A stretch of DNA of 64,000 nt, from positions 1 through 64,000 of the forward strand of contig JAQGDQ010000395.1 in assembly GCA_030141605.1 (NCBI GenBank), given 5' to 3'. The notes under the pieces were generated by a model, which had not been told where the DNA came from, did no database searches, and saw only the letters and a list, made by a program, of their open reading frames with translations. This DNA is from Tubiluchus corallicola (taxonomy: Eukaryota > Animalia > Priapulida). Every line of letters starts with the position of its first letter. The stretch's first letter is position 1. Positions 1 through 64,000 of this stretch are shown piece by piece. A program made the position numbers and the translations under genes.

Positions 1-46
1 AGCCAGAAAAAAACTGTTAGATTTCATGAAAGTTACTGTGTTGTAT

Positions 47-691
47 TGATGATGTTGATTGATGACGACGACGACGACGACGATGATGATGCTGATGGTG
101 ATGATGATGATGACGATGACGATGACGACGATTATTATGATGACGATTGATGACGACGACGACGACGACGATGATGATGGTGGTGGTGATGATGATGATG
201 GATGACGACGACGACGATCATGATGGTGGTGATGATGATGATGATGATTGATGACAACGACGACGACAACGATGATGTTGGTGGTGATGATGACGATGAC
301 GACGATTATGATGATGATGATTGATGACGACGACGACGACGATGATGATGGTGGTGGTGATGATGATGATTGATGACGACGACGACGACGACGATCATGA
401 TGGTGGTGATGATGATGATTGATGACAACGACGATGACGATGATGATGATGATGATGATGATGTTGTTGATGATGGTGATGATGATGATGATGACAACGA
501 CGACGACAACGACGATGATGATGACGACGACGACGACGACGACGACGATGATGATGATGATGATGATGACCATGACGACGATGATGATGATGATGGTGAT
601 GATGATGACGACGACGACGACGACGATGATGATGATGATGCTGCTGCTGCTGCTGCTGATGACGATGACGATGACGATGACGATGATGATC

Positions 692-764
<73 letters not shown>

Positions 765-808
765 CGACGACGACGACGACGATGATGATTATGACGATGA
801 CGATGATA
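47..808. repeat. (GAT/GAC)n trinucleotide microsatellite
   Basis: Long imperfect GAT/GAC run; explains the poly-D/M/S ORFs. Confidence 0.97.
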
Positions 809-1332
809 AATCTTTTATTGAAAATAAATAAATAAATACCTACAGAGGTGCCTCTATTTGCACGCGTGAAGTTTAACTTGTTTAAAAACTGTTAGTTCAA
901 TTAATAACATGATAACATTTTGACAACATTCTATTTATCTTTATCAGTTGCTTTAACAACCAAAAAAATAAATAGCGACTGCTTAAATTTTGTTACTTTG
1001 TTTAATTTTAAACGTTTTCATAATTATACATTTTAGTTACATTCCACTCGTATTACAATGCTAAAATTATTCATCTATTCGTGTTTTGACACATTGACTT
1101 ATTTGCATTTTTAAAAAAAAACTTTCTCAAATTTGTCAAAACATGTAAACACAGTTTCATAAGTTGTTATATACATATATATATATATATATATAGTTTA
1201 GCTCTCATAGTATATACACAACAATTATGTGTAGTGTTGTAGAACTGTTTCACTTATATCGTGACAGTTCAATTAAAAAGGAGAAAACATCTAATGAAAC
1301 GAAGACATTGACCGTGTTTCTTGTTAATCTAA

Positions 1333-1996
1333 GGCCCATTTCACAGGGTAAAAATTTCCCCTGCAGTTCCGCGTGAGGAATTCTACCGCCAGCTAGAAGC
1401 TATGCGTTCTCCTCGTGAGGAATTTTGTCTCATGGTAGAAATACTGCATGTACTATTTTGATAAGGAATCCTCTCGAAATTTGGTCTTAAATTTAACTAC
1501 TCAATTACTTCTTTCTCATTTAACGAAGCAACAAATAACGCATTTCAGCATAAAATTATAAGATTTAATTTTTCTTTTAACAGAATGACGATTTTATGTT
1601 TTATTAATGCAACGTAGATGGCTATACTCATGAAAAAGAAAAATAACGCACACACATATTTATTTTATATATTTATATTTTCAGATTTTGAAGTGGTTAG
1701 TAGAACTTTACTAAAAAGAAAAACAGGTCTGACATTACATTGACTAACATTATTAATTGTGTTTTGTATACGAGAAATACAGCAAGTATAACTTAATTTA
1801 GACATGATACAGTACAAAACTCTCAAAGTAACTGCAGCTAACTTGACGCGCGTAAAAAAACCGCGCGGTTTCTCTGTGAAAGAATTTTCTTTCTGCAAGG
1901 AATTTCGAGAAAAATCGGAAAATTTCAAAAAAATTTCTGATTTTCTAACGGTAATTTGCTGCGTATTTTTCCTTGCGCCCACATGTGAAATGGCCC
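1333..1996. mobile_element. PIF/Harbinger-like MITE
   Basis: TIRs ggcccatttcaca (1333) and tgtgaaatggccc (ends 1996), one mismatch; TAA on both sides; no coding capacity. Confidence 0.8.
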
Positions 1997-2008
1997 TAAC
2001 GCTCTTAC

Positions 2009-2185
2009 CATTCTGTAATCCTTGTACGTATACTCATCAAAGCAAATCCCCGAACCATATATGTAAGGATCAGCTGCAATATTAGCTCTGGTCATTGAAT
2101 ACATGAGGTCATCGTTCATAAATGGTGGCGTTCCATTGTACAGCATCCATAGACCTGTTAGTGAATTGGCTACAGCCGTTGGAAC
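2009..2185 (-). CDS. Internal exon resembling the extracellular Cache-like region of GPR158/GPR179-type class C GPCRs
   Basis: 177-nt open phase-0 exon bounded by AG and GTAAGA on the minus strand; VPTAVANSLTGLW...DDLMYSMTRANIAADPYIYGSGICFDEYTYKDYRM recalls the 'LY..VR.NV..D..I.GS.I.F' motif. Family call from memory only. Confidence 0.55.
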
Positions 2186-2529
2186 CTTTATAATAAACAT
2201 ATATAAATAATAAATAATAAATAAATAATTATATTTATAATAAATAAATAATTATATTTATAATAAATAAAAATAAATTATCACATCACGCGATATGTAA
2301 TAAGCCTTTTCATAGTTCTAGCGATTGATGATGATCATGAAAAGGTCAAAGGTTAAGCGTACCAGACAACGCATTTGTGTACACTTGGCAACGCCTCGCA
2401 GCCCATGCTGTTGTAATAGTAACTGTTTTAAGTAGTAGCTAGAACCTTACCTAGTTCATTTTTTCTTGTTCCCAAGCAAGATCCTTCTAGCAAATCACTC
2501 TACGAACAGAGTAATGCATAATTAAGTAA

Positions 2530-2828
2530 AATACTTCCCCGGGGCCTCACCCTCCAGGGAGGCCTCGCGCCAAGGTAACATTTTTTTGCTTTATGTGAAC
2601 GTACTGCCGTTTGGTTTGGTTTGGTGGTTTGGTGGTTTTTTTTGTTGTTTTTCCTTTACAACTGTATCTCCATATTTTCTTTGAAAATGCTTCTCCGGCG
2701 TTCTAGCAGTTCAAAAATTTTCTGGGCGCCAACGGCAGCGCCCGCCCCCCGGCACTTCGCCCCCCCCCCAATGGGGCCTCAAATGCCCCACTTCCACCGG
2801 GCCTCGCCTAGGCTGAAATAGGCCCTGC
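2530..2828 (+). mobile_element. 5'-truncated copy of the hAT-like MITE at 5171-5450
   Basis: Colinear similarity to 5200-5450, ending in gaaataggccctg. Confidence 0.75.
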
Positions 2829-3125
2829 TAGCGCCTGCATTTCGGAAACGCACTGCACAAAAAACAGGTACTGCTCTCAGTTCAGATGTGTTAGTTTCTG
2901 ACGAACTGCACACCTTCAACAGCTCATGCGCGGGATCAGCGGTAAATTTGAAATTTCAATTTTTATCTTAAAAATCACCAATAGTTAGGCTCACCGCCGT
3001 TAATTAAGTTTTTAATCTATTATTTAATTATCAGAAACGCTTTTGCACTACTAATTGTGTTAAATGTATACTTTTTACCAGACTTGCATATGGTATGGTA
3101 TATGAAAAATCATTCTGTCTTGTTT
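2829..3125 (+). mobile_element. Partial Kolobok-like MITE, family A
   Basis: Matches the right half of 19333-19939 and 23164-23783 (ctctcagttcagatgtg...gaaaaatcattctgtc). Confidence 0.7.
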
Positions 3126-4024
3126 AAAGTTATATTTTTTGCGTCTACAATTTAGATTTTGCACTGACGCATTTGCCTCCAACACTGTATGTTTTTTGAC
3201 TTTCACTGATTGAGAATCTCAAAATTTTCCTATGATTCTCAATATTATTATGGTAAATAAAGATGTTACTTACTTACATACTTAACATACATGGTTTCTA
3301 TTGTTGGAAAACATATATATTTTTATTTACAGATTGTATTTTATGAAGTGATAATGTAAGTAAGTACATCATGATGTCTATCTCATTTGTTTATTAGTTT
3401 TATTTACAAAAATATACAGGCAATAGACAACTAGCACTAATAATATTTTTCCAGAACAAACTTTAGATAAAACCATTCAGTGTAATGCATTAACGAAAAA
3501 CAACAAAGACTTCTAGTTCCTGAACTTTATTGCTAATTTGGCTGTGTGTCCAGGTGACAGCTGGTCCCCAGGTGGGAGTGTATGCAACACAGTGGCGTGC
3601 AGGGGGTCGTGGAGGAACGCATGCAAGTAGCTAGGGGGTCTGGGGAGCTTACAGCAGGGTACGGGGCGGAGCCCCGGCCACCAACACGTTCTCTATTATT
3701 TAAGGGTATTTTGGAGGCTTCAAATGAGATCCGAATTCTGGTACAAAAACGTGAAAATGTACTTATAATAAATCTAGTTTTAAGCAAATTTATCTATAAC
3801 TTTTGTAGCTAGCGTAGAGAATATATTATAGCTATTTGAAAATCAGTGGCCCTGTGGATGACCTAACAAATTTTAGGCCTCATTCCTTTTCTTTTATCCA
3901 GTGCTTACCTAAAATACTTGAGAATGCATTGCATAAACCAAGTATTAACTTACTTTAAAACCTTTAATTCACCAAAATAACAATTCCAATAACAAAATAC
4001 AATACCAGCGTAAAATGTTAATGA

Positions 4025-4063
4025 ATAATAATAATAATATTATTATTATTATTGTTGTTGTTG

Positions 4064-4103
<40 letters not shown>

Positions 4104-4158
4104 TGTTGCTGTTGTTGTTGTTGTTGTTGTTGTTGTTATTATTATTATTATTATTATT
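4025..4158. repeat. Compound AAT/ATT/GTT/GCT microsatellite
   Basis: Visible directly. Confidence 0.95.
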
Positions 4159-4192
4159 GGCAATATTAGTTAATTATTAGAAATATTTACAA

Positions 4193-4702
4193 GTGCTCAA
4201 GTTTCAACATGTGTTCATTCTGTATCTATTGATTTTTTGCTCTTTAAATCATTGTGACGTAACAGCTGTTCAAAATGGAGCTGTAACTTTGAGGCTTTCC
4301 GATTTGAGGCAAGATGATGGTCCATCTTGGGATGAAAGGATAGCAAAAGAATGTGAAAAAGAATCAAATGATGTACATGCGATGAACTACATAGACGATG
4401 TTGACGACAATGTGCGATACGTTACACTAGGAAACATCAAAGGCAGACTGGGCAATAAAATGTTCCAATACGCATCATTGTACGGGATAGCCCGTGGAAA
4501 TAACTTTACTGCAGTGATGCCTAGTTCTTTTAGCTTGTACGGAATATTTACTCAGTTGGAAATACCGGTATTCACTTGCACGGCAAAGTACAAACATTAT
4601 CGTCGTCAAGTGGTGGAAATTAAATTAATATTCCGTGATAAATTCTATCCCAGATTATGTAAATATGTACAGTCAGTGAGAATTCCACAATACAAAGTAT
4701 GA
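4193..4702 (+). pseudogene. Alpha-1,2-fucosyltransferase (GT11 family) N-terminal fragment
   Basis: Hydrophobic N-terminal segment, stem region, then GRLGNKMFQYASLYGIA (GT11 motif I). No ATG at the ORF start and no downstream HVRRGD motif seen, so a truncated copy or a single exon. Confidence 0.65.
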
Positions 4703-5170
4703 AGGAACGTAAAACATGTACAGTCAATGTGATAATCTGGAAGCATGAAAGCGAGAAAGCGTGTATCTGAGATTAATCTGAGAATATGAGAATATGAGAA
4801 CCAAACTTGAGAAGCCAGCTCCGCCTTATATAACAATACAAATGGACAACACCTGGACAATCTACAAACGACTACGCGTATTACGTATAGAAAGTTCTAG
4901 AATCTACGATTGCTTCTACAGGTAAAAAGATTGGTTCTACTATACTGTAGAACATTCTACAATATTCTATTTAATTCTAGTGGATCTCCACAACAATGAA
5001 GTATACACATTTTCCGAAGAAAATAAGAATTTTTTCTAAAATGTGATGCCCCTCAAACTTTTGCGCCCGATGCTATAGTCTAGTTAGCCTATTGGTTAAT
5101 ACGTCCCTAGGAGACACTGTCAATAACCGTGTTATGGTAGGCCTCTCAGACTTCGCAAACAATTCACATG

Positions 5171-5450
5171 CAGGGCCTATTTCAAGGGGGGGGGGGTGGG
5201 GATACTTCCCCGGCCCCTCACCCTCCAGGGGGGCCTCGCACCGAGGTAACAATATTTTTTTGCTTTATGCGAACATACTGCATAACTCCATACTAACTCG
5301 TACTGCATTTTCTCTTTGAAAATGCTTCTCCGGCGTTCTAGCAGTTCAAAAATGTTCTGGGCGCCAATCCCGGCGCTTCGCCCACCGTCCCCCCAGGAGG
5401 CCTCACACGCCCCACTTCCCCGGGCCTCGCTTAGGTTGAAATAGGCCCTG
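5171..5450 (+). mobile_element. hAT-like MITE
   Basis: Perfect 15-bp TIR cagggcctatttcaa / ttgaaataggccctg; imperfect 8-bp TSD ttcacatg / cacacatg. Confidence 0.85.
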
Positions 5451-5734
5451 CACACATGTCATGTGGCGGTTGTAGCTAAGACTCGTTACTAGGTTAACTT
5501 AATCTTTGACCTGCAGCTACTGCGCGTGCGCACAACGAAACTGTGAAGGAGCTTATTGGATGTTCACTAATCGTTAAAATTAAAAATTAGTTGCTAGATG
5601 TATATAAATCTCACGTATAAGATACTAAAACAATTTCTTTGACCAGGCAATAATGATGTGGGAATGATTGGAAGCCATTGACACGCCGTCGATGTATAAG
5701 TCGAGTATATAAGTATATAGGTGAAACTGGCTGT

Positions 5735-6265
5735 ACATGGGACCAGTCCTATGGAATAGACTAAGCCGCAATACAAAATGTAGTCACTCCCTTTCAAGTT
5801 TTAAAAAACCGTCAGAAAAGAAATATTTCAAAGGTATTGAGAGTAACACAGTTTGATAATGGTAATCACCTGCATTCTTTTTCCACAGTAATCTTAATAA
5901 AACGTGACTATGCTCAACAGGTAACTGAACACTTTATAATCATGATCACAGTTTTTCTTAGTTCTCGCTCCATTTCATCTTTCATTCACTACTCCCCCCA
6001 CATTTATGTATATATTATCATTATTTCAATTATTAATCACTTCTTTAAGATTTCCACGTACAGTTTGGCCTGTCAAGCTATGCTTTTAGGCTCAAACTGT
6101 ATGCATCAAAATTATTCTGTAATGTAATTTGCACATGTATATATCTCTTTTGTAATTTCTGGATAATATTGCATTTATATTTATATTTACTTCAGTGAAA
6201 TTATCTGTATTTTTATTATAGCTGTTAGATGCAGAGTGGAAATAAATAAACTTATATACTTATAT
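5735..6265 (+). mobile_element. 3' end of a CR1/L2-type LINE (ORF2 tail and 3' UTR)
   Basis: Encodes GPVLWNRLS..; close copies at ~44030-44620 and ~54570-55160; ends in aataaataaactta. Confidence 0.8.
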
Positions 6266-7340
6266 ACATTGAATAGAAAGTAGCAGGAGGGTATCCCGTA
6301 GGAGCTGTTTCTGTTCCGAGTTTGTTGACTACAGTGTCAGCAGTTGATTTTAGACATTTTTACCCCATGACCTTGACTCTTGATCCAAAGCTCAGTGTAG
6401 TGGGTGCATAGGCCTTTTTTGGTTTTAATTTAGTTTTCAATTACTGCCACGGTGCTGACACCTGTTTGTTGATTTAGTAGGCATTTAGATTTTACAGTAA
6501 TCCCTCTTTTAAAATTGAAGCACCTAATATACTTGAATGCATTAGCATTTTGGCCTTTCGTGAGCTATAGCTGTAGTAGTTGTATGACATTTTACCCGTC
6601 TTTTGGTTCTCTCCGCCATTACTCTATTTTTCTTAGGCATTATGACTGTGAATTTCTTACAAATTTATTGTTGTGACATTGTTGTTCTTAAGGCAACTTG
6701 GAGTTCTCATTCCTGTCTTTGTAACTGTTAAAGACTCTAACAATGTAAGTTATTATTAATTTCAATATAGTCTACATAATTTTCATATCAGTACTTAGTT
6801 ATAGCAATACATTTAATCATGCAACTAATTTTCTTCTATTCAATGCAAGTTAAATTAAATGTTAATAATTGTCTTTCAGAATAAAGAAACTTTTGGTCAA
6901 CAAGTTAAACTGGTGTTTTGTATCCATTTCACTCAGTAAGTTTCCAGCTCTTAGATGAGTCTATCCATCTCGCAAATTTGGTGATTACAATTTTCTGCTC
7001 TTTCGTAATTATAAATTAGCAGATAGACAGTTAACTAGCTACTCAAGTATGGGTGAACAGACAGAGTATGGGTGAACAGACAGACGGACATACAGGCTTT
7101 GGTCGAGCAATTTAACTACAGTTAAAACAGTTTTTCTAAGTTTTTCTCGGAAGTCCGTAAAAGAATAAATAATACTCATTTTGCTGAGGATATGATACGA
7201 GAAAAAAGTTAGCAAACATTTAAAGGGTATAGTGCAAAACTTTTGAAGGCGCGGAATTCAAAACATATTACGTACCATCTTGAATATTTAAAATTTACTT
7301 TAGTGAACGAGTCATCCCGGTACGTAGAAATAATAATATA

Positions 7341-7788
7341 GGTTTTACACGTTAAATGTAGACACAGGAAAGTTCAAATGTGACTTAGGTAAGTCAAATG
7401 TAGACACAGGAAAGTTCAAATGTGACTTAGGTAAGTCAAATGTAGACATAGGAATTTCGAATGTGTTTTGGTAACTCAAATGTGACTTAGGTAAGTCAAA
7501 TGTAGACATAGGAATTTCGAATGTGTTTTGGTAACTCAAATGTGACTTACGTAAGTCAAATGTAGACATAGGAATTTCGAATGTGTTTTGGTAACTCAAA
7601 CGTGACTTAAGTAAGTCAAATGTAGACATAGGAATTTCGAATGACTTACCAAAAACGCTTAAGATTTCTTGAAAACCATTGTTAACACATTTGAACTACC
7701 TAAGTCTACATTTGAGTTACCAAGACACATTTGAATTACCAACATCTACATTTGAGTTAACGCAGGTCTACATTTGACATGTAAAACC
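7341..7788. mobile_element. Foldback-like MITE with internal tandem subrepeats
   Basis: TIR ggttttacacgttaaatgtagac / gtctacatttgacatgtaaaacc flanked by TATA; internal caaatgtagac and caaatgtgact repeats in both orientations. Confidence 0.8.
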
Positions 7789-9567
7789 TATACTTTTTTT
7801 ATAATTGTTTTCGTCTAGCTTACATTCTCCGTTGTATAAAGTTTCATTTATTAATTAGCTAAATTCAGTTTTAAAAGTCGTACTGAAGTTAAAAGGCTGG
7901 AACATCCTGTCTGCTTTGTGTAACATGAATTCATGAACATTATTGACAACCTTTCATCATCACGTTTCACTAATTAACTGCATTTCTAAAAGACAACTAG
8001 TGCACAGTAGCCCTACGTGACGTTCAGGGTGTCTCGTGACCTTATTGTCGCCTAATTGTTATTATTATGCTTTTGTCATCAGCTCTTCATTAGCAATATC
8101 ATATTCCAAAAATTAGATTAGATGTACGTATTCTGCTGCGCTAAGTGGCCGACAAAAACGCGGTACCGTTATCATGAACTGCAGTGTCCGTTTGTGACGT
8201 CAGTGTTCTACGCGAGTACATTTTTTTACAAAATAATTTAATGTCGTCGACTCTTCATACGTGTTTATCAGCATCAATCCGTACGAGTTTAACCCTTTCA
8301 TACCCATTGTAACATCTAAGTTTCTTGCAAATTAGTACTGAATGCGGGTACACATCATATCTGCGCAGGCCTAATCTTAATTTTGATACATTTACATTAA
8401 TTAAGAATTCTTGACAGGTTCGCGAATTACTATAGACGTACTGCAAGACTGAATTGAAATGTCGATTATAGCACGTTGCACAGAGAACATTGTAGGCTTA
8501 ACGGGAACCAGGGCGATTGATTAGACTCAATCTCATTGTGATTTATTGTCCAACGTATACATTTTCTTATTATAAAAGTTAACAATTGTTTTGAGGCCAG
8601 CACCTTGGAGGATTAGGAACTGACTTGAAGACGGAGGGCTGGCATTACTATCCTCTTATATTTACCGTGTCGTGTTTGATATTTAATAAATGTGTTGCTT
8701 ATTAAATAAAGTCTTGATAGTTTGCCATGCCCATCGTGGCTACCTCACACGCCACGCAATAAACAACAATAATCAGCAAGCAGCTTTAACCACAAGAATA
8801 AATAAACTTTAATCAAACTATTTTACTAATTGGCCCATAGATGGAATTTTGGTTAGTTAGACCAAGAAAACTAACGCGGAACTGGTGCTGACAACCCACT
8901 GGCATATAGCAGCATCCATTTTTTGATAGATTATTGCTGTGTTTACCGGTTGAGAGCAGTTTTCTTTTATTTTTTAATTCTACCATTAACATTCTAATGT
9001 TAAGAGACGTAGCGTCGCGTTACAACCTTAACGGAAGCGGATACAATATTTTGGTCTTTTTAATTATGATTTCATTGCGCACTCAATTGAAACGTACATT
9101 AAAATAAAATAAAAATAGTTAAGAATAACCAACGAGAGACAAGAATTGGGACTGGGGTTTAAAATCTTAGCTACGATTATGTTTCTATATCGTGGTTTAA
9201 CGATTTCTGAAAATTTAGGTTTTTAGCAAATTTTTGGAAAGTTTTTTGCATTAATTGACATGACTAGGGCTAGCCGCAGGAGTAAACACACGCCTGCGTT
9301 TTGGCGAAAAAAGAGGCTTTTGTTGATTAATGAAACATTTTGCATGAAATGTGACGCGTTCAAAGCATCATTTGTAAGACAAGTAATCAGTGAAAGAAAT
9401 GTCGTATTCTTGAATAGTGTGTGGTATTTTGACACTGAAGTCTTTGTGCAACGCGAAATGAATTTGCAAATCCAGAATTGGCGTTACACAAATAAACAGG
9501 TAATAAAGACATGAACTGCACCTAGTGCATGTTGATGAACTTTAATAACAGCATTTGATAATATTTA

Positions 9568-10590
9568 AAGAACACGAAAACGGGTACCTGAAGTAGGTTT
9601 CAGTAAATTACACTACTTCACAGTAATTTCATGCATATATCGTACTCGTATTGAAAGGATTTTTTGTTTGTTTCATTTTAAATAATAATAATAATAAATT
9701 TATTTGCAAGTGTAAATATAAATACAATATCAAGAAACACTGGGAAGAAATAGATCTTAATAATAATGATTACATGACAGCGTGCATATAATAAATGGCA
9801 AGAACCAGAAGTAAAACTTGTTAGGTGCTTGCACCATTATAAACACGTCCAAATAATGAGAAAAAATAGATATTAATATATGATTATATGACAGCGTGCA
9901 TATAATAAATGGCAAGAACCAGAAGTAAAGCTTGCACCATTATAAACACGTCCAAATACTGAGAAAAAAAGAACAAAAAAAACCCGAAGGTTTTTAGGCA
10001 GCTTAAAAAACAGTTGTGCAAAGTAAGGATAGAAGTGATGGATAAAAGAATGTTCAAAAGGTAGGAAGAGTGGCTTGTGGAGCACTGTTATGACGGCGCC
10101 ATTATATGGCGCCACCTACGCAAACGTAAATTAGGGGAAGAGAATTATGCCCCAAAAAACTTTCCATGCAAATCTGTACTAAGCGTTCCACTTACCTGCT
10201 TGAAAGTCTTACGTAATTAGAAATAATAATTCAAAATGTTTGTGCCAGTTAGTAAAATGTCATTCGCTCATCCTGCAGGGCCCGCGACTCATTAGCCTAA
10301 AACGTATTTTTAAACTTATTGACAAGATGCGGTAGTTTAAAATTTTACTTAGTTAGCAACGTGTGCGCTACGAATGCTCTGATTATTTTTTCAAACTTTA
10401 CGCAATGTGAACTTGCTTCGAACGACCTACCATCAAAATGGCTGCGCCTAACGGTCATCGCGGGAGTTAAAATTTACAACCTTGATACAGCGTTACTGCC
10501 GACGCAAACCCTGCATGCAAAAAGGCAGTATGTACGTGGTGTAAAATTTCAAGACGAATTTTTAAGCTTTATGCAAGTATAAGATTTTTT
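9568..10590 (+). mobile_element. Kolobok-like MITE, family B, interrupted by an insertion
   Basis: Similar to 16963-17630 and 52783-53444 (gggtacctgaagtagg...); about 9680-10090 is unrelated inserted sequence. Confidence 0.65.
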
Positions 10591-10699
10591 GTGTTTAATG
10601 AAATATTTTGTGTATATAATACATACATACATATAAATTACATAGATATACATCGATGTAAATACATAGAATAAATAAACGTTAGTAGGTGCTTTAATT

Positions 10700-11168
10700 G
10701 GAATATATTTCAATATTGAAAACTACAAAAGCTTTTTTTATATCAAAGCTTAGATTAAATAATAATTACCTCGGATACTCAAATTTCGCTAAACTTTCAA
10801 AGCTACGCGCGGTTCAGTGAATTTACTAAGATTGGCAGCGGCGCCTTTTTGTCATGTGCGCGTGGCCGACAAATAGCAGGTGGTACCTTGATAAGCATGA
10901 TCATGAACTGCTGTGTTAGTTTGTGACGTCATATGACGTAGAGCCCATTTTTCGTGACATCATGCATTTAAACAGTACCGTCGGCCATTGCATAAACTGT
11001 GGTTAGTTTATGAGGTAAGCAACAGCCGTGTTCGGTTGCCGTTAATTAACTTCCTAAGCTAATTATTCAAATATAAGGAACAATTGTTAACTTTTATAGG
11101 AAAGGAAGTGTATATTTTGGGCAGAAAATTAAAATGAGATTGAGTCTAAACAATCGTCCGGTCTTCCT
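10700..11168 (+). mobile_element. Kolobok-like MITE, family D (right part)
   Basis: Similar to ~24940-25355; ends gtcttcct followed by TTAA. Confidence 0.65.
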
Positions 11169-11502
11169 TTAAATATGTGCATTATTCAGTCATTGTGTTA
11201 TCACTCTGACTCACTAATACTATGTACATGCATAGAATTGGAGTTACCGCATTACGGACAAGAGTGCCTACGTCACTGTATCAAGTGCCATAAAAGTTTT
11301 TATCACATTTCTGGGTCCTACCTGCGCCTGCGTGTTCCATTTTGCGTGATCGAACTCAATTGGCAACGTCTCGCCAGCGCCTCCGGAGCAAGGGCTGGTT
11401 CGAACTCGCTCCACGTACTCTAATGCTAAACGTGCGTTCTCTGCAATGAAAAAAAATGGAAAATTACTGTCTGTCTAATTATTATAATGTTACAAACCCA
11501 TA

Positions 11503-12048
11503 GTCTACGGCCATATCACGTTGAAAACACCGGTTTTCGTCTGATCACCGCAGTCAAGCAACGTAGAGCCCGGTTAGTACTTGGATGGGTGACCGCCTAG
11601 GAATACCAGGTGCTGTAGGCTTGCGGGATGCCCACACTGTATTTCGACACTAGGTGGAGGAGCAGCACAAGGCAGCCAACGGCTAGAGGGCGGAGGAGGT
11701 CAAGTGACCCAACGGCCATGTGTAGAGGAGTAAACCTTCCAAATCAGGAGTGGAGCCCCGAAGGCGGACCAGTGCAGCACGCTCACTGACTCCAGCAGCT
11801 CCTGCAGCCAACCTGGTGCCAAACGTATCGCTCCGCTTTCCTTTGGACTACACCAGGGAGGAAGAGAGGGGGTTCCTGTTGTCTGGGCAACTCAAGATCT
11901 CCATACACCTTGCCCAGGCGTGCGCCCTGGAGACGTTCAAGGATCAGAATGCTCAGCCACAGTCGACGCTGCAGCTCCATCAATGTGATCAATAACTGAC
12001 TCTCTTGGCACACACTCCATTGTCTTCCGAGACAGAAGGATGCCAACA
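11503..12048 (+). mobile_element. 5S rRNA-headed SINE with RTE-like body and tail, copy 1
   Basis: Full-length 5S-like head (11503-11621) without an oligo-T terminator; body shared with 29874-30367; remnant LSHSRRCSS* of an RTE ORF end; (CAA)n tail; TSD acaaacccata / acaaacccgta. Confidence 0.9.
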
Positions 12049-12564
12049 ACAAACCCGTAGTTAATCAAGTTTGGGCTAAAGTGAATTGAAGTCAAGCATA
12101 TTGGTCTATCGCTCCGCCTACGTTGTGACGTAACACGCTCAGCAGCATTCAGAACATCAGTTCCCGCTGAATAACAACTCTCTTTAGTAAACAACTTGAA
12201 AACTGATGTGTAATTAGCAGATAAACTAATTGAGCTTTTTCATCCACAAAATTAACAAGGCAGAAGTTAGTTTTACAAGATATTGTTACGAAGGCAGATT
12301 ATGACCAACCCCCTAATGTTAGTAATGGGTATGGTCGAGAAGCCCAGTCATGCAAATGTATAAAACAGAATGCACGCCGTAATTTGACGATTCCAACGTG
12401 GCCTTTCTGTCTGTAAGGGTGAATGCTGTAGGTTTGCTGATTTTATACCAAAGTCTGTCCACATGTCATGGAGCTATTGGTTGTGCATTAAAGTTCATTT
12501 TACATTCGCATTCTTTTTACTTTTCTCGTCTGCTGTAAAGTATTTCATAACTTGTATGCCGCTC

Positions 12565-12745
12565 TATACATTCTGAGGAGACGGATCGGCGCAAAGGAAC
12601 ACGGATACGTTACACTGGTGTCAGAAGTGGGATACATTGAGGAGACGGATCGGCGCAAAGGAACCCGGATCCGTTACACTGGTGTCAGAAGTGGGATACA
12701 TTCTGAGGAGACGGATCGGCGCAAAGGAACCCAGATCCGTTACAA
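12565..12745. repeat. Short tandem repeat, about 3 units of ~62 bp (gaggagacggatcggcgcaaaggaac...)
   Basis: Visible directly. Confidence 0.85.
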
Positions 12746-12877
12746 TATTAAAACGTTAAGCCAAAAAAATCTTCATAATTTAAGAAGAATATAGAGACAA
12801 AGTTTTAAAGAACTACAAAATGCACTGACAGGAGTGCCTAGACAGGTCCTTTCTGTAAAGTAACTAAGCCAGTTAAA

Positions 12878-13085
12878 GGAGAAGAAAAGGGGCACCCGAA
12901 GTAGGTTTCAGAAAAATCACCTTAAAAAATTATACTACTTTACAGCAATTTTATGCACATATCGTATTCGTGTTGAAAGGAATTTTCGTTTGTTTGCATT
13001 TTAAATCTCCCGCAATACTGTTCCGACGGCGCCATTACATGACGTCACTAAAATACGTAAATCAGGGGAAGAAAAGGAAATGTTG
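12878..13085 (+). mobile_element. Left end of Kolobok-like MITE, family B
   Basis: TTAA-aggagaagaaaaggggcacccgaagtagg, homologous to 52783 onward. Confidence 0.7.
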
Positions 13086-14340
13086 TGTCCTTTGCTCGTT
13101 TTAAAGCACGACAGAGTCCTGTGCTAGTTTTAAGGCACGACAGAGTCCTGTGCTAGTTTTAAAACAAGACAGAGTCCTGTGCTAGTTTGAAAGCACGACA
13201 GAGTCCTGTGCTAGTTTTAAGGCACGACAGAGTCCTGTGCTAGTTTGAAAGCAAGACAGAGTCCTGTGCTAGTTTGAAAGCAAGACAGAGTCCTGTGCTA
13301 GTTTTAAGGCACGACAGAGTCCTGTGCTAGTTTTAAAACAAGACAGAGTCCTGTGCTAGTTTGAAAGCAAGACAGAGTCCTGTGCTAGTTTTAAAGCAAG
13401 ACAGAGTCCTGTGCTAGTTTTAAAGCAAGACAGAGTCCTGTGCTAGTTTGAAAGCAAGACAGAGTCCTGTGCTAGTTTGAAAGCAAGACAGAGTCCTGTG
13501 CTAGTTTGAAAGCAAGACAGAGTCCTGTGCTAGTTTTCAAGCAAGACAGAGTCCTGCGCTAGTTTGAAAGCAAGACAGAGTCCTGCGCTAGTTTTAAAAC
13601 AAGACAGAGTCCTGTGCTAGTTTGAAAGCAAAACAGAGTCCTGTGCTAGTTTTAAAACAAGACAGAGTCATGTGCTAGTTTTAAAACAAGACAGAGTCCT
13701 GCGCTAGTTTTAAAACAAGACAGAGTCCTGCGCTAGTTTGAAAGCAAGACAGAGTCCTGCGCTAGTTTTAAAACAAGACAGAGTCCTGTGCTAGTTTGAA
13801 AGCAAAACAGAGTCCTGTGCTAGTTTTAAAACAAGACAGAGTCCTGTGCTAGTTTGAAAGCAAGACAGAGTCCTGTGATAGTTTTAAAACAAGACAGAGT
13901 CCTGTGCTAGTTTTAAAACAAGACAGAGTCCTGTGCTAGTTTGAAAGCAAGACAGAGTCCTGTGATAGTTTTAAAACAAGACAGAGTCCTGTGCTAGTTT
14001 TAAAGCAAGACAGAGTCCTGTGCTAGTTTTAAAACAAGACAGAGTCCTGTGCTAGTTTTAAAGCAAGACAGAGTCCTGTGATAGTTTTAAAACAAGACAG
14101 AGTCCTGTGCTAGTTTTAAAACAAGACAGAGTCCTGTGCTAGTTTGAAAGCAAGACAGAGTCCTGTGATAGTTTGAAAGCAAAACAGAGTCCTGTGCTAG
14201 TTTTTAAACAAGACAGAGTCCTGTGCTAGTTTTAAAACAAGACAGAGTCCTGTGCTAGTTTTAAAACAAGACAGAGTCCTGTGCTAGTTTTAAAACAAGA
14301 CAGAGTCTTGTACAAGTTTAAATTAGTGTCCTGTTCTAGT
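13085..14340. repeat. 29-bp minisatellite (cagagtcctgtgctagttttaaaacaaga)n, about 42 units
   Basis: Head-to-tail repeats without spacers. Confidence 0.97.
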
Positions 14341-14825
14341 TTAAATTAAAACATTGATTTTGTAAGCCTGATTCATCGAATCTTGCAAAAAAACTTGTAA
14401 ACTGAAACACATTCTGAAATTTTGCTCATTTAATTTGCACTTTATGTTGTTTTGCGTCAGTAGACGACGAACATAATTGAAGCCATGAGCATTTTTCCGT
14501 CGTGCAAGACGCACTGAAGCCACGTATCTGCATTAAGTGTGTAGAGTATAATGACTAATAATAGTGTCTTTTAGGAAATTTAATAAAATGATATAATCAC
14601 ATTAAAATGTTTACTTGTAACAATGTCGTGGACCGTCTGTGTGATAAACTAATTACATCTATAAATAGAAAGCGCATTTGAGACACAGTTTACTAACGCA
14701 ACTGACGAATCGAGTTATGAAACCCAAAAAAAGGTTTATATTAGTCCTGCGTGCAATATGCGTCATTGAGGGCAATTATATTACATACATCTCGGTGACA
14801 GCTTTCGATCCGAGCTGCCAAGGGC

Positions 14826-14829
<4 letters not shown>

Positions 14830-14858
<29 letters not shown>

Positions 14859-14883
14859 TTTATATATAAGCAAGTAAGTAAGC

Positions 14884-14932
<49 letters not shown>

Positions 14933-15080
14933 GGTAGGTAGGTAGGTAGGTAGGTAGGTAGGTAGGTAGGTAGGTAGGTAGGTAGGTAGGTAGGTAGGTA
15001 GGTAGGTAGGTAGGTAGGTAGGTAGGTAGGTAGGTAGGTAGGTAGGTAGGTAGGTAGGTAGGTAGGTAGGTAAGTAAGTA
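14830..15080. repeat. (TATG)n/(AAGT)n/(AGGT)n microsatellite
   Basis: Visible directly. Confidence 0.97.
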
Positions 15081-15999
15081 CATTTGCTTTACGTATACAT
15101 TTGACATTACATAATATTTTACATTCGTTGTTATAGATATTACAGTTTATATTATATTAGAGTTTAGATTTTAGATAGTTATGATTTGGAATCAATGAGA
15201 TAAACGTGCGTTCAGATCTTTAAGAGCCTTTAATGTATTTATTTAAATCTGGTTGGTTGGGATATGATATGATTTTAACCATCTTAAGTAGAGCATGGGC
15301 GCAGCTAGATATAGGTGGAGTCTGCAAAATTAATATCAAATGCACAAAAATATAAAGATCGTCTAATGTGGCAATGACACCACAATCGGATATCGAACAT
15401 ATTTGGATCTTGAATATTTTTAGAGTCTCGTTGTCTCTGGAATACTTTGTGTCCAAACTTCTTGCTTTGTTTTTTAATCGTGCTCAAAGCTAACCTATTA
15501 ACGTTGTTGACATCAGCAGACTTCCGTAAAAGACTCAGGGAGGTCAAGTACACAGTTTTTATCTCTTTTTCATTCTTTTTATCCAACTTGTTTTTAAAAA
15601 CAAGGGCAAGAATTTAAAATGAATGATTTAGCCGATTCACTGGAAAATGTGTGATTTAGCCATGCAATAAATTGCTCGTGTGTAACTGGCTTTGTTTCAC
15701 TTTGTAAAACTGCAGGATACTATAAAACAGGCATCAATTTGAATTAATTTGGACAAGCAGAACGCATTGCAGTAATCTTGACCATGACTGCTGCCATTGC
15801 ATGTCGTTTTACCATGGCACATTTCGCCAGTGCATCATTTCACACATTTGACGCGTTCTCTATGAACAATGTTTAACGCTTTCAGTCCCAAATAATTTTT
15901 TTAATAAGGAAAAATTTTTTGGCTCGATACTTTTGTTCAGTATGTCCATCTTGTTTACACATAATAATTATTTTTTTCTACCTGTGCCCGCGTGCTAAA

Positions 16000-16332
16000 T
16001 ATAGCCTGTATCCCACGGGATACATTGGGATTCAATGGAAGCATAAAATGTGCTTCATTTTGCAACTGCTGATAATTTTTTAAAGTATTTATGACATTTA
16101 GTATGCATGCTATGCTGATCTGTACAAAGTCGTCTCTAAAGTACCTTGTGCAGTTTTTTATGCTATGTAGATTTTTTTAGTTTGCCATTTTATCACCATT
16201 TTTAGTCTATTGTTGTTGGCATAAATCAAAATAAATATTAACAGATCAAATAACTATCAGTTTTAAAATTTTATTAATTTCAAAGGCAGAAAATATTCTC
16301 GTATTCCACGGGATACAACGGGTATGAAAGGG
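16000..16332. mobile_element. piggyBac-like element end
   Basis: Terminus gggtatgaaaggg followed by TTAA; subterminal palindrome gtat(c/t)ccacgggatac occurs twice; matching inverted end at 8293. Confidence 0.6.
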
Positions 16333-16962
16333 TTAAAAGTCTACAGATGTGACTATCATGGTATGTTGATATCATTTTTAACCTTCTGTGTCAAATAATG
16401 AACTGTTCACATCGTCGTCTGTCCAACATTGTTGAAAACTAATGATGCTAAATTCAAAATCATGAGTTATCATCAAATTATGTGAAATGTGAAATATGCT
16501 CAACAAATTTGCAGATCTCGTCAACAGAAGTATAAAATGATTCAGTATTTGAAGTAAATGATTATACAGAAATCATTTTGAACATTTTGTACCGTGGCAA
16601 TTAATTCATCTTTGCTAAAGCTCTTTGCGAAGACTGTTTGGTTAAAGCAAAAGTCAGGGTTCTCTGGAATTTGAGTTTATTATTTATAATCTGGGAAAAA
16701 TGTTGGAAGGTTTCAGTAATAAAATTATGATAAGCGCCTCATTAATTAGTAATACCAATATAAAGTCGCTGCGTGTTCATTTTGAACACAAAATGGCGTC
16801 TACCGGTTATGGTAATTTAAACGTTTAGACCCGCCATCTGTTTGAGCAAATTTTTTTTTGCAGCAGCAGCACTTACTATTATCAAGACGAGTGACGTCAT
16901 TGGAAGAAGAATGGGAATTGAAAATAAAATGGGGACGAGCTTGTATGAAGTGTCACGACTTT

Positions 16963-17630
16963 AAATGACAAGAAAAGGGGTACCGGACGCTGGTTTCAGA
17001 AAAATCGCCTTAAAAAGCTATATCACTTTACACCAATGTTACGCGTATAGCGTACTATCTTTAAAAGGATTTTTTGTTTACTTTCATTTGAAATTCCGCG
17101 ATACTCTTCCGATCCGCGCCATTACATGACGTCATATGCGTACAGCGTAAATCAGGGAACGAAAAGGCAATGTTAAACTGCCCCAAAAAACTTTCCATGC
17201 AAAGTTGTATTACCTAGAATTTCGCTTACCTGCTTGAAAGACTTATGTAAGTAGAAAGAAAAATTATTAATTATTTAAAATGTTTTCACCAATTGGTAAA
17301 ATGTAGCTGATTCACCCTCCAGGGTGCACCACTCGCTAACCAGAAACGTATTTTTAATCTTATTTAAAATTAATTTAATTTAAAATTTTACTTAGTTAGT
17401 GATGTGTGCGCTACGAATGCTCTGATTTTTTTTTCAAACTTCACACAAATTTATCAAAACTTTTTTCAGATGATTTATCGTCAAAATGATTGTGTCTAAC
17501 GAAGGAGTTTAAATTTACAGACCTTACACAGCGTTACTGCCGACGCAAGTCTAATATAATATAAGTGATATAAAATTTCAAAACGAACTTTTTAAGTTTT
17601 ATGTAAGTGGAGAGTTTTCCTTGTGTTCTA
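16963..17630 (+). mobile_element. Kolobok-like MITE, family B
   Basis: Colinear with 52783-53444 over about 650 bp. Confidence 0.75.
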
Positions 17631-18247
17631 AAATGATTTTACTAATTACACGAAGCGCTTATTGAAGTTTTATTACTAAACACTTCTAACATTGAAATAA
17701 GCCTAACCTCCTAGAAGGCTTGACGTTTCCTTTAATGTTGCGTACGCTAAACAACATGAAAACCTAATATTATATATATCAACGCAGATTTGTTTTTTGT
17801 TTAAATGTAGTAAACATATACTGTCTGTCTTTTGTTGCCATACTATCTGGTCTTTAGCTAAACTCTGGTCTCTGAAAGCAATTATATAGATTTAAAAATG
17901 TGACGCTGAATTTGCCTGAATCTTTTTACCTGAAATCCATCTTTGAGTAAATTCACTTCTCATTGGTTTCTTTTAGGGCTAATTTCATTCATGATAGCTT
18001 TAAAGATGGGCAGTCGTCATGTATCTTGAGAATAAACCTTCTGCGTTCAATCTTGCTGGTCAGTCTTTCTTCTTTGTCACATGAATCTTTTTGCTTCATT
18101 ATAATTTTATTTTCTGCATAATGACTCTAAACGTTTTTGGAAAGCATCGATCTGTAAGCGATTATTGACTTTCAAGAATCGCAAAACCAACTTGTACAGA
18201 AAGAGACGAACATCCTGAGTTTGCAGTTTAATTCAATTTTATGTTAA

Positions 18248-18881
18248 AGGAAAAGTCAACCTTTTTAGGAGGTTAGGCGTATTTCAATGTTCACAAAAAA
18301 TGTTAGAAGGATTTAGTAATAAAACTGCAATAAGCGCCTCGTGTAATTAGTAAAATCACTTTAAAGTCACGATCACTTCACGTTCGGGCGCTCTAACTTT
18401 CAATGCCATTTCTTCTTCCAATGACGTCATTCGTTTTGAAGAAAAGTAACGCACTGTCAATCCTTATCAAAGGTATAATGAGTTTTTACCGAAAAATTAA
18501 TTAGCTAATTTTGTAATATTTCAGCGTAAACATAAGGTAAGATGCAGAAGTTTGAATTAGTTTAAGCAGCGTGCGCTTACGGAAAGCCACGACGCGCTTA
18601 CGGAAAGTCACGAAGTCTCCCAGTTACGTTATGATTTTCAAGTGAATGGCGGTAACTACCACGCCCGGAAAATTTTATTCAGAGGTTGTTTATTTTAAAT
18701 TTATGGTTTATTAAAAGTTTTTTTGCAAATTTGTTTGTTATAGTCTACTAAGTTTAAGTGATAACAGTAAAATAAACGCAACATACTGAGTGACTTGTTC
18801 TTTCTTTCAGCACACCACAAACAGTTTAAGTGATAACAGTAAAATAAACCCAACGTACTACAGAGTGACTTGTTCTTTCCT
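18248..18881 (+). mobile_element. Kolobok-like MITE, family C
   Basis: TTAA-aggaaaag ... ctttcct-TTAA; reverse-oriented copies at 57707-58393, ~25360-25735 and ~17630-17733. Confidence 0.8.
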
Positions 18882-19332
18882 TTAAAGTACGGCAAAAGGC
18901 ACAATATACACCGTTCATAATACAATATAATTATCAAATTTAAGAAACGCCTTAATGATAGTAATTTTTAAACAGTCAGAGGAAATAAATTTAAAGCATA
19001 GCGTCATCATGTGCCCCACCAACCACCCCCTACCCCTTGATACCGATGTCGATGTAAAAGTATAAGCAGTCTGCAAATTCACAATTGGCACGTATCTGGA
19101 GGAAAGTTATATTTTAGCGATCGATGAAGTTTGTGACAAACAAACAGCGAAACTCTGAATTTCACAGAGGAATTGATAAAAAGGGCAGCCTGCAGAGATG
19201 AGAGTAAATTGACAGTGTCGTCTGCTGCTGGCACGTACGTGTGGAGAGGCGTGAAGCTTTTCATAACTAAATCACCTACTTACGTTGCGTTATAATGACG
19301 TTATCACGTCTCCTTCCACCTACCTACATTAA

Positions 19333-19939
19333 AGGAAAACCGGACCCAATCTTAAACTGTGAGTCAAAACAATCTACTCTTTAAAATATTGAAAGGAAAC
19401 ATACTATTTTTTTCCAAAAATGACTTATGTGAAAGAATTATTATCACACAAACACAATTTCGCGTCCGCGTCACTAGTTCTTCGCTGTTACTTGCATTTT
19501 GCTATTCGCTAGTTAGACAGGCGCTATCGTTTTTACTTCTTAAACGCTTTGCACAAAAACAGATGCTGTACCTCTCAGTTCAGTGGTATTCGTTTGCGTG
19601 ACGTTTGACAGATCCTGCCTGAGCACAGTGGTAAATTTGAAATTTGAATTTTTATCTTAAAACTTGCCTAGTTTTGGTACAACACACCGCATCTCTTACA
19701 GTAGCGCTGTATTTCAATTTCCGCTTTCGCAAACACGTGCAACACGCTCGTGGAATATTTTTGCTGTTTGCATGATAATTGTGCTCGATTGTGAAGTCAT
19801 CAAAAGCCCGCTGTTAATTAAGATTTTAATTTAATAATTAACTATCAGAAACGCTTTTCTAGTATTATTGGTGTTAAAATGAATACCTTTTACTGTTCTT
19901 CAAAATGGCGTAGTATCTGAAAAATCATCCTGTCTTCCT
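19333..19939 (+). mobile_element. Kolobok-like MITE, family A
   Basis: TTAA-aggaaaaccgga ... tcctgtcttcct-TTAA; several copies in the window. Confidence 0.85.
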
Positions 19940-20384
19940 TTAAACTTGATATCGGCTTGGTTTTGTTTTAAATTGTATAATTTACTAATCAGTTTTGTTT
20001 AGTAGTAACCTGAGAGTCTGACTGACTGCCTTTTTCATTTTTCTAATTATGCTTAGGACTAAAATTTTAGTTACAGAAACCAGTGATGTGCTAGTTTCCC
20101 ATTGTTGACTCGCTTAACGTTTTCAAATTTATGTTTTTTTTTTTGGTTTATTTCTGGAGTTTAACGTTAAATATTACGGTCGATTATGTTTGTTAAACTA
20201 CTTTGTTCCATTTACTGAGCCAATGTAAAATAATACGAGAATTATATTTATACTTAATTACAGCACATAGTGTCAGTACACGAAACACTACAATTTATTT
20301 AGAGCAAATTATTAATTCATTGTTAAGACAGCAGAACTTTTATTATAATAACTTTAATGTGCAAAATCTATCTATACAGCCAAA

Positions 20385-21502
20385 TAAGCCTTCCCTTAAT
20401 GTGCAAAGTACTTCAATTCCATTATCTTTATTTTCAAACACTTAGCTATCTGTTACTGTATCAGTAAGCCTTCTCTTAATGTGCAAAGTAGTTCAATTCC
20501 ATTAACTTTATTTTCAAACACTTAGCTGTCTGTTACTGTATCAATTAGCCTTCTCTTAATGTGCAAAGTAGTTCAATTCCATTGACTTTATTTTCAAACA
20601 CTTAGCTGTCTGTTACTGTATCAATAAGCCTTCTCTTAATGTGCAAAGTAGTTCAATTCCTTTAACTTTATTTTCAAACACTTAGCTATCTGTTACTGTA
20701 TCAATTAGCCTTCACTTAATGTGCAAAGTAGTTCAATTTCATTGACTTTATTTTCAAACACTTAGCTATGTGTTACTGTATCAATTAGCCTTCTCTTAAT
20801 GTGCAAAGTAGTTCAATTCCATTGACTTTATTTTCAAACACTTAGCTGTCTGTTACTGTATCAATAAGCCTTCTCTTAATGTGCAAAGTAGTTCAATTCC
20901 ATTAACTTTATTTTCAAACACTTAGCTATCTGTTACTGTATCAATTAGCCTTCTCTTAATGTGCAAAGTAGTTCAATTCCATTGACTTTATTTTCAAACA
21001 CTTAGCTGTCTGTTACTGTATCAATAAGCCTTCTCTTAATGTGCAAAGTAGTTCAATTCCATTAACTTTATTTTCAAACACTTAGCTATCTGTTACTGTA
21101 TCAATTAGCCTTCACTTAATGTGCAGAGTAGTTCAATTCCATTGACTTTATTTTCAAACACTTAGCTATGTGTTACTGTATCAATTAGCCTTCACTTAAT
21201 GTGCAGAGTAGTTCAATTCCATTGACTTTATTTTCAAACACTTAGCTATGTGTTACTGTATCAATTAGCCTTCACTTAATGTGCAAAGTAGTTCAATTCC
21301 ATTGACTTTATTTTCAAACACTTAGCTGTCTGTTACTGTATCAATAAGCCTTCTCTTAATGTGCAAAGTAGTTCAATTCCATTAACTTTATTTTCAAACA
21401 CTTAGCTATCTGTTACTGTATCAGTAAGCCTTCTCTTAATGTGCAAAGTAGTTCAATTCCATTAACTTTATTTTCAGACACTTAGCTATCTGTTACTGTA
21501 TC
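20385..21502. repeat. 80-bp tandem repeat, about 14 units
   Basis: Unit agccttctcttaatgtgcaaagtagttcaattcc...gttactgtatcaat with period 80. Confidence 0.97.
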
Positions 21503-21861
21503 TATTTTTTCTACATGTCTGTTTATTCATTACGTTTGCTTAATTATACATTATACGTAATTATACGTATTTATACATAATTAGTGCATAATTTTCTATA
21601 CTGTAGGTTCTGCCAATATAAACTGTTTATTGCTTGTATGTGTACCACTGAATATGGCAGCTGATTCCTGTCGGGACATGCTACTAAACAATTGTAAATT
21701 GAAGTTTGTTGTTTTATGAATAAATGCTTTGAAGTAGCTGTATATATTAACTTACTATTAATTCTTGTGATAGTTAATTTCTGCTAATTACTACACAAAA
21801 CTCCGATAAAGTCTCACCTGGAAACATTGTCAGATCTAATCTTATCTACAGCTAGTCTTAC

Positions 21862-21958
21862 CTTTTGTGTTGTTTATGGCTTCGTATAATCCAGCAGCAA
21901 ACTTGATTGAAAAAATAAATGTAGCGTATGACAAAATCTGTCGTTTTCTTCCCAGCAT
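21862..21958 (-). CDS. Possible first coding exon with signal-peptide-like sequence
   Basis: MLGRKRQILSYATFIFSIKFAAGLYEAINNTK followed by G|GTAAGA; an NRF1/P3A2-like tgcgcatgcgc lies ~50 bp upstream. No partner exon identified. Confidence 0.25.
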
Positions 21959-22311
21959 CGCGTTATTAATGATTGTCAAATCCCCAGGATTACTTATGTA
22001 TTTCACTTTTTGCGCATGCGCGTTGCTTCCTCTAATTGAAATAGAGAAATGACATAGAATCGTTAATTGCACTTACCTAGCATGTATTAATTTTGCTGGT
22101 ATCTGTATTGATACAAGTAAATATATATGTGAAAGCCATGTGTAAAGTTGTAGATCACTCACATTGTAGAACAAGAATAAAAAACTATACTGCATATTTG
22201 CACGGAAAAGTGTTTATAAACTAGAGACACATGAGTAGAATGACTGCTGCACTGAACACTGTGAATGAGGGTGTCCTGTACTGAACACTGAGAGTTAGAC
22301 AGTGACTAGAA

Positions 22312-22684
<373 letters not shown>

Positions 22685-23163
22685 TTTTGACCAGACTCAT
22701 CTACCTTTGGTGCATGGTGATTGCAATGCAATTGTTCATTCTTAATGTTTTCTACTAAAATCGTTTGCGTAACGTATGCCTGTATGAATCACGTGTTTTT
22801 TGCACTTTTCACATCAAATGTAAGAACAAGTAGCTAAAATAGGTGAAAGCTGGTGGAAGGAGTGAATTATGATATTGATACATGAAATGAAGACAATACA
22901 TGTTCATATATTTCTTTCACTTTAAGAGTTTTAACAGACAAGTAAATTATATTTGTGGCATGGTCATACCTTTCACTATATATTAGTTTCAGAATTTTGT
23001 AAACGGCAGCCTGCAGAGATGAGAGTAAGTTAACAGAGCTGTCTCCTGCTGGCACGTACGTGTGAAGAAAGCGTGAAGCCAGATAATGATATCATAACTA
23101 AATCACCTACTTACGTTGCGTTATAATGGCGTTATCTCGTCTCCGTCCACCTACCTACATTAA

Positions 23164-23783
23164 AGGAAAACCGGACCCAATCTTAAACTGTGAGTCAAAA
23201 CAATCTACTCTTTAAAATATTGAAAAAAACATACTATTTTTCAAAAATGACTCACGTTAAAGAATTACTACCACACAAACACAATTTCGCATTCCGTGCT
23301 ACTAGTTCTTCGCTGTTAAACGCATTTCGCCATTTGCTAGTTAGACAGGCAGTAGCACCTGTATTTCGGAAACGTGTTGCACAAAAGCAGATGCTGTACC
23401 TCTCAGTTCAGATGTGTTAGTTTGTGACGAACTACACACGTTCGACAGCTCATGCGTGAACACAGCGCTAAATTTGAAATTCAATTTTCATCCTAAAACT
23501 TGCCTAGTTTTAGAACAACATACTGAATTTTTTAATGTAGCACTGTAGTTCAATTTTCACTTTCGCAGATACGTGCAACGCGCTCCTGGAATATTTTTCC
23601 TATAGAAAATTATGTTAGTTTGTGATGTCATCAATAGTTGGCCTCGCCGGCCGTTAATTAAGTTCTTAATCTATTATTTAATTATCAGAAACGCTTTCAC
23701 AGTATATATTAATCGTGTTAAAATCTATAATTTTTATCGGACTTGAAAATGGGGCAGTATACGAAAAATCATCCTGTCTTCCT
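23164..23783 (+). mobile_element. Kolobok-like MITE, family A
   Basis: TTAA-flanked full copy, homologous to 19333-19939. Confidence 0.85.
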
Positions 23784-23996
23784 TTAAAAGCTCCTACGTC
23801 TGAAAGTGAAAAGCCTGTCTTTGAAACTAAAATGGACCCGAAACAGAGGCAAAAGTCAGAAAATGAACACAAAACTTACTACTGAATATGTTTTGACAAC
23901 AAATGTTAGTATTTTATGCATAAATATTCTCTCTGTTAGACTAAAATTAAAATTTAGACGTTCGTGAATTGTTTTTGGAAATGTTTTTGTTTGCAG

Positions 23997-24110
23997 GGAA
24001 AAGGTATTATGCAAACGTATTGGCTCACGTTTGGTCTAGGTCAACCGAAATCAAGTAAAATTTCTTTAGGGGTGACGATGAAAGTACCAATTTCAAATAC
24101 GTACTTGTAA
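23997..24110 (+). CDS. Terminal exon of a guanylate cyclase-like gene (upstream exons not seen)
   Basis: Acceptor tttgtttgcag followed by GKGIMQTYWLTFG...*, the GKGxMxTYWL motif that ends class III cyclase domains. Confidence 0.6.
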   Translation, partial: GKGIMQTYWLTFGLGQPKSSKISLGVTMKVPISNTYL

Positions 24111-24939
24111 TATGTGGACTACAACAGCGTAGTTGTCTTACAGTAACGAGTAGTGTGCCTATCATGTTTCAGTGTGACTGATTATGAATATTTAATGGCT
24201 GACGATGTTCTTGTCTGTGCCGTAAGTTGATGCTCGTTGTTACTTGAGAGTAACCGGGTTACCACCACACCAGTACGCCAACATACACACTAATTTAGAA
24301 TTTATATATCAGCGGCCATATTAATTAAATCATAGTTATTTTCCCATTTTTTGTGCACAGTTGTAAATATGTTTGATTTTATTCGTTGTTACTTTCCATT
24401 ACTGCACAGTAGTTTAGATTGCGCTGACGCATTTGCCTTTAGCAGTGTAAGTTTTTATTAGCTAACACTGATTGATCATCTCTGTAAAGTTTTTATAAGT
24501 GATTCTCAATGTATTTTAACGGCAAATAAAGATTATTATATATATGAAACACTATGTTAACATTTTCAACACCATATGTGAAAATTTACTTGTTGGAAAT
24601 TATAATTGTAATTATAATGGTCTTATGTAATAAAATTTGTTTAATTCTAGGGTTTAGTATAGCCTTCGTGACATTATGGTGTGACAAAACTACTAAAACG
24701 TTAAAAATCAAGTAGTGTAAGAATTTGAGTAATTGAATCTTCGAATTTCTAATTAGATCGAGTAGTGAGCAATTTGTGTGAAGAACAGATTTTAGCTAAA
24801 AATGAACTAGCCCATTAAGCATTTCGCCATGACAGGCAAACAGCTAGTTCTAGAACTACGCATTGCCAACAGTTGATGTTAAAGCAAAACCGGATGATTG
24901 TGTAAACATTAGTTCAAAATAAAGAATGCTATAAAATAC

Positions 24940-25735
24940 TGAAAACTACAATAGCTTATTTTAAATCAAAGCTTAGATTAAATAATAATTGCCTCGCATA
25001 CTCAAATTTTGTTAAAGTTTCAAAACTACCCGCGGCTCAGTGATTCTTCTAAGATTGGCAGCGGCGCCTTTGATGTAGAGCCTATTTTTCGTGACATCAC
25101 ACGTTTAAGCAGTACTGTAAAACTTATGCAAATGTGCTTGATTGCGCAAGGGAAGATGCCTGCCATTGCACAAACTGTGGTTAGTTTCTGACGTAAGCAA
25201 TAGCTGTGTTCGGTTGCCGTTAATTAACTTTCTAAGCTAATTATTCAAATATAAGGAACAATTACTAATTTTTATAGAAAAGGAATTGTATATATTGTAT
25301 ATTTTGGACAGTAAATTAAAATGAGATTGAGTCTAAACAATCATCCTGTCTTCCTTTAAAGGAAAAAACAAGCACCTAAACCCAACACGTTGAGTTTATT
25401 TTACTGTTGTCACTTAAACTTAGAAAAATATATCAAAGAAATTTGCAAACAACTGCCTATAGTGCATAAATTTACGATATACTTCCTTTGAGTAGAAATT
25501 TTTAGGTGTGGTGGTTGCCGCCATTCACTTGAAAATCGCGACGTAACTGCGAAACTTCCTTTTGGTAAGCGTGTCGTGGCTTTCCGTAAACGCGCGCTGC
25601 TTAAATTTTTTAAACCTTCTGCACTTAACAAATGTTCACACAAAATTTTTCTCTTTCTTTTTTTTGTAAAATCTTATTATACTTTTGGTGAGGATTGACA
25701 GTGCGCTACTTTTCTTCTCGACGAATGACGTCATT
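24940..25735. mobile_element. Two abutting Kolobok-like MITE fragments (families D and C) sharing one TTAA
   Basis: Junction cctgtcttcct-TTAA-aggaaaaaac near 25355; homology to 10700-11168 and 57707-58393. Confidence 0.7.
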
Positions 25736-25919
25736 GGTGGTGTTGATTGTAAATGATTCATCGTTCATTTTATTGTTACTGATGTTATAGAAATTGTTAA
25801 CTTTTTTGCATTAATGTGTATAACGTGTATTATAGCTATTATGTAGGTTTATTGTTATCACTTATGAAAGCCGTTGAAAAATGCGTTACAAATGAAAAAA
25901 AAACCAGTTTTTGTTTAAG

Positions 25920-28183
25920 CGTTTTGCCGGACCCAACTCGCGATTTTTTCGAAATTTTGACCAAACAGTCTGCAGAAACAACGCTTTAGCGTCGCCTGGT
26001 GGGACTCTCGGAAGGAGATATGTAGCTCTTTAGAAATGGGAAGAACAGGGCTACACGACGATGTGGGCTATATTTTAGGACAGGTCCACCAAGAGGAGTA
26101 CCGACGAGTTAATTAGATGTTCAATTTTTGGCAATTTTCGCTTGGAAAACTGCTGACGCAAAGCCATTGTTCTGACGTTTATTAATTTTATATATCCACA
26201 ATGATCATTACAGCATTGTACATAAAAGTATTTATTAACATATTTATTATTATGTGCACAACATGCCAAGCCGCAAATGAACCGTGGGGTACTCAAGAAG
26301 TAGTTACTTGTTCAGAGCACCCCAAATGAATGTGGACTGAGTGTAATAGAAAAGAGCAGTAAAGGAGTAGAAGGAAAGGTTAATAGAGAATAGAAAGAAG
26401 GAGAAAGATGTGGTGGTATCTGTATGAGTAACATGAACTATAGAAATGTAAAAATTGACACAGCCAGCAACACAATGGATTCCGACAGGAACAGCAGTGT
26501 AATTAATCAAATTGATTTATTCTGTATAAATAGAAAAGATTTCATTTTTAAAATTTCTTTTAAAGTTATTTATAGATAAAGAATTTTTTATGTATTCGTT
26601 TATGTTATTCCAAAGTCAAGGGCCAGTGTTAGTGATGAAGTGCCTTGCCGCGTCAGTCCTGCAATACTAAATACGAAATTCATTAAATCTTGTTGAGTCT
26701 TACATTAATAGATAATGGGTTTAAAAAGAAAGCGGGGTGAAGTTTGTTTGGTTTTGTAGATGAACACAGCGGTATTCAGGTTTATTAGATCATTTAGCAC
26801 TAGGATAGAATAGTTTTTAAAGAGATTAAGACCTACATGTTCACGCTTGTTCAAATTACCTATCAATCTTATAAATTTACGTTGTAGAGAGTTTAGTTTA
26901 ACTAGAGTTGAAGGGTAGGTGTGCCCCCAAAGTATATTACAGTAGGTCAAGTATGGCAGTACTAGACAATTATAAAGAGTGATTAGGTGTTCTTTTGTAA
27001 AACAATGTTTAACTCGACGGATTAAGCCGATGTTTTTAGCAACTTTAGAATGAATCATGTTTACGTGTGGTTTCCAATCTAGGTGTTCATTTAACATAAC
27101 CCCTAAGAACTTCATTTCGCTTACTTGTTCTACAGCATTACCATCAATTTTTGTAATACTGTTCTTATAGGTTTGTTACGAGCTCTGAATAAAATGTATT
27201 TAGTTTTAGTTGAGTTTAGTGCTTATTTATTGATTTTAAACCAGGCTGTAATTTTACTGAGTTCACTATTAATAATATTAGTGTTAAGTAACTTGCTGCT
27301 GATCTTGAAAAAAATACTTGTGTCATCAGCAAATTGGAAGACCTTTCCATTGTCAGTAATACAGTTTTGTAAGTCATTAATGTATATTAAAAACGACAGA
27401 GGTCTCAAAATAGATCCCTGGGGTACTCCGTGTGTGACTATTGCTTCGTTGAAAAGAACATTGTTACATTTGACTGATTGAGTTCGGTCCTTGAGGTAAT
27501 TAGCAAACCATGAGTATGCGACCCTTCTAATGCCATAGTGGAATAACTTATCTAACAGAATAGCATGATTAACTGTATCAAAGGTCTTAGAGAGATCACA
27601 AAGAATGCCAATGGCAACAGCGTTTTGTTCTAATGAATTAATTACGTTGTTCATTATATTTATTAGGGCTAGCTGTGTAGAACTACCCTTTCTGAAGCCA
27701 TACTTATGATTATAAAGTACATTATGTATGGTCAAGTAGTCTAATAATCTTTTATGGACTATTTTTTCTAATATTTTAGAGAAAAAAGGTATTAATAATA
27801 TAGGTCTATAGTTATTAATATCTAAGGAGTCTTTAGCCTTAAACACAGGAATAATTACTGATTTTTTAAGTTGATAAGGTAATTTTCCTGTTGTTAATGA
27901 GCAATTGATTATATGCGTTAAAGGAGCAGCTAAGTTATCAATTAAATCAATTATGACTTTGGGGAGAAAGTTGTCAAAGCCTGCCCCTTTATTACGGTTG
28001 AAATATTTACATATACATTTCAATTTATTTATAGTCATCCATTATACTCTGCCTAGAACCTTATAACTTTAATTCAGTAAAAGCTGCTGGCTTTGCGTCA
28101 TAAAGGAGGACTATGGAAGATGTTCGCGCTTTGTTGATCATAAGTGTACTTGTACGCAAAATCTTTTGCGGGGCCTTTGCTAG
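25920..28183 (+). mobile_element. Non-autonomous Helitron fragment split by a LINE insertion
   Basis: 25920-26178 and 28036-28183 are contiguous in the intact copies (gacgt|catccatt); ends in hairpin cgcaaaatcttttgcg plus CTAG. Confidence 0.8.
26179..28035 (-). mobile_element. 5'-truncated, frameshifted CR1/L2-group LINE (reverse transcriptase)
   Basis: ORFs 27223-28038 (NNYRPI, DLSKTFDTV, GVPQGS, FADD) and 26705-27115 (KFLGV..W..H); degenerate C-terminus and 3' UTR extend to ~26179. Confidence 0.95.
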
Positions 28184-29581
28184 AACTAAAATATTTTCTC
28201 CGGGTACACTTTTTTATGCAACAACGTCACACAAGTTTTGTTTACCAAGTTCTAATGATTTTTTTTCATTTTATTCGTGGATCAGAATAGCCTGATTGAG
28301 GATACAGTTAAGAAAAAAACGTGTGTCGCTTATTGTACCGAGTAGGCGATTGTAGTATTATGTGACCCATTTAATTGTCAGTCCACTACACTAAAGTACT
28401 GAATTAGCGTATGCTGCCATCTACAGTCGTTGTTTTACTCTAATTGTACACAGTTTGTCAGAGATTGATTTGTCATTAATTTTGATTCTAGATATTGTTT
28501 CCTTTTGCTTTTATTCATTAATCAGAGTAATTAAATTGTTAATTTCATGCTTTAATTCTGGTTCTAACTCTCTTAATCAAGTTTAAATAGAAAAAAATTA
28601 TAACACAGCTTTCTGTAAACCAATAATCTTTATTCTGCTATCAAAAAAGTCAAGCACACTTTGATTTTGGTATAACTAGTAGTCTGTAGAGTATAGGTGA
28701 CCTTTCCATTTATGGTCTGTATTCATGAATGTGATGTACCTTCCAAAAGGAACTTGAATCTCTGGTCATGTGATTACAGCGCTATTCTCTCAGGCATGCA
28801 AGTTTCAGTTGATCTAGAGACAGCAATGTTAAAGTATACAAAATTTCTACAGTATCATCGCGCTAACTTTTATGACTGTTTGTTCAATTTTGTTACTGAC
28901 GTGAACATTGTATACGTTTTACAATAAGAATGATTGCAAATTTCTGCATCGTGCATTAAACCTGTGAAAGTTATTGAAAATGAAAGTAGTCTCCGTATGT
29001 TGATTCCGTGTTTCAATCTAACGTATTAGTAACTGAAAAAGTATCTATACAAATTCTTACAAATTCTCACACTTACCTCGCACTGAGTAGTGCGAGGTGA
29101 GTGTACGACCATACGGTCATTAACACACTAACCTTACTTAAATGAAAAAATGATTATAGTTATGCATGTTTCTGCACATAACTTAATGTAAATAAGGATG
29201 AAGTAAATGATGTAATAATTTGAGTAGAGCGAGGTGAGTGTAAGACCATACTAAAGTCATTAACAAACTCACCTACTTAAATGAAAAAATGATTACCCTT
29301 GGTAGAATCTTTGGGGGACATGATCAGAATAACTTTTAACTGTGCAAGTAGTTCAGAACAATTCCACCCGAGGGCATTTGCCTCGTGACATTACCGCATG
29401 ACAAAACATCCTTCAGACCTGGCCGTTTAATAGAAGAATAATTCCACGCGAGGGCATTTGGCTCCTGACTACCGCTTGGCAAAACATCCTTACCAATAGC
29501 GTGACTTCTGCTGCGTGGTAATTTTCCTTTTTTGTCCGTAGAATCGGCTACGTTTAGGACACCATTCGTAAAACAGTCAAC

Positions 29582-29633
29582 ATGTTGAAAGCAGCTGTTC
29601 TGTGTCTTTCCACTATCTCCTTGATTGGTGTAG
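29582..29633 (+). CDS. Exon 1 (signal peptide) of secreted triple six-Cys-repeat protein
   Basis: ATG..MLKAAVLCLSTISLIGV then G|GTAAGT, a perfect phase-1 donor; joins in frame to 30986. Confidence 0.85.
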
Positions 29634-29873
29634 GTAAGTACCAACCTGTATTATAGTTTGTTATTTTAGACTGTAATCTTAAAACATTATTTTTATAAAA
29701 TGACAATATCTAAGTAATTTTAACTGCGTTCATCTAGTTATTGACACGATGATGTGATTATTTTTAACGCTTTTTATGTTGGACTTAATTGCAAATATAT
29801 ATATAGTAGTATATATATATAGTTGTATATATAGTTGTATATATACATATATGTACATATAGTTGTATATATA

Positions 29874-30367
29874 CTACGGCCAAATTACGTTGAAAACACC
29901 GGTTCTCGTCTGATCACCGAAGTTAAGCAACGTAGGGTCTGGATAGTGCTTGGATGGGTGACCGCTTAGGAATACCAAGTGCTGTAGGCTTGTGGGATGC
30001 CCACACTGTATCTCGACACTAGGCAGAGGAGCTGTATAAGCAGCCAACGGCTAGAGGGCGGAGGAGGTCAAGTGACCCAATGGCCATGTGTAGAGGAGAA
30101 AACCTTCCAAATCAGGAGTGGAGCCCCGAAGGCGGACCAGTGCAGCATGCTCACTGACTCCGGCAGCTCCTGCAGCCAACCTGGTGCTAACATATCGCTC
30201 CGCTTTCCTTTGGACTACACCAGGGAGGAAGAGAGGGGGTTCCTGTTGTCTGGGCAACTCAGGATCTCCATACACCTTGCCCAGGCGTGCGCCCTGGACA
30301 CGTTCAAGGATCGGACTATCTTGGCGCACATTCCATTGTCTTCAAGACAGAAGGATGCCAACAACAA
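29874..30367 (+). mobile_element. 5S rRNA-headed SINE with RTE-like body, copy 2 (in intron 1 of the Cys-repeat gene)
   Basis: 5S-like head and same body as copy 1 with a ~55-bp internal deletion; caacaacaa tail; TSD-like ttgtatatata. Confidence 0.9.
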
Positions 30368-30985
30368 TTGTATATATATAGTAGTATAGCCGCGTCGCCC
30401 ATTCCTCGTGATAATCGAGTATGCAGGTGTGATAACGTCTCTGTTCAAGACGAGTCCTACGTTACTGTACATTATAGATTATCTGAGCCAATGAGAGAAA
30501 TGTGTGCCACGTATTTAAACAGATTGCAAGAGCTATTTGATTTAGAGAATGAATTTTGTGGTAAATTCTTGTCAGGAATTTTGAAACTTGCTGTGTTCTT
30601 ATTTGTTGCTGACATTGATCTTATTCTAACTCAGTGCCAATCTTTTTAATGTTGTTGATGGACTATAATGTCAATATTGTCAATAAAATATTACTACTAT
30701 TATAGGTCTAATGAAAGCATAATATTCAGTCAAATTACAGTAGTTTGATCTGCATATTTAATGAATTTTTTGTGTAGTAAACTAGTCCGGAATGCGAAGC
30801 ATGTGTTATTGAGTTTTTTTGCCAATCTGCTTGGATATCTCATGTAGAATACCTTTTATCATTGTCATGGAATCCATTTTGTAATATGTTATTTAGAATG
30901 TTATTGTCGCCATTATACAAACGACAATGTGATATTAGTGATAAATTTTTGGAATTTTTATTTTGCGTTTTTTCATTTCTTCTAG

Positions 30986-31114
30986 TATGTCAAGATCAAC
31001 AACAGTGCATGTCACAAAATGGACGGTGTGTGTTGAAGTCAAGTTGTTGGGGGTTCACAGGTCCACAGTGCCCCAATCACCCTTCTAACTTTACTTGTTG
31101 CGTCAGTTATTCAG
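30986..31114 (+). CDS. Exon 2: six-Cys module 1 (beta-defensin-like spacing)
   Basis: ttctag| ... |gtaatt, 129 nt, phase 1-1: CQDQQQCMSQNGRCVLKSSCWGFTGPQCPNHPSNFTCCVSYS. Confidence 0.88.
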
Positions 31115-31294
31115 GTAATTTCTGTGCAACGCTTTGACATTTTTCACACCTGCATTGTAATTGCTTGTCAATAAAATGCTTAATTTTTTGTGCACTGATG
31201 TTAAAAAATAGGCCATCATATGGTTTTAAGACGGCAATCATGGGGACGTGTTAAAATACAGGTAGGCGAAATAGAATGCACTTCATTCTGCGAG

Positions 31295-32140
31295 TTATTG
31301 AACATTGTAGATTATCTGAGCCCGGGCCAGGCCACTCATTCCTTGTGATAACAGGGTATACAGGTGTGATAATGTCTCTGTTCAAGACGAGTCGCATGTT
31401 ATTGAACATTGTAGATTATCTGAGCCCGGGCCAGGCCACTCATTCCTTGTGATAACAGGCTATACAGGTGTGATAATGTCTCTGTTCAAGACGAGTCGCA
31501 TGTTATTGAACATTGTAGATTATCTGAGCCCGGGCCAGGCCACTCATTCCTTGTGATAACAGGGTATTCAGGTGTGATAATGTCTCTGTTCAAGACGAGT
31601 CGCATGTTATTGAACATTGTAGATTATCTGAGCCCGGGCCAGGCCACTCATTCCTTGTGATAACAGGGTATACAGGTGTGATAATGTCTCTGTTCAAGAC
31701 GAGTCGCATGTTATTGAACATTGTAGATTATCTGAGCCCGGGCCAGGCCACTCATTCCTTGTGATAACAGGGTATACAGGTGTGATAATGTCTCTGTTCA
31801 AGACGAGTCGCATGTTATTGAACATTGTAGATTATCTGAGCCCGGGCCAGGCCACTCATTCCTTGTGATAACAGGGTATACAGGTGTGATAATGTCTCTG
31901 TTCAAGACGAGTCGCATGTTATTGAACATTGTAGATTATCTGAGCCCGGGCCAGGCCACTCATTCCTTGTGATAACTGGGTATACAGGTGTGATAATGTC
32001 TCTGTTCAGGACGAGTCGCATGTTATTGTACATTGTAGATTATCTGAGCCCGGGCCAGGTCACTCATTCCTTGTGATAACAAGGTATTCAGGTGTGATAA
32101 TGTCTCTGTTCAAGACGAGTCGTATGTTATTGAACATTGA
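31295..32140. repeat. 104-bp tandem repeat array (~8 units) in intron 2
   Basis: Unit gagcccgggccaggccactc...gtagattatct with period 104. Confidence 0.97.
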
Positions 32141-32182
32141 ATATCTGAGTTCGCTATATAGTATATTATATCTATCTATCTA

Positions 32183-32226
<44 letters not shown>

Positions 32227-32676
32227 TATATACTATAGTCATTATCGTTATAGTTATATGTTATTATATTACTTTTTAACGTATGAGATAGTCAGATGAG
32301 TCTGGTTAAACTATATATTACAAGATATCATTATATTATAGTTAAGCATAGTTATATATAAAGTCTTTATATGATAACCACATAGAAGGTGTACTATAAG
32401 AACTGCATACAGTGTGCTTTACAAAAACTATATAAACAAAAAGTTATAGATACCATTCTTTGTTCGCACATTTTATAGCAATATAATAAAAACGGTGTTC
32501 GTTTCGTCTGACTATGTTAATGTTACCATTAATAGTAAAGACAGCTAAGATGAAGCTGCAATACCGTAGCAAGTTAAACGATCAAAAATAAAGAAAAAAA
32601 AACGAAATGCCTTTACAACAATGTTGAAATATATATGTATATACACATGAATACCATGTTCTTGGTCGCTTTTTAG

Positions 32677-32799
32677 GTCAAGAGGAGACATGTGCTGATA
32701 TTGGCGGCTATTGCACCTACCAGGATTGGTGTGATAACGATGATTGGGTGTACGGATTCTGTCTTACTCAAGGAGACAACGTAAAATGCTGCCTGGGGA
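32677..32799 (+). CDS. Exon 3: six-Cys module 2 (acidic)
   Basis: ttttag| ... |gtaagt, 123 nt, phase 1-1: QEETCADIGGYCTYQDWCDNDDWVYGFCLTQGDNVKCCLG; absent from the ORF track. Confidence 0.88.
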
Positions 32800-33194
32800 G
32801 TAAGTTTGCTGTTCTAACCCTCACCTTACTTTAAATACCAAACCTAAAATTCATGTGTGTTAATTAACTAAGCGTAGATAAAACAGTTTTTAGACAAAAA
32901 GCTTGGTGAGCTTAAGTTTAATGAACCCCCTCACATTTGCTTTGCAATTTCCATTATAATTCACGTCGTCACTCTCATGCGTTTGAATCCTTTCGTAAGC
33001 GTTATGATTAGGTTGCTGATAACATTTTAGATAATATTCGTGCTAAACGTGTAAGCAAAAGTTGGTTTTCTTGCTAATCTCAAGCCTGCGTTAAAGCAAC
33101 ATGTAGTTTATTCGTTTGATATCCCCACTTCTCTGGAATAAGTTTTAATAAGTTTATGCTGTCGTCTCATCATCTGAGCATCAAGACTGGTAGA

Positions 33195-34338
33195 CGGGCC
33201 AGGCCACTCATTCTTCGTGATAACAGGGTATGCAGGTGTGATAACGTCTCTGTTCAAGACGAGTCGTATGTTATTGTACATTGTAGATTATCTGAGCCCG
33301 GGCCAGGCCACCCATTCCTCGTGATAACAGGGTATTCAGGTGTGATAATGTCTCTGTTCAAGACGAGTCGCATGTCAATGTACATTGTAGATTATCTGAG
33401 CCCGGGCCAAGCCACTCATTCCTCATGATAACAGGGTATTCAGGTGTGATAATGTCTCTGTTCAGGACGAGTCGCATGTTATTTTACATTGTAGATTATC
33501 TGAGCCCGGGCCAGGCCACCCATTCTTCGTGATAACAGAGTATTCAGGTGTGATAACGTCTCTGTTCAGGACGAGTCGCATGTCAATGTACATTGCAGAT
33601 TATCTAAGCCCGGGCCAGGCCACTCATTCCTCGTGATAACAGAGTATACAGGTGTGATAATGTCTCTGTTCAAGACGAGTTGCACTTTATTGTACATTGT
33701 AGATTATCTGAGCCCGGGCCAGGCCACCCATTCCTCATGATAACAGGGTATTCAGGTGTGATAATGTCTCTGTTCAGGACGAGTCGCATGTTATTGTACA
33801 TTGTAGATTATCTGAGCCCGGGCCAGGCCACCCATTCCTCGTGATAACAGAGTATTCAGGCGTGATAATGTCTCTGTTCAAGACGAGTCGCATGTTATTG
33901 TACATTGTAGATTATCTGAGCCCGGGCCAGGCCACCCATTCCTTGTGATAACAGAGTATTCAGGTGTGATAATGTCTCTGTTCAAGACGAGTCGCATGTT
34001 ATTGTACATTGTAGATTATCTGAGCCCGGGCCAGGCCACCCATTCCTCATGATAACAGGGTATTCAGGTGTGATAATATCTCTGTTCAAGACGAGTCGCA
34101 TGTTATTGTACATTGTAGATTATCTGAGCTCGGGCCAGGCCACTCATTCCTCATGATAACAGGGTATTCAGGTGTGATAATGTCTCTGTTCAAGACGAGT
34201 CCTATGTTATTGTACATTGTAGATTATCTGAGCCCGGGCCAGGCCACTCATTCCTCGTGATAACAGGGTATTCAGGTGTGATAATGTCTCTGTTCAAGAC
34301 GAGTCGCATGTTATTGTACATTGTAGATTATCTGAGCC
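33195..34338. repeat. 104-bp tandem repeat array (~11 units) in intron 3
   Basis: Same unit as 31295-32140; a single unit also lies at ~30395-30488. Confidence 0.97.
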
Positions 34339-34818
34339 AATGAGAGAAATGTGTGCCATGTATTTAAACAGAGTGCAAGAGCTATTTGATTTAGAGAATG
34401 AATTTTGTGGTAAATTCTTGTCAGCAATTTTGAAACTTGCTGTGTTCTTATTTGTTGTTAACATTGATCTTATTCTAACTCAGTGCCAATCTTTTTAATG
34501 TTGTTGATGGACTATAATGTCAATATTGTCAATAAAATATTACTACTACTGTAGGTCAGTCAAATTACAGTATTTTAATCTGCATATTTAATTAATTCTT
34601 TTGTGTAGTAAACTAGTCCGGAATGCGAAGCATGTGTTATCGAGTTTTTTCTGCCAATCTGCTTGGATATCTCATGTAGAATACCTTTTATCATTGTCAT
34701 GGAATCCATTTTGTAATATGTTATTTAGAATGTCATTGTCGCCATTATACAAACGACAATGTGATATTAGTGATAAATTTTTGGAAATTTTATTTTGCAC
34801 TTTTTTCATTTCTTTTAG

Positions 34819-34946
34819 TATATCAAGAGCTAGCGTGCTTCCTTGCAGGTGGACAGTGTGCATTGGCATCAAGTTGTAATGGGGCCACAGTTCCAAATAA
34901 GTGCCCCACTCAGCCTTCTTCTAAAGTTCAGTGTTGCGTTCACTAA
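34819..34946 (+). CDS. Exon 4: six-Cys module 3 with stop codon
   Basis: ttttag| phase 1: YQELACFLAGGQCALASSCNGATVPNKCPTQPSSKVQCCVH*; donor cag|gtaatt retained 9 nt after the stop. Confidence 0.85.
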
Positions 34947-35127
34947 TTAATACAGGTAATTTCTGTGCAGTGCTTTGACATTTTTCACACCTGCATTGTA
35001 ATTGCTTGTCAATAAAAATTCTTAATTTTTTGTGCACTGATGTTAAAAATTAGGCCATCCTGTGGTTTTAAAATGGGGACGTGTTAAAATACAGGTAGGC
35101 GAAATAGAATGCACTTCTTTCTGCGAG

Positions 35128-35290
35128 CACAACTGATTTTTGAAAACTTCAAGCTTATTAAATTTCATGTGCTCATTAATTCTAAACTGAAGTTGTCTTG
35201 TGGTATGTCCTCTCAAACAATGACACATCCATGACAGACATGTGTATCAGATATCTTTTATCTTACGATATAAGGTAGAACATACCTAGT
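35128..35290 (-). mobile_element. Degenerate Penelope-like GIY-YIG endonuclease fragment
   Basis: GHTTRQLQFRINEH matches the G.TTR.L..RI.EH motif. Confidence 0.45.
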
Positions 35291-36039
35291 TACATGGACT
35301 ACATGATATCCTCAATAAGGAGCCACCGGGCGACAACATAGCCTTGGGTAGCCTATTGTGCTATTTCAACCTAGTACAGTTTTCAAACAGTTAATATAAA
35401 CGTCAGAAGAAGTCTGTTTGAAATAGAATCGTGAGTTTGTTTAACAGGCAATTAGGCAAAACGGCATGTAACACTATCTGTAGACTTATTCAGGAAAGTT
35501 GTACGTTCATTAGTGAAACTGTTTACAAGGGCAGATCCAAGCACCTAGGGTGAACAGTAAGAATAGACGCTGTACCTCGAGATACGTCACGCTAGCGCAG
35601 TTCTCGACAAACGACTTTAACCCTTGGCTTTCTCATAGTTGCTCTGCTAAGCTGTACAATTGAATCATTTGTCTAGATTTTTCATTTACTGGTGTAGAAG
35701 CAGTAATATATTAGCTTAAGTTCGTAAGTATACGTTGCCTTAAGAACAAAAACAGCACGAAAACTGATTGAATAGAAACACTCGTGCAGTTAAATGACTC
35801 TAGATTTAACTATTCTTTAACGACACCAGTTCATGAAAGAGTTAAATTATTTAGTCCTGCAAATTTTCTACAATTTAGTTATAGATTGTAAAGACCGTAA
35901 AAATGAAGTTATACTTAACGTATTTCTCGTATGTAAAGTACAATTAATAATCTTAGTCAATGTAATGTCAGACGTGTTTGTTTTTTTAGTAAAGTTCTAC
36001 TAACCACTTCATTTTAAATAGAGGAACTAAATCATTTCG

Positions 36040-36300
36040 GAATAGAATAGGCGAACAAAATAAGATTGCTGTCATTGTAATAATGCAACTCCTCAAACAC
36101 CAGAACACATTATATTTGACTGTGACTTGGTAGACCACCAATTTTAAATGAATATAAGACAAATTCTGCCCTCAGCCAACATAAGCGAGATTTATCTAAA
36201 CAGAGATAAAGATGTGTGCCAGGCATATGTAAATATTGTTAGAGATGTCGTGCGGAAAAAATTGCTATAAAGTATTTCAAATTATAATCACAGAAAAACA
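36040..36300 (+). mobile_element. Degenerate non-LTR retrotransposon C-terminal zinc-knuckle fragment
   Basis: CCHCNNATPQTPEHIIFDC fits C..C...T.EH...C. Confidence 0.45.
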
Positions 36301-36474
36301 GGTATTGAGTTAGCCGTTATATTGCATATATTATAGGGTAAACTATGTATGTATTTAAAATTTATTCTAAATTGGCATTATGTATAATCTTGTTATTGTA
36401 AATTTATGTTTTGTAAACGAACCCCCCCCTGCAAATAGAGGGGAAACAATGTATTCATTGTTTAATAAAAGACA

Positions 36475-36536
36475 TAATAATAATAATAATAATAATAGTA
36501 GTAGTAGTAGTAGTAGTAATAATAATAATAATAATA

Positions 36537-36628
<92 letters not shown>

Positions 36629-36630
36629 AA
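36475..36630. repeat. (AAT)n/(AGT)n microsatellite
   Basis: Visible directly. Confidence 0.97.
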
Positions 36631-36834
36631 CCACTTCAAAATCTGAAAATATCGTATATAAAATAAATATGTGCGTGCGTTATTTATCTTTTTCACGAAT
36701 ATAATCATCAGCGTTTCATTAATAAATAATAAAATTGTCAAAAAAGAGATTAAATCTCATAATTTTATGCTGAAATGTGTTGCTTGTTGTTGGTTTAATA
36801 AGAAACAAGTGATTTAGTGGTTTAAATTTAGGAC

Positions 36835-37000
36835 TGAATTCAGCGAGAATTCCTCACGAAAATGGAACATGCAGTATTGCTACCATGTGGCAAAACACCT
36901 CGCGAGGAGGACGCATAGCTTCTAGCTGGCAGCACAATTCCTCACGACGAACTGAACGAGGAATTTTGCCGTCTGTCCTCACTGTGAAATGCGCCATATA
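36835..37000 (-). mobile_element. Fragment related to the Harbinger-like MITE at 1333-1996
   Basis: cgcatagcttctagctggc and tgtgaaatg match the reverse complement of 1335-1450. Confidence 0.65.
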
Positions 37001-37255
37001 AAACAATATGTTCCATTTTCAAGACGAACGGCGCAAGGAATTTCTCCTCCAGTCATTTTGCTGCGCCTCCTCAGTGTGAAAAGGATCTAAGAACATTTTG
37101 CCCAGTGAAATTCAACAGTTTTTAACCGTGGCCTGCAAATGTAAAAATCACAATGTACATCTGTAACTGCTACTCATTCTCGTGGCAATTATTTACACTT
37201 ATAATCATTCGAATGTCTTGATGAATTAGTTCGTTAAATGTATTTAATTCATTAG

Positions 37256-37366
37256 GGGAAGCTGACTTCATCTTACACACTGCAGGGACATCGAGACGTC
37301 GGGACCACAGACTGCCCCGGCCAACGCTTGTACAAAAAAATCAAGACTTGGGCGGGATATCCATGA
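37256..37366 (+). CDS. Terminal exon of a peptidoglycan recognition protein (amidase-type PGRP); upstream PGRP exons not found
   Basis: ttcattag| GKLTSSYTLQGHRDVGTTDCPGQRLYKKIKTWAGYP*, matching the PGRP C-terminus Y.L.GHR....T.CPG..LY..I.TW with the Zn-ligand His and Cys. Confidence 0.85.
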   Translation, partial: GKLTSSYTLQGHRDVGTTDCPGQRLYKKIKTWAGYP

Positions 37367-37599
37367 TACGACCTGAAAATTTTGTGGAGATCCTAGAGGA
37401 ATACGCAACTTTGACATTTTTCATTGTAGGTGTAGAATTTACAGGCAGAAGGTGTGTAGGCATCGAATGAAATATGATGCACATATGTTCACGTAGTTTT
37501 GCGGCTTTTAATCCTACATAACAGAAACATGCGCACATCTTTATGAAGATTCTTTTGGATCTTGTCGTATTATTCAGTATTATTAATAGTGTGGTTCAT

Positions 37600-38000
37600 T
37601 TCCATTAAATTTGATTGTTTACCATAAATTTTGTATAGAGTTAACATTCACTCGCAGTTGTTTAACTAGTAACAAGTTTAATCTACGGCTAAAGAAATTT
37701 CTAAATTAAACCGCATTAAAAATCCATCAGCAGTATTCTGCTGTGCAAAGATAAAGAGTAGGACTACAATTTTAACAAAATTCTGATTTTGATACATTTT
37801 TGCCAAATAGATGGCGCTTTTTCTTGCCATTATAACGAAATTTGATTCTAAGTAGTAGTTTTTGTGCCATAAATAACGTCTCATGACAAGGTATGCAAAA
37901 GCGAGCCCCTTTGCAGAATTAAAGGCACTAACTGTCCAGGAAGCTATCAGGATTTGCACTTATGACGCCTCACTGTACAGAAATAAAAGCAGTTTCATTA
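37600..38000 (+). mobile_element. Highly degenerate CR1/L2-like ORF2 relic
   Basis: Weak peptides AKEISKLNRIK and ASPFAELKALTVQE resemble the post-RT region of such LINEs. Confidence 0.3.
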
Positions 38001-38934
38001 CTTCTTTAACACCTTTCATTTTTGCTGCAGACTACTAAATTGAGGTATCTTTGTATACATTTATGGCTTAACTTCCAGCTTACATGGGCGAAAAAGTAGG
38101 AAAAGCAGGCCTATTTGCCAAGCAGTAGGTTGGATTGTTTTAATTCTACTTACAAATGAACGACTTGACTTGTGTTTTGGTACAATAGCAGTCAACTATA
38201 CCCTTATGTCATGCTGAAAATTTCTTATTTATGAGTGGCATAATTATTTGGGGCATTGCAAGCTTTAATTGCATTTTTCTCAAAAGTAAGATATTGTAGT
38301 TATTGCCCTTTATTTTTACACGGCAGTATTACTCTGTCAAATGCAATAATGCTACTCGTATGCTTTTCTATAGGCTTCAGCTCATTACTGCCAAAATGTG
38401 CTGTGAGAGAAATACACCGTGTAAACAACAATGGTAAAAATATTGAAATCGCATAACACTTAAGCTGTAATTTTGAAACATTCGAAAGCACATAAACTTA
38501 TTTAATTATGCAAAGTGTACACGTGCGTGATATATGCGTGCGTACGTGCGTGCTTCTGTACTCGTATAGTGTGCTTGACAGGCATAGCGCCGACAAATTA
38601 TTTTAACGAAAACCGCAAACTGTTTCCAGTTTTGGAGGTGCCTTGTTCCTAGCTCAGGAGACCCTGTATGTAGGTACAGAACTGATCATAATTTCGAAGC
38701 ATAGAATATTGATTATAATCCAAACTACAACAACAGACTGTACCATAGTCAAAGACACCGTTAGCAGAGCCCCTATAGAAACCGAAAGTATTTTGGAATC
38801 ATCCATGTGAATGAAAAGTGGGTAGAAAATTCAGAGAGGCGATTATAGATACAAACAAGAGACCCTAAATGAGACTGCTCTGGTTTTTATATAAGTAGTG
38901 CGAAACCGTAAATAACTTTGCTAGTTTCGTTTTT

Positions 38935-39100
38935 TTACTTTATTATTATCCTCATTCACTACAATATAATGACATTAAGCACACAGTGACGTCAAAATTA
39001 CTACGTCATACTGTATTAAATTGTTATATTTCAAACATTATCGTTATCATAAAAGAATAATTGTACTGCAGTGGGGCAAGAAAAGCAAAGGCATAAGTTA
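38935..39100 (-). mobile_element. LINE 3' UTR fragment
   Basis: Reverse complement of ~49770-49925. Confidence 0.7.
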
Positions 39101-39869
39101 AACATGCTGGATTTTTGGATTCTGAATGGAGTTGGTGCTGCCACCTATGAACAATCGTTGTAAACGTGAATCAATTCAGAATCAACATCGCTGGTGCAGT
39201 TTAACACGCACAGTTTGCCAGGTAAGTTTATTAGAATCGAATTGGAAAGTTTTCGTTTGTATTAAAACTAAACGTGCCATTTCTTGTTAATTAACATTTC
39301 TACCGTTTTTTCTACCCCTTCATATCGTGTCATAAGCTGTTATTACTATCGTACAACGTACATGAATCGTGTAAATCTCATATTAACGAGAACTATTTTT
39401 TTGTTGTTGTCATTATTAATATTTTATTATTATCCTGTGTGTTAACTGACTGCAATGTGCCAATAAACAAATTCCATCTCTGGGATGTCGGTGTTTAAAC
39501 TTGTTAGATTTTTGGATTCTGTATGAGTTGGTGCTGCCACCTATAAACTATCGTTGTAAACGTGAATCAATTCAGAATCAACATCGTTGGTGCAGTTCAA
39601 CACGCACAATTTGCCAGGTGTTATCAAAGACACAATTCACACGGCATGCACACGCACAGCAGGAATTTTGAAAGTAATAAACGTGATAATGTACATAAAG
39701 CTTCATTGCGGGTTAACTAATTTATATTAAACGGGAGGAACAGATAATTATATGTCCCCGAAAAGCCTTGCATACACAGTTATAGTACTTAGCATTACGC
39801 TTGTCTGCTTAATCGAAGATTTTTATGACTGGATGAAATAATCTTTGTAACTTAATATGTTCACATGAA

Positions 39870-40745
39870 CTGCTAAAACGTCACTGGTTCACCATCCATG
39901 TGTGCGCCAAAAAGCGTCACTGTTTGACTATACATGTGTGAACTAGAAAGCATCACTGGGTCACCAGCTAAGTGTGCACGAAAAAACGTCACTGGTTCAC
40001 TATCCTAATATGCTTCAAAAAACGTCGCTGGTTCACTATTCTAATATGCTTCAAAAAACGTCACTGGTTCACTATCCTAATACGCTTCAAAAATGTCAGT
40101 GTTTCATTAGCCAAGTATTTACCAAAAAACGTTAGTGCTTGACTATCTAAGTGTGCACCAAAGAGCGTCACTGGTTGACTCTCCAAGCGTGCACTAAAAA
40201 GCGTCACTGGTTCCCCATCTAAGTGTGCACGAGAAAACGTCACTGGTTCACTATCCAAGTGTGCACGAGAAAACGTCATTGCTTCACTATCCAAGTGTGC
40301 ACAAGAAACGCCACTGGTTCACTATCCTAATATGCTTCAAAAAAACGTCACTGGTTCACTATCCAAGTGTGCACCAAAAACGTCACTGGTTCACTATCCA
40401 AGTGTGCACGAAAAACGTCACTGGTTCACTATCCAAGTGTGCACCAAAAACGTCACTGGTTCACTATCCAAGTGTGCACCAAAAACGTCACTGGTTCACT
40501 ATCCAAGTGTGCACCAAAAACGTCACTGGTTCACTATCCAAGTGTGCACCAAAAACATCACGGGTTCACTATCCAAGTGTGCACGAAAAACGTCACTGGT
40601 TCACTATCCAAGTGTGCACCAAAAACGTCACTGGTTCACTATCCAAGTGTGCACGAAAAACGTCACTGGTTCACTATCCAAGTGTGCACCAAAAACGTCA
40701 CTGGTTCACTATCCAAGTGTGCATCAAAAAACGTCACTGGTTCGC
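39870..40745. repeat. 35-bp minisatellite (aaaaacgtcactggttcactatccaagtgtgcacc)n, about 25 units
   Basis: Period 35; degenerate at left, homogeneous at right. Confidence 0.96.
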
Positions 40746-41509
40746 TAAAATAATATAATTTTTATTTTTACTCTTTTGCTTTGTTAGTAAAGTGTGCTCC
40801 TGGAATGTTTTAATTATCTTTTTCAAATTTTATGCAATGTTATTCGAACTTGCTTCAGTTTCTTACTCATCGATTGACTGTTAGAATATCGACGCCTAAC
40901 TGGGTCAGCACGAAGAGTTTAAATTTACAAATTTTATACAACGTTTCTGTCAGTAAAACTTCTGTATGCAGTGAGAAGGCATGTAGGTGTTGCAAAATTT
41001 CAAGACGATTTTTTAGCTTTGTGTTTGTTTGTCCTTTCACATGATTAAATTATGTAAATCAATTATAATTACAGAAGTCAATTAAAGTATTCTGATTTAA
41101 GATATTATTTTGTCCACTTTTTCCAGTCACCAAGTAGAAATTGTAGTCGATCTTCTATTTGACTTTTTCACTCAATTCGGGTTCTGAGATAATATTTTGG
41201 GGAAAATAAGGAAAAAGGTCAATCTTAATCAAGCGAATTCGGTCAGGCTGGTATGAGGCTGGTCAGTGATTGTTGTTATTAATTAAATAATTATTTGTTG
41301 TCATTTCTGAAAACAGTCACCCCGTTATTGGCTAGGGTTATCTTAGGCTGAGTAAACGAAAAACTAAAAAAACGCGCGCGTAAGTTTTAAAATAAGTTTA
41401 AATATTTAAAATTTAAATATGCCGTGAAAATATTTTAACTTAAGAATGCAAAACTGGTATTTAATTTCACTAAAACAATTTAAAGTTTACGTTTGTGCTG
41501 TTGAGATCA

Positions 41510-43240
41510 CTAAATACTGTTGTGTAGCGTGACATAACGTGACTTCGATACTAAATGCTGTTGTGTAACGTGACATAACGTGACTTCAATACTAAATGCT
41601 GTTGTGTAACGTGACAGAACGTGACTTCGATACTAAATGCTGTTGTGTAACGTGACAGAACGTGACTTCAATACTAAATGCTGTTGTGTAACGTGACAGA
41701 ACGTGACTTCAATACTAAATGCTGTTGTGTAACGTGACAGAACGTGACTTCAATACTAAATGCTGTTGTGTAACGTGACATAACGTGACTTCAATACTAA
41801 ATGCTGTTGTGTAACGTGACATAACGTGACTTCAATACTAAATGCTGTTGTGTAACGTGACAGAACGTGACTTCGATACTAAATGCTGTTGTGTAACGTG
41901 ACAGAACGTGACTTCAATACTAAATGCTGTTGTGTAACGTGACAGAACGTGACTTCAATACTAAATGCTGTTGTGTAACGTGACAGAACGTGACTTCAAT
42001 ACTAAATGCTGTTGTGTAACGTGACATAACGTGACTTCAATACTAAATGCTGCTGTGTAACGTGACAGAACGTGACTTCAATACTAAATGCTGTTGTGTA
42101 ACGTGACAGAACGTGACTTCAATACTAAATACTGTTGTGTAACGTGACATAACGTGACTTCAATACTAAATGCTGCTGTGTAACGTGACAGAACGTGACT
42201 TCAATACTAAATGCTGTTGTGTAACGTGACATAACGTGACTTCAATACTAAATGCTGCTGTGTAACGTGACAGAACGTGACTTCAATACTAAATACTGTT
42301 GTGTAACGTGACAGAACGTGACTTCAATACTAAATACTGTTGTGTAACGTGACAGAACGTCACTTCAATACTAAATGCTGTTGTGTAACGTGACAGAACG
42401 TGACTTCAATACTAAATGCTGCTGTGTAACGTGACAGAACGTGACTTCAATACTAAATGCTGTTGTGTAACGTGACAGAACGTGACTTCAATACTAAATG
42501 CTGCTGTGTAACGTGACAGAACGTGACTTCAATACTAAATGCTGTTGTTTAACGTGACAGAACGTGACTTCAATACTAAATACTGTTGTGTAACGTGACA
42601 GAACGTGACTTCAAAACTAAATGCTGTTGTGTAACGTGACAGAACGTCACTTCAATACTAAATGCTGTTGTGTAACGTGACAGAACGTGACTTCAATACT
42701 AAATACTGTTGTGTAACGTGACAGAACGTGACTTCAATACTAAATGCTGTTGTGTAACGTGACAGAACGTCACTTCAATACTAAATGCTGTTGTGTAACG
42801 TGACAGAACGTGACTTCAATACTAAATGCTGCTGTGTAACGTGACAGAACGTGACTTCAATACTAAATGCTGTTGTGTAACGTGACAGAACGTGACTTCA
42901 ATACTAAATGCTGCTGTGTAACGTGACAGAACGTGACTTCAATACTAAATGCTGTTGTGTAACGTGACAGAACGTGACTTCAATACTAAATACTGTTGTG
43001 TAACGTGACAGAACGTGACTTCAAAACTAAATGCTGTTGTGTAACGTGACAGAACGTGACTTCAATACTAAATGCTGCTGTGTAACGTGACAGAACGTGA
43101 CTTCAATACTAAATGCTGTTGTGTAACGTGACAGAACGTGACTTCAATACTAAATACTGTTGTGTAACGTGACAGAACGTGACTTCAATACTAAATGCTG
43201 TTGTGTAACGTGACAGAACGTGACTTCAAAACTAAATGCA
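41510..43240. repeat. 41-bp minisatellite (tactaaatgctgttgtgtaacgtgacagaacgtgacttcaa)n, about 42 units
   Basis: Period 41, highly homogeneous. Confidence 0.97.
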
Positions 43241-43254
43241 AATGAAAAGCGTAA

Positions 43255-43871
43255 AAGCAAAACCGGACATAATCTTAAACTGTCAGTCAAGACAATCTGC
43301 TCTTTAAAATATTGAAAGGAAACATGCTATTTTTCAAAAGATTACTTACGTGAAAGAATTATTAACACACAAACACAATTTCACGTTCACGCCACTAGTT
43401 CTTCGCTGTTACATGTATTTCGCCATTCGTTAGTTAGACGGGCACTAGCGCCTGCATTTCGGAAACATATTGCACAAAAAATAGGTGCTGTACCTCTCAG
43501 TTCAGATGTGTTCGTTTGTGACGAAATACACACGTTCGGTAGCTTATGTGTGAGCACAGCGGTAAATTTGAAATTTGTATTTTTATCTTAAAACTTGCCT
43601 AGTTTTAATGCAGCACTGAATCTCTTACAGCAGCACTGTACTTTAATTTTCGCTTTCACAAACACGTGAACACGCTCGTGGAATATTTTCGCTGTTGAAA
43701 ATTATGTTAGTTTGTGATGTCAGCAATAGTTGAGCTCGCCCGCCTTTAACTAAAATTTTAATCAATAATTTAACTATCATAAACGCTTTTCTAGCACTAT
43801 TGGTGTTGAAATGTATACTTTTTACCGTACTTGAAAATGGGATAGTATACGAAAAATCATCCTGTCTTCCT
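43255..43871 (+). mobile_element. Kolobok-like MITE, family A
   Basis: Homologous to 19333-19939; ends cctgtcttcct-TTAA. Confidence 0.82.
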
Positions 43872-44029
43872 TTAAGGAACTAGTTACTGTAATCAATACG
43901 CGATGTGCACATGATGGTTTATGCAAAACTTATATTACAGCGTACCTGTTGAAGATATGGTCAAATAGACTGAGGAATCGAGCGCAGAGTTACAAGGAGA
44001 AAGGCCAACTGCGATAAAAGCACAGATTA

Positions 44030-44620
44030 ATGAATATATACCAAGACTTTGTAGAACAAATATGGCGAAACATTTCATTAGCTATATGGGACCAGTCCTA
44101 TGGAATAGACTAAGCCGCAATTCAAAATGTAGCCACTCCCTTTCAACTTTTAGAAAAACCGTCGGAAAAGAAATATTTCAAACGTATTGAGAGTGACACA
44201 GTTTGATAATGGTAATCACCTGCATTCTTTTTCCACAGTAATCTTCATAAAATGTGACTATGCTCAACAGGTTACTGAACACTTTATAATCATTTTTTCT
44301 TAGTTTTCGCTCCATTTCATCTTTCATTCACTACTCCCCCCTCCACATTTATGTATATATTATCATTATTTCAATTATTAATCACTTCTTTAAGATTTCC
44401 AGGTACAGTTTGGCCTGTCAAGCTATGCTTTTAGGCTCAAACTGTATGCATCAAAATTACTCTTTAATGTAATTTGCACATGTATATGCTGCATAAGAAT
44501 CTCTTTTATAATTTCTGGATAATATTGCATTTATATTTATATTTACTTCAGTGGGAAATTATCTGTATTTTTATTATAACTGTTAGATGCAGAGTGGAAA
44601 TAGATAAACTTATAAACTTA
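44030..44620 (+). mobile_element. 3' end of a CR1/L2-type LINE
   Basis: YIPRLCRTNMAKHFISYMGPVLWNRLSRNSKCSHSLSTFRK followed by the shared 3' UTR. Confidence 0.82.
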
Positions 44621-45656
44621 CTGTTAACACATCAAAACACGAAAGTTCTTTGCATAAGGTATTTCTGCAGTCTTTATTTTCTAAAGGAGAAAAACAAAAG
44701 AATACATAAAATTTACAGTAATGTAATTTGAACAAAACTACAGAAATTTGAACGAAAAAAATTACACACAAAATTGCTACGTAATTAATAAACTTAGATT
44801 TACAAAAATCACCTACTTCATTCGGCTAGAGAGAGAGCACACTGTTTATGGTTTATGAAGCATGACATTAAATTTCTCATATAAAAAATTGCATTATCCA
44901 CCAATTACAAGTTAGTCTCTGCAATAACCAGTCAACTCTGCCAGCAATTGCCCATTTGTCCCCTTTAGTTGTTGGCTCCCTCATGCGGAAAAAATAAAAA
45001 AAAATTATATGGGTAATTGGGTAATTTGCCCATAACAGTTACAATGAGAAAGGCCAACTGCGATAAAAGCGCAGATTACACCTGATCTTGATCTTCCACT
45101 GAATAAAGGGGTAGGGCTCGTTGAGACGACAGCAAATAATTTACTTTTAAATAAATGAACTAGATTTTCTGATCATCAGAGGGAGGATCAAAGCTTATAT
45201 GGCAGATGTGACTGTGACCACACAGGACAACAAACTGCTGAACATTTTGCTGCAGACTGATAAAGGAAGATGACAGGGCGTCTCTACGTAACCGAATTTC
45301 ATCTATGAATTTGAAAGAGATATTAAGTGAAGGCAACATTCATGAATGGAAAATTTTCATAAACATTGTGAGGAAATAATCTTGAAAAACTATTACGATG
45401 CCGATAAATAATGTCGCAAATTTTAGTCTGTCTTGTCTTTTTTGGGTAAAACGTTATTGTAGAGTAAAATTTTAAATCTGTAAAATTAATGAAAATTGCT
45501 CAAATTTTTATACTCCGTTTTTCGTAACCTTGGGCCTTCATCCATTTAAATGTTTAACAAAATAAACAAAGTTATGCAGTTTTTTAGTTAAAATCCTCCT
45601 TACAAATAGGGATTGTAAATAACTTTTTCAAATAAAGATTTATTATCTATATCTAT

Positions 45657-46458
45657 TCTATTATATTAATATTCTTGGTATCTTAATATATATATATATA
45701 TAAGATTCGAGGCTACAGCCCGGACGACGGCACCATTTGCGGCGATCTATACATCAAACGAAAGGTCTCGATCTAGTGTCGTCTCATTGATGGTTTATTT
45801 TTCGAATCGGGCCCACCGGGAGGAACGGGCGGCGAAAAACCTCCAAAAATGGCCATTTTTCGGCCGTTTTTTGCAAAAGTTATACGGCTGAGATGTGGAG
45901 AACTGGAATGGGCCGAGGGTGGTGCTGGGTGTGGATAGACAGCCCGTTCAGCGTTGGGTGTCATAGGCCTATTTAGAATTCGCGAGAGGACCACGGCGCC
46001 CCGCAACGGGCGTTTTCCCGGACCCAACTCGCAATTTTTTCGAAATTCTGATCAAACAGCATGCGGAAAAAACGTTCTAGCGGCGCCTGGTGGGACTCTC
46101 GGAAGGAGATATACAGCTCTTTTGAAAGAGGAAGGACAGTGCTACACGATGATGTGGGTTATATGTTGGGACACGTCCACCGAGAGGAGTACTGGCGAGT
46201 TAATTACCAGTTCTATTTTCGGCAATTTTCGCTTAGAAAACTGCCGACGCAAAGGCATTGTTGTGACGTCATCCATTGTACTCTGTCTATAATCTTATAG
46301 CTTTAATTCAGTAAAAGCTACAGGCTTTGCGTTAGTTAAACAAACAGTAGGCATGATGTTACGGGCTTTGCGTTATACATGAGGACTAGGTAGGATATTT
46401 GCGTATTATTGATTACACGTGGTTTTTTACGCAAAATCTTTTGCGGGGCCTTTGCTAG
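45657..46458 (+). mobile_element. Non-autonomous Helitron, unit 1
   Basis: 5' TC followed by a TA-rich start; 3' hairpin cgcaaaatcttttgcg then CTAG; no TIR or TSD. Confidence 0.8.
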
Positions 46459-47260
46459 TCTCTTATATTAATATTCTTGGTATATATATATACATTTATA
46501 TATATATAAGATTCGAGGCTACAGCTTCGACGAGGGCACCATTTGCGGCGATCTATACATCAAACGAAAGGTCTCGATCTAGTGTCGTCTCATTGGGGGT
46601 TTATTTTTCGAATGGGGCCCACCGCGAGGAACGGGGGGCGAAAAACCTCCAAAAATGACCATTTTCGGCCGTTTTTTGCAAAAGTTATACGCCTGAGATG
46701 TAGAAAACGGGAATGGGCCGAGGGTGGTGCTGGGTGTGGATAGATAGCCCGTTCAGCGGTGGGTGTCATAGGCCTATTTAGAGTTCCCGAGAGGGCCACG
46801 GCGCCCCGCAACGGGCGTTTCCCGGACCCAACACGCGATTTTTTCGAAATTTTGATCAAACAGCATGCGGAAAAAACGTTCTAGCGGCGCCTGGTGGGAC
46901 TCTCGGAAGGAGATATACAGCTCTTTAGAAAGAGGAAGGACAGTGCTACACGATGATGTACGCTATATGTTAGGGCAGGTCCACCGAGAGAAGTACCGAC
47001 GAGTTAATTAGAGGTTCCATTTTCGGCAATTTTCGCTTAGAAAACCGCTGACGCAAAGCCATTGTTGTGACGTCATCCATTGTACTCTGCCTATAGCTTT
47101 AATTCAGCAAAAGCTGCCTGCTACGGGTTTGCGTTAGTTAAGCAAACAGTAGGCAGGATGTTACGGGCTTTGCGTTATAAATGAGGACTATGTAGGATGT
47201 TCGCGTATTATTGATTACACGTGGTTTTTTACGCAAAGTCTTTTGCGGGGCCTTTGCTAG
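46459..47260 (+). mobile_element. Non-autonomous Helitron, unit 2 (head-to-tail with unit 1)
   Basis: Junction CTAG|TC at 46458/46459; same internal sequence; ends in hairpin plus CTAG. Confidence 0.8.
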
Positions 47261-47261
47261 T

Positions 47262-47270
47262 TATTATTAA

Positions 47271-47324
<54 letters not shown>

Positions 47325-47335
47325 TATTATTGTTA

Positions 47336-47406
<71 letters not shown>

Positions 47407-47485
47407 GTTATTGTTATTATTATTATTATCATCGTTATCATTATCGTTATTGTTATCATTGTCATTTTCATTGTCATTGTCATTG

Positions 47486-47558
<73 letters not shown>

Positions 47559-47634
47559 CATCGTTATGGTTATCGTTGTCGTTGTCGCTATCGTTATCGT
47601 TATCGTTATCGTTATCGTTATCGTTATCATTATC

Positions 47635-47670
<36 letters not shown>
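47262..47670. repeat. (ATT)n compound microsatellite
   Basis: Visible directly. Confidence 0.97.
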
Positions 47671-47849
47671 GTTTTTGTGAGCATTATTTTTAGTCTGTCT
47701 TGTTTTTTTGGGTAAAACATTATTGTAGAGTAAAATTTTAAATCTGGTAAAATTAATGAAAATTGCTCAAATTTTTATACTCCGTTTTTTATAACCTCCA
47801 TTTTAATGTTAAGCTAAAGACAATTGTAGTCATGAAAATGCCTATATAT

Positions 47850-48300
47850 ATAATAATCTTTATTTGCCATTAAAACACATTGATAATCACTGATAAAAAC
47901 TTTACAGAGATGATCAATCAGTGTTAGTTAATAAAAACTTACACTGCTAAAGGCAAATGCGTCAGTGCAATCTAAACTACTGTGCAGTAATGGAAAGTAA
48001 CGACGAATAAAATCAAACATATTTACAACTATGCACAAAAAATGAAAAAAATTATGATTTAATTAATATGGCTGTGGATATATGAATTCTGAATTAGTGT
48101 GTATGTTGTCGTACTGGTGTGATGGTATTTCATATCTGGTTAATATTAGTGATTTTAATTTTATTTTAAATGCTGATAGGGACTTGATTAGTTTAACCTG
48201 TAATGGTAGAGAATTCCAAAGTAGAATTGCTTGCTTGATTACAGAGTTCGTCCCGTAGTGTGTATTTGTCCTAATTTGTTTTAGATTGCTTGTTCTGGAA
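47850..48300 (-). mobile_element. LINE 3' end (second family)
   Basis: Minus strand encodes TNTHYGTNSVIKQAILLWNSLPLQVK..SLSAFK; its UTR recurs on + at ~24270-24540 and ~3150-3270. Confidence 0.75.
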
Positions 48301-49399
48301 TGGTTCTAGTATTCCCTTATGAACGCTTTGTCTTGTAAATGTCGTTTAATCATGATCATTTGACATTATTTTACTGCTATTGTATAACGTATGTTGTTAT
48401 ATAATGTATATGCCAATAAATATTATGTTATAAAAGGCCTTCATCCATTTAAAAGTTTAACGACAAAAACAACGTTATGACGCGTTTTGTTGAAATCCTC
48501 CCTACAAATACAGGTATAGTATAGAATAATAATATTTTTATTACTTCCCACCCGTATATACATCTGCAATGCGCACCTCCATATAGTCTAAACAAGTGTT
48601 GCCTCCTCTACAAATGCTTAGCGAATGTGTTAAAGCATTTATCATTTCTCTGTACCGACCATCAGTTTACATCGTAATTATGAAAATTTAATACTACGAA
48701 CGCCCAGTGCAACTCACACTAACCATTAGCAATATATTGTAATTTTTCTCGTAACTAATTCTAGTGGCTTAGCATAAGCTAGCATCTTAGGTCTCTAGCG
48801 CAGAATTCATGAATTGTATCATAATTTTGTGTTAACAAAAACTGATTATCGATGCATATGTATATGTTTATTGCAAAATAAATCTATTGAATTGAATTGA
48901 ATACGGATTGTAAATAACTTTTTCAAATAAACATTTGTAATAGCATTATTATGTAACCATTTATTCCTAGTGGTTTTGACCACAATAACAATCATTAAAG
49001 TACAAACACCTGGTACAACACAAAGTTTTATCAACCTAAGAATATATAACACAATTATATGGCTATAAAGAATGTTGTAAATACGTATGTATTGTACGTG
49101 ATATTAATTTTTACAAGTTGGAAATTTATATAACAATACATGACCTCACACAGAACTGTGTCAATTTAACAGGCCACCACAAAATAATAAGAAACGGTGC
49201 TACTGTCACAGATATACGAAATAAAATTATAAAAAATATTTACATTGTGTATGTACAAACAGACAAAAACGTTACTCATTTAGGTAAATTCATTTAAAAT
49301 TTTCAACGTTTTAAATGACGTTTTCATCACGACAGTAAACTTTTATCGAATGTCGATAAATGTCGATAATGACGACGACGTTGATGATGACGATAGCAC

Positions 49400-49925
49400 G
49401 GCAATTCATTGCAAATGTTGGTCCAAGGCTTTGGAATGACATAAATGATGAATTAAAAACTGTTCAGCCAATTCAAAAATTTAAAAAGAAATACAGAGCA
49501 ATGATTCTCAACAAGTACAACACTTCCTAATTTCCCACACCTACTGCAGCAGTCATACCACAATCCTGGTACAGATTATGCAAAACAAGGCATCATTGAT
49601 AAACCTTTACAGCTGATGTCAACATAGCACAATCTATTATCTTTCTTCCTACCATTTCCATTAACACATCCTTCTACCCTTCCTGTGTGATCTAACCTTT
49701 CTCCCAGTTCTTTTTTTGTTCACTCATCCATTCTTTTTTTATCAGGTTCACATGACAGTGGGCTTATACAAGCCTTTGCTTCTCTAGCCGCACTGCAGTA
49801 CAATTATTCTTTTATGATAACGATAGTGTATGAAACATAACAATTTAATACAGCATGACGTAATAATTTCGATGTCACTGTGTGCTTAATGTCATCATAT
49901 TGTACTGAATGTGATAATAATAAAC
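49400..49925 (+). mobile_element. LINE 3' end (third family)
   Basis: FIANVGPRLWNDINDELKTVQPIQKFKKKY followed by a UTR ending aataataaac. Confidence 0.7.
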
Positions 49926-50894
49926 TAAAACGTTAACAACAAAATCTCCAGATATTTAGAAAGATTTCACAGAATAGACAAACTCCTTAAGTTTCATTCC
50001 AACTAAATATTTTAAACCTGCAATAGAAACTCGAGGCTATTAAAATTTTCACGAGTAGAACTTTACTGAACAACTTTAATATGGAAACGTCGGGGCGTGC
50101 TATATACTTGTTATACAATACACGAACATTCTTAACTTATAATCATATTTAAACGTATTACATAATCAATAATACAAATGACATCATAATTGATTCCAAA
50201 TTCTTCCTTCAGTTTATTATTCCCTAATTTTTTTCTAACTTAAATCAAATTTCACAAGCTTAACGTCAGCAGGAAAATGTGTATAGTTCTTCTAATAAAT
50301 TTACCACCATAATAAATTTATCCTGGTTTAATGAATTGCGCACTGCGTAGACTATATAAAGCATCTAAAAGATCTCATTAGTTTTGGCTCATCCTGTATA
50401 TTTGCTTCTCAAACTTCAAGTAAAGCAGAATGATACGCAGATTTTTTCATCAAACAGTTGTGAAAAGAAAACGCAAATCCAAATTAGCATCACAGATTTA
50501 TTTATTGTCTTTTGCAAAAACTAGTAAAATCGACAGATTTCCGAACCTTCCCAGATTGAAAGTTTGCTGTTCTCATTATTTACTTATCGATTTTTGTTTT
50601 TTAGGCATATCAATAATACCAAATTCACTATTTAGGGTAATTGACTTTTTTATAGTATTCTCTTGAACTTTTGAGTGGATATGAACGTTTCATTGAAATG
50701 GTGTTCCAGACATTTAGTGAAAGTTTCAGATGTCAATGTACAAATACAACTATGATACATTGATACTAGTTACCCTAAGTAGTATCCTAGTTACCCTAGT
50801 AGTAACTACTTACCCTAATTACTGAGTTTGATACTTTGACACTAGTTATTAAAATTGATACTTTGATATTAGTTATTAACTTTGATACTTTGAT

Positions 50895-51255
50895 AACAGT
50901 CATTGATTAAAACAATCTAGTTATTGATTAAAATATAGTCATTGATTAAAACAATCTAGTTATTGATTAAAGTATAGTTATTGATTAGAATGATCTAATT
51001 ATTGGTTAAAGTATAGTTATTGATTAGAATGATCTAATTATTGATTAAAGTATAGCTATTGATTAGAATGATCTAATTATTGATTAAAGTATAGCTATTG
51101 ATTAGAATAATCTAGTCATTGATTAGAATAATCTAGTTATTGATTAGAATAATCTAGTCATTGATTAAAACAATCTAGTTATTGATTACAATAATCTAGT
51201 CATTGATTAAAACAATCTAGTTATTGATTAGAATAATTTAGTTATTGATTAAAGT
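50895..51255. repeat. AT-rich ~20-bp minisatellite (tagttattgattagaataatc)n
   Basis: Visible directly; lies downstream of the pentraxin stop codon. Confidence 0.9.
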
Positions 51256-51421
51256 ATTCTAGAAAACAGTAATTTTGTCTGTAGATGCAAAAATATTATG
51301 GAAACGAAATTTAAATGAAAATTTAATCAGGTAAATCAGGCACTGATCAGTAATTAGTAAAGTCGAAAGTTCAACAAACACTTGAATCTATGCCAGTACA
51401 GAATTGCAATTATTCGTAAAT

Positions 51422-52492
51422 TTACGAGTAACCAACTCTACGTTGCTTTTTACCCTCAGCTGTTTTAACAACCAGCTCTAGAAGATCTTCCATGTCGTGT
51501 TCTGATAAGGTGCACACCGTTTTCACAACTTCTTCTTCTTCGTCGTCTACATGTGGACAATCTGATTCTATTTTCTCCAAGAGCTCACCAACGAGTTCCA
51601 TACGATAATCTCCCCAGGTAAAGAGGTTTCCAGTGTTTCTGCAGCTGTTCTGCATATTTGCTATCATAACATCAGTATATTTCATGGATGAGATCGTAAT
51701 GTCCGTAACGAATCCTTTGAAACTTTGATGTGCCTCAAAGCCGCCACCTTTCTCATCCTGGTCCTGTCCGAATTCAAAAAACCCACCAGCTGGTATCTTT
51801 CCCACACCAGGAGTAAAAGTACCACTATCACTTAAAACAGGAATGTCAGTTTTTGGTTCAGCGTCCACTGCCCAGCTGTTGTCATTGCTGTCATAGCGAC
51901 AGCAGACGTAACGCCAGTTCCCGAGCCTCAAACCCGCATCAAATGCGATAGTGTTAGAGGGTATACCCACACCGTTTATATACAATGCCAGTGAGTCGTT
52001 CTTAAGACCAAATCTGATTACATCATCGAGATTATCTTGAGCCTCCGCTGCTATGGCATATGACAGGAACGTCGTTTCCTCGTTATTGGTTGTGGATGGA
52101 TCCAGTCTCACCCACATGCACGCCGAAAAAGCGTCCAAATATCTAGTTATGACTTTGTCTAATTTTATGTAGTCGGTGTCGGTAAATTCGGGAAAAATAA
52201 CCATCGTGTCCTCGGCTACCTCCACGTCGAAACATTCCGGTTCTGCGTCTTTGAGGGAATCTATCAGAGAGTAAATTGAACTTCCGGAGCTGTGCTTCCG
52301 TTTTGGATTTCTCAGAGCCGGTCGATAACCGTAAGTGCGTTTTGGAGATGGCTTTCTGCCATACCCTCTTCTGGCGCCTCCTCTGACTTTCTTATACCCT
52401 CCACGTTGTGCGTCCACCTCTTCATTTATGAGAGCAATTAGTATGACAATGATAAGAGCAGAAACACACTTGCACAGTGGTAATAAAGACAT
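51422..52492 (-). CDS. Secreted pentraxin-domain protein, 356 aa, single coding exon
   Basis: ATG and signal peptide; pentraxin motifs IFPEFTDTDYIKL, AFSACMWVR, FLSYA, FGQDQDEKGGGFEAHQSFKGFVTD, GNLFTW. Confidence 0.93.
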   Translation of the reverse strand: MSLLPLCKCVSALIIVILIALINEEVDAQRGGYKKVRGGARRGYGRKPSPKRTYGYRPALRNPKRKHSSGSSIYSLIDSLKDAEPECFDVEVAEDTMVIFPEFTDTDYIKLDKVITRYLDAFSACMWVRLDPSTTNNEETTFLSYAIAAEAQDNLDDVIRFGLKNDSLALYINGVGIPSNTIAFDAGLRLGNWRYVCCRYDSNDNSWAVDAEPKTDIPVLSDSGTFTPGVGKIPAGGFFEFGQDQDEKGGGFEAHQSFKGFVTDITISSMKYTDVMIANMQNSCRNTGNLFTWGDYRMELVGELLEKIESDCPHVDDEEEEVVKTVCTLSEHDMEDLLELVVKTAEGKKQRRVGYS

Positions 52493-52782
52493 TGCCGATT
52501 GTCGAGTGTATCACCGCTTCTCTCTTGCACAGATCAACAGGCCTTTCGCAAACTTTTTAAGGGGTTGACCACCATTAATATTGGCCCTAAATCTAGTGAC
52601 CCGGAACACTAAATTAAGTGCTGTCCAAATAACTCGGTTGAAGGAACAAGTTGCGTACGAAAGTCTATAGAGTCGTTCTTTATTTTTGTACATTCTCATT
52701 AAAACTGTATAGCAGTGTATATTGTAACAATAGAGAACGTGCCTTGCAAACAAATACAGAACGCTTTGTCAAAAATGTTTAA

Positions 52783-53444
52783 AGGACAAGAAAAGGGGTA
52801 CCTGAAGTAGGCTTCAGAAAAATCGCCGTAAAAATTATATTACTTTACAGCAATTCATGCGTATATCGAACTCGCGTTGAAGGGAATTTTCGTTTGTTTT
52901 CGTTTTAAATCTCCCGCAATACTGTTCAGAAGGCGCCATTGAATGACGTCACCTGCGCAAACTTAAATCTAGGGGACGAAAAAGAAATGTTAAATTATGT
53001 CCTTATAATTTACTTAGCATTTCGCTTACCTGCTTGAAAGAATTTTGTAACTAGAAAAGAAAATTATTAATTATTAAAATGTTTTCACCAAATGGTAAAA
53101 TGTCGTTGACTCGCCCTCCAGGGTGCACCACTCACTCACCAAAAACGTATTTTTAATCTTATTGACAAAATATTACTAATTTAAAATTTTACTTAGTTAG
53201 TGACTTGTGCGCTATGAATGCTCTGACTATTTTTTCAAACTTTACGCAATGTTATCTAAACTGTTTCAAATGACTTTTCGTCAGAATGGCTGCGTCTAAC
53301 GGTCATCGCGGGTGATTAAATTTACACATTTTATGCAACCTTACTACCGACGCAAGCCCTGCATGCAAAAAGGCAGTACGTAAGTGGTATAAATTTTCAA
53401 GACCAATTTTTAAGCTTTATGTAAGTGGAGGGTTTTCTTGGGCT
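52783..53444 (+). mobile_element. Kolobok-like MITE, family B
   Basis: TTAA-aggacaagaaaa ... ttttcttgggct; lies ~290 bp upstream of the pentraxin ATG. Confidence 0.78.
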
Positions 53445-53956
53445 TCAAAGATGTCAATTAAAGCAAGATGGTATTAAATCAAGATGGTATTAAAGCAAGA
53501 TGGTATTAAATCAAGATGGTGTTAAACAATGGGGAACCTAAACGATTTCTGCTGCAGTAAACCAAATCCAGACGGCATGTTTGCCATCGTTTCCACATTT
53601 TTTATCTCAGTTTCAAGTTTGTCATCAAAATTACATTAATTGTGGATGTCTACCATCTTGGTTGTAAACCACTTGCAAGCACTTTGCTAAACCACTTGTG
53701 TGGATAAACCAGTTAGTGTGTGGATAAACCAGTTTAGTGTGAAAATATTCCCCATCAATGAAATTGTACTATCGGGATTATACTGCATTTGCATACTTTT
53801 GTTGATATGTCTTTCTATCATCCTGTGTAATTTCATTTCATTGTATTTTACCAGTTAACTGAAGTTATTAACGTTAACCTACAAAAACACATTGACTTAT
53901 TAACATAGACAAAATATTGACTGATTTGGTTTGCTTCTGCACGTTGAATTTAGAAT

Positions 53957-54412
53957 TGCATTTCGCCATTTGTTAGTTACACGGGCGCTAGCGCCTGCAT
54001 TTCGGATACACATTGCACAAAAATAGGTGATGTACCTCTCAGTTCAGATGTGTTCGTTTGTGACGAAATACACACGTTCGATAGCTCGTGCGTGAGCACA
54101 GCGATAAATTTGAAATTTGAATTTTTATCTTAAAACTTGCCTAATTTTAAAACAACGCTTAATGTCTTACAGCAGCACTGTACTTCAATTTTCGCTTTCA
54201 CAAACACGTGAACACGCTCATGGAATATTTTCGCTGTTGAAAATTATGTTAGTTTGTGATGTAATCAATATTTGCGCTCGCCCGCCTTTAATTAAAATTT
54301 TAATCCATTATTTAACTATCATAAACGCTTTTTTAGCACTAGTGGTTTTGAAATGTATACTTTTACCGTACCTGAAAATGGGATAGTATACGAAAAATCA
54401 TCCTGTCTTCCT
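53957..54412 (+). mobile_element. Kolobok-like MITE, family A (left-truncated)
   Basis: Closely similar to 43415-43871. Confidence 0.8.
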
Positions 54413-54569
54413 TTAAGGAACTTGTTACTGTAATCATTACGCGATGTGCACATGACGGTTTATGCAAAACTTATATTACAGCGTACCTGTTGAAGATGTG
54501 GTCAAATAGACTTAGGAATCGAGCGCAGAGCTACAAGGAGAAAGGCCAACTGCGATAAAAGCACAGATT

Positions 54570-55160
54570 AATGAATATATACCAAGATTTTGTAGAACAA
54601 ATATGGCGAAACATTTCATTAGCTATATGGGACCAGTCCTATGGAATAGACTAAGAAGCAATTCAAAATGTAGTCACTCCCTTTCAACTTTAAAAAAAAA
54701 ACCGCCAGAAAAGAAATATTTCAAAAGTACTGAGAGTAACACAGATTGATAATGGTAGTCACCTGCATTCTTTTTCCACAGTAATCTTAATAAAACGTGA
54801 CTATGCTCAACAGGTTACTGAACGCTGTATAATCATTTTTTCCTAGTTCTCACTCGATTTCATCTTTCATTCACTACTCCCCCCACACTTTTATGTATAT
54901 ATTATCATTATTTCAATTATTAATCACTTCTTTAAGATTTCCACGTACAGTTTGGCCTGTCAAGCTATGCTTTTAGGCTCAAACTGTATGCTTCAAAATT
55001 CTTCTGTAATGTAATTTGCACATGCATATGCCGCATAAGAATCTCTTTTATAATTTCTGGATAATGTTGCATTTATATTTATATTTACTTCAGTGAAATT
55101 ATCTGTATTTTTATTATAACTGTCAGATGCTGAGTGGAAATAAATAAACTTATAAACTTA
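54570..55160 (+). mobile_element. 3' end of a CR1/L2-type LINE (duplicate of 44030-44620)
   Basis: Same 5' truncation point and same left flank as the copy at 44030. Confidence 0.82.
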
Positions 55161-56460
55161 TTACACCTCTTGATCTTCCACTGAATAAAGGGGTAGGGCT
55201 CGTTGAGACGACGGCAAATAATTTACTTTTAAATAAAGGAACTAGATTTTCTGATCATCAGAGGGATCAATGGCAGATGTGACTTTGACCACAGAGGATT
55301 CGCTGGTGGAGTCTTAGTTATCAATGCATCAATGTTAATAACGTAATTGGATGCGGGAAGCAAAAGTAGTATGGCCAACTATTCTCTGGCGCACCATTCC
55401 ACGAGCAAGCCTGCCGGATGAACCGGAGAGCTGATGTTGGATGAGGACAGTGATGACCCCGGACTGGTAAAAAACCCTGCCTCGTGTTAATCCTGTTTTC
55501 AATCTAAGCCGGCTCAATGACTGCTATTTTCTGTTTACCTAAATTTTTCGATTGTTTAAAATCTATTTAAATGTTCATTAAGCTGTTATTCTTTCATTAA
55601 TTTGGAAAGTTTTGCCCAGTGTTTTCGACTAAGTGTTTTATTCTTTACCTAAGGGTTACACTTAACTCACGGACAACACAATATCGAAAATTAAACTACA
55701 TCGTCGTAACAGCACGCGCATAATAAATGCAACGAAGAAATGCAGTGTAAAAAATATTTCAAAATAAAATATACGAGCAATTATTCATAATTGTTTTTTA
55801 TGCAATTAAATTTTTTTCTCTTTTTTCTTTTACAATTAGCAATATTTCTATTGTTTCTATAAAATGAGCGACAGACTGCAAGTATGGCGGTCATTTTTTG
55901 CTGACTTTCTGTAATAAATGAGAATATTTGTGAATGCGATACGGAAGCCCAGAATCCACAACATTTGACAGTCCACGAGTCGACGCAAACAGGCGATATG
56001 TATTAATAAATGAACTGGGAAATGAGAGTTTAAATCTTGTGTATTTCACCAAAATTTAATATCAGCACTAACGTACTTTATAAAGGACCCGTTTATTTTA
56101 AGATCCTACTGTTAATTTTTAGTAAAATAGGAATTAAATTTGTGTAGTTCTTGAGATTACTGATTGTAACTCTTGTGAATTTAAATATTGAATTTGGAAT
56201 TTGATAATTTGGTATATCAATTTATCTGCATTTTTATGTTACCTCACAGGAAACTTGCTGCATTAATAACCTTGACTTTAGCACGCACTTTAATACTTCT
56301 TGTTTAACATCACTGTAAATAATGTTATACGCACAAATTAAAAAAGCTAATTACAACATGTAATATTGTAGAATTCACTCTAGTCAGTCTAGCGTCTATG
56401 CAAAATTGTATAATGCTTGTACAAAAATTTTTGCCTGCAAAAAGGGGCTAATAAAGACTT

Positions 56461-56519
<59 letters not shown>

Positions 56520-56679
56520 CATCCTCATCCTCATCCTCATCCTCATCCTCATCCTCATCCTCATCCTCATCCTCATCCTCATCCTCATCATCATCATCAT
56601 CATCATCATCCTCATCCTCATCCTCATCCTCATCCTCATCCTCATCCTCATCATCATCATCATCATCATCATCATCAAT

Positions 56680-56759
<80 letters not shown>

Positions 56760-56824
56760 CATCCTCATCCTCATCCTCATCCTCATCCTCCTCCTCCTCC
56801 TCCTCCTCCTCCTCCTCCTCCTCC

Positions 56825-56885
<61 letters not shown>

Positions 56886-56902
56886 CCTCCTCCTCCTCCT
56901 CC

Positions 56903-56936
<34 letters not shown>

Positions 56937-56940
56937 TATC
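56461..56940. repeat. (CAT)n/(CATCCT)n/(CCT)n microsatellite
   Basis: Visible directly; explains the poly-D/H/S ORFs. Confidence 0.97.
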
Positions 56941-57706
56941 TTTAATAACAGACCACGAAATAGCGAAAAAGAACAAAATTCATTTCGACGTAAGAAATAA
57001 TTATGCTTTAAAGATCTACAATAATGTGTCTTATTATAAATAATAATTATAAGCTAGTATAGGCGGTTTCTCTGCATAACATTAAGTGAAAGAAACGCTA
57101 CGCATTAATAATGCAAGCAAATGATTTGTAATGATAAATTGATAGTCTGGTAAGAAAAAATCTACTAAATATGACATGAAAGACGTCACTTCCGGAGTAC
57201 GGATGTCAGACGTTGAGCAAGCCTTCATGCTTTATTCACGGCTTTGCATTCCATTAATTATACGTGATGACTAACTCCTGGCGTCTGGTAACATGTGGTT
57301 AAGAGCTGGAGGCGGATTCAGGCAAACATTTGATGATGCAAAGCTGCAGAGTAACGTTGTTGACTTTTCCACAGACATCTTGATCATGTCAGGGAGGAGT
57401 TAGCGTAAATCTTGCACTGCTCACTTCACTATGGAGTTTTAAGCGGCTTCAGCTAGCGGTTTTTTTATTGTCTGTACAACTCGCGAAGTTTACGAAGTGT
57501 GGAAGAAAAAGTTAACAAGTCTTAGAGAAACCTGGCAGTCTGTTGTGCAGAATAGAGCAGGCAAAATTTTGTAAGTTACGGCGCAGCAACAGCTGGCTTC
57601 CATTGTCTGCATACCAAGAGGTGGTTAGTCGAATTTATTTTGCTGTGTACGTGAAACTGTTAAACGTATTTTTAGTGGCAAGTCTAAAGTTTGTGATGCA
57701 TTCTAA

Positions 57707-58393
57707 AGGAAAGAACAGGTCACTCAGTATGTTGGGTTTATTTTTCTGTTATCACTTAAACTGTTTGCGGTGTGCTAAAGGAAAGAACAGGTCACTCAGT
57801 ATGTTGGGTTTATTTTTCTGTTATCACTTAAACTGTTTGTGGTGTGCTAAAGGAAAGAACAGGTCACTCAGTATGTTGGATTTATTTTACTGTTATCATT
57901 TTTAAACTTAGAAAAATATAACAAAGAGATTTGCAAAGAACTGCCTATAAAGCATAAATTTAAAATATACCAGCTCTGCATAGAATTTTTCCGGCGTGGT
58001 GGTTGCTGCCATTCGTTTAAAAATTATGACGTAACTGGGAGACTTCGTGAGTTTTCGTAAGCGCGTCGGGGCGCTGCTTAAACTAAATCAAACTTCTGCA
58101 GCTTACCTAATGTTCATGCAAAAATATTACAGAATTAGCTGTCTCATCTTTTGTAAAAAGATATTTTTCTTTTGGTGTCGACAAACAGTGCGTTCCTTTT
58201 TTTCAAGACGAGTGACGTCATTGGAAGAAGAATGGGCATTGAAAGGGGAGCGTCCAAGCGTGAAGTGATCGCGACTTTAAAGTGATTTGACTAATTACAG
58301 GAGGCTCTTATTGCAGTTTTATTACTAAATCCTTCGAGCATTTTTCGTGAACTTTGAAATAAGCCTAACCTACCAGAAAGCTTGAGCTTTCCT
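57707..58393 (-). mobile_element. Kolobok-like MITE, family C, with a triplicated terminal ~71 bp
   Basis: Reverse complement of 18248-18881; aaggaaagaacaggtcactcagtatgttgg occurs three times. Confidence 0.8.
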
Positions 58394-58553
58394 TTAAATA
58401 CGAACACCGCTTTTATATGTAAATATTTCAAGCTTGCTTTAAACTCGATTTGTTCATATAATTTTAATAATTAATTAGATTTCATCAGGGCTGCGTTACG
58501 ATTCAGTTGCATTTTTTTATTTTAAAATAGAATTTTGCAAAAATTCTATACAA

Positions 58554-58557
<4 letters not shown>

Positions 58558-58633
<76 letters not shown>

Positions 58634-58683
58634 GTTATTATTATCATCATCATCATCATCATCATCATCATTATTATTATTAT
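58558..58683. repeat. (TAT)n/(CAT)n microsatellite
   Basis: Visible directly. Confidence 0.95.
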
Positions 58684-59462
58684 AAATACCTATTGCCAAT
58701 CACAGCAGGTGTACACGTTACCTTGACACATCTGATTTCATTTCTAGTTGTATGTTTAGTGAGCTTTGATTTTCTTACCTGCTCATGATCAAGGGTGATT
58801 TTGTATCGGGCAGCTTTTATAAACTGCTTTCCTTTGCAAATTAAATAATCATCACCAGGTCTGGCAAGAGAGGGGAGTTTGGGAGCAGTGCCCCGACGCC
58901 CGGATGTGTAGGGAAACCGGGAAGATTATGGATGCAAACAGGGTTTTTATACAGCTAAAGTTTTTTTTTTGAACTAAAGTGTTCAGCTTTATGTAATGTT
59001 CGCCAATTGAAGTGTGGCCCTTGCTGCTCCGGAGCCCGAAATCACAGCCCTGATTAACGGAAATTGATCTATTTACAATGTGATCTAATGTATTAATGCT
59101 AATCGGCGTAATCATTTAGCTACGTTTTAGATTTTTAGATTAGACTCGGTCAAGTGGTTGAAACAAAGCAGGAAACACATACCCAAGAACAATCACCGGT
59201 ATAATATTTGTGCTCGAGGTGTGGTTCAACCAGTGTAGTACGTACATAGCTTACAGCTACTTGAGTAAACTGTATTTATGGTTTATCGTTCGTTGCACTG
59301 TGAAAACTAGTCTGCTTGACTCGACGTGTACCCGTGTTTCTGAATTGTGTGTTTTACTTCTATCAAAAACAGAAATATGACTTGAAAATGTCGTGTTTAC
59401 TGTGACGAATTAAACACGGCACCGTGAGAATTTTGTGAAAGATGTACTAAAGAAAAGTAGCT

Positions 59463-59496
59463 ATGGATGACGAAGTACAGCCGGACAGTAAACCAG
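59463..59496 (+). CDS. Putative first coding exon (MDDEVQPDSKP) of a membrane protein gene
   Basis: ATG...CCAG|GTAAGA, phase 1, compatible with the exon at 63871. Confidence 0.5.
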
Positions 59497-62400
59497 GTAA
59501 GACTATTGCAGTTCATGTTGTTAGTATATTCATCAATATGCATATTATCAAATGTTAAACTGTATTACATTTAAACTCCAGAACATCCAAATATGTTTAA
59601 TATGCAGCAATTGTCGTTTTATCTGTAATAATAAATTACAGCAATAAGTTTTTAGCGAAAAACATAAGTTTGATAAAGGTACATTACTAAATTAGGTTAC
59701 GTGATTTTCGTCTATAATTATACAAAAAATAACAGCGAAATAGTCCTAATCGTATAAAGCAGTTCAGTAAAGATAATTAGACACTTACATGTGGTCTCCC
59801 TGAGTTTTTGCGCTTATAACTTGCAAAAAAAACAATAGAAATCAATTCACAACATTCACATCATATCAACTTCATTTGCATACCAGGTAATGTCTACCTG
59901 GCCAACTACCTGGTCACATGACTGATGACTGTTAAAGGGGCAAGACCAAATTTAACAGGTAGGGAAACGTGTATGCGCATAACATAAACCACAGAGACAG
60001 AAAAAAATTAATGTATTTTGGAGAACGAACCCAATAAACCATGTGGTTTTTAATTAATTACTAGCAAAGCAATTATTACTGAAATAATTACATAAAAACT
60101 ACCTGCAGCAAAAGAGTTAAAATGAATTTTTGCGCAGAGCACAAGGGACATCACAAGCAGAAATTAATATAGCTATCCCAATGCAAAATAAACACAGTAT
60201 AACCAGCAGTTATATATATGGATATATATATATATATACTCATTTATGCTTATGTATAATTTATATTTATGTGTATATAACAATAAGATGCTTATACGTA
60301 TTATACTTCATATGTATACGTATGAAACATAAACTGTAAAACTGTATATGATTCTGATTATCCATTTAACCGGGAAACAGTGATTTGACTTATAACTTGT
60401 ACAACTTTAACAATCTACAGTCTGCTTACTACACAGTTATGGTAAAATTCTTCAAAATATAGATACGGTACACGAGCTTCTGCAGTCTGTGTAGAAATTG
60501 ATATTAATCAAATATATTTTCTGTAAAAGTACATATAATCTTAGATGTCGTGTTTTGAACTCTTGTAAGAGTTTATAAAAACACGTAATTTGCAATAGTG
60601 ATGTTTTTAAATGCTCGAAAACTTTTGCTGATCGGACTGTATTTTTAATGTAGTTTTAATGTATTTCATTTTCGTAAATATTTAGCTAACTATCTTCTTA
60701 CTTTTTTCTGTATATTGTAAGTTTATGTTTTTATAATTAATTTTTTAGTAGTTAATGTATTTTTATGGCTTAAGACTATGTTTACGAGCTGAAATAAGAA
60801 AAAAATAAATAAATAATAAAATAGCTGTTCTTCTGTACTTTAATTACTCTACGTCCAAAGTTGAATATCCTATGTTACATATTTGAGGGTGCATTAATCA
60901 CACGTATAGTTGACATATAAAATCGTATCGTATTTATTACGTCATGTGACTGATTTGTAGTCCATAAACGAAACAAGTTGAACAATTTGTCCTAAAAGGA
61001 TTTCATACTTGAGGCCGCGAACAATTTTAATATTTTTAACAAAAAAGCGTTATTCGAATTGTCTAAAACATTCTTTGATAGCGCTGTATGAAATTATTTA
61101 ATGTAATTAACTGTTTGCTGGTTTACTATGCCCATCAACTATTACCAAATTAGCTACAATATGCTATTCTTGGTGCTTTGCAAAACGCTGAAACAGTTGC
61201 CTATAATTACTCCGTTAATACGTTGTTTGTATAAAAAATTTTGCTCAACAAATCTAGTACTAATACTACTGCTACTATGTCAACTAGGTCATTCGTCAAA
61301 TTAAAGTCCTATAAGCATGCTTACCGTAATAAAATGTAGTGTTTCGTCTTTCGAGTATTTCTTTAGACGAATAACTTTCACTGCCTATCGCTTCCTAAAA
61401 TTCAAAAGCCCTCTGGCGGAAACAAGCAAATCGTTTTTGTTCTTTGGTCAGCCTTTGTGGGACTGGACCTACTTTTAGATTTCGTTTAATCGTGTTTCGC
61501 ATAACTTCATAATTTCGAGTTCACTGATATTAGATCTACAAACTTAATGTTACTCGTTAAATTCTGCGTCACATTATAACGTTTTCTTATTAAACTTCAG
61601 CTTTCATACATTCGCAAACATAATTTCCCTGTTTATGCTTTTAAAAAGTTTTAAGAAATCCCAACATAAATAGAACAAGAAATAAAGTGGTAAGAACGGA
61701 AAAGTTGAGAAAATTGTTGGTCGAAAAAATATTTGAAAAGAGTCGATTTGGTTAATAAACTACAGGTGCCGTACCATGAATGAAACACCTTAATTTCATC
61801 AATTGTCTGACAATAAATTATTGTAATTATTAATTATTCGCAAGATCACACGTGCCATTGCTTTTGGGAGTCCATGAACCACTCCCAAACCTGACTAGAA
61901 CGCTTATAAGTTTAATCTGCTCTGTTCGCCTAAAGGATTGTTAGTAAAGGAAAGCAGGTTCAGAATGATGGTTTAAGATCAAACTATCAATTAAATTATT
62001 GTTGTTCGACCTACTTAGTCATGAGTAAAGATTGATGATGTAACCTCTATGCGCAGAAGCCTAGTGCGCATTAGGAAATTTGACAAAAGGAATTCTAGGC
62101 CCGCACCTCGGACAGATTAGGAGCTGCCTTGAAGACGGAAGGCTGGCATGTGTATCTCATTCTGCATACTGTGTCTACGTTTGACATTTAATAAATGTGT
62201 AGTTTGATAAATAAAGTCTTGGCAGTTTGCCATGCCCGTCGCGGCTGTTCCACACCCCACCATCCACAGCCACCACCACGAACAACAGCTACAACCACAA
62301 TCATAAACAGACTTTATTTTACTTTGTTTCAAACTGTTTAGAATCATCTGCCTGTACATGTGCGACTGTTTACACGAGAGATTAGATGAGGTAGACCCAG

Positions 62401-62832
62401 AGGTCTACAAATGATTTTCTGCTTTGGTGGTTAAGCTAAGTTGCAGGAGTGACCCACGTCCAGCAACTTTTCATCTAAAAGTTTGCTCGCTATGACACGG
62501 TTAACATTTCCTTTCAAACATCCGTTTATGATATCAAAGTTTGCTTGTTTGCAGTCGTAGATAACCTATTTTGCCGCAGTAGTGTCTTGACACAGTCATA
62601 GAAATTCCTTTAGGGAAAGAAATATAATGTTGTGCCTTTATTGTAGTTCAAATTTCACAATAGAGGATAATCTTAGTACAATTTTTAATACAAAATTGAA
62701 TTAAACTGAATTACGGCGGCAAATCTTACCTGATGTGTACTAAACCCAAACTTTAAATGAGAATTTACGAAGCAAAAATTAAAGTAATGACTCAGTATTT
62801 AATGGGATAAAAAATCAATAGGTGTAAATGAA

Positions 62833-63197
<365 letters not shown>

Positions 63198-63449
63198 GTG
63201 TGTGTGCATAAAAACATATAGTTAGCTATATTTATTCTCATTTTTTTTAGTTTAAGTACAGACATGAATCTGATCTAATATTAGCATGTTGAGGCCCTTC
63301 TGTTCACTTTCACGACGTTAATTATATTAGTGATGCTGATGCTGGGGCACAATAATTAAGCTAATGGGAGGCAAAAGAACTGCAGAGAAACATCAGTCGT
63401 ATTTCGCTTTATTTCTGATAGGGAAATAATATCAATAAATATCTATAGA

Positions 63450-63741
63450 CATTACATTGCATTGCATCGCATCGCATCGCATCGCATCGCATCGCATCGC
63501 ATCGCATCGCATCGCATCGCATCGCATCGCATCGCATCGCATCGCATCGCATCGCATCGCATCGCATCGCATCGCATCGCATCGCATCGACACGACACGA
63601 CACGACACGACACGACACGACACGACACGACACGACACGACACGACATGACATGACATGACATTACATTACATTACATTACATGACATTACATTACATTA
63701 CATTACATTACATTACATTGCATTGCATTACATTACATTAC
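63450..63741. repeat. Compound pentanucleotide microsatellite (CATCG)n(CACGA)n(CATTA)n
   Basis: Visible directly. Confidence 0.97.
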
Positions 63742-63870
63742 ACGAAACACTGTCTGTAAACATACATGCACGTTTGCTTCGTCGAGTTGGCTATGCTGCT
63801 TCATTCATGTCAAGTCTTCCTGTTTCCAAGCTAAGAACCACGCTTAGTGATTTATTTGTTTACATTATAG

Positions 63871-63987
63871 ATGAAGATGCTCCTCAGCTGCTTGGGCTGA
63901 AAAGTTGGCTTCATTTGTTGGTACTGACAGCTACAGTTATGGCAGTTTTAGTTATCTGGATGATGCAGAGAAAACGAAAAACGGCGT
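63871..63987 (+). CDS. Exon encoding one transmembrane helix and a basic stop-transfer segment; gene continues beyond the window
   Basis: ttatag| EDAPQLLGLKSWLHLLVLTATVMAVLVIWMMQRKRKTA |gtaagt; 117 nt, phase 1-1. Confidence 0.65.
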
Positions 63988-64000
63988 GTAAGTAAGTTTA

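What the first reader, a model, noticed from the sequence alone, without database searches (positions are those of the whole stretch)
30489..35127. Duplicated exon cassette with near-identical introns but strongly diverged exons
Seen: 30489-31294 and 34339-35127 are a direct duplication. The intronic parts match almost base for base (well over 90% by eye). The embedded exons 2 and 4 share only about 18 of ~42 residues, carry in-frame indels, and keep all six Cys and the splice sites. Established: exons outpacing their flanking introns is the pattern seen in conotoxins, snake toxins and some antimicrobial peptides. Inference: strong diversifying selection on the module, or exon-limited gene conversion from a paralog, or conversion that homogenises only the introns.
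Basis: partly seen in the sequence, partly recalled or inferred. Interest (0 to 1): 0.8.

Follow-up and report, generated by a model that had tools for sequence, protein, structure and literature searches.

The report
Fast-evolving defensin-like heads of immune enzyme
A duplicated exon in an invertebrate gene encodes a small cysteine-rich module predicted to have a defensin-like fold, and it has diverged about nine times more than the introns copied with it, likely through positive selection; the gene looks like a bacterial-wall-cutting immune enzyme (PGRP) that lost most of its enzyme exons and would now make only the modules.

Summary
Blocks 30489-31292 and 34338-35125 differ at 23 of 646 flank sites (3.6%) but 40 of 126 exon sites (32%). 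Two details were missed: exon 2 has a seventh Cys, and exon 4 has a stop 9 nt before its donor.

The module is a rusticalin-type cysteine-rich repeat; the best short hit is a Priapulus caudatus protein. A lone last exon of a PGRP amidase lies at 37256-37366, and no other amidase exon is in the window. The locus is therefore likely a truncated member of the known repeat-plus-PGRP family (oyster PGRP-S1L).

Selection fits better than intron homogenisation. Site models reject neutral variable sites (p at most 0.007) and cannot reject synonymous rate = flank rate. The whole-exon dN/dS of 2.3 is not significant (p=0.13). Read contigs hold a third exon type, also in a second study, differing from exon 4 by 12 non-synonymous changes and 1 synonymous one.

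Exons outpacing introns is known from venom genes; my searches did not list it for this module. Expression is untested, and the locus may now be dead.

The parts
29582..29633 (+). Exon 1 coding part: predicted signal peptide (17 aa, mean hydropathy 2.0), phase-1 donor
30390..30489 (+). Single degenerate unit of the 104-bp minisatellite in front of block A (14-17% from the array units)
30489..31292 (+). Block A of the duplication
30986..31114 (+). Exon 2: cysteine-rich repeat, 129 nt, phase 1-1, 7 Cys; furthest from the family profile (23.9 bits)
31294..32139 (+). 104-bp minisatellite array 1 (8.1 units), joined directly to the end of block A
32677..32799 (+). Exon 3: older, acidic cysteine-rich repeat (6 Cys; 8 D/E, 1 K/R), phase 1-1, single copy in the window
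33195..34338 (+). 104-bp minisatellite array 2 (11 units) in front of block B
34338..35125 (+). Block B of the duplication
34819..34955 (+). Exon 4: cysteine-rich repeat, 6 Cys, stop at 34944-34946, 9 nt before the donor; tail 5 nt longer than in exon 2 and in the third exon type
37256..37366 (+). Lone last exon of a PGRP/amidase_2 domain (36 codons, open, AG acceptor, phase 0); would be 3' UTR in the present gene

Best explanation
Exons 2, 3 and 4 each encode a rusticalin-type cysteine-rich repeat predicted to have a beta-defensin-like fold, in a gene likely derived from a secreted repeat-plus-PGRP amidase, and the duplicated exon likely diverged under positive selection while its introns drifted neutrally. 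Shown: the duplication, the nine-fold excess of exon change, homology of the module, the PGRP last exon, the absence of other PGRP exons in the window, and a third exon type in reads. Inferred, step by step: (1) A terminal repeat exon was copied with about 670 nt of intron, with the 104-bp minisatellite at both junctions. (2) About half of the codons, the non-Cys loop positions, were driven apart, on the exon 2 branch and on the exon 4 branch separately. (3) This copy lost the middle amidase exons, and exon 4 gained a stop that removes a 70-residue out-of-frame tail and lies close enough to the last junction to escape nonsense-mediated decay. (4) The product would be a secreted 143-aa protein of three repeats with no enzyme, binding variable microbial surface molecules or microbial proteins rather than lysing membranes, since the repeats are not cationic.
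For: Flank 3.6% versus exon 31.7%. Site models: about 40% of codons with dN/dS 12-28 when all parameters are free; neutral variable class rejected in 8 of 8 settings, including double-base mutations; synonymous distance = flank not rejected. 1 of 18 same-residue codons differs synonymously, against 5-7 expected for an old exon. Third exon type in run X1 and in X3 (another study): 12 non-synonymous and 1 synonymous among the 13 listed changes against exon 4. Changes per branch, exon of 93 versus intron of 218: 19 vs 2 (p=3e-9), 10 vs 3 (p=5e-4), 3 vs 1 (p=0.08). The profile search gave 64 hits; partners include amidase_2, amidase_3, NlpC/P60, M15 peptidases and several lysozymes. PGRP exon: E=2e-9 to the solved 'peptidoglycan recognition protein 3'. 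17 repeat-plus-Amidase_2 rows are in the supplement of PMC7379824. The spliced frame 1-2-3-4 is open for 143 aa.
Against: One-ratio dN/dS of 2.3 is not significant (p=0.13). Pathway counting gives exon dS 0.16-0.24, above the flank (binomial p 0.002-0.013), though most of those counts come from multi-hit codons. The four-fold-site test is weak (1 of 9, p=0.15). There are only 38 codons, and chi-square p values on so little data are approximate. The third type is known only from the differences the tool listed (13 exon changes of 19 in the X3 contig; 18 of 25 in the X1 contig). The three-repeat product has 19 Cys, an odd number. Exon 2 scores 23.9 bits on the family profile, below all 165 homologous repeats it was built from. 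No transcript evidence was obtained. The ligand is pure inference, and PMC12855814 reports a stabilising, cleaved-off role for such repeats in a placozoan lysozyme.
Confidence: 0.55

Rival explanations
1. Same selective history, but this locus is now a dead or dying copy. The exons diverged while they headed intact PGRP enzymes; deletion of the amidase exons and the stop in exon 4 then disabled it.
For: Profile positions 1-127 of 163 of the amidase are missing from the window. Exon 4 has a frame-shifting 5-nt gain that exon 2 and the third type lack. Exon 2 has an odd Cys and keeps only 2-3 of 7 conserved non-Cys positions (2 as aligned there, 3 with the alignment). The PGRP exon is still open, so the loss looks recent.
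Against: The signal exon, all splice sites and all three repeat frames are intact. The stop falls after the last Cys and 9 nt before the junction. A Priapulus caudatus model (117 aa) also has a signal and two repeats with no Pfam domain.
Confidence: 0.25
2. Exon-limited gene conversion from diverged family members, or locally raised mutation, built the exon differences, with little selection needed.
For: 11 of 22 differing codons carry two or three changes. Reads indicate further family members with the same flanks and another exon body (joint skipping 34828-34953). Exon indels run at 4 per 129 nt versus 6 per 646 (p=0.07).
Against: Paired changes are enriched within codons (positions 1-2: 8 seen, 4.1 expected) and not across codon borders (3 seen, 2.9 expected). 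Synonymous sites and Cys codons are nearly untouched. Exon 3 is no donor. Allowing double-base mutations does not remove the signal.
Confidence: 0.1
3. The exons are old (distance about 0.35-0.55) and evolve near neutrally, while gene conversion keeps homogenising only the introns.
For: The family is multi-copy and the minisatellite arrays show concerted evolution (1.4% and 4.4% within arrays). One-ratio dN/dS = 1 is not rejected. Counted dS exceeds the flank distance.
Against: The likelihood is 2.5-7.4 units lower than the selection model at equal parameter number. Simulated same-residue codons would carry 5-7 synonymous changes, against 1 seen. Conversion would have to stop exactly at both exon borders (50-nt windows).
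Confidence: 0.07
4. The exon order, or the loss of the amidase exons, is an assembly error across the minisatellite arrays of a multi-copy family.
Against: A read contig is identical to exon 4, stop included (194 nt, 0 differences). The two arrays carry distinct diagnostic bases. The window has no N. An assembly error would not explain the exon-versus-intron contrast.
Confidence: 0.03

Closest known systems
Crassostrea gigas PGRP-S1L/S1S and related repeat-plus-Amidase_2 proteins (B2DEU4, B2DEU3; supplement rows of PMC7379824)
   Same: Signal, 1-4 cysteine-rich repeats, then a PGRP amidase; unnamed hits P0038, P0051 and P0068 show this layout with repeats homologous to these exons.
   Different: Here only the last amidase exon is present and exon 4 stops before it. 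No direct comparison with the oyster sequences was run. My searches listed no report of selection on the repeats.
Rusticalin cysteine-rich repeats / CysRRep (PMC6339383, PMC7379824, bioRxiv 10.64898/2026.06.07.730663)
   Same: Six Cys ending in CC with similar spacing (rusticalin Cx6Cx6-7Cx8Cx7CC; here 6,5,7,8 / 6,5,9,8 / 6,5,8,9); the same partner enzymes; predicted likeness to beta-defensin and tick carboxypeptidase inhibitor.
   Different: Those papers treat the repeat as a marker of horizontal transfer and state that its function is unclear. Here it is the fast-evolving part and is detached from its enzyme.
Priapulus caudatus XP_014663372 (LOC106806043; P0007)
   Same: Signal plus two repeats. 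Exon 3 matches repeat 1 best (17 of 39) and exon 4 matches repeat 2 best (20 of 40).
   Different: Uncharacterised gene model with two repeats; its gene structure could not be examined.
Conotoxin mature-peptide exons, snake PLA2, abalone fertilisation genes (bioRxiv 10.1101/107672, passages)
   Same: Exon more divergent than the adjacent non-coding DNA, with a fixed Cys scaffold.
   Different: Mature conotoxin exons average 2.9 times their flanks; this pair is 8.9 times. There is no evidence of a venom role (Pfam Toxin_18 only at E=1.1).

Membership tests
Rusticalin-type cysteine-rich repeat (CRR/CysRRep) | Six-Cys pattern C-x6-C-x5-7-C-x7-9-C-x7-9-CC | tested here: met
   Spacings 6,5,7,8; 6,5,9,8; 6,5,8,9 against Cx6Cx6-7Cx8Cx7CC in PMC6339383; exon 2 has one further Cys
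Rusticalin-type cysteine-rich repeat (CRR/CysRRep) | Sequence homology to repeats that head cell-wall hydrolases | tested here: met
   64 hits at E<=0.001; Pfam partners include amidases, NlpC/P60, M15, GH25, GH19, SLT and destabilase; profile of 165 repeats scores exons 48, 45 and 24 bits
Rusticalin-type cysteine-rich repeat (CRR/CysRRep) | Direct match to rusticalin or to the published profile | not tested
   Those sequences were not retrieved; Tigriopus and Priapulus hits are absent from the 2020 supplement
Repeat-plus-PGRP amidase (oyster PGRP-S1L type) | Signal peptide and N-terminal repeats upstream of a PGRP domain | tested here: met
   Exons 1-4 lie upstream of a PGRP exon on the same strand
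Repeat-plus-PGRP amidase (oyster PGRP-S1L type) | Complete Amidase_2 domain in frame | tested here: not met
   Only profile positions 128-162 of 163 are found in six frames of the window; none of 5 splice paths tried puts the exon in frame
Repeat-plus-PGRP amidase (oyster PGRP-S1L type) | Zinc-binding His and Cys in the C-terminal motif (roles recalled, from no call) | tested here: met
   Both align to the solved PGRP3 chain; the N-terminal ligands lie in the missing exons
Beta-defensin (trans-defensin) fold | Helix plus three-stranded sheet superposing on beta-defensins | tested here: inconclusive
   Models (pLDDT 85 and 72) have H-E-E-E; listed matches are mostly defensin-fold chains but weak: Z 2.0-3.6, rmsd 1.8 over 35 residues at best; Foldseek best E=1.3
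Beta-defensin (trans-defensin) fold | Disulfide pairing 1-5, 2-4, 3-6 (recalled) | not testable with these tools
   Model coordinates are not returned
Cationic membrane-active defensin | Net positive charge | tested here: not met
   K+R versus D+E: 2/1, 1/8, 2/1
Accelerated-exon genes (conotoxin type) | Exon divergence above adjacent intron divergence, driven by non-synonymous change | tested here: met
   whole-exon dN/dS alone inconclusive

The most novel reading that the evidence does not exclude
The cysteine-rich repeats on invertebrate PGRPs are hypervariable targeting heads, the animal counterpart of the cell-wall-binding domains of phage endolysins, locked in an arms race with bacteria. 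This locus catches one family member shedding its enzyme to become a free, multi-domain defensin-like peptide, a direct route by which new antimicrobial peptide families are born.
Probability: 0.3. Interest if true: 0.72.

Novelty: new variant of a known kind. Interest (0 to 1): 0.5.

Why it matters
The repeat occurs on hundreds of secreted cell-wall hydrolases in fungi and animals, and its function is stated to be unclear (bioRxiv 10.64898/2026.06.07.730663); the one experiment I saw suggests a stabilising pro-region (PMC12855814). Strong diversifying selection on its loops is hard to square with a mere stabiliser and points to a binding surface. The three natural variants, whose flanking introns differ by only 1-4%, give a ready set for binding assays. 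The truncated layout also shows how an enzyme's accessory module could become a stand-alone peptide. The rate pattern itself is well known, and the evidence rests on about 40 codons, which limits the score.

Tried and rejected
No whole genome is held, so donor exons and paralogues could not be searched. Pfam has no family for the repeat. PDB sequence searches with the repeat profiles gave nothing credible. The Atlas gave no usable hit for exon 4 and only leads at 0.76-0.90 for P0007. Word-indexed protein searches gave none with the three-exon alignment, none at E<=1e-10 for the neighbouring pentraxin-like ORF (meant to place the organism), and only itself for P0007. No RNA holder was listed, and the one guessed RNA run laid 0 contigs; neither bears on expression. 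Exon 2 as an alternative last exon: read-through gives 67 aa with 8 Cys and an AATAAA at 31170, but the modelled tail is low-confidence (pLDDT 49) and the PGRP exon shows the gene continued, so this is kept only as a possibility. Exon 3 as conversion donor was rejected. No kappaB-like motif was found near exon 1 with two recalled patterns. The ts/tv difference between exon and flank was not significant (p=0.35 on the superseded flank count). A circular-intermediate origin of block A (as in PMC3245284, passages) fits the order unit-block-array between two TA tracts and the roughly contiguous repeat phase (101 and 14 of 104). However, the left unit is 14-17% diverged against 3.6% for the block, so two rounds of array-mediated recombination fit as well; left open. 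Flank figures and intron branch counts are superseded. Literature searches listed no paper on selection in these repeats or on priapulid defensins; the original oyster PGRP papers are not in the library, and bioRxiv supplements were not seen.
Full report
Observation. The region is a + strand gene with a signal exon (29582-29633) and three exons that carry a six-Cys motif ending in CC; these are the only three such motifs in six frames of the window. Exons 2 and 4 sit in a direct duplication, 30489-31292 versus 34338-35125. With exact limits the flanks differ at 23 of 646 sites (3.6%) and the exons at 40 of 126 (31.7%), a ratio of 8.9, p=5e-19. Searches gave 32 of 647 because of a one-base boundary error and are superseded. 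Divergence switches on and off at the exon borders. The proteins share 18 of 39 aligned residues.

What the module is. Pfam has no family for it. A profile of the three exons found 64 proteins at E<=0.001 among 1.84 billion representatives. Many carry one or more such repeats in front of a cell-wall hydrolase: Amidase_2, Amidase_3, NlpC/P60, M15 peptidases, GH25, GH19, SLT, phage-type lysozyme or destabilase. Named hits among the 30 looked up include a nematode, a chytrid, a copepod, a hydroid and Priapulus caudatus XP_014663372. The Priapulus protein is a 117-aa signal-plus-two-repeat model whose repeats match exon 3 (17 of 39) and exon 4 (20 of 40) best. An earlier, unreviewed scan note calls this genome likely priapulid; my hit agrees but does not prove it. 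The spacing and partners match the cysteine-rich repeat of rusticalin (PMC6339383, passages; PMC7379824, passages, section 5 and supplement rows). Its function is called unclear (bioRxiv 10.64898/2026.06.07.730663, first quarter and passages), and in a placozoan lysozyme it stabilises the precursor and is cleaved off (PMC12855814, passages). AlphaFold models of exon 4 and exon 2 give a helix and three strands (pLDDT 85 and 72). Their structural matches are mostly defensin-fold chains and the tick carboxypeptidase inhibitor, all weak (Z at most 3.6; Foldseek E 1.3). The repeats are not cationic.

The gene behind it. tblastn of 91 homologues found one further place in the window, 37256-37360. 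It is an open 36-codon exon behind an AG, matching solved PGRP chains at E=2e-9. A PGRP profile from four homologues finds only its positions 128-162 of 163 anywhere in the window. Repeat-plus-Amidase_2 proteins are a known layout: 17 rows in the supplement of PMC7379824, including oyster PGRP-S1L with four repeats. The locus is therefore best read as such a gene that has lost its middle amidase exons. Splicing 1-2-3-4 gives 143 aa with 19 mature Cys, and 1-3-4 gives 100 aa with 12. None of the five paths tried reaches the PGRP exon in frame. Paths that skip exon 4 run into an out-of-frame tail of about 70 residues. The stop in exon 4 avoids that tail and, by the recalled 50-nt rule, would escape nonsense-mediated decay.

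Other copies. Contigs of four runs were laid on 34345-35900. In X1, possibly the source sample, one 194-nt contig is identical to exon 4 with its stop (depth 203). A second contig (depth 1037) is a third exon type with 25 other letters and 8 gap letters, 5 of them at the tail, giving the shorter tail seen in exon 2. A third contig (depth 947) has the same flanks around another body. X3, from another study, holds the third type too. The tool warns that depth is no copy number, so I read this only as a multi-copy family, perhaps of about ten. Since exon 2 and the third type share the short tail and 10 of 13 listed letters, the stop and those changes are likely derived in exon 4.

Selection or conversion. 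Against selection: one-ratio dN/dS is 2.3 with p=0.13; pathway counting gives dS 0.16-0.24, above the flank (p 0.002-0.013); four-fold sites are too few (1 of 9). For selection: only 1 of 18 same-residue codons differs synonymously, where an old, neutrally aged exon gives 5-7 (P at most 0.023 in three simulations), and all six Cys codons are identical. Two-class codon models were run with flank or exon base frequencies, two transition ratios, and with or without double-base changes. They reject a neutral variable class in 8 of 8 settings (p at most 0.007), put about 40% of codons at dN/dS 12-28, and never reject synonymous distance = flank distance (p 0.09-0.46). The third type differs from exon 4 by 12 non-synonymous and 1 synonymous change among the 13 listed; on its own this ratio is not significant (p 0.07-0.13). 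The exon excess appears on each branch: 19, 10 and 3 of 93 exon sites against 2, 3 and 1 of 218 intron sites (p 3e-9, 5e-4, 0.08). Paired changes cluster within codons, not across their borders, and exon 3 is no donor. All of this rests on 38 codons and a partly listed third copy. Relaxed constraint alone cannot lift an exon above its introns, so decay is not the cause of the contrast, though the locus may have died afterwards.

How the copy arose. A 104-bp minisatellite lies at the junctions: one worn unit before block A, 8.1 units after it, and 11 units before block B. The segment unit-block-array sits between two TA tracts. This fits reinsertion of an excised circle (as described in PMC3245284, passages) or two array-mediated recombinations; I cannot choose. 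Block A need not derive from block B itself.

Comparison and verdict. Exons outrunning introns is the known pattern of mature conotoxin exons (2.9-fold on average), snake PLA2 and abalone fertilisation genes (bioRxiv 10.1101/107672, passages). It works like those, but nothing points to venom. The repeat family and the repeat-plus-PGRP layout are known; this locus fails the test of a complete amidase. What appears new, within ten literature searches and five look-ups of earlier scan notes, is strong diversifying selection on this repeat and a copy that has shed its enzyme. PMC5431198 (abstract), PMC10561478 and PMC3390580 (passages) added nothing decisive; bioRxiv supplements were not seen. Expression and ligand are untested. 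New variant of a known kind; interest 0.5.

Noticed in passing
window 29872-30315 and 11503-11948: Two copies of a 5S rRNA-headed element (Rfam RF00001), 93% alike over 444 nt, likely a 5S-derived SINE; one is inserted in the TA tract of intron 1; a related piece reads on the minus strand near 11998-12050.
   Followed up: partly
window 51422-52510 (-): Long open frame with a signal-like start, a basic Gly/Arg/Lys stretch and a pentraxin domain (Pfam PF00354, E=3e-14); no close relative found.
   Followed up: partly
window 4181-4702 (+): Frame resembling the start of an alpha-1,2-fucosyltransferase by a recalled motif; no Pfam hit at E<=0.1.
   Followed up: no
window 26705-28041 (-): Broken LINE reverse transcriptase (RVT_1, E=5e-25) about 1.5 kb upstream of exon 1.
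   Followed up: no
window 29355-29491: A 57-59 nt direct repeat (86%) just upstream of the start codon, possibly a duplicated promoter element.
   Followed up: no
window 34345-34550 and 34709-34812: Summed contig depth above 5000 in X1, against about 200-1000 nearby; these parts of the intron are likely dispersed repeats, or the family is larger than the exon contigs show.
   Followed up: no
window 30986-31175: Reading through exon 2's donor gives a one-repeat peptide of 67 aa with an even 8 Cys, a stop at 31135-31137 and AATAAA at 31170: a possible alternative end.
   Followed up: partly
PDB 24nk/24ne (Cypridina luciferase, residues 26-71): Top structural match of the exon 4 model (Z 3.4, rmsd 2.0 over 38 residues); the luciferase N-terminus may hold a similar small Cys-rich module; weak.
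   Followed up: no
P0035, P0049: Unnamed hits with several of these repeats and little else; P0035 has an N-terminal segment unlike an animal signal peptide, origin not examined.
   Followed up: no
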